DNA of 64,000 bases from Vicugna vicugna (lineage: Eukaryota), in NCBI GenBank assembly GCA_013265495.1, contig MU057989.1, forward strand, positions 1,753,513 to 1,817,512, in the 5' to 3' direction. The position numbers and the translations under genes are program-made. This document shows positions 1 to 64,000 of this stretch, piece after piece; position 1 is the first letter of the stretch; every line of letters begins with the position of its first letter. The notes beneath the pieces were generated by a model. That model did no database searches. It was given only the letters and a program-made list of their open reading frames with translations, and was not told the DNA's origin.

Positions 1-540
1 GTGTGTCCCCAAGCTTTCTTTTAATTTCTGATTAAATTATAAATGCAAGTATCTCATCCCACTGAGAATATCCTCTAAACTATTAAAGATTAAAAGGCGC
101 AACCCATATGGCACACTGAGAAGCACACACTTAACTACGTCTCCATTTGAAATGGCAGTGATAAAAATTATGCCATGAAAGACTGTTTTAGTAAGCTTTA
201 TTAACACATTATGGTTGGTAAATTTTGAGCCAGCTACTGTGATCAAGAAATGAACCCATATTAATAGAAATCCAGCAGAAAGCATGTAAAGAATAGCCCA
301 AAAGAATGTCATAACGAATCTGAAAAAAACCTAGCTAAAATAAAATAACCTATAAAAGTGACGTTAATATTTCTGGCTACACTACAGCAAAGATTTAAAC
401 TGGGGTTATGTATCCCACTATACTTGGCCCTAAATTCAAATAATTGTAACAACAAAATTATCCTTGCATCAGCCTCAAAAACAAAGGACTTGGTGGTGAC
501 TCATACTAATCCGGAGGACCTGTTCTGTAATCAGTAAACT
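1..540 (+). pseudogene. NUMT: decayed mitochondrial 12S rRNA 5' half (probably continues left of the window)
   Basis: aaactggggttatgtatcccactatacttggccctaaa resembles AAACTGGGATTAGATACCCCACTATGCTTAGCCCTAAA; caaaggacttggtggtg...ggaggacctgttctgtaatc resembles CAAAGGACTTGGCGGTG...GAGGAGCCTGTTCTGTAATC; ggttggtaaattttgagccagc also matches. Motifs are colinear with many substitutions. Confidence 0.9.
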
Positions 541-1310
541 CTGAAATTATCTGTTTATAATTCTGGCATGAGAGCTTTTAAAATGCTTCTAAAAACGGAA
601 TCATTGTGAAAATATTAATTACAACGATATTGATATATTCCGCTAGAAAGAACAGGAAAAATGGGCCTGCTTCAGTTTTCTAACTTCAAGCCAAATACAA
701 GTTTTGATTCCCCTTCTGTTAAATCAAATGAGGCTCCACTGGCTTTTGCTAGTGTAGAGAGAAATCAAATTATGGGTAAGGGCCAAGATGGGAAAATCAG
801 CCATAGGTGTTCCTGTGCAATAAATCCCCATTGAGAGTGCACATGACTCATCTGTCAGCAGGCCTGAGAAGAGAAAACTGTCAGTGTCACTTCATACGGC
901 ACTGTCTGTGAGCCTGCCGGTAGCGCTCTGACAGGGTGTGTACTGAATCTGAGGCTCACCCAGGTGACAGGGTGGATAAATAGCTTGGGCTTGATAAAGC
1001 TATTCTGAATAGTATACACCTAGGTTTCTATTAATTAGTGGAAAAGTTACGAGAAGCAGAAATTATATTGTGAGAGGTGCCGGGGTGGATGCAGTAATAA
1101 ACATACAAACTGATAAGACTGATGATCATGGCGGTCCTTCGTCAATCATTTAACTGCATCAGTAACGGTTTACAATCACCCAAAGGGGCTGACACCGTTT
1201 CACCCTTTCTGCATTTGCATATAGCTTAGGACTTTCCATTCAATTCATGCGAGGATTGCTACATTTCAATTGGAATCATTATTGAAAGAATTCTGACTGA
1301 ATATATTTAA
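541..1310 (-). pseudogene. NUMT: decayed mitochondrial ND1 5' portion, inverted relative to the 12S piece
   Basis: Reverse strand gives gaatggaaagtcctaagctatatgcaa (ERKVLGYMQ region), gtatgaagtgacact (YEVTL), tttgatttaacagaaggggaatcaaaacttgta (FDLTEGESELV) and gcaggcccattt...ttctttctagcggaatat (AGPF..FFLAEY), in ND1 order, with frameshifts. Confidence 0.88.
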
Positions 1311-1539
1311 GCAAGATGCAAGACTTATTTTTATGTAGGTAAAAGTAGTCGGTAGGCTTGAAATGCCTGGAAAGTAAATTACTTTTCAGAATTCTTGCCA
1401 ATACCACGCCAGAAACACAGAGGAAACATCAAACTTCCAATTAGAGGCCAAGCCTTTCCCAGATTCAGTTCACCCATCCTCCAAAAGTCGTTTAGAGGCA
1501 CTGTAGAAAGTCCACATGAGGAGCCACTGTCTTCCCTAT

Positions 1540-2530
1540 TGTGGATGACCTGGCTGTGGCAAAAAGTGTGGGATTTCTGAATTCCAATTTTCCGTATCTT
1601 TTCACCAGAAAGCTACAAGAAATAGTAAATGAATTCAGGCAAGTTACACAGTCAATACACAGAATCAATCGCATTTATAAACACTAATAATGAACTGTCA
1701 AGAAAAGAAAGAAAACCACCTTTATAGGATTGCACGCAAAAAAACAAAATAGCTAGGAATCAACAGAAGCAAGGGTGTGAAAGACTTACACACTGAAAAC
1801 TTAAAGACAGTGATGAAGAAATTGGAAAAGACAGAAATAAAGGGTACAAAATATCTCATTCTTGGATGTGCGTGTGATCTGGCTGTGACACCTGTCATCC
1901 CATTGATCGCCAGGGTTGATTCGGCTGATCTGGCTGGCTAGATGGGTGTCCCCTTCCTCCCTCACGGCTCCATGTGTGTCTCTCCCAAAGCTGTGTGCTA
2001 GGTCGAAGAGGACAACCATCCCCGATAGAGGAGGACCGTTCTTCTCGGTCAAGAGTATACGAGCAGCTGTGCTCCCCTGCTAGAATCTCCAAACAAGGTA
2101 TCTCATTCTCATGAAATGGAAGAATTATTGTTAAAATGTCCACTCTACCCAAAGCAATGTAAACAGCGAATGCATTTCCTACCAAGCCTGCAATAGATTC
2201 TGCACAGAAAGAGAGCAGATCATCCTAATTTTTGTGTGGAACCAAAATGCAAGGGATCCTGCATAGCCAAAGCGACCCTGAGAAAGGATAACAGGCCGGA
2301 GGCAACCGGCTTCCTGGTGTCACACTACATGACGAAGATAGTCACCCAAAGAGTGTGGAATTGGGGCCAAAACAGCACATAGACCAGAGGAACAGAGAGC
2401 CCAGAAATTCACCCACATGGATGGGGCGAGTTAACGTAGGACAAAGAGGTCAAGAACACTCAAATGGGAAAGGATGGTCCCCTCTATAAACAGCGCTGGG
2501 AAAACCGTACAGTCCATACCACACGCCATC
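1540..2530 (+). mobile_element. Old L1 ORF2 fragment, interrupted by the 7SK retrocopy
   Basis: L1 ORF2-like motifs, e.g. ctacaagaaatagtaaatgaattcag, atggaagaattattgttaaaatgtccactctacccaaagc and atagaccagaggaacagagagcccagaaat. Confidence 0.75.
1864..2097 (+). pseudogene. 7SK snRNA retropseudogene, 3'-truncated
   Basis: ggatgtg..gatctggctg..cccattgatcgccagggttgattcggctgatctggctggctag..ctcccctgctagaatctccaaacaag matches roughly the first 230 nt of 7SK with CpG decay. Target site duplication (TSD) tatctcattct at 1852-1862 and 2099-2109. Confidence 0.95.
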
Positions 2531-3214
2531 TACACCGCTCATGAGACTGATGACACTGACAGAGCTCCGTTCACCTGCGCACAGAGTCAAGTCCAAGTGC
2601 AGCTGGTACACGATGTGGGTCAGAAAGGCAAGTTGTTCTGCTCTCCTCATCTGCCAAATGAGAAGACTCGAGTAGACAGTCTGGAAAGACCTTTCCATTC
2701 CTGGACATCCTACATCCTATGAGCTTCTATAAGCTGCATCCCATCTATTCAGTCCTTGATTATGGACCATTTGAAGGTTCCCTCCTTGACAGCATTTTAG
2801 ATTTAGAAGTTGCTTTTAACAATATGAATTGCTCACATCATCAGGTGTTTCCTAGACAATGATTCAAGTTCTTCCTATGAATTAATTTGCTTTAGCTTCT
2901 CAGCAGCCTTATGTTATGTAGTAGTATCCTTATCTTGCAGATAAAGAAACTAAAGCACAGAGATGAAGTTACTTGCCCAAGATCACATGGTTTGTAACTG
3001 GTGGCGGCCAGACCCAAACCTAGACACTCCTGCTCGGAGCCTGAGCTCTAAACCGCTATGATATGCTGTCTCCTTGGGGTAGGGCTTTGAAGAATTATTA
3101 AATCCAAACACTTGTAGCCATCGCTCTCCCATCAAGGTACTTGCATACAGTAGGTAGGTAGGTCCTTGAAGACCTGGCAGGGGAAGTGTCAATAGTTAAG
3201 GAGCTGTCCCGCTA

Positions 3215-3800
3215 AAGTACCCTTGTGTTCCCCTCGAGTCATATGCCCTGACTCCCAGTACCTCAGAATGTGACTTCTGGATATAGGGACTTGGCAGGCG
3301 TAATTAGTTGAGTTAGGATGAGGTCATACTGGAGTAGAGTAAGCCCCTGATCCAATAAGACTGGTGTCTTTTTTTTTTTTAAGTTAGAGACAGATGCACA
3401 CAAGAACACATGGGAGGTAAAGACAGAGATCAGTGCGATGCTGCTTCTTTTTTTTTTTTTTAGTTGGGGGAGGTAATTAGGCTTTTATTTATTTATTTTT
3501 AATGGATTGAACCCAGGGCCTTGTGCATGCTAGTCACATGCTCTACCACTGAGCTATACCCTCTCCCGCCCCAGTGCGATGATTCTTCAAGCCAGGAAAC
3601 ACCAAACATTGCCTGCAGATCATCAGAAGCTAGGGGAGAGGCATGAAACAGATTTTTCCTCACAGCCCTCAGAAGGAACCAACTTTACAAACACCGTGAT
3701 CTCGGGCTTGTACCTTCCAGAAGTAAAAAGAAGAAATGTCTGTTGTTAAGGCCACTTTGTCTATGGTAGTTTGGTGCAGCAGCTCTAGCAAACTAATAGA
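3215..3800 (+). mobile_element. MaLR LTR (MLT1-like) containing a SINE insertion
   Basis: cccagtacctcagaatgtgac..ggatgaggtcatactggagtag..cacagccctcagaaggaaccaac..gcagctctagcaaactaata are MLT1-like motifs. Confidence 0.75.
3448..3571 (-). mobile_element. tRNA-derived camelid SINE (vic-1 type)
   Basis: Reverse strand reads gagagggtatagctcagtggtagagc..ctgggttcaatcc..aaataaataa..cctaattacc plus poly(A); TSD cagtgcgatg. Confidence 0.85.
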
Positions 3801-5939
3801 ACCCTCTTCCATCTAAAAAGAGTTTCAGGTCCTTTCTATCAGCTAGACCTCTGCAGGCATCTGCAAATGCAACCCAGCTGAAATAGGTTTAAGCATCTTC
3901 TAAGGCTCAGCCTGTAAATCTTCCTCCCTTGATGGGGAACTGCAGAGCCAAGATTTTGCAGACAACCCTCCCCTTCCCCCAGCCAGAGTTCCTCCTCCTT
4001 CAAAGTCCCAGGGAAGAGGTAGAAGACAGTTCTGCATGGTCTAAACTCTTAGGGAACTCCCTACGTATCACTGGGGTACTGGTTTCAGAAGGTAACTTCA
4101 AAAGCTACCACTTATTGAGCTCTTAGCATGTGCCAGGCATGCACTAAGAATTCTGTATGCATCACTTCACCAAAAACTCATACAGCCCTGCAACACTGAC
4201 ATTAATATCCCCGTTCTGGAGGGAAGGAGACATAAGTACTTTTCTGAAACAACTTGCTTGACCATTCTTGAGTATCAAGGACAAGTCTGACTTAAAGGTA
4301 TCAGACTCTGGCCATCTGGGCAAGCCAGAAATAGCCTGCAGGCCTGTGAGGCAAGACCCAAATACCCCCTCTTTAAGGTAAGTGAGCAAGGACAGCCCAG
4401 GAGCCCTGAGTCTCCGGTCTTCCCTACTACCAGCCTCCCAAGAAAACCACAGGAGTCTCTCCCTGCAGGAGGCGGTATTCCCCACCCTGTCACAGGCAGG
4501 GCGCAAATTCCTTGGCTCCAGGACAAGCTAGGCGTTTTCTCTCCGGCAACTGCCTAGGGTCACACAACAGCAAGGCCCAGCACTGAAATGCAAGCCCACA
4601 GAAACATAGTGAAAAGAGTTCACCGAGCAGGATCTGGGCCGGGGTCAGACAGTGGCTGAACACCAGGCTTGTTGGGGCCTCTTCTTGGAGTTCCTATTAA
4701 AAGTCTAGGCTGAAGCCCCTGGGCTACAAGAAAGCCCCCAACTCCACAGTTAGGGCCCCACAAGCCCGGGAAGAGCCGGACTGCATCTACAGGATCCACT
4801 GGTTCTGTGACACTTGTTCTGTTGCTGTTCCAGGCTGACACGTCTGAGCACCACTGCCAGACTGACGTGCCCACAGGGCAGAGGGAGTGTCAGCACGTCC
4901 CAGCAACGGGCAGGAACAAGTCCGGAAAATAAAAATAGAACCTGGGTAGTAAAAGTCTAACCCTTTTTTCCCCTTCATGCTGCTGAGTCTAGCTTCACTC
5001 ACTCACAGGGTGCCCTGTAAAGAGGCCTGGCCCCGGAGTTCCTAGTAGGAAAGGGCTGCTCCCAACACTGCAGCTCCCTGGGCTGTGTGCACCTGGCACT
5101 GACGTCTGGAGCCTGGGCAGAACAACTGCACCCACCCTGTAGGAACTCTGCCCTCTCCCCTTGATGAGAACCCTACCAAAGAGCCTTTCAAAGACTTTCA
5201 GGGAGAGCATGGACTCTAGAGCAGGAGCTCCAGCCCCTCTCCCTCAGGCAGGTCCTAAGACACTTTGGGCCCTGATTGGATGTGAAACACCCACTCCTGT
5301 GAGGGTGTGGGAGGAGCTGCCTCCCAGAGCTGACCTGCCCACCCCAGGACAGGCAGCAACACCCCCAATTCCAGATAGGACTCCAGTGTGGGGACACTAC
5401 TGATGGAGGGGAGGCCCTGCCTCCTAGGCACGGGGTTCCCCAGAATTTGGGGTTCTCAGCTGGTACCTCTTTGGAAAGATAATTCTGTGCTCTCCTGGGC
5501 ATGGAGAGGACTGAGAAAAAGGGAAACCAGACGGGAGTGATTTTTGAAGCTGCCTCTTTCTTACCCCTTCAGTCAAGAAAGAGGCAGGAATCTCCCACTT
5601 TTCCCTTTGGGAACTCCCTGGCCCACCTCTCAGCCCCTGGCCCTCACTTCTCACTGAGGCTGGCCCCTGCTATTGGCTGGGGTCCGCTCTGTGCCCAGGC
5701 AGCCGAAGCCCCCGCCTCAGGCCGGAGAATGTGCCCAAGGTGGGGAGGATGTGCCTCCAAGCAGCCTTCATTTACTCTGTTGATGTTTATCTGGCACGGG
5801 GCTGCAGTTCTGTCTCCAGGTTTTGGGTTTGGGGAGCTCCAAATCTCCCTGTGGAGAGACGTAGGGACTGTCTACACCTGGGAGTGCTTGGCTGTCTCCA
5901 TTTTGCTCCTCATCTCTTTCAGGGGGAAAACATTTTCAA

Positions 5940-6100
5940 ATTCAACCAATCGGTGGGCGGATTCCCTCTGCAGAGGCGTGTCCCAAAGGGTTAACGCAGC
6001 CACCCAGAAGTGGGTATGGGAGAGAAGAGCCAATCAGGAGGGCGTGGGGGTGTGCCCTGGGGGCTCATGAGGACGGTCTGGGGCACTCAGGGCAGCAGCT
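5940..6100 (+). promoter_or_regulatory. H2AX-type promoter remnant
   Basis: CCAAT boxes at 5946-5950 and 6030-6034. The string ggagagaagagccaatcaggagggcg..gtgtgccctgggggctcatgagg resembles the human H2AX promoter as recalled, with the TATA position mutated. Confidence 0.55.
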
Positions 6101-6168
6101 CTATTCTGCCGGTGGGCTGTCCCGGGGCCCTGGGAGGCCTTCTCCTCATAGCTCCTCTCCCGCATAGC

Positions 6169-6631
6169 ATGATGGGCTCTGGCAAGACGGGGCACAAGGT
6201 CCGCAATAAGACTAGACACAAGGCCACACACAACACCTCCGCCACGACCAGCGACCAGATCAGCACCAAGCCCAAGTCACTCCCTGGGCGCCGGCCTGCA
6301 GTTCCCGGTGGGCCGCGTGCACCGAGCACGTGGGCACAGATGCTCCCATCTACATGGCTGCGGTGCTCGAGTACCTCACTGCTGAGATGTTGGAGCTGGC
6401 GGGGAACACGGCCTGGGACAAGAAGAAGACATGGATAAACCCCCGGCACCTGCAGCTAGACATCCGCAGCGATGAAGAGCTCAGCAAACTGCTGGGAGAC
6501 GTGGCCATCCCCCAGGGAGGCGTCCTGCCCAACATCCAGCCCGAACTGCTGCCCAAGAAGACCAGCATGCCCAGGTGGCAGAAGGCACCACCAGCAGCAA
6601 GACGTCCACCCAGATCCCAGAGGAGCAATGA
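6169..6631 (+). pseudogene. Histone H2AX-derived pseudogene with an extended N-terminal tail
   Basis: Pieces MMGSGKTG..KPKS / [11 protein letters not shown] / [61 protein letters not shown] / [20 protein letters not shown] and a tail colinear with GKKATQASQEY point to H2AX. Frameshifts near 6280 (-2), 6324 (-26, loses LLRKGNYA) and 6593 (-1). Confidence 0.88.
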
Positions 6632-7092
6632 GGGTACCCCCTTCCTCACAACCTCCGTCCAACCCTCCCCTCCTCAGCCCCTCACAAAGGTCCTTTAAAC
6701 CTCACTAAAAGACCTTTCAGAATAAATGTATTTTTTCACAGCAACTCATCTCTCGATTTACTGGCGAGCAGTACAAGCTTGGAGCTTGGATTCGGTAACA
6801 ATTTAAAAAACTGGAGACAGATGCACACAAAGAGGACACCATGTGAAGGTAAAGGCAGAGATTAGGGCGATGCTTCTTCAACTAATGAGCACCACCGACT
6901 GCCTGCAAATCACTAGGCAATGGTGCTCGTTGGTTGTAGAGTTTCAGGTTCTTGCTATTAGCCAGACCTCAGCAGGCATCTGCAGGTGCAATCCAAGGCT
7001 CAGTCTTCCTCCCTGGATGGGGACCTGCAGAGCCAAGATTTTAAACATCCCTCCTTCCTCCAGCCAGGGTTCCTTCTCCTGCAGTGTCCTAG

Positions 7093-7676
7093 TGTTAGGG
7101 CAGGCAGATAGCTAGATACGAGCAGAGAAAGGGGGACGCAGGCCAAATAGCAGGAATTGGGCAAATGGCAGGAGAGGGGCAAGGGGCCAAATGCAGGAAC
7201 CCACACAACATGAAAAGAACAGGGATCCCTAGGCAGACAGAAAAAGCAGGTACCTTGGCACTGATAAGAAATCACACAATTAGGGGTGACAAGTGCCCTG
7301 GAGGCCAACAAAGAAAGGTGGGGAAAGGAATCTCTAGTGTCTGAATGTAGGCTTTTGCTCATTATGCCCTCATTTCAATAAAATTAGCCTTGCAGATTAG
7401 AAGTACCCGTCATGCACCGAGGCGACGACACTTCCGATTGAGACTAAATATGGACAAAAATCCCTCCTCCCCTCAGGAAGGTGGAGCTGGGATGAAAATC
7501 AGGGACAAAGACCCCAAACGTTTCCCTCCCCAGTGAATATTCCGCCCATTCATTTTTACACCCCATGTAACCAGCCTGCCAAAGAAACTCAGCGCAGCTG
7601 CTCACCTGGGCCTGCCCGCTCTCCCCTTAGAGTGTCCTATCCATCCCTGAATAAACCCTCACTTTACTTAAGCTCC
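7093..7676 (+). mobile_element. ERV-like LTR, 3' end truncated
   Basis: Starts tgttagggcagg; LTR-like composition; aataaaccctcac poly(A) signal near 7650. Confidence 0.55.
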
Positions 7677-7882
7677 GTTCTTGCTAGTAGCTGGACCTCA
7701 GCAGGCGTCCGCAAATGCAACCCAGCTGAAACAGGCTTAGACACCTTCCAAGGCTCAACTAGTTCATATTCCTCCCTTGATGGGGACCTGCAGAGTCAAG
7801 AGTTTAAACATCCCCCCTTCCTCCAGCCAGGGTCCCTCCTTGTCTCTGCATTCTTTCTACAGTGGGACAAGAACTTAATCAA

Positions 7883-8255
7883 TGGCAACAAAAACATACA
7901 CAACCTAAAGGTCGGGAGTTATGTTTTATTCAGTGGACGTTTCTGAGGACCTAGCCCAGGATGTGGCCTCTAAGCTTGCTCTGCGGGACTGCCCTGAAGA
8001 AGAGGGAAGGAGCCAGGGTGTACAGGAGTTTTTGCAATAAATATCAGGTAGTTGGAACATCAAAAGATTGTTGTTAATAAAGAAAACTAGATACCAAGGA
8101 ATTGAGTGTTTTTCTATGTATGGGAAGGTGTTAAGATCTAGGTTTATTGAAATCATTTCTTTGACATGCACCCAGCTATCTAGGGCCAGTATCCTGTGTA
8201 ACCCTGAGAGAGCTCAGGGGGCACCGTTGTGGGGATGACAGCAGGCTACTTCTCT
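7883..8255 (-). mobile_element. ERV1 LTR fragment (MER41-like), same family as 14977-15492
   Basis: Reverse complement shares caggatactggccctagatagctgggtgc..atgatttcaataa..aatcttttgatgttc..actacctg..gcaaaaactcc with the LTR at 14977-15492. Confidence 0.75.
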
Positions 8256-8258
8256 ACA

Positions 8259-8535
8259 CAGGTTTCCATGTCCCACCTGAAGTTCTCAGGACAGATGCCA
8301 GGCCTCTACCCCGGAGCCCACACCCGCACTAAAGCTCCCAGGACTGAGGTCAGGCTGGGTGTCTAACCAGGTCCCCACGTCCCCTCTGAAGCTCCCAGTA
8401 CTGAGGCCGGTTATGTAGCCAGGTCTCCATGGCCTCCCTGAAGATCCCATTAGTGAGACCAGGTCTTTATCCAGGTCTCCATGTGCCTCCTAAAGTTCCC
8501 AGGACTGGCTTGAGTCTTAGTCAGGTCTACATGTC
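8259..8535. repeat. Degenerate ~52-bp minisatellite, about 5 copies
   Basis: Recurring ccaggtctccatgtNccNcctgaagctcccaggactgagg unit near 8259, 8310, 8367, 8419 and 8471, with a partial copy at 8521. Confidence 0.75.
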
Positions 8536-10875
8536 CTAGTGTTTGCAGAACATGGTCGGGTCTAAATGTACTCAGTGTAGACAGAATACGGAGGAACCTA
8601 AATCTACCATGGAGACAGAACTTGGTCAGTTTAAACTAGCTTAGGGCTGCTCTCCTAAGAGGCACAGGTCACATGCATGGGTCCCTCATCTTAGGGCAGG
8701 AGACTCACCCCCGTGCAGGGACTAAGGCTTACACTGCTTGGAGAATCAACCAACATCGGATTCTGCACTTCACCCACATCAGGAAACTGAATGAAATCTT
8801 TCTGTCATGAAACATTTCAACATGCAAGACAAAAATGTTACCAATTTCTCTGGTCACGTGATGGTCAGGATCCAAGGGTAAGCCAGGAGCCTCTTGTAGT
8901 GCAGCCCAGTCTCCTGCAAGGACAGACAAGAAGTAGCGTGATTCCAGCATCCTGGGCTCCCAGCAGGAGGTGGCCCCACTGGAAGCCCAGGACAGGACAG
9001 GACAGTCCTGCACAGTAGAGGCAGTGAGAATCTGTCAGTCCATTCCGACAGCAGATTCTGGGTGGAGCACGCTCTGGCAGCCAAGCACACCACAGGCAGG
9101 TCCTGCTTCACAGCAGCATGTGCAGTGGGGAAGTGGGGGCTGATGGTCACTACAGCACCCAGTCAGGTGACTTTGTGCACCAGGGCTGACGCCTAGAACC
9201 CGCACTTCACTGTCTTTGAGGGGAGAACACAGGGGAGAGGTTGGGGCACCTGATCCACCTTTACCTCAGAATGCTGCAGCATCCTTGTCAGCTCCCTGCA
9301 TCCCTTGTCCTACAGATGAGACTAAACCAAAAAAGGGGCTACGTGTCAGGCAGAGTGAGTGGTGGGAACCCTGTTGCTGATCCCAGAACTGAAACAGTTC
9401 CTAGCCTGCAGATGGTCTCTGGGAGGGTTTCTAGCCCTCCAGTGACAGCTTAGACCCATGGAGACAGGAGGTGGGGTGAGCGCAGGATCTCACAGGTGCA
9501 GGTAAGCAGAGCCTCTACAAACCTGAAGCCTCCTATGGCCCCAGGACAGCCCAGTGGGCTTCTTTCCTGGGCCTTAGGTCCTCCTCACGGCCTGTACAGA
9601 ACGACTCAACAAATGAGCCAGGAGGGTGTCTGTGTGCTGGATGGGAGTCTAAACGGGTGCAGGGAGTCGGGAGTCCCTGGGGTGACCTGAGATCAAAAGG
9701 ACAGAGGCTCAGTGGGTAGATATTTGAACCTGGATGCCTTGATCTGCATCTAGATTTTGCCACAGGTTGGTGTGACTTCTTGGGTAACTTAGTAGGGGAT
9801 AGAGACTTAACATATATGTGTGTGTACATAAACCTATCTACTGTCCACTCTGAACCTCAGAACAGTACTGTGCAGGGGGCAGAAATCACCCCCACACAGA
9901 GACAGAGACACACACACACATATGTATCAACCCACTGCCCCCACTTTCTACCTGCCCTAACAGGACCCCTCTTACTGGTTCATTCTGAGTTTTAAAAACG
10001 AGTCAACATGTGACCTACTGAGAACAGGAACAGGCCTTTTTGAAAGCTCAGTGTCGGCTCTCCGTAAGTTACCAGCTTCTAAGATACTGATTGCAACGAC
10101 TTCTCAGAAGCGGAGTGGTTTCTGCCCACCTGACAACACTGAGGGTCAAGGTGGTCCATGGGTACACTGCTGCGACCAGACCCACCCGGGGAGAGAATGC
10201 AGCACTCAGAGCCTTCAGGCCCAGGCAGGTTGAAGGGGCCGCTATCGTGGCTGAACCTCAGACTCACCCAGGGGTGCCTCATGTTCATTCCAACAGAAGT
10301 GTGTATCTACATGCTCAGACCACAGATAATCCTGTGTGTAAACTCTCACACAGATCACAGGTCACTCATACATGTAAAACTCACATATAGTTCAGAACCG
10401 CCTAAGAACCAGGCAGAGGCCCATCCTTAGCCTAAATTTGACTGCAGCGCACCAACCAGAAACAGATAATGGAGATGGAAAAGCATCCTGGGGAGGCGAC
10501 AGGAGAGGATTCTACATTTCACATTAGAGAGCGAGATGTTGACAGGAGTCCAGAACTTCCAGATCCTCCTGAATTTTGAAAAATGGTTCAAGTTCAAAAA
10601 GTTGTGTGGCCCCAGCTCCCACCCCAAGAAGGGTGTTTCCAGGAGACCTGAGTCCTGGTGGTGTCAGCGATGGGGCCTTCCACCTCTCCTTCCTCTTTGG
10701 ACACAGCTCCTGTATCCTTCCCAACCGATTCTCTGGGGCACTAGGCTGCCGTCTGGAGTGTAGACAACACTCCAGGAAAGAAATTCTGTATTCTGAGACA
10801 GGCAGGCTGACAGGGCTGTTCTCAATGTGGTACAGATCAGAGAAGGGGACATACACCACCTTGAATGGCATGAAA

Positions 10876-11308
10876 GTTACTGAGGGAAACCTCATCTAAG
10901 GTACAGCGGGGAGGCCGGAAGGAGGGAGTGGCAGTGCCACTCAAAGTCAGTAACAGGAAGGACTGTCCATTACAAACCCCAGCAACAATCATCAACGGGA
11001 GAGAATCCTCAATCCCAGGCCTCACCAGGAAATATGTTCCCTGCGCCTCCCGCAGGACACTGACCACCCTGGCTGCTGAGCTGATGGGAAGCCATCCCCA
11101 CCCTTTACTCAGGGCTCCCCTCCATCAGACCCCAAAACAGCACCCCTCACTCTCTTTCTCTATGAAATAACGTTCCTCTCCTTTGTTCATGGGATTTGCT
11201 TGGAGCTTCTGCTGTAGCCTGATTGTCCCAAACTGCAATTCTTTGTTGCTCCTGAATGAACCCACTTTGTGGTAAAATAACAGGCTGTTTTATTTTTTTA
11301 GGTCAAAA
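10876..11308 (+). mobile_element. ERV1-type LTR (MER34-like)
   Basis: 3' end tgcaattctttgttgctcctgaatgaaccc..ggtaaaataacaggctgttttattttt..ggtcaa resembles this LTR group; 5' boundary approximate. Confidence 0.5.
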
Positions 11309-11768
11309 ATGGGAAGAAGAGCCCCAAGTGAACAGACTGAATCATCGAGTGTTTGGAAGGGGTGTATGTGTGAGGGCAGGAAGAGGGTTGGTCTGTGGCA
11401 GAGGCAGGAAAGACCTGTGAGTAAAGCATCATAGAATGTTTTCAGTCTGGAACTTTAGTTTTCAGCTCTCCTGAGTTACTTCTGCGAAAAGAGCCAGCCT
11501 TTTTCTCCTCCTATTCCGTGTATTCCATTACTCTCAGAGCTTTAGCCCAGGGAATCCACAGGGAGGTCTGCGTGGTGGGCTACGCTTCCAGGGCCTGGGG
11601 ACCCAGCGTGGGGCTTTGTTGTTGTGCTTTGCGCTCTGAGCTCCTGAGACATCCCAGGGAGAGTGGTGGGCTGAGGCAGTTTAAACAGAAGCATTTGATG
11701 GGACAAAATAAGCTGGTGGATACTTCTCTCCCTGCGCTAGATAATTACCCACAAGAGGTGAAAACAAC

Positions 11769-13637
11769 ACCGTTGACCCTTGAACAACATGGGGGTTCGT
11801 GGCATTGACCCCACCAATCACACACACCACGCAGGTGAAAATCACACATAACTTTGGTCTCCACAAAAAACTCAACTCCTAATAGCCTACTGTGGCCTGG
11901 AAGCCTTACTGACAATATAAGCAGTCAATTAACAAATATTTTGTATGTTATATGTATTATATACTCTATTTTTATCAAAAGTGAGCGAGAGAAGAAAATA
12001 AGATCATAAGGAAAAGAACATTTACAGTACTGTAGCGCATTTATTGATAGTGTAAGTTTACATTTATCTGTTTACAGGATGAATTGTCTGTCAGTACGTC
12101 AATATTGTCTCTTGTGATACAAACACTGTAGATGTTACATGTATTACTAACACTAGACATCAAAAATGAAAAGATGATGTGAAAGAATGCATATGTGTCT
12201 ACAGGTATCAGAATTCATGCATTATATATAAAATAGATAAACAAGTTTATGCTGTATAGCACAGGAAAATATATTCAATATCTTGTAGTAGCTCATGGTG
12301 ATAAATATGAAAATGAATATACGTATATTCATGTATGACTGAAGCAATGTGCTGTACACCAGAAATTGACACAGCATTGTAAACTGACTATATCTCAATA
12401 AAATTTAAATAAATAAATAAAATTTTTTTAAAAAGCAAAAAAAAAGAATTCACGCATTCATAACAAAGCAGCAGCAATATGATTCTTTATGGTGGCCTAG
12501 CGTCATTGATATGACTGCTTCATGGTACACTAATAAATGCATCATTATAAAATGTTTATGACATGTCATATTACAGTCATATTCATCATACACTATTGGA
12601 AACATTGTTACATTAAAAAAAATCACTTCTCTGTGATGATAGGCTGATAAGCAGTTTCTCCAATTACGAGACTTAAAGACTGTATGGTAATGTAATTCTT
12701 TGAAAGCAAAGTTATAAAACCGGATGGAAATCAACACATTACTTTTATATTAAGCATCACTCACCTTGCTCCTATGGACAGGCTCTATCCACTTCAAGTC
12801 CTGCACATGTTCCACATGATGAACACCTAAGGATGATGATGATAACTAAAATGTCTACCCAGTTATTGCCACAAAATTGATAGATTTTCACACGAGCACA
12901 CACACACACACACACACATTCACAACAGGTAAGTTTACTAACTGTACGGCATGATGATTACTTACTATTTACTAAGTGGAGATGGATCATCATAAAGGTC
13001 TTCATCCTCAGGTTTTCACACTGAGTCAGCTGAGGAGGCGTGGGTCTTGCTGTCTTGGGGGGCGGAGGTGGAGGATGTGGGGGTGGGGGCAAGAGAGGCT
13101 GGCACACCTGGTGTAACTTTATGAAAAACACATCGTCGTTTCTGTATGAGTTTTCTGCTTTTTTCATTTCTCTAAAAATGTTTGTATACCATAATCCTTC
13201 CACCGTTCATTTTAGTTTCAGTGCCCGTATCATTGAAGGAGCCATGTTGCAAAAGCCGTCAAAAGCAATCTTTGAAAACTCAGAATGCTTCTGTAGGATG
13301 GTCTGATGTCAATCTGTTTCCTGGCGCTGTTTCTTCTGCGATTTCCTCATCATCTGGCACTTGTCTCCATCAAGTCATCCTCTGTTAATCTGTCTGTTAG
13401 CCCTTGAATTGATGGTAGTAAATGACAAAATAAACTCACATCCACATATATTTTATGCCTTCATGGCGTATCTAGTTTTTTCCCGAACTTTCTGGGACAT
13501 TTTTAGGCTACTGCGTTTGTCTGTGCAGTTTCTCAAATTGTCAGAAATATTCAAAATATTTCCAATATATGTATTGACAAAAGTCCACGTATAAGTGGAC
13601 CCATGCAGTTCAAACCCTGCTGTTCAAGGGTCACTTA
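11769..13637 (-). mobile_element. Tigger2-type DNA transposon, internally deleted
   Basis: Terminal inverted repeats gttgacccttgaacaac and tgttcaagggtcac. ORF 12958-13203(-), NIFREMKK..TARPTPP, matches the Tigger2 transposase C-terminus. Confidence 0.85.
12224..12444 (+). mobile_element. 5'-truncated L1 3' end nested in Tigger2
   Basis: tgtgctgtacaccagaaattgacac..gtaaactgactata followed by an A-rich tail; TSD agaattcaYgcatt at 12210-12223 and 12445-12458. Confidence 0.85.
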
Positions 13638-13914
13638 TACTCCCTTTTGATTGTCGTGAGGCCCGTCAAACAGCTAAGAAATGCACAGATATCACCCAGA
13701 GTGGAACCCCAGTCGTCTGGCCCCACAGAGGAAAGGCGCACACCCCCTTTCTCCAAGGCCCATTCAGAATCACCTTGTGGAGAAGCACTCTGCAGAAGCA
13801 AAGGACGGCAGGAAACTGAGGGACAGAATCCAAGAGTCTCCAAACAAATGCATTCTGGAAGATTCCTGCATCCCCGCAAGGAAAGCAAAGAAAACGTTTA
13901 AGTCACTTCTCTGC

Positions 13915-14640
13915 ACTGGGCTCGGGCAGCTGGCGCTGTGGTCCCGAGGCCGGCGGAGCCTGGACGTGAGCTCGGCTCGGCTCGGGTCCCGACGGGTCTC
14001 CACACCTCCCCAGGCCGGGCCTGTGAGCTCGCCCGCACCACGCGGGGTCTCGAGCCTCTGAGGGCCCCGGGCCCCGAGCTCCCTCCCTCCCGACGGCGTC
14101 GGAGAACTGACGGGGGTCCTGAGCTTCCGGCCTGCGGGGTCGGAAAGACCCCTGCCGGGGGCTTAACGCGCCTGGCGCGGCAGCAGCTCCACAACCGCCC
14201 CCGCTCCTCCGGCGGTAAGCGCCTCCCGGCCCTCGGACTCCAGGGAGCGGACCCCGGCCTGGTCGCCCCGCCCCTCCTCTGCATCGGAGCCCCGCCCCCA
14301 CGTGACGCCCCCCTTTCACCCTCCTCCTCCCCCTCTTCGTCACGCCACCCCGTCCCCACCTGCCGCCCCTGGCGCTCCCCGCTCGCCCACCGTCCCCCGT
14401 TTCCCTCTCAGTCCTTCTCGCTCCACCGGGCCCCTCAGCCTTTCCCCTAAGGCCACCGTTCTTTCCCTCAATCCGCCGCCCTCCCCGCCCAACATCGGCT
14501 TTTTCCGTCCATTCTCAGCCCTGTTGTCGGCCATTTCCGTCAAGACTCGGCTCCCTTCGTCACTACAGTGCCCTACGTAGGCCACCCTGGGGCCCTCTCA
14601 GCCCTCTCCGCCAACTCTCGGTTCTTTCCGTTGCACCCGG
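13915..14640. promoter_or_regulatory. CpG island / putative promoter with no recognisable coding exon
   Basis: Dense intact CpGs, GC boxes (ccccgcccc near 14265 and 14290) and a CACGTGAC E-box near 14298. Confidence 0.7.
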
Positions 14641-14780
14641 CTCTTAGCCTGGACCAAGGAATTCTTTCTGCACGTTAAAATCTTGGGATCCACGCATATA
14701 TAATCTGTGATTATTCCTCTGTCTTTATTGAAATCACATCTTCTGGAAGAGATCTGATCCCCTGGAAGCTCTAGCACATT

Positions 14781-15648
14781 CTAGGGGTTAAGGGTCAAGG
14801 GTAAAGGTCAACATCTGGGTCAGGGTCAAGGGTCACAGGATCAGAGTTAGAGGGTTAGGGGTTAGAATTAAGAGTGTCAAGGTCAGGGTCAGGGTCAAGG
14901 GTCACAGTCATGATCTGGGGTATAGCGTTAGGGTTAGAGGTCAGGGTCAAAGGTTGTCAGGGATTAGGGATCAGAGTGTGAATGAATTATACAGCCAGCC
15001 ATATCAGTAAACAAAGGATACTGTGGCCATCAAGTCATCCGACGCTACCACCACCCCTGACAGTGAGCAGAGAGATCTTAGGATGGAAACAAGCAGGCAG
15101 CCTGGCCTCTGCAGCCACCCAAGTAGTGCCCCCGAGGGAACTCTGGATGGGAAAGAACAGGACACTGGCCCTAGACAGCTAGGTGCGTATCCAAAGAATG
15201 ATTTCAATAAGCCCAGATGTTTGCACCTTTCTGTAAATAAAAAAGTGCTAAATTCCTTAACTTGAGATATCTGCCTTTGTTTTTGTTTTTAGTTAACAGT
15301 AATCTTTTGATGTTCTGACTACCTGGTCTTTGTGGCAAAACTCCTATATATCCGGGCTCCTCCCCTGCCTCTTTGGAGCAGTCCCTCAGAGCAATCTGAG
15401 AGGCTGCCTCTTAGGTTCTGGTCCTCAGAATAAATAAAGTCTGCAGAATAAAATAACTCTCAACTTTTAGGTTATGCATTTTTAAGTCGACAAGAGTCAC
15501 ATCAGGGTTAGAGGGTTAAAGGGTCATACTCGCAGTCAGGGTAATGGGTCAGGATTGGTGTGGGGGTCAGGGGTTAGGGCGAGGGCAAGGATGAAGGCAA
15601 GACGCATTAGGGCTTCAGAGTTAAGTATTAGGCCTTAGGGTCAGGGTA
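14781..15648 (+). repeat. Degenerate telomere-like (TTAGGG/TCAGGG/TCAAGGG)n array split by a solo LTR
   Basis: gggttaggggttag, gggtcagggtcaaggg, gttagggttagagggtcaggg and ccttagggtcagggt occur on both sides of the LTR. Confidence 0.7.
14977..15492 (+). mobile_element. Complete ERV1 solo LTR (MER41-like)
   Basis: TG...CA ends, 4-bp TSD agag (14973-14976 and 15493-15496), TATA-like cctatatat near 15345, and AATAAA. Confidence 0.85.
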
Positions 15649-18600
15649 GATTTAAACATAACTGGCCCTCTTCCCCCCTCTTCCCTCTTCATCTCTGAGG
15701 CCTCCAGGATGGACAGGAGGCTCCCAGGGTTACATGTGAGTGTGGGGTTGAGTTGGATCATTAGATTTTTGGCCTCTAGTCCTGGACTCTGATAGAAGAT
15801 GAATGAAGTGTCCACCCTGGTCTCTGACTGTTTAAAGTCCAACTCAACCTCAGCCAAGGGTTGTTATGGCCTCAGAGGTCAGAGTTTCCCTCTGTCATCC
15901 CCCCTGGGAAAAGTGGAGTTGGTTCTATGCTCTCTGGGCAGCCCCTGGTCCAGCATAGCCCTGACACACACAGGCACTCAGTAGACACGTGTGAATTTGT
16001 ACAGGACTGGGTGCAGCCACTTGCCAGTCCCCAGGTTGCCTTTTTGAAGGCTTCCTGAAGGTCCTTCCTGGCACTGGCTGCATCCTTTGTCCCATCCAAG
16101 TAGGCAGCAGTTAACAGTCAGGCCTTTGACAGGATATCGCTAGACCCCTGACCACTCAGGCATCTGTGTTCCTCCAGCTCAGGTCAGTGTGGACCCTGTT
16201 AAGCCCCCCTGACCAATTACTGAGATGACTGTGCTGCTGGGCAACTGAACAGCCACCTGGGCAGTGTAGCATCCCCTTGGGACGCTTCAATTCTCTATAT
16301 CCATGTGGTTGTCAAAAGGGCCTCCCCCTCAGAGCCTCTTAGCCTGCCAAGAGAGGTAATTACCCTCCATGTGGTTACAACCACCACACGCAGACTGTGG
16401 CCCTGCAATTCTTTGGCCTTCTAGTTGTTACAAACTTGACATTTACACTCGTTAAGAATCAAAGCTATGGGAGCAAATGGGCCTTACAATGGGTGGTTTT
16501 ACCCCAAGGCCACAGGGTCCCAGGGAGCCACGTACGTCCAGGGCCCAGTCCCTGTGGCCTCTGGGAAGCCATCTAACTGTGGATTCCATGTTATGGAATA
16601 ATCCTTGAGCCTCCCGCTGCTTCATCGAGTAAGAGTTTCCTTACCACCCCAGCTATTTTCTCTGCAGTCCCCTGCAGCCTACAGATCTTCACCCATTCAT
16701 CAGAACATGCAGTGTTTCTAGACACTTTCAGCAGAAGCACCCCGGGCCTGTGTAAGCAGAGGAACAGATTGGGTTCAGAAGCTGGAGCTCCCCGAGATCT
16801 TGACACTTGGAGGGGACCAGAGATGGCATCCCTGATAAGACATGTCCCTACTCCTTCCAGCCTCCTTGACCCCACGCAGGTCCACTTCTCAGAGGTCTTC
16901 ATGGAAGGGCCCCCTTGTAGGGGCCTTTGATGTGTCAGATGGCCAGAATGTCACCCAGAGACGTGCTGAGTGAAGGGTCCCCCATCATGTCCCCAGCCCC
17001 AAACCATGAGATGCATGTGGGTCTCAGGAATGCCCTCCTCCAGGAATGAGGCCCTTTGTGTTCCAAAATGGCCCAACCGTGAGGGAGGGGCTTGGTGGGC
17101 GCTGTTGTCCATCAGTTCCTGGCTCTTCCATCCCTGTTTCTCCCGACAGGGGCCCTTGTAGGAAAAGCTTCTCAGGTTCTACTCTGAGGGAGGATTGCAG
17201 TCTTAGATGTCCCCAGGGAGCCTGGGCCCAGGGGACACTCAGGGAGTAGGGGGATCCATGGCGAGCAGGGGAAACAAGCTCCATCCAAAAGGGCTCCCAC
17301 CCAGCCCCGGAAGGGCTTGGTCCCGGGGGAATGTCACCCAAGAGACCAGAACTCCTCACTTCATATCAAAACAAACAAACAAACAAAGCCAGAAGCCTGG
17401 GTTTTTGTCCGAAATCTTCCAGTTTTTTAATGTTAGAATTAATTTAAAAAATCTAGATTTGCCCCTGGGACCTAGTTCAAGGCCCTTGGTTTAAGACCAA
17501 GGATGAGCTGGGTGGCCACCCCGAGGCAGGGTCCAAGCTGGATGCTCTGTCACTGCACAGCCCTGGTGCCCATGTCCCTACATGGTGCCTCCTCATGGAT
17601 GAACAGGGGACGACTTCATTCCCCAGGAACCAGCCCTCATACGTGGTCAGGCTATGGAGGGGTCAGGGCTCTTCCGGGGCTACCCTTTCCTTCAACGGAT
17701 CCGTGGCAGCTGGAGCTTCAAGGCCCCACCCACATGTTCCCGCGCACCCCTCCCCCGCCCCGCCCCAGCATTGAGTCAGCCCTCTATCCACCAGCCTAGG
17801 TTTGCTCTGCATGCTGAAGGCCTGGAATTACCTCCTCCAGGGAAGCATCCCTGTGAAGGAGAGCAAGTGTGCCTTCCCTGGAGCTATAAACCTGTACTGA
17901 GCTCCTGCTGTGTGCTTGGTCTTAGGTTGGGAGCTTGAGGGACTATGGCAAGCCTGGGCATCTGACCGCTAGAGACCAATTCAATCAGATGAGAAGGCAG
18001 TGATGTCAAGGGCTTCAAGGAGAAGGGAGGACACATCTGATGGGGGAGGAGGGCCAGTGACTGGGGCGGCCTCTTGAAACAGCACCACGATGTGATCTAG
18101 TGGGGACAGCGGACAGGTGTGCTTGGTTGAACAGAATGCACAATGGCTCAGAAGATGCGGGGAGTAGGGGGGACGTGACCTGTCCCTGTGACAGGCCTCT
18201 TTCCCTGCTTCCTCGGTAATGATGGGCCTGGTGATGAGAAGAGCTCTTAGTAAGCCCTCCTGGGGCCCTGTTACTAGTTCTCTATTACAGACAGGACACT
18301 GAGACACAGAGAGGGAGCAGGGAACCTGCTATAACTCTGGCCCTATGGCCCGTGTCCTTTACAACCAGCTCTATGCTGCCAGCAGGGGTGCAGGCCTGGA
18401 ATGGACGTTGAAATTAGCCTGACCCCCAGGGCCCCATCAGATGCAGAGTCACTCTCAGGAAACACCCCTCAACACCTACTTGCATACCCCCAGGGACAGG
18501 GACCTCATTGCTATTCCTGGAAACTAGCTGGGCCTCCCTGTGGATTGGCCTGGGACAGCCCAGGAGAGGCTTGGAGTGGCCACAGGCTCCCTGAGGCTCC

Positions 18601-21035
18601 CTATCCCCAGCTGAGCAGCTCTGGTCCCCCTGATGGTCCCTGGCAGGGGCCTGATGACAGGAGGTGTCAGCCATGCAACCAGATGTGCTGTGGAGATGAG
18701 GAAACAGTGCGCATGATGCACAAACATGTGGATGTTCAGGTATTCACTCAACAAACATTGACTCAGGCCTTGCAGTGTGGCCAGCCTGGCCCTGGGCCTG
18801 GGTGTCCAGCAGTGAATACAATGCAGCCCCTTGAGCCTCCTGGGAAAGCAGTGCTCAGAGAAATGGGCCCCCAGCACCCCCTACCTAGCTCCCCACAAAC
18901 AAACACTAGGATGAGGCTGCGGCCTGGGTCCCAGTGGAGGGTGAAGGGAGGGAGAGGACACCCAGAGCAGGCACTGACCACAAGCCCGGACACTGGAGCC
19001 CGACGTCCTGGGCTCACCTCTCAGAGCCTCAGTTTTGTCACCTGCAGAAAGGGGTGGTAACACTGGCACCTGCCACACAGATTTCCACGAGAAGCCAGTG
19101 ACCTCCTACTTCTAACCACACAGGACAGCGTCTGGCCACGGATCAGGCTGCTGCTCACCTCACAAGAGTCTAACTCCACTTTAAAGATGAGAAAACCAAG
19201 GCGGAGAGGGGTTATCAGACCAGATCCAGCTCCCTCCTCATGCTCTGCTGATGTCCCCTTTCTGCCCAGCTCTCCTGCGTTCACCTCGTCTCTCTGTCCC
19301 TTGTAACCACCCAGGAAAATAGGTGCTAAGAACCTCCAAGCAAATTAATGCATAAATGGAGACAAATCCTCTCCCCACCTTGGGCTCTCAGGGCCATGGG
19401 CTGGACAGGGATATCGGGCTCCCCTAAACTGTCCAGGAGGCACGGCATGTCCATCACCTCATTTCCACCCAACATGGAGAAGGTGTGGGGCCAAGAACCA
19501 GAGGGTGCAGGAAAAACCCTGGGGTCAGGGTGTCGGGTGGGCAGGGGGGAGGCACAGAGAGGCCTCTGGAAGATAGTGATCAGTCAACAGAGGTGTGGGG
19601 AATGAGGATGCCCGGGAGGGGCAGAGGGCCGAGTCCACCCCATGCTGGACCCTGAGTTGGGGTGAGAATTGGGACAAGCCTGGCCCCGCCGAGGTATACC
19701 CCTCATCCAGAAAAGGGGAGAGGAGAAGACAAGGAGACCAGTACAGATGGCCCCACGAGGGCCAATATCCGGGCCTCCTGGGGCGATGCTGAGACATGGG
19801 ATCACGCGGCTCCTGGGAAAGGAGAGAGTGTTGTCTGGGTGTCAGGTCTGCATCAGACCCCAGTGCTGCCCCTACCAGTTGTGCGACCCCAAAACATTCC
19901 CCGACCTCTCTGTGCCAGGCTTTTGAACCCTGATTCAGAGGACTGCTGTGCTTGGCACACAGTAGGCCCTCAACCAGAGGAAAAAGCCAGTCTTCCCAGA
20001 AGAACCTCTCCTCTTACTCCTCTTATGTGTCCCCAAGCAAACCCCATGTGCCACACGTCACCAGAGCTGATCCTTGACAAGCAGGGCAAGTGCAATCCAG
20101 CCGGTCCTCCCTCCTGCCTGAGGCCTTTCCCTCCTCGGTGACAGTGGCTTGGTGCAGGTCTCAGCATCCCAGAAGTCTGAACTGAAATTTTGTGACCTGC
20201 GGGATTCCCTGTTTCACACAACCTGGTCTCCAGGTCCTTTCAACAAGGCATAAGAGCACCTGCTCAGTGTTTAGCTGCAAATCCTCCATTTACAAATTGC
20301 ACCATCACTTCCCAGCTGGGAGAGATGAATTCCAGAGCACGTGACCATCCGACTGATGACTTCAGGGGAATCATGCCCGCCTACTACTCCACTCCTCAGA
20401 GCCCGCTCCTAGAAGAGGGGTTAGTGATCCACGGCCATGCACAGTTTTATCGGAACACAGCCGCACCCACTATTGGAAACATGTGTGAGAACGAGAGGAT
20501 CCTGAGCACCTGGATCCCTGGCACCCACAAAGCAGAGGTCAGGACAAAAAACAGAAGGGGAGAAAGCACTTTCAGGTCATACGTCTGATAAGGGGTTAAC
20601 ACCCAAAACATATAAAGAACTCCTACAACTCAACAGCTAAAAAAAAAAAGAAAAAAGAAAAGAAAAGAAAAAGAAAAAAGAAAAGCAATCTGCGTTAAAA
20701 AATGGGCAGAGGAACTGAATAGACATTTTTCCAAAGAAGACACACAGATGGTCAATAGGCACATAAAAAGATGCTCAACATCACTCATCACCAGGGAAAT
20801 GCAAATGAAAACCGCAGTGAGATGTCACCTCACACCTGTCAGGATGGCTGTCATCAAAATACAAGAGATGATAAGTGGCGAGGGTGTGGAGAAAAGGGAA
20901 ACTCGTACACTGTTGGCAGGAATGTGAACTGGTGCTGCCACTGTGGACAACAGTACGGAGGGTCCTCCAAAAATTAAAAATAGAGCTATAGTATGACCCA
21001 GCAATTCCACTCCTGGGAAAATACCTAGAGGAAAC

Positions 21036-21116
21036 GGAGGAGGGAGGGCATAGCTCAGTGGTAGAGTGCATACCTAGCATGCATGAGGTCCTGGGTTCAA
21101 TCCCCAGCACCACTAT

Positions 21117-21160
<44 letters not shown>

Positions 21161-21340
21161 GCAAACCTAATTACTTCCCCCCAACAAAACAATTTAAAAA
21201 GGTGGGGAAGCACATAGCTCAAGTGGTAGAGCTCATGCTTAGCATACACAAGATCCTGGGTTCAATCCCCAGAATCTCCTCTAAAAATAAATAAATAAAT
21301 AAACCTAACTACCTCCCTACTCCCCCCCCCAAAATTAAAG
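21036..21340 (+). mobile_element. Two tandem vic-1-type SINEs with (TAAA)n
   Basis: Two atagctca(a)gtggtagag..tcctgggttcaatcccc heads. Confidence 0.85.
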
Positions 21341-21416
21341 ATACGTTTTTTTAAAAAGGAAATGAAATCTCTATGTCAAAGACAACTGCACTCCCATGTT
21401 CATTGCCGAATTATTT

Positions 21417-22041
21417 TTTTTCAGTTTTCAGTTTTATTAGGTAGAATTGTTACAATCTGACTGCACATATACAATGTGTTGCATGTAAATACATATACAC
21501 AATATACTGCACATATTTTTAAATTTACATATATGTACTGTTTATTGCTTCTAAGAATGTTTAGAGCTTCAGCTTTTTTTTAACATTTTTTATTGATTTA
21601 GAGCTTTAGCTTTTTAAAATTACATAGTTATCAAAGGAATAAAGCCCAACACAAAATAAGAATTAATTAAAAAAATACATACACCCCGCTATTAACAGCA
21701 ACATTATTTATAATTGCCAAGATATGGAAGCATCCTAAGTGCACATCCATAGGTGAATGGATAAAGAAGATGCAGCATATATATGTAATGGAATACAACT
21801 CACCCATAAAAAAGAAGGATATTTTGCCATTTGCGGCTCTTCATTCACTTTTTTTTTTTACTTCAAAAACCAGAATTTTATAACTGGCATAAACATTTCC
21901 ACTGCATCACAGACAACAAAATACCTAGAAATAAACTTAACCAAGGAGGTTACCTATACTCTGAAAACTGTAAAACCCTGATGAAGGAAATTGAAGATGA
22001 CACAAAGAAATGGAAAGATATTTCGTGCCCTTGGGTTGGAA
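21417..22041 (-). mobile_element. 5'-truncated copy of the HAL1-like family
   Basis: Poly(T) at the left end; reverse complement matches about 25170-25677; approximate TSD cattgccgaattattt / cactgcagcattattt. Confidence 0.8.
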
Positions 22042-23153
22042 CACTGCAGCATTATTTACAATAACCAAGATATGGAAACAACGTATGTGTCCATCAACAT
22101 GATGGAATAAAGAAAATGTGGTATATACGTGTTTAAAATGAAATATTATTCAGCCACAAAAAAGGAAACCTTGCCATTTGTGCCAACATGGATGGACCTT
22201 GAGGGTATTATGTTAGGTGAAATAAGACAAACAGACAAAGGGAAATACCCACGATCTCACTTATATGTGGAATGTAAAAACTAAACCAAACTCACAGAAA
22301 CAGAGACCAAGTTGGTGGTTGCCAGGGGTGGGGTATTGAGGGGAATGGGTGAAATGGGTGAAGACGTCAAAAGGTACAAACTTCCGACTGTAAGATAAAC
22401 AAGTCCTGGGGGTGTAATGTACAGCAAGGTGACTGTAGCCAACACTGTATCGTGTGTTTGAAAGTTGCTTAGAGTAGATCTTAAACATTCACATCACAAG
22501 AAAAATAATCTGTAACTATGGGTGGTGACGGATGTTAACTAAACTTACTGTGGTGATCATTTCACAGTATGTACACATATCCAGCCATTATGCTGGACAC
22601 CTAAAACTAACAGTGTTATGTGACAATTGCATCTCAATAATATATATCTCAGCAGGGTTGGTTTCTTCTAAGCCCTCTCTCCTTGGCCTATGGTTGGCCA
22701 TCTTCTCTCCATGTCTTCAAGTGACCTTTCCTCTGTGCACGTCTGTGTTCCAATCTCCTCTTCTTAAAAGGACACCAGTCACAGGATTAGGGAATGGTCT
22801 CATGACTTTATTTTAACTTAATCATCAGTTTAAAGACGATCTCCAAGAATAGTTACATTCTGACTTCAACAGATGAATTTTGGGGGACATAATTCTGTCC
22901 ATAACACAAGCTATAACTGTTTTACTTACTTTAGCTGAATTTCCACTGTCTTATGTTTTCCTCCCATCTTCTTGTTGCCCATAAGTGTCTCTTTTACAGG
23001 AGCAGATCAGTGATTCCCATTATAGTGGCTTATAACAATCCCATTCACTTGGAACTAAGATCACGGAACTGGAGCAGTGCTTTCCAGGATTGTGAAAAAG
23101 TCTTGGAGTCAGAATCGAGAAATGTAAAAGGTGAAAAACATCCACAGAATCCC

Positions 23154-26100
23154 GATTTCCTGTCAAGATGGCAGAGTGGAAGGACCACGAGCTCGCCTCT
23201 TCTTGCGACTACAACAAAACCACAACTGAACGCTGAACAACCATCGATAAAAGACTGGAACCTAGCAAAAAAGATCTTCTGCAACTGGAAACATAAAGAG
23301 GGAACCACAGCGGGATGGTAAGGGGGTGTGCTCGTGATATAATTGGGCCCCATACCCCCTCAGGTGGGTGACCCACAAGCTGAAGAATAGCTAAATCCCA
23401 GAGGCCCTCCTGCATGAGTGAGAGCTCTGAGCCCAGGGTCCCACATTGGGAAGAGGAGACCCCAAGATATCTGGTTTTGAAGGCCAGGAGGGCTTGGCTC
23501 CAGGAGCCCTACAGGACTGGGGGAAACAGAGACTTCATTTTCTTGGGAAGTGTACACAGAAACTCACGTGCACCAGGACCAAGGGCAGAGGCAGTGAGTT
23601 CATAGGAACCTGGGCCAGACCTGCCTGCCGGATTTGGAGGGTCTCCTGGGGCCATGGGGGACGGCTGTGGCTCACCCAGGGAACATAAAAGCTGGTGACC
23701 ACAGACATTCCGGGAGTGTTAATCTACATGAGCTTTCCTGGAGGCTGACATCTTGATTGGATCATCAGCACCAAGACCTAGCCCCACCCAACAGCCTGTA
23801 GGGAAGCCTCAGGCCAAACAACATACAGGGTGGGAACACAGCCACACCCATCAGCAGACTTCCTGAGCCACCAACTGCCTCTAGACACAGCCCTGCCCAC
23901 CAGAGGTCCAGAACCAAGCTTCACCTGACAGTAGGCAGGCATCAACTCCTCCTGCCAGGAAGACTGCATAAGCCTCTAGTCCAGCCCCATCCACTAGGGG
24001 AAGATACTGGAAATAAGAAAATAATCCCAAAGCCTGTGGAAGGAATCCACAAACACATAGAAAGATAGAGGATATGAGGTGGCAAAGGAATATCTCCCAG
24101 GCCAAGGCACAAGATAAAATCTGAGAAGAAGAAATAAGTGATGAGGAGATAGGCAATTTTATCTGAGAAAGAGTTTAAAGTAATGATGGTGAAGATGTTC
24201 GGAGACCTCAAGAGGAGTGCAGATGCACAGAGCAATGTTTTTAGCAAAGAGTTGGAAAATATAAAGAATACCCAAACAGAGTTGAAGAATAAAATCACTG
24301 AAATGAACAATACACTAGAAGGAACCGAGAATAGACTAAATGAGGCAGAAGAACGGATCAGTGAGCTACAAGACAGATTAGTGGAAATCACTACTTCAGA
24401 ATAGAAAAAAGAAAAAAAAATGAAAAGAAATGAGGATAGTTTAAGAGAACTCTGGGACAGCATGAAATGCACTAATATTCACATTATAGGGGTCCCAGAA
24501 AGAGAAAGAACCTGAGAAAGTTTTTGGAGAAATAATAACCAAACACTTCCCCAACTTGGGAAAGAAAACAGTCAGCCGAGTCCAGGAAGCACGGAGTTCC
24601 ACACAGGATCAACCCAAAGAGGAGCACACCAAAGCACACAGTCATCAAATTGACAACAATTAAGGATAAGGAGAAATTTTAAAATTAGCAAGAGAAAAGC
24701 AACAAATAACATACAAGGGAACTCCCATAAGGTTATCAGCTGACTTTTCAGCAGAAACTCTACAGGCCAGAAGGGAGTGACACGATATATTTAAAGTGAT
24801 GCAAGGAGGAAACTTACAACCAAGAACAATCTATCCAGCAAGGCTCTCGTTCAGGCTTGATGGAGAAAACAAAAGATTCACAGATAAACAAAAGCTAAAA
24901 GAATTCAGCACCACTAAACCTGTTTTACAACAAATGTTAAAGGAACTTCTCTAGTCATCAAACCATAAGAAAAGAGAACAAAAAGAAGAAAGAGGAAAAA
25001 AAAAGAGACCTACAAAAAATTGCTTTGGCTGTTCAGGGTCTCATGTAGTTCCTTGTAAATTCTGGAATTGTTTGTTCTAGTTCTGTGAGGAATGTCGCGA
25101 GTACTTTGATGGGGGTTGCGTTGGATCTGTGGATTGCTTTTGGGTAGTGTGGCCATTTTGATAGTGTGATTTTTCCAATCCAAGAGCACAAGAAATCTTT
25201 CCATTTCTTTGTGTCATTTAGGTTTTGGGAGTATCGGTAACTTCCTTAGTTAAGTTTATTTCTAGGTATTTTGTTGTTTTTGATATAATGGAAATGTCTC
25301 TGCCAGTTGTAAAATTCTGGTTTTTGAAGTGAAAAAAAAAAGTGAACGAAGGGCCGCAAATGGCAAAATATCCTTCTTTTTTATGGGTGAGTTGTATTCC
25401 ATTACACATATATATATGTGTGTGTATGTATATATATATGCTGCATCTTCATTATCTATTCAACTATTGATGTGCACTGAGGATGTTTCCGTATCTTGGC
25501 AATTATAAATAATGATGCTGTTAATAGCAGGGTGTATGTATCTTTTTGAGTCAAGTCTTATTTTGTGGTTGGCTTTATTCCTTTGACAAGTATGTAAGTT
25601 AAAAAAGCTAAAGCTCTATACATTCTTAGAAACAATGAACAGTACATATATGTAAATTTAAAAATATATGTTCAGTAAGAAAATAAAAAAAGATCAAGCC
25701 ATGAAAGACATGGAAGAAACTTAAAAGATGTATTACTAAATGAAAGAAGCCAGTTTGAAAAGGCTGCAAACTAACTGTACAATTCCAACCAAATGACATT
25801 CTGGAAAAGGCACAGCTACAGAAACAAAAAGATCGTGGTTTCCAGGGGTTTGGGGAGAGGGAGGGAGGGAGGGAGGAATAAACAGATGGAGCACAAGGGA
25901 TTTCCAGGGCAATGAAATTATTCTGTACGATACTATAGTGGTGGCTACATGTCATGCATTTGTCAAAACCTATAGAATGTACAATATCAAGAGTGAACCC
26001 TAATGTAAACTGTGGACTTTGGTTGGTAATAATGTGCCCATGTTGGTTCATCGATTGTACCAAATATGCCACACTGATGAGGGAGGTTGAGGGTAGGGGA

Positions 26101-26209
26101 GTATGTATGTGTGGGTGGGGAGGGCTATGTGAGAATTCTTGGTATTTTCTGCTCAATTCTGCTGTGAAACTGAAACTGCTCTAAAAGAAATAAGTCTATT
26201 TAAAAAAAA
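23154..26209 (+). mobile_element. Full-length ORF1-only L1 derivative (HAL1-like), ~3.06 kb
   Basis: L1 5'UTR start (tcaagatggcagagtgg), decayed ORF1 at about 24074-24954 (ELKNKITEMNNTLEG..RLNEAEERISEL), no sense ORF2, L1MC-like 3' end, poly(A), and TSD atYcacagaatccc at 23140-23153 and 26210-26223. Confidence 0.8.
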
Positions 26210-26339
26210 ATTCACAGAATCCCTTCAAGTTTACAGCATGAGCTGTTAAAGAACATTTGCAGACACTCATCATGTTTACACTAAAAGTATTTAAAACAAA
26301 CTCAGATTGCTGTATGTGAATCATACCTTCATAAAGTTA

Positions 26340-26882
26340 CTTTTTTTAATTGACGTGTAGTTGATTTACAATGTTGTGTTCATTTAAGGTGTACAGCAAA
26401 GTGATTCGGTTATACATATATATTCCTTTTCATATTCTTTTTTATTATAGGTCATTACAAGTTATTGAATATAGTTCCCTGTGATACACAGTAGGGCCTT
26501 GTTGTTTATCTATTTTATATATAGTAGTGTGTATCTGCTAATCCCAGACTCCTAATTAATCCCCCATGCCCCCTTTCCCCATTGGTAATCATAGTTTGTT
26601 TTCTATGTCCATGAGTCTATTTCTGGTTTGTAATAAGTTCATTTTTATCATTTTTTTTAAGATTCTCATATAAGCCACATCATACGATATTTGTCTTTGT
26701 CTGGCTTTCTTCACTTAGTGTGACAATCTCCAGGTCCATCCATGTTGCTGCAATATTTCATTCTTTTTTATGGCTGAGTAATAATATTTTATTGTATGTA
26801 TATACCACATCTTCTTTATCCAGTCATCTGTCAATGGACACTTAGGTTGCTTCAGTGTCTTAGCTGTTGTAAATAGTGCTGG
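26340..26882 (-). mobile_element. L1 3' end
   Basis: gtgtacagcaaagtgattc..ccaggtccatccatgttgctgca..ggacacttaggttgct. Confidence 0.85.
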
Positions 26883-27947
26883 ATGCAGGCTCTCTGGACT
26901 GGCAGGCAGGGAGAGTCCAGCCCTGTCTTTCCCCATCTCCTGTCCTACCTCACTTCTCATTCTTGCAAAGCTCACCCCTGTCCTGAAACCAGACCCCAAA
27001 TTTCTCCTCAGGCTCTAGGCTGTAATTATCTGCAGCCACCTGGAGCAGCATGGTCTCTGTCATCATCCTGTGTTCCTGGAACCAGAAGGAAGGGAGGATG
27101 CAGACAGGGCCTGGGCTGGGGACTATGTAGGACCTTGTAGGGGGTGAGGAGTGCGGCTGCGGACTGGTCCTCCGTCTTTGCACACACAAGAACCTTTTTT
27201 GCCTCCAGTCCATCCAGGCCCTTCCTGTTCTCAGAGATGGGAATAAATAGCCCCTCCTGCAGAAGTGCTTCCCTGATGCCATCCCCTTTCCCCACCCACC
27301 AGCTGAAATGGTCTCCCACTCCTCCATTGTCAAACTCTCCCAACAAATAGAAGATGCAGGAGGTGGAGCCAAGGAGTGTTCTGCCCAGTGTCATCTGGTT
27401 TCCACTCCCCGACCCTCCGCCACAAGCAGAGTCACAGCTGCTCACCTCTTCCTCTTCCGGGTGGTTGATCTCACTCCCTCGGAAGGCAGACAGCCAGAGT
27501 CCTTCAGAAAGAGCCCTCTGGTTTTTGCTAGCCCGCTATCCCCACCCCTTCTCAAGCTGCACTGCCACAAGGTTCCACTAGGGGGCGGGCATGCACAGAA
27601 ATCAGGACTTGAACCTAATCCAAGGTCTCGGCCCAGAGAAACAGGGACAGAGAGGCTGAAGCTCAGGGATCTTGTAACACAACCCTTTTCGCTGATGCAC
27701 AGGGAGGCTGAGGACTCAGGCAGGAAGGGTCTGCGCCATTACTGATGTGTCAGTTAACTTGGAGGGACCTCATTTCACTCTCGTTCCACAGGTACCACCT
27801 GAGGGAGAGGCTGAGTCCAGCTCAGACAAAACCTCACAGCAGCTTTTCAGTAAGGCCGCTTGGCTACTTCACCAGCCTAGGGAACTGGGACCAGTGTCTT
27901 GTGTGGAGCCTCCATTCACTTATCTCTAAAATGGGCATGACAGAAGT

Positions 27948-28440
27948 TTTGGTATATTTATACAGTGGCAAACTACTCACCATAAAAAAGAATAAAATAA
28001 TGCCACTTGCAGCAACATGGATGGACCTGGAGATCATCATTCTAAGTGAAGTAAGCCAGCAGGAGAAAGAAAAATACCATATGATATCACATATCTGGAA
28101 TCTTAAAAAAAAGACACAAACGAACTTACTTAAAAAACAGAAACAGACTCACATACATACAAAAAAAAATTATGTTACCAGGGAGGGAAAGGGGGTGGGG
28201 AGGGATAAATTGGGAGTTGGAGATTGGCAGATACTAACTACTACGTATAAAATAGATAACCAACAAGTTTCTTCTGTATAGCACAGGGAACTATATTCAG
28301 TATCTTATAGTAACCTATAATGAGAAAGACTATGGAAAGGATACATGTATGTATATGTATGACTGAAACATTATGCTGTACATGAGATATTGACACAGCA
28401 TTATAAACTGACTATACTTCAATTAAAAAAAAAGAAACAA
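27948..28440 (+). mobile_element. L1 3' end
   Basis: gcagcaacatggatggacctggagatc..tatagcacagggaactatattc followed by an A-rich tail. Confidence 0.85.
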
Positions 28441-30295
28441 AGGAATAAAAGGAACAAAACAAAAACAATAGAAAAATAGAACATTTCAGTGGCTTTCATC
28501 TTTTTCTGACTATCCGAAGAAATACATTTTAAATTGTGAAAAAATAAATTAAAGAAAAATCAAATGGGTATGACATCCCAGCTCACAGGAGCAGTGATGA
28601 GGCTTTCACGAGACAAGGTTTGCATGTTTTGACAGCTCAAGGCTCAGGACCAGGTATCTCTTTTCCCAGGCCTCAATCCTGGTCCCCCCTGATCAGCCAC
28701 GAGGCTCACTCACTTCCAGATCATCCTCCATCACACTGTCCAGCATCAGGAGGTCAATGTGGATTGTTTCAGGAGAGGGGACGACACTCAGTGCCATCAG
28801 GGCGGGGTGGGAGGAGCCCTTGCTCTTAGGCTTCCTTGCAGAGTGAGGACTTCCTAACAAGTCTTCACCCTCTGCCTCCTGGCCCACCCCTGAGGTTTCC
28901 ACACCGAACAACCAAGAACCCTTGTTAGCCTCCCCTCCCTTTCCCTCCCTGCACCCTCCAAGAGCACCAGGAGCCTCCTAATCTCCCAAGACCTGCACTT
29001 TGGCAAATCTCAGGGTAATTGATCTTTGGCTCCTTCCAACATCCATCCTGCACCTGACTCTTCCAGGCCCCTCTCCTGGTCATCACAAAGGAGGATTTCA
29101 GGCCACGTGGCAATAGGAAGCAGAACTGGAGGAGAAAGTCCTGTCCTCTCTTGACTTTGAAACCTCTGCCTGGCGAGGAGAGCCCCCTCTCCTCTGACCC
29201 TCGAGTCCTCTGACCCTCATGGGACGTTTCCCTTCTTCGGCATCTCCCTCTGGGCTCTCTGGAGCTTCTCTGCCAGGGCGGCAGACTTGCAGGACCACTC
29301 CCCCAAGGGTCCAGGACAGGGTCATGGAAGCCATACTTCCGTCACCCACCTCCCCCAGCATCCATCATCATTCCCTGGACACCTGACACAAGTCATCTGG
29401 GACAATGACACTCCAAAGTCCAGCAAGTTCTGTTCCCAGACAATCCCAGCTCCAGCACACACTCAGTACATGACCTTGGGACTGCAGCCTCGACTGGAAA
29501 GGAAGATCTAAGCATCCACCAGTTCCCAGACACTTCTCATGAGCTTCCGGGGCATGTGTCTCTGCTGCCTAGGGACCTGGTGAGGATTCTGACCGTGACT
29601 GACCAGCAGTGACTGTGTAGGGGCGCAGCAGGAGTCACAGCATGAACACACATCTGCCTCTGGTCTAGCCACGCAGACCCAAGACCAGGCAGTGTATCTG
29701 TGCACTGGCCCACGGGCCTCCCCCACAGGGCCCGTCTGGAAGGGTGCCCTCCTCTTGGAGGTGTGGTAAAGACAAAGGAGCAGCAGGGGCCTGGCAGAGG
29801 ACAGACTGGGCTGGCTTAGGGAAGAAAGTTACCCCCACCCACCCCGTCCCCCTAGCAGCCTGGAAGAAGCCACCCAGCAGGAGGGACCAGTGTGGAAGTC
29901 AGAGATGCTTGTATCGCTGCCTTAGCATCACAGCCTCCCCTCCTGGAGCAGCCCAGCCATCAGCACTTTATCTCACCACCAGGACCTCTCACCCCTCAAC
30001 CTGCCTGTGGATAAAACAAGCCCCTCTTCCTATCAACCCAGAGAAAAGTGGAGTTTTCCAAAAAACTTTAAGTGAGAAACTAAAACCCACATCCTGCCCA
30101 GTCCCCCATCCCCCTTCTCCCCTCCTGTCTGAGGCCAGCAGGCGGGCACCTGGCCCCGATCCGAACCTGCCCCACTTCTGGACAGCCCACCAGGATGGAT
30201 GGAGACTGGGTTTTGCTTCCAAAACTATCATTCCTGAGCCATTTGGTGCATTTTAAGACAGCGTGTCTTCATAAACTCGTGTTTCTTTGTCTTTT

Positions 30296-30425
30296 AATTT
30301 TTATTTTATAATTTTTAGGGGAGATAATTGGGTTTGTTTCTTTGTGTCATGGAGGTAGTGGGGATTGAGCCCAGGACATCGTACATGCTAAGCACAAGCT
30401 CTACCATTGAGCTGTACGCTCCCCG
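30296..30425 (-). mobile_element. vic-1-type SINE
   Basis: gggattgagcccaggac..catgctaagcac..ctctaccattgagct. Confidence 0.8.
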
Positions 30426-31689
30426 GACCCTCATTTCCTTGGTTTTGGCATCCTGTGTCTGCCTGCCTTCTAACCCTCTTGGGTTCCCGTTTCCAACGCT
30501 GTGCCAGCCTCTTGGACTTGACAGAACCTGGCCGTCTGCACTCTCTAACCCCAGTCAACCCTCATTCTCAGACCCTTCCCATAATGGTGGTGGGTTCAGA
30601 TGACAGACCAATACATAAGCCAAGAAAATTTTAGCACCTGTGAATGCGGAACTACACAGGTGATCTACTGGAAGGCAGCATCCAGAGAACACGGGATTTG
30701 GAGTGAGACCAACGCTCGTTCTCTCAACACCACACCAACCTGCAAAAGCTAACCAGGGTCAGGCCAGATGGGAGACAGACACATCTTCTAATCTTTGTGG
30801 TCACCCTCTCTGAGTTCAGGTTTCCTGAGCTATAAGGTGAGAATAATGATACCTAGACCTAGAGACACTTTCAGAATCAAATAGCACGTGTAAGAGCTTC
30901 CCGTGGTGCCCAGCACACAGGCACTGAGCCCAGTGTATCGATGACATTGGACTGAAGTGGTGACGGGTGGGTTTCACCACATGAGTTACAGCAGGCAAGC
31001 ACTGTTGGCACAGCTATTTTAGAAAGTTAATAACCTTAGTTTCTGGTCTTAATCTGATCATCTCTTCTCCCTCCAGGAAAAGTCCTCCCAGAAGCCCCAC
31101 CCTATAGTCCCCATAAAAGACAATGGTTCTCCTTGTCAATTCACTGATGCTCTTCTCCATGAGAAGTGTGTGCTGAACGTCACCATGGCCAAGCTGTCCG
31201 CCTGGCTACAGGAAAAGACAATAATGTGACAACAGAGCAATAGGCTATTGGGATTTTTTTTTCCCAAATAAGCACAAAGTAATGTAAAAGAGAATGCAAG
31301 TTTTGACAGATTAAATACCTTTTCTCCAATTCTCTATCCCTCAGAATGCTTTTGGAACTTTCTTCCTAAAAGTCTGGTAAGAGCCAATTCTTCACTCCTT
31401 CACACAGCCTCATTATCTTACAGACACATCTTGAAGGTTAAAACTGTGACCTATTTGAGTGCTTTCCTTTATACGTAAGGATGTCACTGCTTAGCATTAT
31501 GAATTATGTATCTTGCTGTTGGTCTTTATCTGCAGTTGGAGGCGTTAGTCAGTTGCATTCTCTAGTTTGAGTTTTTGTTTTGCTTTAGCTGTTGTTTGCA
31601 GACAAACAAAAAAGGGTCTATTGATGGACACTGGAATCAACTCACCAACTGATGTAATCAGTTCTGATGGGATTTTTTAAAAATAGAAA

Positions 31690-34140
31690 CGACTTAAGGA
31701 TAAAAATGACATGATCATCTCAATAGATGCAGAAAAAGCATCTGAAAAAATTCAACACCTACTTATGGTAAAAAATCTTACCGAAGTGGGTATAGAGAGA
31801 AATATCTTAACGTAATAAAAGCTATTTATGACAAACTCACAGCCAACATAATAGTCAATGATGAAAATTTAGCCTTCCTACTAAAATCTGGAACAAGGAA
31901 AGGATGCCCACTCTCACTTCTATTCAACATAGTATTGGAAGTCCTGGCCACAGCATGTGAACAAGAAAAAGAAATAAAAGGGATCCAAACTGGACGGGAA
32001 GAGGTAAAATTGTCACTTTATGTAAATAACATGATACTATATAGAGAAAACCCTAAAGACTCCACACAAAAACTACTAGAGCTGATAAATACAGCAACCT
32101 TGCAGGATAAAGATTAACATACGGAAATGCTGCATTTCTTTACACTAACAATGAAATATCAGAAAAGGAAAGTTAAAAAAAATCCCTTTTAAAAATCACA
32201 AAATCACATTAAAAAAAAAACTTAGGAATAAACCTGATCAAGGAGGTGAGAGACTTTTATGCAGAGAACTATAAAACATTGATTAAGGAAACTAAAGATG
32301 ATTTAAAGAAATGGAAAGATAGCCCATGCTCTTGCATTGGAAAATTAGTATTGTTAAAATGGCCATACTATCCAAAGCAATCTTTACCCAGGACATTTTC
32401 CACAGAACTAGAACAAATAATCATAAATTTTATACAGAATCACAAAAGACCCAGAACTGCCAAAGCAATACTGAAGAAAAAGAATGAAGTTCAAGGAATA
32501 ACCCTTCCATACTTCAGACAATACTACAAAGCTACAGTAATCAAAACAGCATGGCATCAGCACAAAAACAGACATATGTATCAATGGAAGAGAACAGAGA
32601 GCCCAGAATAAACCCACACACCTATGGTCAATTAATCTTTGACAAAGGAGGCAAGAATATACAATGGAAAAAAGGCAGTCTCTTCAACAGGTGGTGTATT
32701 CCCACTGGACAGCTGCATATAAGTCAATGAAATTAGAACACTCCCTCATACTATACACAAAAGTAAACTCAAAATGGCTTAAAGGCTAAATAAAACAGGA
32801 CACCATAAATCTAATAGAATAGAACATAGGCAAAACATACTCTGATATAAATCATAGCAATATTCTCCTAGGGCAGTCTACCAAGGCAATAGAAACAAAA
32901 GCAAAAATAAACAAATGGGACCTAATTAAACTTATAAGCTTTTGCACCACAAAGGAAACCATAAATAAAATGAAAAGGCAACCTACAGAATGGGAGAAAA
33001 TATTTGCATTTGACTTACAAGGGCTTAATTTTCAGAATATATAAACAGCTCATACAACTCAATAACAAAAACCAAACACCCAATGAAAAATGGGCAGAAG
33101 ACCTAAACAAACATTTCTCCAGTGAAGACATATAAATGGCCAAGAGGCACATAAAAAGATGCTCAATATTGCTAATTATCAGAGAAATGCAAATCAAAAC
33201 TACAGTGAGGTATCACCTCACACCAGTCAGAATGACCATCATCAAAAAATCCACAAACAATAAATGCTAGAGAGGGCGTGGAGAAAAGGAACCCTCCCAC
33301 ACTGTTGGTGGGAATGTAGTTTGGCACAGCCACTATGGAAAACAGTATGGAAAACTCCTCAAAAAAACAAAATAGACTCACCATATGATCCAGCAATCCC
33401 ACTCCTGGGCATATATCTAGATGAAATTCTAATTGAAAAAGACACATGCACCCCAATGTTCATAGCAGCACTATTTACAATAGCCAAGACAGGGAAGAAA
33501 CCTAAATGTCCATTGATAGATGACTGGATAAAGAAGTTGTAGTATATTTATACAATGGAATACAACTCAGCCATAAAAAAGGAATGAAAGAATTCCATTT
33601 GCAGCAACATGGATGGACCTGGAGATTGTCAGTCTAAGTGAAGTAAGTCAGAAAGAGAAACATAACATATATTGCTTATATGTAGAATCAAAAAAAAAGA
33701 CACAAATGAACTTATTTATAAACTAGAAACAGACTCACAGACGTAGAAAACAAACTTATGGTTACCAGTGGGTAAAGGGGGTGGGGAGGGAAAAATTGGG
33801 ATTTGGGGTTTTTTTTGGGGGGGGTGATTAGGTTTATTTCTTTATCTTTAGAGCAGGTACTGGGAATTGAACTCAGCACCTTGTGCATCCTAAGCATGTG
33901 TTCTACCACTGAGCTATACCCTCCCCACTGGGATTTTAGATACTAGCTACCATACATATAATAGATTAAACAACAAGGTCCTACTGTATAGCAGGGAACT
34001 ATATTCAATACCTAGCAATGGCCTATAATGAAAAAGAATATAAAAAGGAATATATATATATATATATAAATGAATCACTATGCTGTACACCAGAGACTAA
34101 CACAACATTGTAAATTGACTATATTTCAATAAAAAATAAA
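31690..34140 (+). mobile_element. 5'-truncated L1 (RT C-terminal half and 3'UTR) with a nested SINE at ~33805-33927(-)
   Basis: ORF2 remnants [38 protein letters not shown] and PYDPAIPLLGIY; several frameshifts. Confidence 0.92.
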
Positions 34141-34418
34141 AGGATTGAATTTTACTGCTCTGATTTACTAGTATTATAACTAATAATTTGTAAGATTGAA
34201 ATTTTTATTCCCGAGGAGCTCAGTTAGAAAGATACGCTGAACACAACTTCATTTTTGTTTTTACTTAGATTACTGGTAGAGAAAACAAATATAAATGTTC
34301 CCTATTAAAAGAATACCGCAAAAGTGAAAATTCAGCTATCGCTCTACAAAAGGATTAATCATAGCTTCTCTTAAAAAAAACTGCAAACTGTCATAATGTG
34401 TCATCTTAAATATGGTTG

Positions 34419-34550
34419 AGGGGGGAGGGTATAGCTCAGTGGTAGAGCCCGTGCTTAGCATACATAAGGTCCTGGGTTCAATCCCCAATACCTCCTCTAA
34501 AAGTAAATAAATAAACAAACCTAATTACATAACCCCTAAAAAAAACAAAA
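34419..34550 (+). mobile_element. vic-1-type SINE
   Basis: ggggagggtatagctcagtggtagagc..ggtcctgggttcaatcccc. Confidence 0.88.
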
Positions 34551-35902
34551 AGTGCCACACATTTGAAAAATAAAATTTCAATGTGGTTGAGTTTATATGA
34601 CACTTCAGGAATCCATCCATCAGAAAAACAAGGTTTTGGTGTGTTATTGGCAGGTTATCATGATGCTACACTTTCTAATATCCACATTCCACTGATCGAA
34701 GATTATCTCTTCTCTTATAAAGCAACAACAATTCTTTTCTAATCCAGTATATGGTCCATTAGTCAGAAAACATGAATGTATATGTGGAGAGAATTCAGAC
34801 CATCAGGACGGGCTGACTCCACAGCACCGCGGTTTCATGTGCTAGTTAGAAGAACAGGTTTGAACCTTAATCTTCTAATCTGCTTGAGTCATTCAATTTT
34901 GAGTTGCTTTGCATGCACTTTCAGCTTATTTCTGAAGGTCATTCTGTTTCTTGTGATTCTTGTGTGATTTTCCCAGCTGATTTGCTATCTGCTCCACTAA
35001 TATTTCACCACTTTAGCAGAAAAGGATTTCTTTTAAATTCCCTGAAGTTGAAGAGATAAAACTTCTAAATTTTTCAGTGTATTTAAATTTAATGTATCAG
35101 TGTTTTCCAGGCTTTTCACAGAGGCAAAATTAATTATGTGGGTTTTTTTTTAAGTGGCTGGTTTTTTTTTTTCATCTTCCCTATAGCAAACAAATGCAAG
35201 GAAATTGACAAAGTAAATGCCATATAATTGTAATCAGCAATGAACTTTACACATTATATACTTATTATGGAAATGACTTCCAAGGCTAAGCAAAATTGTA
35301 CTAAAAAGTTTCAGGATGCAAAGGTAACATAAGAAGTGTAGAAAATAAGGGAATCATGAAGAAGCACCATCCTAGGGTTTGAATTCTAGAAACGGCAATA
35401 AATCTGAATTCTAATAGCAGCTCTCATTGATCTTGGACAAATCACTTCATTTAATTGCTGTAAATAAACTTCCCTCTTTAAAATGATTATAAAAATGCCC
35501 ACAGTGTCTGTGAGTATATTACAATATTACCCAATTGTTACGTTGTGAAGCACTGAGGAAATTTAAATTCTGCTATGAAGATGGTTGAGTATACACTGTC
35601 ACACAGACATGACAGACAACTTGACAATCACCTACCTTATTTTGTTTACATTTTGATTACTGTCTGAGGACAGTACAGCTACCTGAAAGAAAAAGGATGT
35701 GCGAAAATATGTCCAGATCATACATTTTTAAAATTCCTTCCTAAAAATAGTCACTTTCCTTTGGAATATAGTAATCATATACCACTGGCTCTCCAGAAAA
35801 CATAAATTAAAGAAATATGTCCTCTTTCATTATCATTAGAGAAATATTTACACTTCCCTTGGACAGTAGTTAAGAACTATTTCCTTCAGGGTACATGTTA
35901 CT

Positions 35903-36038
35903 GGGGGAGAGGGTATAACTCAGTGGTAGAGTGTGTGCTTAGCATGCACAAGGTCCTGGGATCGATCCCCCATATCTCCAGCAAAAATAATAAACAAACA
36001 AACAAATAAACAAACCTAATTCCCACCTCCCCCCAAAA
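35903..36038 (+). mobile_element. vic-1-type SINE
   Basis: SINE head and tail with TSD ggtacatgttact. Confidence 0.88.
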
Positions 36039-36734
36039 AGGTACATGTTACTTATAAACTCCTTGGAGGCAGAAATCATATTTCTCCATCTATTATACTC
36101 CCATGCAACCAGGAGAGGGCCTCCCACAAAACATGAGGCTCTATAAATGTTTCATAAGCTGTTTCGTCTGCTTAGGGCTGGAATGGAAGATAAACCAAGG
36201 CTGCTGTTCTCAAGGAATGACTCACACATGGTAAACCGTCTTAGGGAACTGCAACACAGTGTGCTGTAATAAAGGTGTGTACAGAATACTTGAGCTCACG
36301 AAAAATGGGGAGGTTGCCAAGAGCTCTTTACAGAAAGGTGACATTTTAGTCTAAGGACAGATAAGAACTCACCATGCATAAAAGAAGCAGACAAGGAAAA
36401 CACAGTGTGTGGTCCAATGTCTAAAGCACAGAGCAGGTGCAGGAAGTGGTGGACGGCAATGAAACTGGGCCAGTTTTTAAGGGTCTTGTGTTCTGTACCA
36501 AAGAATTGGATTTTACCCTCTAGACAAGTAGTTTTCCAAAGCAGGAGGGCGCTCACTCAAGAGCATATGCCAAATGAATATACATATGTATATGTATGAC
36601 TGAAACGCGATGCTGTACACCAGAAAGTGACATAGCATTGTAAACTGACTATACTTCAATTTTAAAAAATACTTTAAAAAAACCAACGTAAGGAACATAT
36701 ATATGTATAATACTTTAACGGGGAAAAGAAGAAA

Positions 36735-38285
36735 ATTTTTTTCCAGATTTATTGAGATACTGACATATAACATGTCAGTTTAAGGTGTACAATGTGATGA
36801 TTTAACACATGTATATGTTGCGAAATGATTCCATAATAAGGTGAGTTAACACCTCCATCCCCTCACATAATTGCATGTCTGTGTGCGTAGTGATAACATT
36901 TAAGATTGACTCTCTTAACTTTCAAGTGTATAACAGAATATTGTTAATTATAGTCACGATGCTGTACACTATATCCCCAGAACTTATTTATCTTATAACT
37001 GGGAGTTTGTACCCTCTGACTGACATCTTTCTTGTTCCCCTCACCCCACTCCCAGCCCTTGGCAATCATCATTCTAATCTATTTCTGAGTTCAGCTTTTT
37101 TAGACTTTGCATATAAGTGAGAACATACAGTATTTGTCTTTCTCTCTCTGACCTATCTCACTTAGCATAATGTCCTCAAGGTCCATCTATATTGTCCCAA
37201 GAGACAAGACTTTCCTTTTTAATACTGAATCATTTTCCATCACATTTTCTTTATCCACTCATCTGTTGACAGACACTGAGGTTGCTTCCACGTCTCGGCT
37301 ATTGTGGACAGTGCTGCAGTGAACATGGAGGTGCAGATCTCGTTGAGAACCTGGTTCCATTTCCTTCAGATATACGCCCAGAAGTGGGGTTGCTGGATCA
37401 TATGGTAGTTCTATTTCTAATTTTTTGAGGAAACGCCATAAAGTTTTCCATAGTGGCTGTAACAATTTGCATTCCCACCAACAGTGCACAAGGGTTCCCT
37501 TTTCTCCACATCCTCCCCAACACTTGTTATCACTTGTCTTTTTGATGATAGCTTTCTAACAGGTGTGAGGAGGTATCTCATTCTGGTTTTGATTTGCATT
37601 TCCCTGATGATTAGTGATGTTGAGCATCTCTTCTCATGCACCTGTTTGCCCATTTATGTGTTTTCTTTGGAAAAGAGGTCTATTCAAGTCCTTCATCCAT
37701 TTTTTAATCAGATTGTTTATTTTTGTGCTATTGAGCTGTATCAGTCCCTTACATTTTGGATATTAATTCCTTATAAGAGAGATGGTTTTCTTACATTCTG
37801 TAGGCTGCCTTTTCATTTTGCTGATTTTTTTTTTTTGCTATGCAGAAGCTCTTTAGTTTGACGTAACTCCATTTATTTATTTTTTATTTTGTTATCTGTG
37901 CTTTGGTGTCATATCCCAAAAAATCACTTCCATGACCAATGTCAAGGAGTTTTCTTCTAAAGGATTTTAAAGTTTCAGGTCTTACATTTAAGTCTTTAAT
38001 GCATTCTGAGATAATTTTTGTCAATAATGTAAAATAGAGTCCAATTTCATTCTCCGGCATGTGGTTATCGAGTTTTCCCAACACCAGTTACTGAAGAGGC
38101 TATCATTGCCCTACTGAGTATTATTGGCACCCTTGTCAAATATTAGTTGACCTTATATAAGTGTGGGTTTATTTCTGGGCTCTCAATTCTGTTCCATTGG
38201 TCTATGTCTCTATGATTATGCCAGTACCATACTGTTTTCATTACTACAGCTTTGTAATATAGTTTGAAATCAGGAATTGTGATGC
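36735..38285 (-). mobile_element. Older L1 (L1MA-like) 3' portion
   Basis: Minus-strand remnants [23 protein letters not shown] and [25 protein letters not shown]. Confidence 0.9.
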
Positions 38286-39494
38286 ATGAAAAGAAGTATT
38301 GCAAGAAAAATACATTAAAGAGAAACCTTAGATTTATTGGAAATATTCTTACCAATCCTATCTTTTTAAAATATTATAATGTTCCTCCTCAAATAATTAC
38401 ATTAGGTCATTGCTTTAGTTAGGCTGATCTGCGTAGTACTTAAAGATTTAGTGTTTCTCTTTTGCAAAAATCTGAGCAAATATTTTGACTAATACTCTGC
38501 ATAAATTACAAAGATATTTTGAAGAAAAAAAAGATCAGTGGAATTTAACTGACAGAATTCTATGAGAATTCCAAATGGTGAAAGGTTACTTCACATATAA
38601 TAATGTGATACAATTTAAAGAAAATAGTTACTAAACCCTAGAGATTCAAAACCAGAAAATGACAAAGAATTTTGAAATTAATCCAAAGAAATTAACTCTC
38701 AGATGATTATTTGTCGTTTGGCCAAAAGTTAATAAATTAATTAATTAAAACATCAAATAAAATATCTCAATATGTATTATATCTCAATAATCATTATAAT
38801 TTGTGATTTTACTTATTTATTTTAGAGGAAAAGCTGGGATAAAGAAAGGAGGATTTTATGAGGCCACATTCTTCATCCAAAAATTCCTTTACCAATTTTA
38901 TTATTAGTCAATTTAGTAGTTCAAATATTTATCTCTCCATTCAGTTTGTTACTCCCTAGATATTCCTGCCTATTTGAAATTCTCACCTGGTAGCCTCACC
39001 AAGGACAACATGACAAGCACGGTGAAAAAACCAAGGTCAGGAAATTCTCAGCTCACAAAGATAAATGAGACTTAGTACCTGTTCCTAGGACAGCAACAGT
39101 CACAAAAGGGAACTGAAACAGCTGCACAGCCGACTACTAACTACATGATTCCAGATCGAATGTCACCTGTATTTTAAAAGAAGTAGAATGAAAATCAGAA
39201 GGGACTTCCTAAGATGGGTAAGCTCATTTTCCAAAACAAACTTAACAAAACGATAACAGCGAACCAATATTGAGAGTTACTATCCATCATGTACCATGAC
39301 TAACATGCATTATCTTATTTATTTCTCACAACAACTCAATGAGTTGTTTAAAAAAAAAGTTGTTTCTATTATTATCTTCATTTTTCAGAGGAAGAAAACA
39401 CCTAGTCTTTTGAAGTAGACACTCTGCTCAGGAGACATTCTTTTCCTATCCAAAGACAGGATAGGGGGTGGAAACAACCTCTCACATGGTTTAC

Positions 39495-40340
39495 CACTCT
39501 GCTGTCCAAAATGGTAGCCCAAGGCACATGTGGTTATTAAACACTCAAAATGTGACTCTTTTTTTTTGTAGTTTAAATCATTATTTATTTTGTAAAATTG
39601 GCACTATGCTCTATAATTGGAGAATTACTTTTTTTAAACTTATCAAACTATCATGGATATCCTTTCATGTGAATATGAATGGATCTACCTCCTTCCATAG
39701 TATGTATGTAGCACCTTTAATTTAACTATATATATATATTTTTTAGTTTTCAGTTTTATTAGGTAGAATTGTTATAATTTGACTGCACATATACAACATA
39801 TTGCATGTAAATACATATACACAATATACTGCACACTTTAAAAATTTACATATATGTACTGTTCATTGTTCTAAGAACGTTTAGAGCTTTAGCTTTTAAA
39901 ACTTATATAGTTATCAAAGGAAAAAAGCCAACCACAAAATAAGAATCAATTCAAAAAAATACATACACCCCCGCTATTGACAGCAACATTCTTTATAAAT
40001 GTCAAGACATGGAAGTATCCTAAGTGCACATAAATAGACAAAAGGATAAAGAAGATGTAGCATATATATGTAATGAAAAAATGTGGCTGGTCTTAATGAA
40101 GATGTGCTGTAAGTGTAAAATACACACCAGATTTCAAAGAAAAAGAACGTAACAGATCTCATTAAGAGTTTTATATTGATTAGATGTTGAATTGGTAAAA
40201 TTTTTGATATACTGGGTTAAATAATGTATACTATAAAATCAATTCCATCTCTTTTGTTTTTTAAATGTTAAATGTGGCTATTAGAAAATTTAAAATTGCA
40301 TATCTGGCTTGCCTTATATTTCTACTGAACAGCACTGGTT
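39495..40340. mobile_element. MER3/MER33-like hAT MITE, interrupted at 39558-40077
   Basis: gctgtccaaaatggtagcc..cacatgtggttatt..gatgtgctgtaagtgtaaaatacacaccagatttc..atatttctactgaacagc. Confidence 0.7.
39558..40077 (-). mobile_element. 5'-truncated HAL1-like copy with ~180-bp 3' extension
   Basis: 39738-40075 is closely similar to 21417-21790; extra sequence and a second poly(T) at 39559-39567; approximate TSD aaaatgtgRct. Confidence 0.75.
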
Positions 40341-40485
40341 TAGAGTCGATAAAGGAAGGAATTACCAACCAAAACATAAATAACATCAACAACAATACTT
40401 TATGGTAGTGAGCCATGAGGAATTAAATGCCAGACAGAAGGAAGAATAAAGTGTTATTTTAACACTTAAATGAAAAAAATCCCAA

Positions 40486-43420
40486 GGGGAAGGGTATATA
40501 GTTCAGTGGTAGAGCACGTGTTTAGCATGCAGGAGGTCCTGGGTTCCATCCCCAGTACCGCCATTAAATAAATAAATAAATAAATAAACCTAATTATCTC
40601 CCACCCCTCCCCCAAATAAAAACAAGATCTTCATTAAAAAAAAATCTGCTTAGGAAGATTATAAAACAAACAAAAAAACCCAAAAGTACCTCCTCTGGGC
40701 CTAGAATCAATGACAACATAGCAACAAGAAGCACACCCAGCACACATCTTGGTTTCTAATGTCATTTACCTTGGACAAATGCAGGCGCAGAGATGGTACA
40801 GGATAAGCCTGGGCATCTTGCAACACCAGGAAGTATGGCAGTGCTCGGAAAACACAAAATACTGACTACTACATATAAAATAGATAAACAACAAGTTTCT
40901 GCTGTATAGCGCAGGGAACTATATTCACTCTCTTGTAGTAACCTATAATGAAAAAGAATATGAAAATGAATATATGTATGTACATGTATGACTGTAACAT
41001 CATGCTGTACCCAGAAATGGACACAACGTTGTAAACTGACTATACTTAAATTGAAAAAAACAAAACAAAACACAATGGGGCATATGAAAGGGACACAGGA
41101 ATCGGGGGAGGGTATAGTTCAGTGGTAAAGCATGTGTAAGCATGAGGTCCTGGGTTCAATCCCCAGTACCTCCATTTAAAATAAACAAATAAACCTAATT
41201 ACCTGCCTCCCCTATAAAAAAAAAGCTTGAGGGAGGAAAAAAAGGGACAGGGAAGCCAACTGAAGAGCTCCCAATAACCAAAGGTGGAACAATTTGAGCA
41301 ATAAAACAAATGTGTTAGGTTATAACCCAAAGTATAAAATAAATAGCCATGAGTCCATACTAATATAAATAAATGATTGAATGAATAAATGAATAGGGGC
41401 AAACAGACACATTTCCCATATAAAGAATGATGCGGATACAAACAATTCTGCACGGGGAGGGTATAGCTCAGTGGTAGAGTGAATGCCTAGCATGCACAGC
41501 GTCCTGGGTTCCATCCCCAATACCTCCACTCAAAACAAATAAATAAATAACTTAATTACCTTCCCCTCCCCCCAAAATAAATAAATAAAAATATGAAACT
41601 GTAAAAAAAATAAGTCTGCTCCTCAAAGAGATGGAGCATAAGGTCCTAACCCTTAAGTAGAGTCTGCACATAATGACTTCCTTCCAGAGAGAAAAGAATG
41701 GAAAGAATGGGAAGGGAGGGGGAAAATGAGCAACTTTCCAGGAGGAAAAACCTGACAAACATGACCACAGGCCAGAGAAGCCCAAGGAGACACAATGACT
41801 TAAACATAATGTGACATCCTGGATGGAATTCTAGGACGTTAGGTAAAAACTGAAGAAAACTGAATATAAAGTATGAACTTCAGGGCAGGAGAGTACAGCT
41901 TAGTGATAGAATGCACAGGGTCCTGGGTTCAATCCCCAATACCACCATTAAAAAATAAATAAATAAATAAACCTAATTACCTGCCCCCACAAAAAGGTGT
42001 TAGTCAGTTAATAATAATCTTTGGGAGTTCAAGAGTTGCAGATACTGATTGGTATATATAAAATACATAAACAAGTTTATACTGTATAGCACAGGGAAAT
42101 ATAGTCAATATCTTGTAGTAGCTCCCAGTGAAAAAGAATATGAAAATGAATATATATATTCATGTATGACTGAAGCAATGTGTTGTACACCAGAAACTGA
42201 CACAACATTGTAAACTGACTATACGTCAATAAAAAAAAAATCTATCAATATTAGCTAATTAGTTGTGACCAATGTACTATACTAATGTAAGTTCTTAATG
42301 GGTCAAAGAAGGCGAAGGGTATGGGAAAATTCTCTGGACTATCTCTACAACTTTTCTATAAACTTACAACTTTTAAAATAAAAAGTGTGTTTTGTTTATT
42401 TTTCTGTTTTTTGTTTTTAAAAAGGACCCCCTCTGGTTTGAAATCTTTCAAGTAGGTCGGGATCTTTATTCCCAGGTTCAAGTCCTCTCTAGCCTTTCTA
42501 TTCAGTGTGTTCACCTCTGAGCTTCTTAACAATACAGAATCTCAGGCCCAACCAAGGTGTACTAGTCAGGGTCCACCAGAGAAACAGAGAAACAGAGAAA
42601 CAGAACCAATAGGTGGCAAGTGTGTATGTGTAAGAACAATTATTAAAAGGAACTGCAGGGGGGAGGATATAGTACAGTGGTAGAGGGCATGTTTAGCATG
42701 CATGAGATCCTGGGTTCAATTCCCAGTACCTTCATTTAAAAAAAATAAGTAAGTAAATAAATCTAATTGCCTCCCTCGTCCAAAAAAGAATTGCAGTTCA
42801 TGCAATTATACAATTATGAAGGCTGACAAGTCCAAATCTGCAGTATGGGTGGGCAGCCTAGAGACCCATGGTGGAAATGAAGTCTGAAGGCAGTCAGCTA
42901 GAGAACTCTCCCTTGCTCAGAGGGTAGATCTCAGTTCTATTCAGGCCCTGGATTAACTGAACAAGGTCTACCCACACTACAGAGGCCAGTCTGCTCTACC
43001 CAGAGTTCACCAATTGAAATGTTAACCTCATCCAAAAACATCCTCCAAATTGACATATAACTATCACAAATACTGCGTTAACCACTTATACATGGAATCT
43101 AAAGAAAAAAACAAATGATTAGAATAAAACGGGGGCGGAGGGGCAAGAGAGGGCCAGGGGGTTAAGAGGTACAAACTATGTATAAAATAAGGCACAAGGT
43201 ATATTGTACAACACAGGGAATATAGGCAGTACATTATAACAACTTCAAATGGAGTATAATCTATAAAAATTTTTAAACACTATGTTGTATACCGGAAACT
43301 AATATATTGTAAACCGACTACACTCAATTTTAAAAAAAGTCAATGTAATTTACCTTATCAACAAATTAAAAATAAAAACCATATGGTGATTAAAAAAATT
43401 TTTTTAATTAACTGTCACAC
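40486..43420 (+). mobile_element. Nested repeat cluster: vic-1 SINEs (~40486, 41104, 41453, 41883, 42658), L1 3' ends (~40860-41070, 42020-42240, 43085-43340), an L1MC-like remnant and an MLT2-like LTR (~42558-43070)
   Basis: Repeated SINE heads, L1 3'UTR motifs and the LTR start tgtactagtcagggtccaccagagaaacag. Confidence 0.75.
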
Positions 43421-44669
43421 CACACCTGAAAAAGCTGAATTTGCACTTTAAAAGGAACTGCCTGGTGATTTCCAGCATTCAAGTTTAAGTGGAAACTTCA
43501 AGACTCCTGAAGGGCCAGAATCCTCCTCTAAGAGTTTAAAATCTGCATGATAATTTCAGTAACTCAGAAACAAGGCTTGATTCGTTTTAGCTTTAACCGA
43601 TAACCTTCCCAGTATTCACCGGTCTGAAGGTTAGCGATGCCTTCAGATACCGCCACCCTTCCCGTTGGACAAGGTGACCCTCACCAAGATCGAACTGATG
43701 ACTTGTGAGTCCCCCCAGTTACAGTGAGCCCCCAGGGGCATCTACCATTTCATCTCCAGGCCTTTACGACGCAGATAATCCGCCTATCTAGTCTGTGATC
43801 CTTAGAGATCTGCCCACCCCATCCCGCAAGGCATGGAGCCATCTTCTCCGTCCTCCACCTCAGGGTCAGCAAATGCTGGAGAGCCTGCCCAAACTAGACC
43901 TGTGGAGAAGAAATACGTACATCACACGATTCCACAGGGGGAAACCACATGAAAATGCTGATATTGGGTTACTCTGCCCTACAAAACCGGCAGTTTCATA
44001 GGACTCAGCAATATGTTCCTATCGACTGTTTTTCCTCCTCAAAAGACTAAAGTTAAAAAAAAAAAAAAAGCTACTCTAGGGACAAGATTCTGTCACGGGT
44101 AGTCCGGGCCAGGGTTGCTAATACACACGGCAATTTACTACAGTAACTGAGCGCCTAGGAACACCATCCATTCCAAGTTCGATCCACGCCCTCCCCTTAC
44201 TTAGACGCGATGGAAGCCCCCGCCGCGCGTCTCAAGGTTCTCGGTCACCCCCGCTCCCAGAGGGGCAGCCTCTGAGCTTTACAAGGGAGCGCAAGGGAGG
44301 GAACACGGTTGTCAAGTTCACCGGCGACCAGGCAAGGCTTCGAACCAGCGGGCCAGCTACGTAGGCGCCCTACGCGCCGCGGGAGCCGGGACCCTTGACC
44401 TCCACCGTCCCCTCTAACCCTTCGCGGAGACGCCCGAGCCCAAGATGGCGACGGGAGCGGAGTCGGAGTCTGAGGGGCGGGGCCTACAGGGGCGGCGCCG
44501 GCGGGGCGGAGTCTGAGCAGCCGTCCCTGGGCGGGGCCGCGTGACGCTACGTGGCCGCGGGGCGGTGCCAGCGGCCCTGCTCCGCCCGGCCTGCTCGGCT
44601 CGGGGGCTTCGGCTGTCGGGCCGGAGCTCTCTTTTTGGCGGGTCGGTCCCGCGGCTCCTCGGGGACATC

Positions 44670-44763
44670 ATGAAGTCCCCGGTTGCAGACCTGGCCCCGA
44701 CCGACGGCGAGGAGGGCTCATACCGCACGCCGCTCCTGCAGCGCGCTCCGCGGGCGGAAGCCG
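44670..44763 (+). CDS. SLC17A5: Sialin coding exon 1
   Basis: MKSPVADLAPTDGEEGSYRTPLLQRAPRAEA; 94 nt; donor CCG|gtgagc. Confidence 0.95.
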
Positions 44764-44977
44764 GTGAGCAGCGGCGCGAACGGTGGCTTTCGGGCGTGTG
44801 GCGGTCGCAGGGTAGGGGTGGGCAGAGCTGCTTAGGTGCGAAGGGACTCGAGCACTGGAAGCCCATTCAGGGTCCCCTCAGCCTCGCCTGCTCGGGTGCC
44901 TCGGGACCCGCTCTGGGGTCGAGGGGGCGGGCGGGACCGTGAGGCCTGGTGTGGCCGGGTGGACGCTCAGACGGGAC

Positions 44978-45092
44978 CTCGGCAGGTGCAGCCCGGAGTC
45001 CTTGGCAGGTGCAGCCCCTGGGACTCCGGCAGGTGTAGCCCCCGAGGCCCAGCAGGTGCAGCCACGGGGCCCGGCAGATGCAGCCCGCGGGC
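44978..45092 (+). repeat. ~23-bp GC-rich tandem repeat x5 (core gcaggtgcagcc)
   Basis: Five successive units are directly visible. Confidence 0.85.
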
Positions 45093-46099
45093 CCAGGCGG
45101 GGAGCTGCTGGGCGCTGCCAGCCCTGGGCCCCCGGCGGTTTTCGGTAGTATGGAGCGGGAGACCCTGTGGAAGGGCCGACTCGGGGGGAAACCTGCGGCT
45201 GAAGGGTAGAAGGCGGGGCGGAGCCATAGTCCTTCCCTCCCGGTCGCTGCCCGGTTGCTGTCACAGCTGCTCGTCCTCCAGCATGTGACCTGGTCGCCAG
45301 CTCCCTGGGCGTGGAAGGGAGACAGAAGCGGTCTGAGGTTAAGGTTTGTGAGTATGCGGAGGGAAATTATTGGATAACCCAGCGAATACCTTGAAATTGT
45401 GCAGTAAGATATTAAAAGTACTGCACACATTTTTTTTCCATCGTAGAATAGCTGTCTACGATTACGTCGTAGCAGTCTACAATTAAAGTTAGGAAATAGT
45501 TTGGTTATCCTCAGGATGGGATCTCTGTAGCTGTCTAAGGTAATTTGCCCAAGTCTTGCAACAAATAGAAAAGGAGGTACTTACAACGCATCTTCCCAGA
45601 ATTTGGGGAAATTAAAATATTGCTTTCTGATCCTTTTGTGATGGAACTTTTTAAAAAGAAATTAAAACCAAAGAATAAATCACTTTGCATGCATTCTATA
45701 GTTTCAAAGATGTGTACATGAGAAACAGAGTTGAATTAGAAATTTGACTTTTCCTGACCAAAACCAGTATAGTCCTGTTATCTTTTAAATTTGTTTTTTA
45801 ATATTACCAGGTGGTGGCAGTGCAGGTGGCAACATTATAGCTCCATATGGCAGCTGGGAGCTTATTTTTGTGGATCTCACTGTAAACACTGTACCATGGT
45901 GACGTTTTATCTGGAAGTCAGATTTAGTTCCATAAACTGACCTTTTCCTGTGACATGTGTGTTAGACTTCATAGCCATCTTCTGTAAAGTAACCTAGTGT
46001 AGAAACACAGAAACAAATACCGTAAGAAAGACTAGAGATTACTATATTCTGTTGCAATTAGGGAAAAATACATAAATATAATCAAATTTTAGCTTAAAT

Positions 46100-46940
46100 G
46101 TTAAACATCATTAGTTGTCAGAAAAGTGCAGATTAAAACTGCAGTGAGCCATTACAAACTTACTAGAATGGCTAAAATTTAAAAGGCTGAAGATGCCAAA
46201 TGTTGGCAAACATATGGAGTAACTAGAACTCTCATATTTTGCTCATGAGAGTGTGAAATGGTACAACTTCTTTGGAAAACTGGCAATTTACATTATAGGT
46301 AAACATATATTACCATAATACCACAATGTTTATAGCAGCTTTATTCATAATAGTGGAAAAAAATGAACTGGAAACAACTTATCCATCAGTTCATCAGCAG
46401 GTGAATGGATAAACAAATTGTAGTGTATCTACACATACTCAGTGATAAAAAGAAACTGCTGGGGGTGGAGGGTATACCTCAGTGGTAGAGCACATGCTTA
46501 GCAAGCAGGACGGTCTTGGGTTCAACCACCAATACCTCCATTAAAATACATACATACACACATATATACATAAACCTAATCCCCACCCCGCAAAAACCAC
46601 CCACAAAACGAACAGACAAAAAAGAAACTGCTGATACACATAACAACATGGGTGAATCTCAGATACAGGCTGAGCAAAAGAAACCACCGTATTGCTGTAT
46701 GATTCCATCAGAATGAAGTCCTAAACGAGTAAAACTTACCTGTAGTAACAGGAAGCAGATCAGTTGTTGCCTGGAAGCTACAGAGGGGCACTGGCTACTT
46801 TTTGGGGTGATGAGAAAGTTCTGCATCTTGATTAGGGTGCACAGATGTATACATTTGTCAAGGTTCACTGAACTGTACACTTGAAATAAGTGCATTTTAT
46901 TGCAGGTACAATATACTTCAGTAAAGCAGACTGAAAAAAA
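46100..46940 (+). mobile_element. Old L1M 3' fragment with a nested SINE (~46461-46625)
   Basis: aatgtttatagcagctttattcataatag..gaatggataaacaaattgtag..actgtacacttg. Confidence 0.7.
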
Positions 46941-47209
46941 AATTAACTCATTCCTTTTTAAAACAATCCCTGCCTGATTCATGGGTTGAGTGTATAGATC
47001 TTAGCCCTATTCCCTGTGATTTGAGGTGGCTGTCTTCATTGTAACCATTTCCCTTCTTAGTTTTGCTCTTTGTATACCCACTGGTGAGCAGAAGTGAAGA
47101 AAAGATGGCAGCAACACATTTTTGTTTTTTGCTATTTGAAATATGATAAAGATTTTAGAGAAGAGGAACCTATAGTTATAGGGTATTCCATTAGTGAACA
47201 ATATTTTCT

Positions 47210-47450
47210 CTTTTTTATTGAAGTACAGTTTACAATGCTGTGTCAATTTCTGGTGTACAGCGAAATGTTTCAGTCATACATACACATACATATATTCCTT
47301 TTCATATTCTTTTTCATTGTAGGTTACTACAAGATATTGAATATAGTTCCCTGTGCTATACAGAGAAAACTTGTTTATCTATTTTATATATAGTGTTAGT
47401 ATCTGCAATCTCCAACTCCCAATGTATCCCTTCCTACGCCCTTCCCCTCA
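47210..47450 (-). mobile_element. L1 3' end
   Basis: ttttttattgaagtacagtt..tcaatttctggtgtacagc. Confidence 0.85.
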
Positions 47451-48271
47451 ACAATATTTTAAATTAAGCTCTGTGTCTAGGGTCCTGTGGGCAGGGGAAC
47501 AAGAGAGGAACACTGGGAAAAGAGATGGAAAAGACAAAAGATGGGTTATAACAGCTTTATTTATAAGAGGCACCAGGGGTTAACTCATTTGCTCTCAGTG
47601 ATAATATCTACCATGTACATCTAATAGGAGAAACAAGATGACCCTTAGTTATATTTTTAATTTAAATTCTGTACGTTTATTTAGCACATTTCAGAAAGTG
47701 TGAGTGTTAAAAAAAAAAACAAAACACTTTCTATCTAGAATTAGTTTTTTCTAGTTTTGGTTCTGAAGGAGTAAATCTTTACCAGACGTTAAAACTTCTC
47801 TTTCCGAGTGTTTGTATATGTTTTATTTATCTTTTATGTTTGTTTCTGAAACAAACCCATACGAAATTAGCTGTACCTTAGCCATGCCTGTGTGTATAGT
47901 TTTGTTTTTTAGTAGAGAAAAGCTGATAAAATGTCGGTCATAAAATTTTACAGCCGTTAAAAGGCCTTAGAGACTAACTACCATCCGGTGGGCATCATTT
48001 TATATGTAAACAACTTAGAGCCAAAGAGGTTAAGTTCCCAAAGATTGCTGTAGCCACCTTAAGACCCAGCCAGCATTCTTTTGGATTTTAGCCACATCCT
48101 CCTTCCTGGTCACAGCACTGCCATGTCTGCATTCCATTTGAGAAATTCCCATTTACAAAATGCTTCTTCACTTTTGCTGAATCCTTCACAAATTTGAAAG
48201 TTCCCCACTCCATCAGGAATAAGAGGATGTTGCTTTACATTATGCGTAGTGCTACTTATAAGAGAGCTGAT

Positions 48272-49085
48272 TTTTATTTATTCATTTATTCATTCATTCA
48301 AATTGAAGTCTAGTCAGTTACAATACTGTGTCAATTTCTGGTGCACAGCATCATGTTTCAGTCATACATGTACATCTATATATTCCTTTTCATATTCTTC
48401 CTCATTATAGGTTACTACAAGAGACTGAATATAGCTCCCTGTGCTATACAGAAGAAACTTGTTGTTTATCTATTTTATATATAGTAACGTGTATTTGTAA
48501 ATCTCAAACTCCCAATTTATCCCTTCCCACACTCTTACCCCTTTGGTAACCATAAGTTTGTCTTCTATGTCTGTGAGTCTGTTTCTGTTTTATAAATAAA
48601 TTCATTTGTATGCTTTTTTTAAAAAAATTCCACATATAAGTGATACCATATGGTATTTTTTTTCTCTGTATGACTCACTTCACTTAGTACAAAAATCTCC
48701 CTGTCCATCCATGTTGCTGCAAATGGCATTATTTTATTCTCTTTTATGGCTATATATATAGACCACAACTTCTTTATCCAGTCTTCTGTCAGTGGACATT
48801 TAGGTTTCCATGTCTTGGCTATTGTAAACAGTGCTGCTGTGAACATGTAGCTTTTGAATTAGAGTTTTCTCCAGATACATGCCCAGGAATGGGATTGCTG
48901 GATCATAGGGTGTCTATTTTTAGTTTTTTTGAGGAATCTCCATACTGTTTTCCATAATGGCTGCACCAAACTACATTCCCACCAATGGAAGAGCTAATTC
49001 CAGGTCCATCCATGTTGCTGCAAATGGCATTATTTTATTCTTTTCTATGGCTGAGTAGTATTCCGTTGTATATATAGACCACAAC
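48272..49085 (-). mobile_element. L1 3' end plus a short adjacent L1 piece
   Basis: Same 3'UTR motifs; MFTAALFTIAKTWK remnant on the minus strand. Confidence 0.85.
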
Positions 49086-51224
49086 CAAGTTTCTGTGGTA
49101 TTAAGAATGAATACCTCTCAGATGGATGGAATATGACAAAATTCTCAATCATGGGACACTGGTTAGCCTCTGAAGCATTTGCTTTACTTTGCCAGGTGGA
49201 TTTAGGAGATGCCCACCATTGTGATGGGGTAAGAGTGGCTCAGTGCTGATAAACCACAGGAAGTTATAGATTTTTCTGCCTGATTTAGGGAAGAGGAAGG
49301 GAGGGGATTGGGCAAAGAGCAAAGCTTCCTTCCCACACATAAAAACTCTTCACTCCCAATAAAAACCAAACAGAAACAAAACAAACAAACAAGAACTCTT
49401 CGCTCCTTACACCTCCCACCCAGGGAAGGTTTATTAGTTTTGTATGAATGAGGTGTGGATGGAATTTCAAAGTACCAAAAATGTGCTCCTTCACATTAGG
49501 AGAAAGCAGCTTTGGGGCTCCTAAGACATTTCTTCATGTTTAAAGGCAGAACGTTAAAAAAATTAAATTAGATTAGATTAAAATTAAAGGCAGAGCATGA
49601 ATCTGGAGACGGGCTGTCTAGTTGCCAACCCTAGTTCCACTAACTCACTGCATGAGGTTTAGCAATTAGCTAGCCTAACCTACCCTGTGAGTCAGGGAGA
49701 ATACTGCACCTGCTTCATGGGTTACTGTGAAAGTGCTTGAGCTGGGGCTTGGCACATAATGAGTGTTCCTGTCTTCCTCCTTGTCATTGGTGGAGACTTT
49801 GGACCCGGCTTTCCTCAAAGAAGCTGGCATCACAAAATAAAGGCCCATTCTTCCTGTCACACGCCATTGGAACGTGTGACTTTCTAGCTTATGAAACTCC
49901 ATCCTATGCTTTCTTTCACTGTTTTTTGTTTTTTGCCTCTACTATTCTTTTGGGGGTAGGGAGGTGGTTACATTCAAGGTTCAGTTACCCAGCTCTGTGA
50001 CTCACAGATAGAATTTATGTGTAAATATGGTCTCATTTGTGAGGTCTGGAGTGCTGGTAGACAGCTACCGCCTTGGGTCGTGTTGTGATCATCAGTGTTA
50101 ATGTTCAAGTGACTGAGCCCGTTGTAATGGAATTTGGTGTTACTCGCGTAAATGGGGATTAATTTGGGAGCTAGGAATACATTCAGGTTTATTGGGAATT
50201 AATTACTCATAAGGCAGGGCAAGGCCAGTTAAATATTACCCTTTTAAAATAAAAAAGCAAAATGTATTTTATCCGTTTTGGATAGGAAATCTTTTTTTTT
50301 TTTGGCCGTATTGTTTTCCAGCAAAGTGATTCAGGTATATGTATACATACAGGAAATTTTTTAAAATGCACATCCCCTGGCCAGGGGGTTCACTAGTCCA
50401 GTGCCCACCCTCCTGTAGAGAAAGTCACCACCCTTATAGTTCAGTACCCCTGATCATGGACTTTGCACCTGCGACTGAGCCCCTCACTGCTCAGCCAGGC
50501 CCATGCCTCTCCATAGCCAGGCGCTTCCCCAGTGAAGAAAGGCCGGACATCCTCCAGTTTTCTCCAGCCTTCCCTCGCTCCGGGCGCCTCGCTGCCCTGA
50601 GCGAAGGCTGACTGCCCCTCACTGCTGTCTCAGGGCGGTGCTGTTCTGCCTTGTCATAGTTGGTGGGATCGACTCCTCCTTCCTCCACATTGATGCTTCT
50701 GGACAGTCAGCCCTCCCTGCTCTGAGCGCCATCAGGCTGGACCGCTTTCCCTCCTGGCTTTCCTCCTCCACCCGCTTCCCGGCACTCTGCTTTCTTCATC
50801 ACAGGCTTTACCACCTGCCACACCAACATCTGCTACACTAACTCCTGCCTTATCTGAGCCACTTCTCATCCAGCACCACGTCTCCCCCCACAACCCTACC
50901 CCTGTTCTCAGACTCCTGCCTGTCTAGTGACTTCCTCCCCTCCTCAGTCACCTTTTGGACATTGTCCTCCCCGTGGCTGCTTTAACCACTACTAGGACCC
51001 CTCCTGCCTCACCTGTGTAACTGCTCCACTTGGACCACTCGCTTGTTTCATCTGGACCTTCCACCCACTGACCCCTCACTTCTTTATGGAAGAGTTAACA
51101 CATACACAGAAGTAGAGAGAAGACCTGTCTGTTTTGTCTGTTGTCAAGAGTACTTCCTAGGTAGTATTGTGTACTTCCATCAAGAAAACACCTCTCCGCC
51201 TTTAACCCCCCCAAATATTTGTTT

Positions 51225-52340
51225 TGTTCTGTTTTTTTTAATTGAAGTATGGTCAGTTTACAATGTTGTTTCAATTTCTGGTGTACAGCATAATGTTTCA
51301 GTCATACGTATACATACATTTATTTCTATTCATGCTCTTTTTCATTACAGGTTACTACAAGATATTGCATATAGTTCCTTGTTCTCTACAGTAGAAACTT
51401 GTTGTTTATCTATTTTATATATAGTAGTTAGTATCTGCAAATCTTGAACTCCCAATTTATCCCTTCCCACCCGCCTACCGCCCTGGTAACCATAAGTTTG
51501 TTTTCTATGTCTGTAAGTCTGTTTCTGTTTTGTGAGTAAGTTCATTTGTGTCCTTTTTAAATTTTAATTCCACATATAAGTGATATCATACGGTATTTTT
51601 CTTTCTCTTTCTGGCTTACTTCACTTAGTATGACAATTTCCAGTTTCATCCATGTTGCTGCAAATGGCATTATTTCATTCTTTTTATGGCTGAATAGTAT
51701 TCCATTGTATATATAGACCACGACTTCTTTACCCAGTCATCTGTCAGTGGACATTTAGGTTGTTTCCATGTCTTGGTTATTGTAAACAGTGCTGCTATGA
51801 ACATTGAGGTGCGTGTATCTTTTTGAATTAGAATTCCCTCTGGATATATGCCCAGGAGTGGGATTGCTGGATTATAGGGTAAGTCTATTTTCAGTTTTTA
51901 AGAAATCTCCATACTGTTTTCCATAGCGGCTGCACCAAATTATATTCCCACCAACAGTGTAGAAGGGTTCCCTTTTCTCCACACCCTCTCTAGCATTTAT
52001 CGTTTGTGAACTTTTTAGTGATGGCCATTCTGACTGGTGTGAGATAATAACCTTACTGTAGTTTTGATTTGCATTTCTCTGATAATTAGTGATACTGAGC
52101 ATCTTTTCATGTGCTTCTTGGCCACTTGTAGTCTTCATTGAAGAATTGCTTGTTTAGGTGTTCTGCCCATTTTTGGATTGGGCTGTTTGTTTCTCTGTTA
52201 TTAAGTTGTATGAGCTCTTTGTATATTCTGGAGATTAAGCTCTTGTCAGTTTCAAATATTTTCCTCCTATTCCATAGGTTGTCTTTTTGTTTAGTTTATA
52301 TACAGTTTGCTTTGCTGTGCAAAAGCTTGTAAGTTTAATT
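51225..52340 (-). mobile_element. L1 3' portion
   Basis: 3'UTR and ORF2 C-terminal motifs on the minus strand. Confidence 0.9.
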
Positions 52341-53994
52341 TCGTCCTCAACCCCCAAATATTTGTATGTCCACTCTCCCAGACATTTTGTAGGCACTGAA
52401 AGTGTACGCAGTGAGCAACACAGGGCGAGAGCTCCTACCCTCCCTGAGATTTTGTATTCTAGTGTACATTTTCCTAAACCATTAGCCTGCTCCATTTTAC
52501 TTGCTTCTTGAGTCAGAATCACAGTCTAACACTTTATTTTCTTGCCAAAACTCTAAACTCCCCTGCCCTCTGCTCTGTCACCACATCCATCTCATCGCCA
52601 ACCCTCTGCTGTCCCAGAGCTGGCCTCTGAGTACAGGTGAGTAGTGCTTCAAGGTCATGCACAAGGGCAGGTCGCTCCCACCAGTTCGGGGTGGGCGTCT
52701 ACCCCCTCAGCAGTCCTGTATATTTCTCTGGGAACTTCACATCCCTACTCTTTACAACGGCGTCTTATTTCTTCTTTTAAATGCTGATTTCTCACTCAGA
52801 GAAATAACCTCGATCCCTAACAAATTACCTCGATTCCTAATATCCAGGAAAAGCAGCAATAACAATAGTAGCCCACAGTTATTGAAGACACATGATGTGC
52901 TAAGCACTGTTCTGAGCATTTCACACGTTCCCGCTCAGTTAATCCTTGTCACCCGTGCAGGGAAACACCTGAGCTGATACTGAGTACACAGTAAGGGCCC
53001 AATAGACGTCAGCTCTTATGTTCTGTTACTAAGCACAGCCCCCGCTGTCCCACTCAGAGTTACTGCAGAGCCACAGTCCAGCGACATCTGGTCCTCGGGC
53101 ATGTCCTGCTCCTTCTGTGCTCCCCTATCTCGTTCCCACACACCTGTCCCTGCCGCCACTCCAGTTGCACCGCCGTCCTGCCTCTAACCTGCCTGGTGGC
53201 TTCCCGCCTATTGGCGAAGAGCACTGTTCTTTCTCCCAGAGGCCCTCCCTGACCCCGACACCACACCCAGCACATTCAGGTGGCTCTTTGGTCCCGTGTT
53301 ACACGCCACGTATCTTGTAGCACTTAACTCGCAGTGTAACTTTCTCCAGGGTGGACAGCCCAGGAACTCACTTTTACTGACTGCCTGCAACACGGCCCTT
53401 CAGTACCTTATCCGAGCCTCACATGACCCTCCTTTTGGAGCTGAGACCCCTGATGACGAAAGCCATTAGGTCGCGTCCTCATAGCCACACACCCGTGGAA
53501 ATCAGAACTGAGATGCGTTCCTGGGTCGGCTTCGATCTAAATCATTAGCCTGTGTTCCTTCAGCTACGCCCACTCCGTATTCCTGGAGTTTGTTGTGATG
53601 GGCGCTCTGTTCCTTATGCAAGCCTGGTTTTGCTTTGAACTCGATTTCGGTGTGGTGGGTGTCCAGTGGCTGTTCTCTCCTCGTCACAGAAGCATGCTCT
53701 TCTTGGCCCAGTTTCAAATATGAGCCAAGTTCAAGGACACATTTTGCTTTTTGGCCACCCTTTTTTTTAAATTGAAGTATAGTCAGTTACAATATGTCAA
53801 TTTCTTTTTTTTTCCAATTGACGTATAGTTTTGGGGTTTTTTTTAATTGAAGTATACGGCCACCCTTTCTTGACATGAAATTTTCCTGACGGATTTGTAA
53901 TCAACAATAATTTTTATACAGCTAATAGCTATTTTAAAAATATTTCTTAAAACTCCATAGTTATATAATTTGTGACATCTGTGTTGGCTTTTTA

Positions 53995-56055
53995 TTGTCT
54001 TTTTTTGGAGTGGGAGTAATTAGGCTTATTTATTTATTTTTAATGGAGGCACTGGGGATTGAACCCAAGACCTCTTGCATGCTAGGCATGAGTTCTACCA
54101 CTGAGCTATACCCTCCCCCCTGTTTTTGGATTATTGATTGTGCCCCCATAAGTTACAGTTACCTGACCCATAACTTCTAGCTCAGGTTTTCAAGTAATAA
54201 CACTAGTACTCTGAAATTATTTTCCTTACCTTTCTTTAACTTCCCAAGCTTCTAGCCCCACATCTGATTCTCACAATGATGTACATCAGAGTCCAAATCA
54301 GTTATCACATGGAGAGAAAGTGATAATGCAGGAAATTAAGGTAACTCAAATAAGAATAGAACGGAGTAACAACCTTACAGCTCAGAGCAACAGAAAATGA
54401 AGTTGTCAATTCTGCCAGTAAATTTATCCCAAGTGCATCCAGTTCTCTCCATTGCCCATGCTTCGCTTTGTTTTATGTTTCTTTCTTTTTTTTGTTTTAT
54501 GGAAGAGACAGGTAATTAGATTTATTCACTTATTTATTTACTTTTAGAGGAGGCATGTAATTAGATTTATTCATTTATTTACTTTTAGAGGAGGCACTGG
54601 GGATTGAACCCAGGACCTCACACATGCTAGACATGCGCTCTACCACTTGAGCTATGCCCTCCTGCCCCACTCTATTTTAAGCCACCTTCATCTCTTACCT
54701 GGAAAGTCACACTAGTCCCGTAAGTGGTCTCCCTGTGTCTACATCCCCCAACGTGGTTCACATTTCTCCCACTTTGTGATAGCCACATGGCAACCAGAGA
54801 AGCTCTTTAAACCATAAATCACATCTTGTCACTCCTCTGCTGAAGCAGATCATGAACTTTGTAAAACAGTACCTTGGCAAAACAGATGGTAATTAAATCT
54901 GGATTTTTTTCCTGCTCCAAATGACTCAAGGGAAACACATTTTAATTGCCCAAAATTGAAAAGATTACGAGTCTTCCATCCAGACTTGTGTGTATGTTCT
55001 TGTCCAGCCCAGAGCAATGGTAAAGAAAAAGTGCTCCCCCAGAAAACATGCCTTAGGGAATTTTATTCAGTATCTTGTAGTAACCTATAATGAAAAAGAA
55101 TATGAGAATGAAAATATATATGTGTATATGTGATTGAAACATTATGCTGTACACCAGAAATTGACACAACACTGTAAACTGTACTTCAATTTGAAAAACA
55201 AACAAACCACGCCTTTGCAGTTTGCAAACTGTCCTTAACTAGATGGCTGCCCGTTTGTTTGCAGCAGAGCAAATGTGTCTGGATTCAGGTAGCAGAGGCA
55301 GTGTGAATGCTTAGAAACACTGTTCCCACAGGTCTGGACCTAACTGTGGCAGTGGCGCCCTGGTTCTGATACCAGCCTTACCCCCGAAAAGGGAACCAGG
55401 AACGTCAAAGAAAAAGTCCTCTGTTAATAGGTGTAAATCTTGCACAGAGGAAAAATTGACAGCTGTTAAGTGTGTAAGTGCTTATAGAAAAGTGAGTTGG
55501 ATCACAGTGTATGAATGTGCATGAAAAGACTGTTGTGCTGTAGTCAGCAGTGCTTCTGTCTGTATCAGGCAGTCCGAATCAGTACCAAGACCTTTGTACC
55601 CTGAAAAATGTATTCTTAACACTTACCACATATAGTTCAGTGGTAGAGCACACACTTAGCATGCACACTTAGCATGTCCTGGATTCAATCCCCAGTACCT
55701 CCATTAAGAAATAATAAGTTGGGGGAAGGGTATAGCTCAGTGACAGAGGACATGCCTAGCATGCACAAGGTCCTGGGTTCAATCCCCAGTCCCTCCATCA
55801 AAATAACTAAATAAATAAACCTAGTTATCCTCCCCAAACAACCCCACACACAAGCCCACAAACTGAATAACTAAAGTATTTTTTTAAATTGTGTTTTAAA
55901 AAATATATATTCTTAAAGAAGGCTGGAAACAAATAAAATACAAAATTAGTGCATGTTTAGCATGCTCGAGGTCCTGGGTTCAATCCCCAGTACCTGCATT
56001 AAAAAAAAATGAAAATAAACCTAATTATCTGCCCCCCCCCCGCCGCCAAAAAAGT
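53995..56055. mobile_element. Cluster of vic-1 SINEs (~53995-54120 -, 54485-54668 -, 55630-55850 +, 55950-56055 +) and an L1 tail (~55060-55200)
   Basis: Repeated SINE head and tail motifs. Confidence 0.8.
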
Positions 56056-56107
56056 ATTCTTGTGTGACGTTAGGTCAAGGAAAACGCCAGGATCCCTGAC
56101 TAGGGGA

Positions 56108-56110
<3 letters not shown>

Positions 56111-56144
<34 letters not shown>

Positions 56145-56154
56145 GCACGCACGC
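56111..56154. repeat. (AC)n(GCAC)n microsatellite
   Basis: Directly visible. Confidence 0.95.
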
Positions 56155-57305
56155 AATGCTAATATGTCATTGCCAAACAAAAGCTCACATGTTTTCAAAT
56201 ATACGTATTTAACTTGACATTAGCAAATGAAATAGACATTCATACCTTTCAACAGAAATTCATCACACACTCAAGTGTTGACCAAACTTAAAGTGTACAA
56301 CCCTGGCTTAGCCACTTCCTTATTGTCAATAAGGGAATCACTCATGCTTAAGTCAGCTTCTCATTCCCTCTCCAGTTCTGCAAGTCAGTGAAAGAAGAAA
56401 AACTGAGAAAATCTGTGCATCCACTTATAATTAGACTAGAAAAGAAATGAGGTCAAACACCCCCTCTCACATGCTCTCCTTTCATTGGCTCCTCCAGCCT
56501 ACTCTGCCTCCCTTTTCTATTTTCTTGATTTTTGATCCTTGTGGTACATTCCTTCACTGCCCTGCTCACTGTGGGCCCTTTAAGCACCATCAACTCAGCA
56601 ACTGTCACAGGCGCTGCAACTGTCACAGTTTCCGCAAATTGAGTTCTGGATCCTTAGATCCCTGTAGCTTAGGAGAGCCTTAGGTACTAATCATGGCTTC
56701 TGATTCAGACCCCGCCTCTGAGGACACTGTTCAAGGTAAGACGCTGGTCAGCAGGCATTTCGTGCCCGAGCCGTGGCGGTTGTCTCTGGTGCTGGGATGG
56801 TGGCTGCTCACCCACGGTCAGTGACGGACATGGTGCGCTGCGCATGCAAGCACTTTTTGGCTCTGTTGGAGAGAGCTTTCCAGAAGTCACAGTGCCATTA
56901 AACCCTCTTACCTGTTTTTCTCGTACTTGCCAGCTGACAGAGATTGGGGGTTTGGTTTTGACTCTTGGCGTGGAGATTTTTCTGAGCCAAGTCGATAAAA
57001 CTGTTGCTTCTCCACGTTTCCAGAAACTCATCTTAAGAGTTCAGGCTCTCCTGTGTTAAATATTTATCCAAACTGCGGATACCAGCAACAAATTCTCTTT
57101 GATAAATGGTTTGAGATATGCTTTATCTGAGCATATTCTCAGAAACAATAGTCAGGATTTATTAATTTGTGTGCTCCTAAGAAGTGACCTTTCGGTGATG
57201 TGGGCAGTATATATATTACATACAAGAGGCCAGTTTTATGTATAGATGTTAGAGCGTATCAGAGCCACTCTTGTAACGCGAGTCCCCCCACCATTTTCGT
57301 TCCAG

Positions 57306-57502
57306 CTCCAGTGTGCTGCTCTGCTCGTTACAACCTTGCGTTTTTGGCCTTTTGTGGTTTCTTCGTTCTCTATGCATTGCGGGTGAATCTGAGTGTGGCG
57401 TTAGTGGACATGGTAGATTCAAACTCAACGGCAGCAGATAACAGAACTTCCAGCGAGTGTGCAGAGCATTCTGCTCCCATAAAAGTTCTCCATAACCAAA
57501 CA
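57306..57502 (+). CDS. SLC17A5: Sialin exon 2
   Basis: [45 protein letters not shown]; ttccag| acceptor, |gtaagt donor; 197 nt; phase fits exon 1. Confidence 0.97.
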
Positions 57503-59515
57503 GTAAGTGCTCTTTTCCAAGCAAACGCTCTTAATCCTGAAATACTTCCAAGGAAAAATATGGAATTTATTCATCTTGCAGAGACCATGAACACCCTTAT
57601 TTGGGGGGAACTGGGAAGAGGTAATTAGGTTTATCTATTTTTTAAAAATTCTGTTTTTAATGGAGATACTGGGGATTGAACCCAGGACCTCACACATGCT
57701 AGGCACACCCTCTTACCACTGAGCTATACCCTCCCCACCCACAAATGCTTTCTTCATGTAAACTCTGAGTCACTTCCTTTGGTGTTTTACCAGTCTTATA
57801 ATAGGAACTGCTGCTGTGCCTTGATCTGTTTAAAAAGCAGTTTTTCAGTTACCTCCATAAACGTACTCTCCTAGAAGAGAATTTGGGGAAAACCTGTCTG
57901 CCATCCTAGAAAATTGGATTGTTTTCGATGTTGCTAAATAGTTTTCATGGGCCCATTATTTAATAGCTGGACTACTTGCAACGTTTCTATTGCAGAGAAT
58001 TTAGATCATCTCAGCTGCAGGAACATAAGAACAGGTCAATTTCTTTTCCAAAATTCTACCTGCTTCCTGTTATAAGGGAATTGATACGTGCATGTTCATC
58101 ATTTGTTCAGAACTGAGTTTTACGCACTTTATTTTGCTCATCACGTGGGGAGACAATACGGAGGGGGAAGGGCTGGCATCCTCTTGTGAGTATATTTTCA
58201 TCCATCTTCAGTGCTCACAAAGGAGCCAGGATGAGTCCCCTCTCCCATTTACAGACACGAGCGTTCAAACAGAAAGGAGGGCTTCTGTCCAAACAAGAGC
58301 ACGTACAGAATTAGGACTTAGCGGAAACCCTGACACGGGACTTGGAGAGTGTTGCTGACTGTGTATTTGAGTACACATCACCCACCGGCCCCACCTAAAC
58401 CCGTAGCTGCTGGAGTCTTCATGCAGCCCTGAAATTCTGCAGAGAATCTCCAGACTGGTAGCCTAGACACAGATAACTAGGAGTTTGCTTTGTATCTTTG
58501 CTTTCGGTAAGCGCTTCTGATGATCCAGCTACTGCTTATCTCCATCTGCTCTGTGTCGACAGTAAAATGAAATCCTGAGCGGTTCCTGACATGTTGGCTA
58601 GATGTTGTCTAGGTTACACGGCTGCGTGTGCAAAAGATGTCACATACTCAGTCACTAGATTATTACCCTGCTGTGTGCCGCTACTCACTAAAGGACGTTT
58701 CCCACTCACATGGCTTGGTTTAAATTCTTTCATTTAAAAAAATTGTTTTTTATTTGGGGGGGGTGGTAATTAGGTTTATTTACTTATTCAGTTTTTTTAA
58801 TGGAGGTGCTGGATTGAACCCAGGACCTCGTGCATGCTAAGCTCGTGCTCTACCACTGAGCTATACCCTCCCCCTAAATTCTTGCTCTTTTGTGTCGCTC
58901 AATATCCCTGTTCAAGTGCTTGGTCTGACATGGAGAGCTATTAATTATCTACATGTATGCACACGAGTAGCCAACACTGAGTGAACACTTAGTGTGTGTC
59001 ACACTTTATTTTTTATTTTATTTATTTTTTGGTGGGAGAGGTAATTAGGTTTATTTGTTTGTTTGTTTGTTTTTAACTAGAGGTACTGGGGATTGAGCCC
59101 CAGACCTCGTGTATGCTAAGCACACGCTCCACCACTGAGCTCTACCATCCCCAAAGGCCTTATTTATGGACCCTTTCCATGTAATCTCCCCAGATCACAA
59201 ATCCAGGAAGTAATAGACCTGAGCCTGAACCCAGGCCTGGCTCCAAAGCCCAGGTTACGAAACATCAACAACTCACCCCCTAGTCTAGTTTCATGAAACA
59301 GCAAGCCCTCCTGAAACTGTGACTTTCAGTGATTTCCCATCCACTTCTAGAAAGTGCACGTCTGTATCATGGCGACCCACCTGCCATGAAAGCCTGGACA
59401 TTCTTCAGTCTGAAAGTGGTTCAGAACAACATTTATCTGTACTACATGCTAGTGAGAGAAAGGAGTCAGTCGGTCAAGGTCTTTAAAGGTTTATTTTTCC
59501 TCCTGCTCTTCATAG

Positions 59516-59749
59516 GGTAAAAGGTACCAGTGGGATGCAGAAACTCAAGGATGGATTCTCGGGTCTTTCTTTTATGGCTACATCATCACACAGATTCCCG
59601 GAGGATACATGGCCAGCAGAGTCGGGGGGAAGCTGCTGCTGGGATTCGGGATCCTGGGCACCGCCGTCTTCACCCTGTTCACCCCCCTTGCTGCCGATCT
59701 CGGAGTTGGAGCCCTCGTCGCCCTCAGGGCGCTGGAAGGACTTGGAGAG
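59516..59749 (+). CDS. SLC17A5: Sialin exon 3
   Basis: [48 protein letters not shown]; catag| acceptor, |gtaatt donor; 234 nt. Confidence 0.97.
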
Positions 59750-62232
59750 GTAATTTTTATTCTGATCTGTTTTTCTTCTTACCCTACATCACTTTCTTGT
59801 CTTCTTAAAGGTCTTCCTTGGTATAAATATGAACCCAAAAATGCCACTGGAAGGTAACCAGGAGTTATTTTTTTAATTAGAAAAATGATCAACTGTAAAC
59901 AACCTGAGTAGATTTTGTATGTGGTCAGTGAGGTCTTGTGCAGAAGCACCCCGAAATCAGAAGCTTTACTGGAAGACTAGAGAAGCCATTTTCGGGGGGA
60001 CACATCATAGTTCCTTACCCACTCTTTCCTTAGGAGATAAGAAAATAAACCACTGTTAAAACCATGAAGATAGACCATCCTGTCTCTTGAACTTTTGCCT
60101 CCATTTACCCCGGCTCAGTCACTGAGTGGACAGGTCTGAAACTCGTGGTCCACAATAGATTGTCAAATTCCCTTGTTTTTTGGTGGGGGGGAGTACAGAA
60201 GATTTTTGTTTATTTTTGTCGGGGGAGGTAATTAGGTTTATTTATTTATTTTTAGAGGATGTACTGGGGATTGAACCCAGGCCTTCATGCATGATAAGCG
60301 TGCACTCTACCACTTGAGCTATACCCTCCCCCTAACTTTTAAATTTGTTGTTACTCGTAGAACTTTTTCTTTATCATTTGTCCTTTTTTCTGGTCCTCTA
60401 ACTTAGAGACAAATAATCTATCATTTTATGTAACTGGTTTTTTTTTAGGTTTTTTTGGTTATTAGGTTTATTTATTTGATTACTTCTCTTAAGAGAAGGT
60501 ACCAGGGATTGAACCCAGGACCTCATGCATGCTAAGCACGCTGTCTACCACTTAAGCTGTACCCTCCCCCTGTAACTATCTTCTTTTAGTTCAGGATTCT
60601 TCTGGCCTTCCTGCTGCTTTTAATATTGTTATTATTAACTTTTATCTCTGTTTTTTCTTCTCCTCCTAAAACCTCCACCATTTAAAATTTTTTAATTGTA
60701 AAAATTTTAGTCCTTATTTTTCTTTTCCTTTCTGCTTCTCTTTGCATTTCATCATATATATCTCCATCTTTAAGTAAGGGTCTCTTTTCATTTCTAACTT
60801 TGAACTTCTACCCTTGAAACCAAAGCATAGCTTTATTTTGCTCTCTTTCAATATTTCTTTAACTCAAGCAAGACAGTGGCTCTGGGTTTGGTGTATAGCA
60901 TGAAGGTTATTTTAGATAGCGCTGTATCCTGCTGTGTTGGAAAAACACTGACTGGAGTCATACAATCAGAGTTTGAATAATAACTCCACTGAATCTAGGT
61001 TGTAATATAATATGTACAAGGGTTATACAAATACAGTATATATAACGTGTAGCATAAACATAATATATAAAGTACCTGCGCCATCCTCAGTCACAGCTTA
61101 GACGTGATGACAGTTACTAGAAAACTTTGGAAATTGCCAGGTGCTATTTAAGTCTAAGCTTTGATCACTCATCCAAATGTTCTTACTGTGTCCTTATCAA
61201 ATAGAGATGTCCTAATAAACCCATCTTGACTACAAAATAAACTCACCCCTATTACCAGGTTCCTCTTCTCCTTACCTCAGTGAAGTATCTGTTTTACAGA
61301 TAAAGAAACTGCAGTCCTAGGAGGTTACCTAATCTTTCTGAGGCTGCACAGCTAGTGAGTGGCCCCAAGGGGACCTGTGACTCCGCTGCTTTGACTCGAC
61401 CAGAAGCTATTGAAGGAGTAGGTTCCCTCCCCACCCCCACATCCTGCTCTCCCATGGTCTCTGCGGGCCTCCCTGCCTCCACTGTTCTGTGGCCCCTCCC
61501 TCACATCAGCCACTGACATGCTTAATTGAAGTGTAGTTGACATGCAGTATTACATTTCAGGTGTACAACGTGGTGATCCAGTTTTCAAAGGTTATACTCC
61601 GTTTATACTTACTATCAAATATTGGCTGTATTCCTCGTAATGTGCAGTATATCCTTGTAGCCTATTTATTTTATACCTAGTAGTTTCTACCTTCATCCCC
61701 TGCCTGTATCTTACCCCTCCCTTAATTGGCATTTACTAGGCTGATCATCACCAGAAAAGAAAAAAAAAATCCATAAACACTCCAATTGAATTCATCGTTT
61801 TTTGGGCAGGGCCACTTTTTCCTGTTGATCAAGGTCAGTTGGGATATTCTTCCAGTGTCCCACAGTATGAGCTGAGTGTTTTTAAAAGTTAGTTATTGGT
61901 GGCGTTCCCATTTCATTCACTAATAAAGTAGCAAAATTAGCCTTGAGAGGGATCCCTTGTGTCATCATTCAGCACGTTCTTTAGATTTATTGTAGCCCGT
62001 ACCTTGCAGTTCTCAAACCAGGTGACAGAACCCACAAGTCTGTGTTCAGGTGTGGAAAGAACTTCATTATGAGGTATTTTCACTCAGTACCATAGAGACA
62101 GCTCTCTCCATGAAACGTGATTCGAGTTTGAGTCTTTACGCAGAATTTTCTCTGGCCGCAGAATACTCAGGTGAATTTGAAGCATTAACAAAACTGCTTG
62201 TGTGTGACCAGAAATCTCTCTCCCCTCCCCAG

Positions 62233-62320
62233 GGTGTCACATTCCCAGCCATGCACTCCATGTGGTCGTCCTGGGCGCCCCCCCTCGAGAGAAGCAAGCT
62301 TCTCAGCATTTCATACGCAG
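62233..62320 (+). CDS. SLC17A5: Sialin exon 4 (gene continues beyond the window)
   Basis: [29 protein letters not shown]; cccag| acceptor, |gtgaga donor; 88 nt. Confidence 0.97.
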
Positions 62321-64000
62321 GTGAGATAACTATTCTTTTACAGATTTTTGCTACAATTTGTTTTCTACACATCAGCCTCGGGGGAAGGGTGCGCGCTGGA
62401 GTCACACAACATCAGGTACTTCCTTTGAGGGGAAAAGAAAGTTTCAGGGTATCAATTTATCAGTAATTTTGCTCTTTGGCTCAACAACATAAAGCAGTGT
62501 GGCTTCACTGACTGTCAATTTCCCATCTGCCATCATTTGTTTCAAAACGTGCTGCCCTTTCAGATGTTGGTATAGAGAATGTTTTAACAACAACCAAAAC
62601 AAACACAACAAATGAAAAAGGACAGTAGCTGGAAAATTGAACACCTTTGTGCTGAAATTGTGACTTTTTTTTTGAAGAGTGATTTTATTTAGGTCTTTTT
62701 TGAGGGGGAGGTAATTAGGTTTATTTATTTATTTAATTTTGAAGGAGGCCCTGGGAATTGAACCCAGGACCTCGTGCATGCTAAGCATGTGCTCTGGTGA
62801 CTTCTGATTTGATCATCTAATGAGCATATCCTGACTCCCAGCCCCTCCCATCAGACACTTTTGTTCTGTGCTTTTACTCAGTATCATTTAAATCTATAGC
62901 TTTGAGCTCAAGCATTTATATATGAATTATAACTTTACCAGCTCACACATTGAATGAAAACTTTTTGACCTGACTGCTTTTAAATACGGTGGTTGAGAAA
63001 GGCCTCTCTGTTGTGGCTTTTTAAGCTAAAATCTGAAGGCTGAGGAGGAACCAGTCATGCAAAGAGCAAGAAGAGCCAGTCAAAATGGAATGTCCAGGGG
63101 AGGGTATAGCTCAAGTGATAGAGCAAATGCTTAGCATGCATGAGGTCCTGGGTTCAATCCCCAGTGCCTCCTCTAAAAATGAATAAACCTAATTACCCCC
63201 CCAATAAAATAATTAAATAATACAACAAATAAATACAACATAAAGCTCTTTGAAAAAAAAAAAAAGAATGACACGTCCAAAGGCTCTCAGGCAGGAAGTC
63301 ACAAAGGCTCAGGGTTAGAGAAATAGACAAGGACCAGGGCCGACAGGCCACAGGGAGGGACGTAGAGTCTTTTCTTTTTTTTCCAAAAATATGGTGGGAA
63401 GACACCAGAGGTTTTCAATCAAAAGAGAGACATGTTCCCATGTACATTTTAAGATGATTCTTGCAGGTGTGTGGAGATGGACGTAAAAAATCTTACAAGA
63501 CTTTCAAGAGCAGGAGTTACCCATGGTTCCCCTTTGCCTATTGAGTAAAGTCTAAGCTCAGACTGGGGGTCGGGATCTTTTCCCGTCTTGACCACTCCAT
63601 TTCAGCCTCCTGGTCGCTGGACAGAGTGCCTGGCACCGAGCAGATCTTCAATAACTTCAAGCCTTTCCAGCCTTTATCTTCTGTTTCTTTCCTTCACATA
63701 CTTGAAGTTCCCAGACCCACTTTCTGTTTCCCTCCATCCATCCCTTTGCTCCCCGTCGCACCTGCCTCTGTTTTCTTTCTTACCTCCTTTCTTGTTTTGT
63801 CTTTGCAAAGTCTCCAGCTGCTCCTGCATCTTTTCCTGACCTCTGGAGGTCAGAGGTCATCTGTCCTGTATTTGAACTTGAACATTGCTTTGTGACATCC
63901 AACACTTTCTAACATGTAATAACTATTTATTTGTATTTATCTCCTATATAAGACTAAAACTTGAGAGCAGAAACAATGTCTGATTATTTTAGCTCCCACT

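Follow-up and report, generated by a model that had tools for sequence, protein, structure and literature searches.

The 64,000-nt stretch of Vicugna vicugna DNA analysed here (the window) carries, at positions 5865-6744, what is most likely the dead ortholog, in a camelid outside the genus Camelus, of a once functional, replication-independent H2A variant derived from H2AX. In this genome the locus has no role as a protein-coding gene and is an ordinary pseudogene. It lies approximately 53 kb upstream of, and on the same strand as, an exon of SLC17A5 (sialin) at 59516-59854 (+), which represents the only other gene recognised in the window and matches residues 98-178 of PDB 8dwi_A (E 1e-42).

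Aligned with the H2AX gene of the same genome using MAFFT, the coding sequence displays four indel events (+60, -2, -26 and -1), three of which (-2, -26 and -1) shift the reading frame (Table 1). Frame 3 is open over 6216-6698 and encodes the histone fold and the docking domain from about 6318, while the homologous counterpart of the H2AX C-terminus is found in the second frame again. In the H2AX frame, the sequence finishes with IPEEQ followed by the TGA at 6629-6631, which is not the stop codon of the open reading frames (ORFs) found in Camelus. The preliminary description had closed the feature at 6631; its end has been moved to 6698, the Camelus-type frame running on to the TAA at 6696-6698. 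The frame-3 piece is recognised by the Pfam model Histone_H2A_C (PF16211) with 62 bits (cut-off 20) and stays just under the cut-off of the Histone model (PF00125; 26.1 against 26.4 bits) because helix α1 is deleted. A programmed frameshift or a protein with an internal start was considered for the window copy and rejected, as the 26-nt deletion takes out α1.

Table 1. Features of the H2AX-derived locus, in window coordinates.
Feature	Position	Strand	Basis
Promoter and 5'UTR segment homologous to the H2AX promoter	5865..6168	+	blastn, MAFFT
CCAAT boxes	5946-5950, 6030-6034	+	sequence reading
Position of the H2AX TATA-like element, mutated	6064-6072	+	
N-tail coding piece, frame 1, 37 codons from ATG-ATG	6169..6279	+	translation
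+60-nt expansion, seven 12-nt units of 4 codons each	6190-6273	+	translation, MAFFT against H2AX
2-nt deletion junction, first disabling frameshift	6280..6281	+	MAFFT against H2AX; Camelus proteins uninterrupted here
Short frame-2 piece, still encoding a conserved 11-residue block	6281..6321	+	three-frame translation, third tblastn HSP
26-nt deletion junction, second disabling frameshift, most of helix α1 gone	6321..6322	+	MAFFT
Frame-3 open piece: fold from the end of α1, docking domain, 36-residue tail	6318..6698	+	tblastn, Pfam
TAA, stop homologous to the Camelus ORF stop	6696-6698	+	tblastn
1-nt deletion junction relative to H2AX, common to the open Camelus ORFs	6587..6588	+	MAFFT, tblastn
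TGA homologous to the H2AX stop, reached in the H2AX frame only	6629..6631	+	alignment
Remnant of the H2AX stem-loop region; downstream purine-rich element still alignable	6684..6714	+	MAFFT
AATAAA poly(A) signal; inferred cleavage site near 6744	6721..6726	+	sequence; conserved in both retrocopies

The H2AX gene of this genome is located on the minus strand of contig C6892 and consists of an intact 143-aa ORF ending in SQEY. A single blastn HSP connects window positions 5865-6699 to this locus with 70% identity, covering 304 nt of sequence 5' to the start codon, in which both CCAAT boxes lie, the coding sequence and about 70 nt of the 3'UTR. The match to the canonical H2A genes of the same genome is limited to the core (positions 183-395 of a 463-nt query). 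Over a 212-nt core stretch, identity to H2AX is 83.0% and that to four canonical H2A genes 80.7-82.1%; since the core alone cannot tell H2AX and canonical H2A apart, the assignment rests on the flanks and the tails. Descent from H2AX, as first proposed, is supported by the contiguous homology, which takes in the H2AX promoter, the C-terminal tail and the start of the 3'UTR.

The homology reaches beyond the transcription start on its 5' side, and the window copy is therefore better explained by a small duplication of DNA than by retroposition; it retains promoter homology from -304 and has no A-tract, at odds with a processed pseudogene. On the question of origin only, one could instead invoke retroposition of an atypical H2AX transcript with a start more than 300 nt upstream and an extension past the stem-loop. 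The copied unit is indeed small (about 835 bp) and intronless, and a read-through polyadenylated mRNA of H2AX is known from PMC9526256, which describes dual 3' processing of H2AX transcripts, including processing at the histone 3' stem-loop. We nevertheless regard such an origin as quite unlikely, given that the homology extends over both CCAAT boxes to 304 nt 5' of the ATG, that it stops some 70 nt past the stop codon, far short of the end of the long H2AX 3'UTR, and that no A-tract follows where it ends.

Compared with its parent, to which the two-CCAAT promoter, coding sequence, C-tail and beginning of the 3'UTR can still be aligned, the duplicated copy has gained 20 residues in the N-tail and an AATAAA close behind the stop, and has lost the SQ-E-Y end, the stem-loop and an unbroken frame. 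It has also lost its CpG-island character: the observed/expected CpG ratio is 0.43 over the duplicated segment, against 0.98 in H2AX, and 0.34 over the promoter segment, against 0.94 in the H2AX promoter. Although derived from H2AX, the locus lacks both the stem-loop and the SQ-E-Y end, two of the features that define H2A.X. In place of the H2A.X motif SQ-[E/D]-hydrophobic, the H2AX-frame end reads P-E-E-Q, and the Camelus-type frame ends 36 residues later without the motif.

The in-frame N-tail expansion of 60 nt, reported initially as seven units at 6190-6273, was confirmed by translation and by the MAFFT alignment to H2AX. Its 12-nt periodicity is real and above chance: autocorrelation reaches 0.54, 0.53 and 0.50 at lags of 12, 24 and 36 nt, compared to approximately 0.3 elsewhere. 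In 5000 codon shuffles the value at lag 12 was never attained (p below 2e-4), and the p value was 0.0096 when the best multiple-of-3 lag was chosen. Tandem Repeats Finder, run with a minimum score of 30, reported no repeat, as expected for units that are alike at only 4-9 of their 12 positions.

A protein search with a profile of three N-tails gave three matches among 15 candidates. The best was a cluster of eight members, comprising six named Camelus records; the other two matches were Camelus models of a retrocopy described below (LOC123617099, for example). The orthologs include XP_064334842.1 ('histone H2A, sperm') and XP_031303636.1 in C. dromedarius, XP_074202464.1 ('histone H2A-like') and XP_010948238.1 in C. 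bactrianus, and EPY78004.1 ('histone H2A type 3') in C. ferus. In all three species the ORF is uninterrupted over 184-185 codons and annotated as protein-coding. The database names are automatic, and nothing was found that ties these records to sperm or to H2AX; the present assignment corrects such misleading labels as 'histone H2A, sperm' and 'H2A type 3'.

Using tblastn, residues 1-37 of the Camelus protein EPY78004.1 aligned to window 6169-6279 with 34 of 37 identical, and residues 60-185 to window 6318-6695 with 118 of 126 identical, in a different frame. The 36-residue tail matches that of window frame 3 at 34 positions. At the protein level the Camelus sequences differ from the window by 6-8%, and we infer same-locus orthology from the 92-94% identity, which includes the upstream non-coding piece. 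The Camelus proteins thus share the expanded N-tail, the fold and the post-frameshift tail of the window copy; their frame, however, is unbroken. They lack the -2 and -26 deletions, being about nine residues longer at the latter site, and contain the -1 deletion. Relative to these ORFs the window copy shows two frame changes, a feature of lineage-specific (unitary) pseudogenes. The preliminary description counted three frameshifts as disabling, which holds for -2 and -26; the -1 deletion does not belong with them, since it is present in the open Camelus ORF. Its expectation of intact copies elsewhere is borne out by the open orthologs of C. dromedarius, C. bactrianus and C. ferus, whereas the paralogs within this genome turned out to be two decayed retrocopies.

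The Camelus ortholog passes both Pfam models (Histone, 42.9 bits with a cut-off of 26.4; H2A_C, 62.2 bits with a cut-off of 20), and in the acidic patch and docking domain its residues line up with other H2As. An AlphaFold prediction of the Camelus protein, computed from a 16-row alignment, had a mean pLDDT of 44.6 and a pTM of 0.19, too poor to interpret. The residue aligned to window codon 6468-6470, a former CpG, is G, S or R among Camelus records P0124-P0129, varying even between two C. bactrianus records; the site is hypervariable or polymorphic.

The -2 and -26 deletions were read in a single assembly, and this is what would favour their being artefacts of assembly or of one individual, with the window gene intact like its Camelus counterpart. 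Such an explanation is extremely unlikely. Fourteen DNA runs, carrying three organism labels and stemming from four studies, contain 0.83-0.96 of 96 words sampled from 5900-6800; although these are shares of unaligned words, they argue against an assembly artefact. With an estimated three sampled words or so per junction, the runs with the highest shares could lack no more than one junction. Moreover, the 26-nt and 2-nt deletions lie outside homopolymers, which is atypical for consensus errors. Among RNA runs, four contained 0.09-0.31 of the sampled words (three of them labelled 'reproductive system metagenome'), and two more runs were guessed to be RNA; these shares are leads only and no evidence of expression, tissue or strand.

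Returning to the dead window copy, two further members of its family were located in the 2.03-Gb genome, at C1207:459.4-460.0k and C8296:1138.7-1139.1k. Both carry the N-tail insertion and the same 3'UTR as the window copy. DNA queries made from the N-tail and the tail matched only C1192 and C1207, and the whole-gene DNA query added C8296; the protein query gave N-tail matches only at C1192 and C1207. By DNA and protein queries together, the family in this genome consists of three copies only.

Promoter homology is absent from both the C1207 and the C8296 copy, each contains 3-4 frameshifting indels, and in C8296 a tract of 33 A begins exactly where homology to the window stops (window 6744). 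The features of a processed pseudogene are present in C8296 and largely so in C1207, and the two appear to be processed copies of the mRNA of the variant. They thereby resemble processed histone pseudogenes, from which the window copy differs in keeping 304 nt of promoter and in having no A-tract. Since processed copies exist, one of them with a poly(A) tract at the matching site, the parent would once have been expressed in the germ line, transcribed from about the H2AX-type start and polyadenylated at the AATAAA; the use of this signal by the ancestor is suggested by the position of the A-tract in C8296.

The Rfam model Histone3 was found at the H2AX locus (L011:2419-2465, minus strand; 32.6 bits, E 4e-6); this score of the true H2AX stem-loop is slightly below the Rfam gathering score of 34. 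At E ≤ 1 the model was absent from all three family copies, the window copy and the two retrocopies, and in the MAFFT alignment a 13-nt deletion common to all three removes the 3' arm of the stem-loop. In the H2AX frame, the retrocopies end in S-K-E-Y and S-D-E-H. The absence of an SQEY motif, noted in the preliminary description, therefore stands for the window copy, whose H2AX-frame end reads IPEEQ, with the refinement that the loss of an SQEY-type end is secondary, because the retrocopies keep such ends. The -1 deletion is absent from the C1207 retrocopy, so in the parent it is younger than that retrocopy; its presence in the open Camelus ORFs makes it older than the split of the two camelid lineages.

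In three Camelus species, the C1207 retrocopy has been modelled as a protein of 202-333 aa ('uncharacterized protein LOC123617099', 'Histone H2AX'). In these models (P0122, P0123, P0131, P0133) Pfam recognises the H2A C-terminal model alone, the fold is broken by a Pro-rich insert and the N-tail repeat region is even longer; they are probably mis-annotated pseudogenes. A full-length U6 snRNA match (L009:1182-1288; 109.7 bits, model positions 1-105) is situated about 650 bp upstream of the C1207 retrocopy.

We then compared the substitutions of the three family copies, taking H2AX as the outgroup in relative-rate tests and H2AX codons 21-118 as the fold. The core of the window copy has a dN to H2AX of 0.122, against 0.29-0.30 for the retrocopies, and a dS of 0.49, against 0.60, which gives a dN/dS of 0.25 for the window copy. 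The relative-rate counts are small, and derive from a MAFFT alignment projected on the H2AX frame from which 28 poorly aligned C1207 codons were dropped. In the fold, the window copy had accumulated 5 private replacements and C1207 17 (p 0.017); compared with C8296, the numbers were 3 and 16 (p 0.004). The two retrocopies did not differ from each other (5 in C1207 and 6 in C8296; p 1.0). Replacements in the tails were evenly distributed between the window copy and C1207 (5 vs 5; p 1.0) and between the window copy and C8296 (4 vs 6; p 0.75), and synonymous changes numbered 1 vs 3 and 2 vs 2, respectively. Because it has fewer private fold replacements than the retrocopies, the parent seems to have kept its fold under purifying selection during a large part of the period after their formation, while both tails would have run free. 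That the copy was once translated, as had been suggested initially, gains support from this contrast (3-5 private fold replacements against 16-17) and from the core dN/dS of 0.25. The open 185-codon frame of Camelus at this divergence points the same way.

Constraint since the camelid lineages split, on the other hand, looks weak in both of them, because the coding sequence has diverged as fast as its non-coding flank. Between the window and Camelus, 11 of 163 coding residues differ (6.7%), compared to 3 of 51 (5.9%) in the in-frame translation of the upstream non-coding piece; for the dead retrocopy, a manual count gave 18 of 184 (9.8%). Polarised manually against H2AX and the retrocopies, four of the replacements fall on the window lineage and five on that of Camelus, two being undecided. 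Between the dromedary and the Bactrian protein there are 3 differences in 184 residues, and one falls within the near-invariant AGLQF block. Camelus has replacements at 11 of 15 positions across H2AX codons 33-47 (Met = 1), several of which affect conserved arginines.

Such figures could also suggest that the gene never functioned, an H2AX duplicate decaying since its birth, in which the open Camelus frame and the low number of replacements would be due to chance or gene conversion. The equal divergence of coding sequence and non-coding flank (11/163 and 3/51) would agree with this, as would the depleted CpG, the mutated TATA-like element, the heavily changed helix α1 of Camelus and the replacement of the C-terminal end through a frameshift. 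We consider it very unlikely all the same. Two independent dead copies took on 16-17 fold replacements where the window copy took on 3-5, with synonymous counts alike, and the core dN/dS is 0.25. The dS to H2AX is as high as that of the retrocopies (0.49 vs 0.60), so recent conversion does not explain the low dN, and the Camelus frame is still open while each retrocopy has 3-4 frameshifting indels.

Another possibility is that Old World camels still use the gene as a functional germ-line histone variant, the window representing a clean loss in the other lineage. It departs from our preferred explanation, a variant that was functional in the past, only in whether the Camelus gene works today, and we judge it doubtful though far from negligible. 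In three Camelus species the frame of 184-185 codons is open and has been given a protein-coding model, the protein passes both Pfam H2A models, and the residues of the acidic patch and docking domain align with other H2As. Yet purifying selection has left no trace since the lineages split, the dromedary and the Bactrian camel are separated by three replacements with one in the AGLQF block, and several conserved arginines in and after α1 are replaced. Furthermore, the three Camelus species are close relatives, so their open frames count as roughly one observation. It is unlikely, in our estimate, that Old World camels possess a living, polyadenylated germ-line H2A variant born from H2AX and lost in South American camelids, with a repeat-expanded, basic, Ser/Thr/His-rich N-tail and a Pro/Ser-rich C-tail in place of the DNA-damage motif SQEY; this would be a class undescribed in mammals. 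The camel gene is a testable candidate variant, and it is there that the wider interest of the locus lies.

Under the reading that we prefer, a once functional variant that died in the window lineage, the history of the locus would run as follows. A segment of about 835 bp from H2AX, comprising 304 nt of promoter, the coding sequence and the start of the 3'UTR, was duplicated at the DNA level into a position upstream of SLC17A5. The N-tail of the copy grew by 60 nt through expansion of a 12-nt unit of the GGKA/RAKA type, and the copy lost the histone stem-loop and acquired the AATAAA. Transcribed from an H2AX-type start and polyadenylated in the germ line, the variant presumably left two processed copies behind. 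Long purifying selection on the fold would imply that the product was a functional H2A, its N-tail lengthened, basic and Ser/Thr/His-rich and its end initially of the S-x-E-Y type. Before the camelid lineages split, the 1-nt deletion would have swapped this end for the Pro/Ser-rich tail of 36 residues, after which constraint appears to have been weak in both lineages. In the window lineage, the -2 deletion and the -26 deletion, which removed α1, would have killed the frame, while that of Camelus is still open. The locus would therefore display the stepwise birth of a variant, with its promoter copied, stem-loop lost, poly(A) signal gained, repeats expanded and DNA-damage motif replaced, and then the loss of that variant from one of the two sister lineages.

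Among mammals, new histone variants are a rarity and, to our knowledge, none described so far descends from H2AX. Outside mammals, the H2A.X isoform H2A.X-F of Xenopus eggs and embryos is a lineage-specific H2A.X duplicate with an altered C-terminal end that is used in the germ line and early embryo. The camelid gene resembles it as an H2A.X duplicate with an altered C-end; the origin of H2A.X-F is an independent, amphibian one, and we know of no N-tail repeat expansion in it. The short H2A variants of eutherians are X-linked, with a shortened docking domain and a reduced acidic patch. By contrast, the present gene is located upstream of SLC17A5, keeps its docking domain (Histone_H2A_C, 62 bits) and has both tails lengthened. 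In Molaro et al. 2018 (PMC5880237), these short H2As, namely H2A.B, H2A.L, H2A.P and H2A.Q, are lineage-restricted, fast-evolving and linked to the germ line. The likeness to the camelid variant lies in its being lineage-restricted and fast-evolving, and in the birth and death of histone variants that both exemplify. A literature search, complemented by term searches in the main text of PMC5880237 and PMC9526256, yielded no H2AX-derived variant in camelids or other mammals.

Searches for relatives beyond camelids relied on protein databases. With the Camelus protein as the phmmer query against all 50% representatives, only its own cluster covered residues 1-185. Eight other matches were inspected, six of them chosen for a start at query position 11-20, and all were rejected as relatives, being ordinary H2As with upstream extensions or fusions. 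A search with the 125-aa piece, restricted to lengths of 68-219 (a filter that leaves the Camelus cluster outside), gave at least 120 generic H2As; 13 of these were inspected and rejected likewise, as they were models of canonical H2A or H2AX in which ends were mis-annotated or internal segments duplicated. No relatives outside camelids were seen in the protein databases, which do not hold pseudogenes, so that this is a weak negative and the term 'camelid-specific', which depends on these databases, is weak as well.

In a protein search with the core region, the 120 best matches were fish and shark proteins of 250-280 aa named 'H2AX-like'. Their length and doubled scores suggest two tandem H2A domains, and they are probably gene models in which adjacent histone genes have been merged; any length-tolerant search with an H2A query is dominated by them.

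Elsewhere in the window, two ORFs tested at 44.8-45.3 kb for exon 1 of SLC17A5 had no PDB match. Two GC-rich blocks (0.55-0.58 GC), at 14000-20000 and 44000-46000, contain long ORFs on both strands, with no Pfam match among those tested. These blocks may be CpG islands or promoters, the one at 44000-46000 perhaps being the promoter of SLC17A5.
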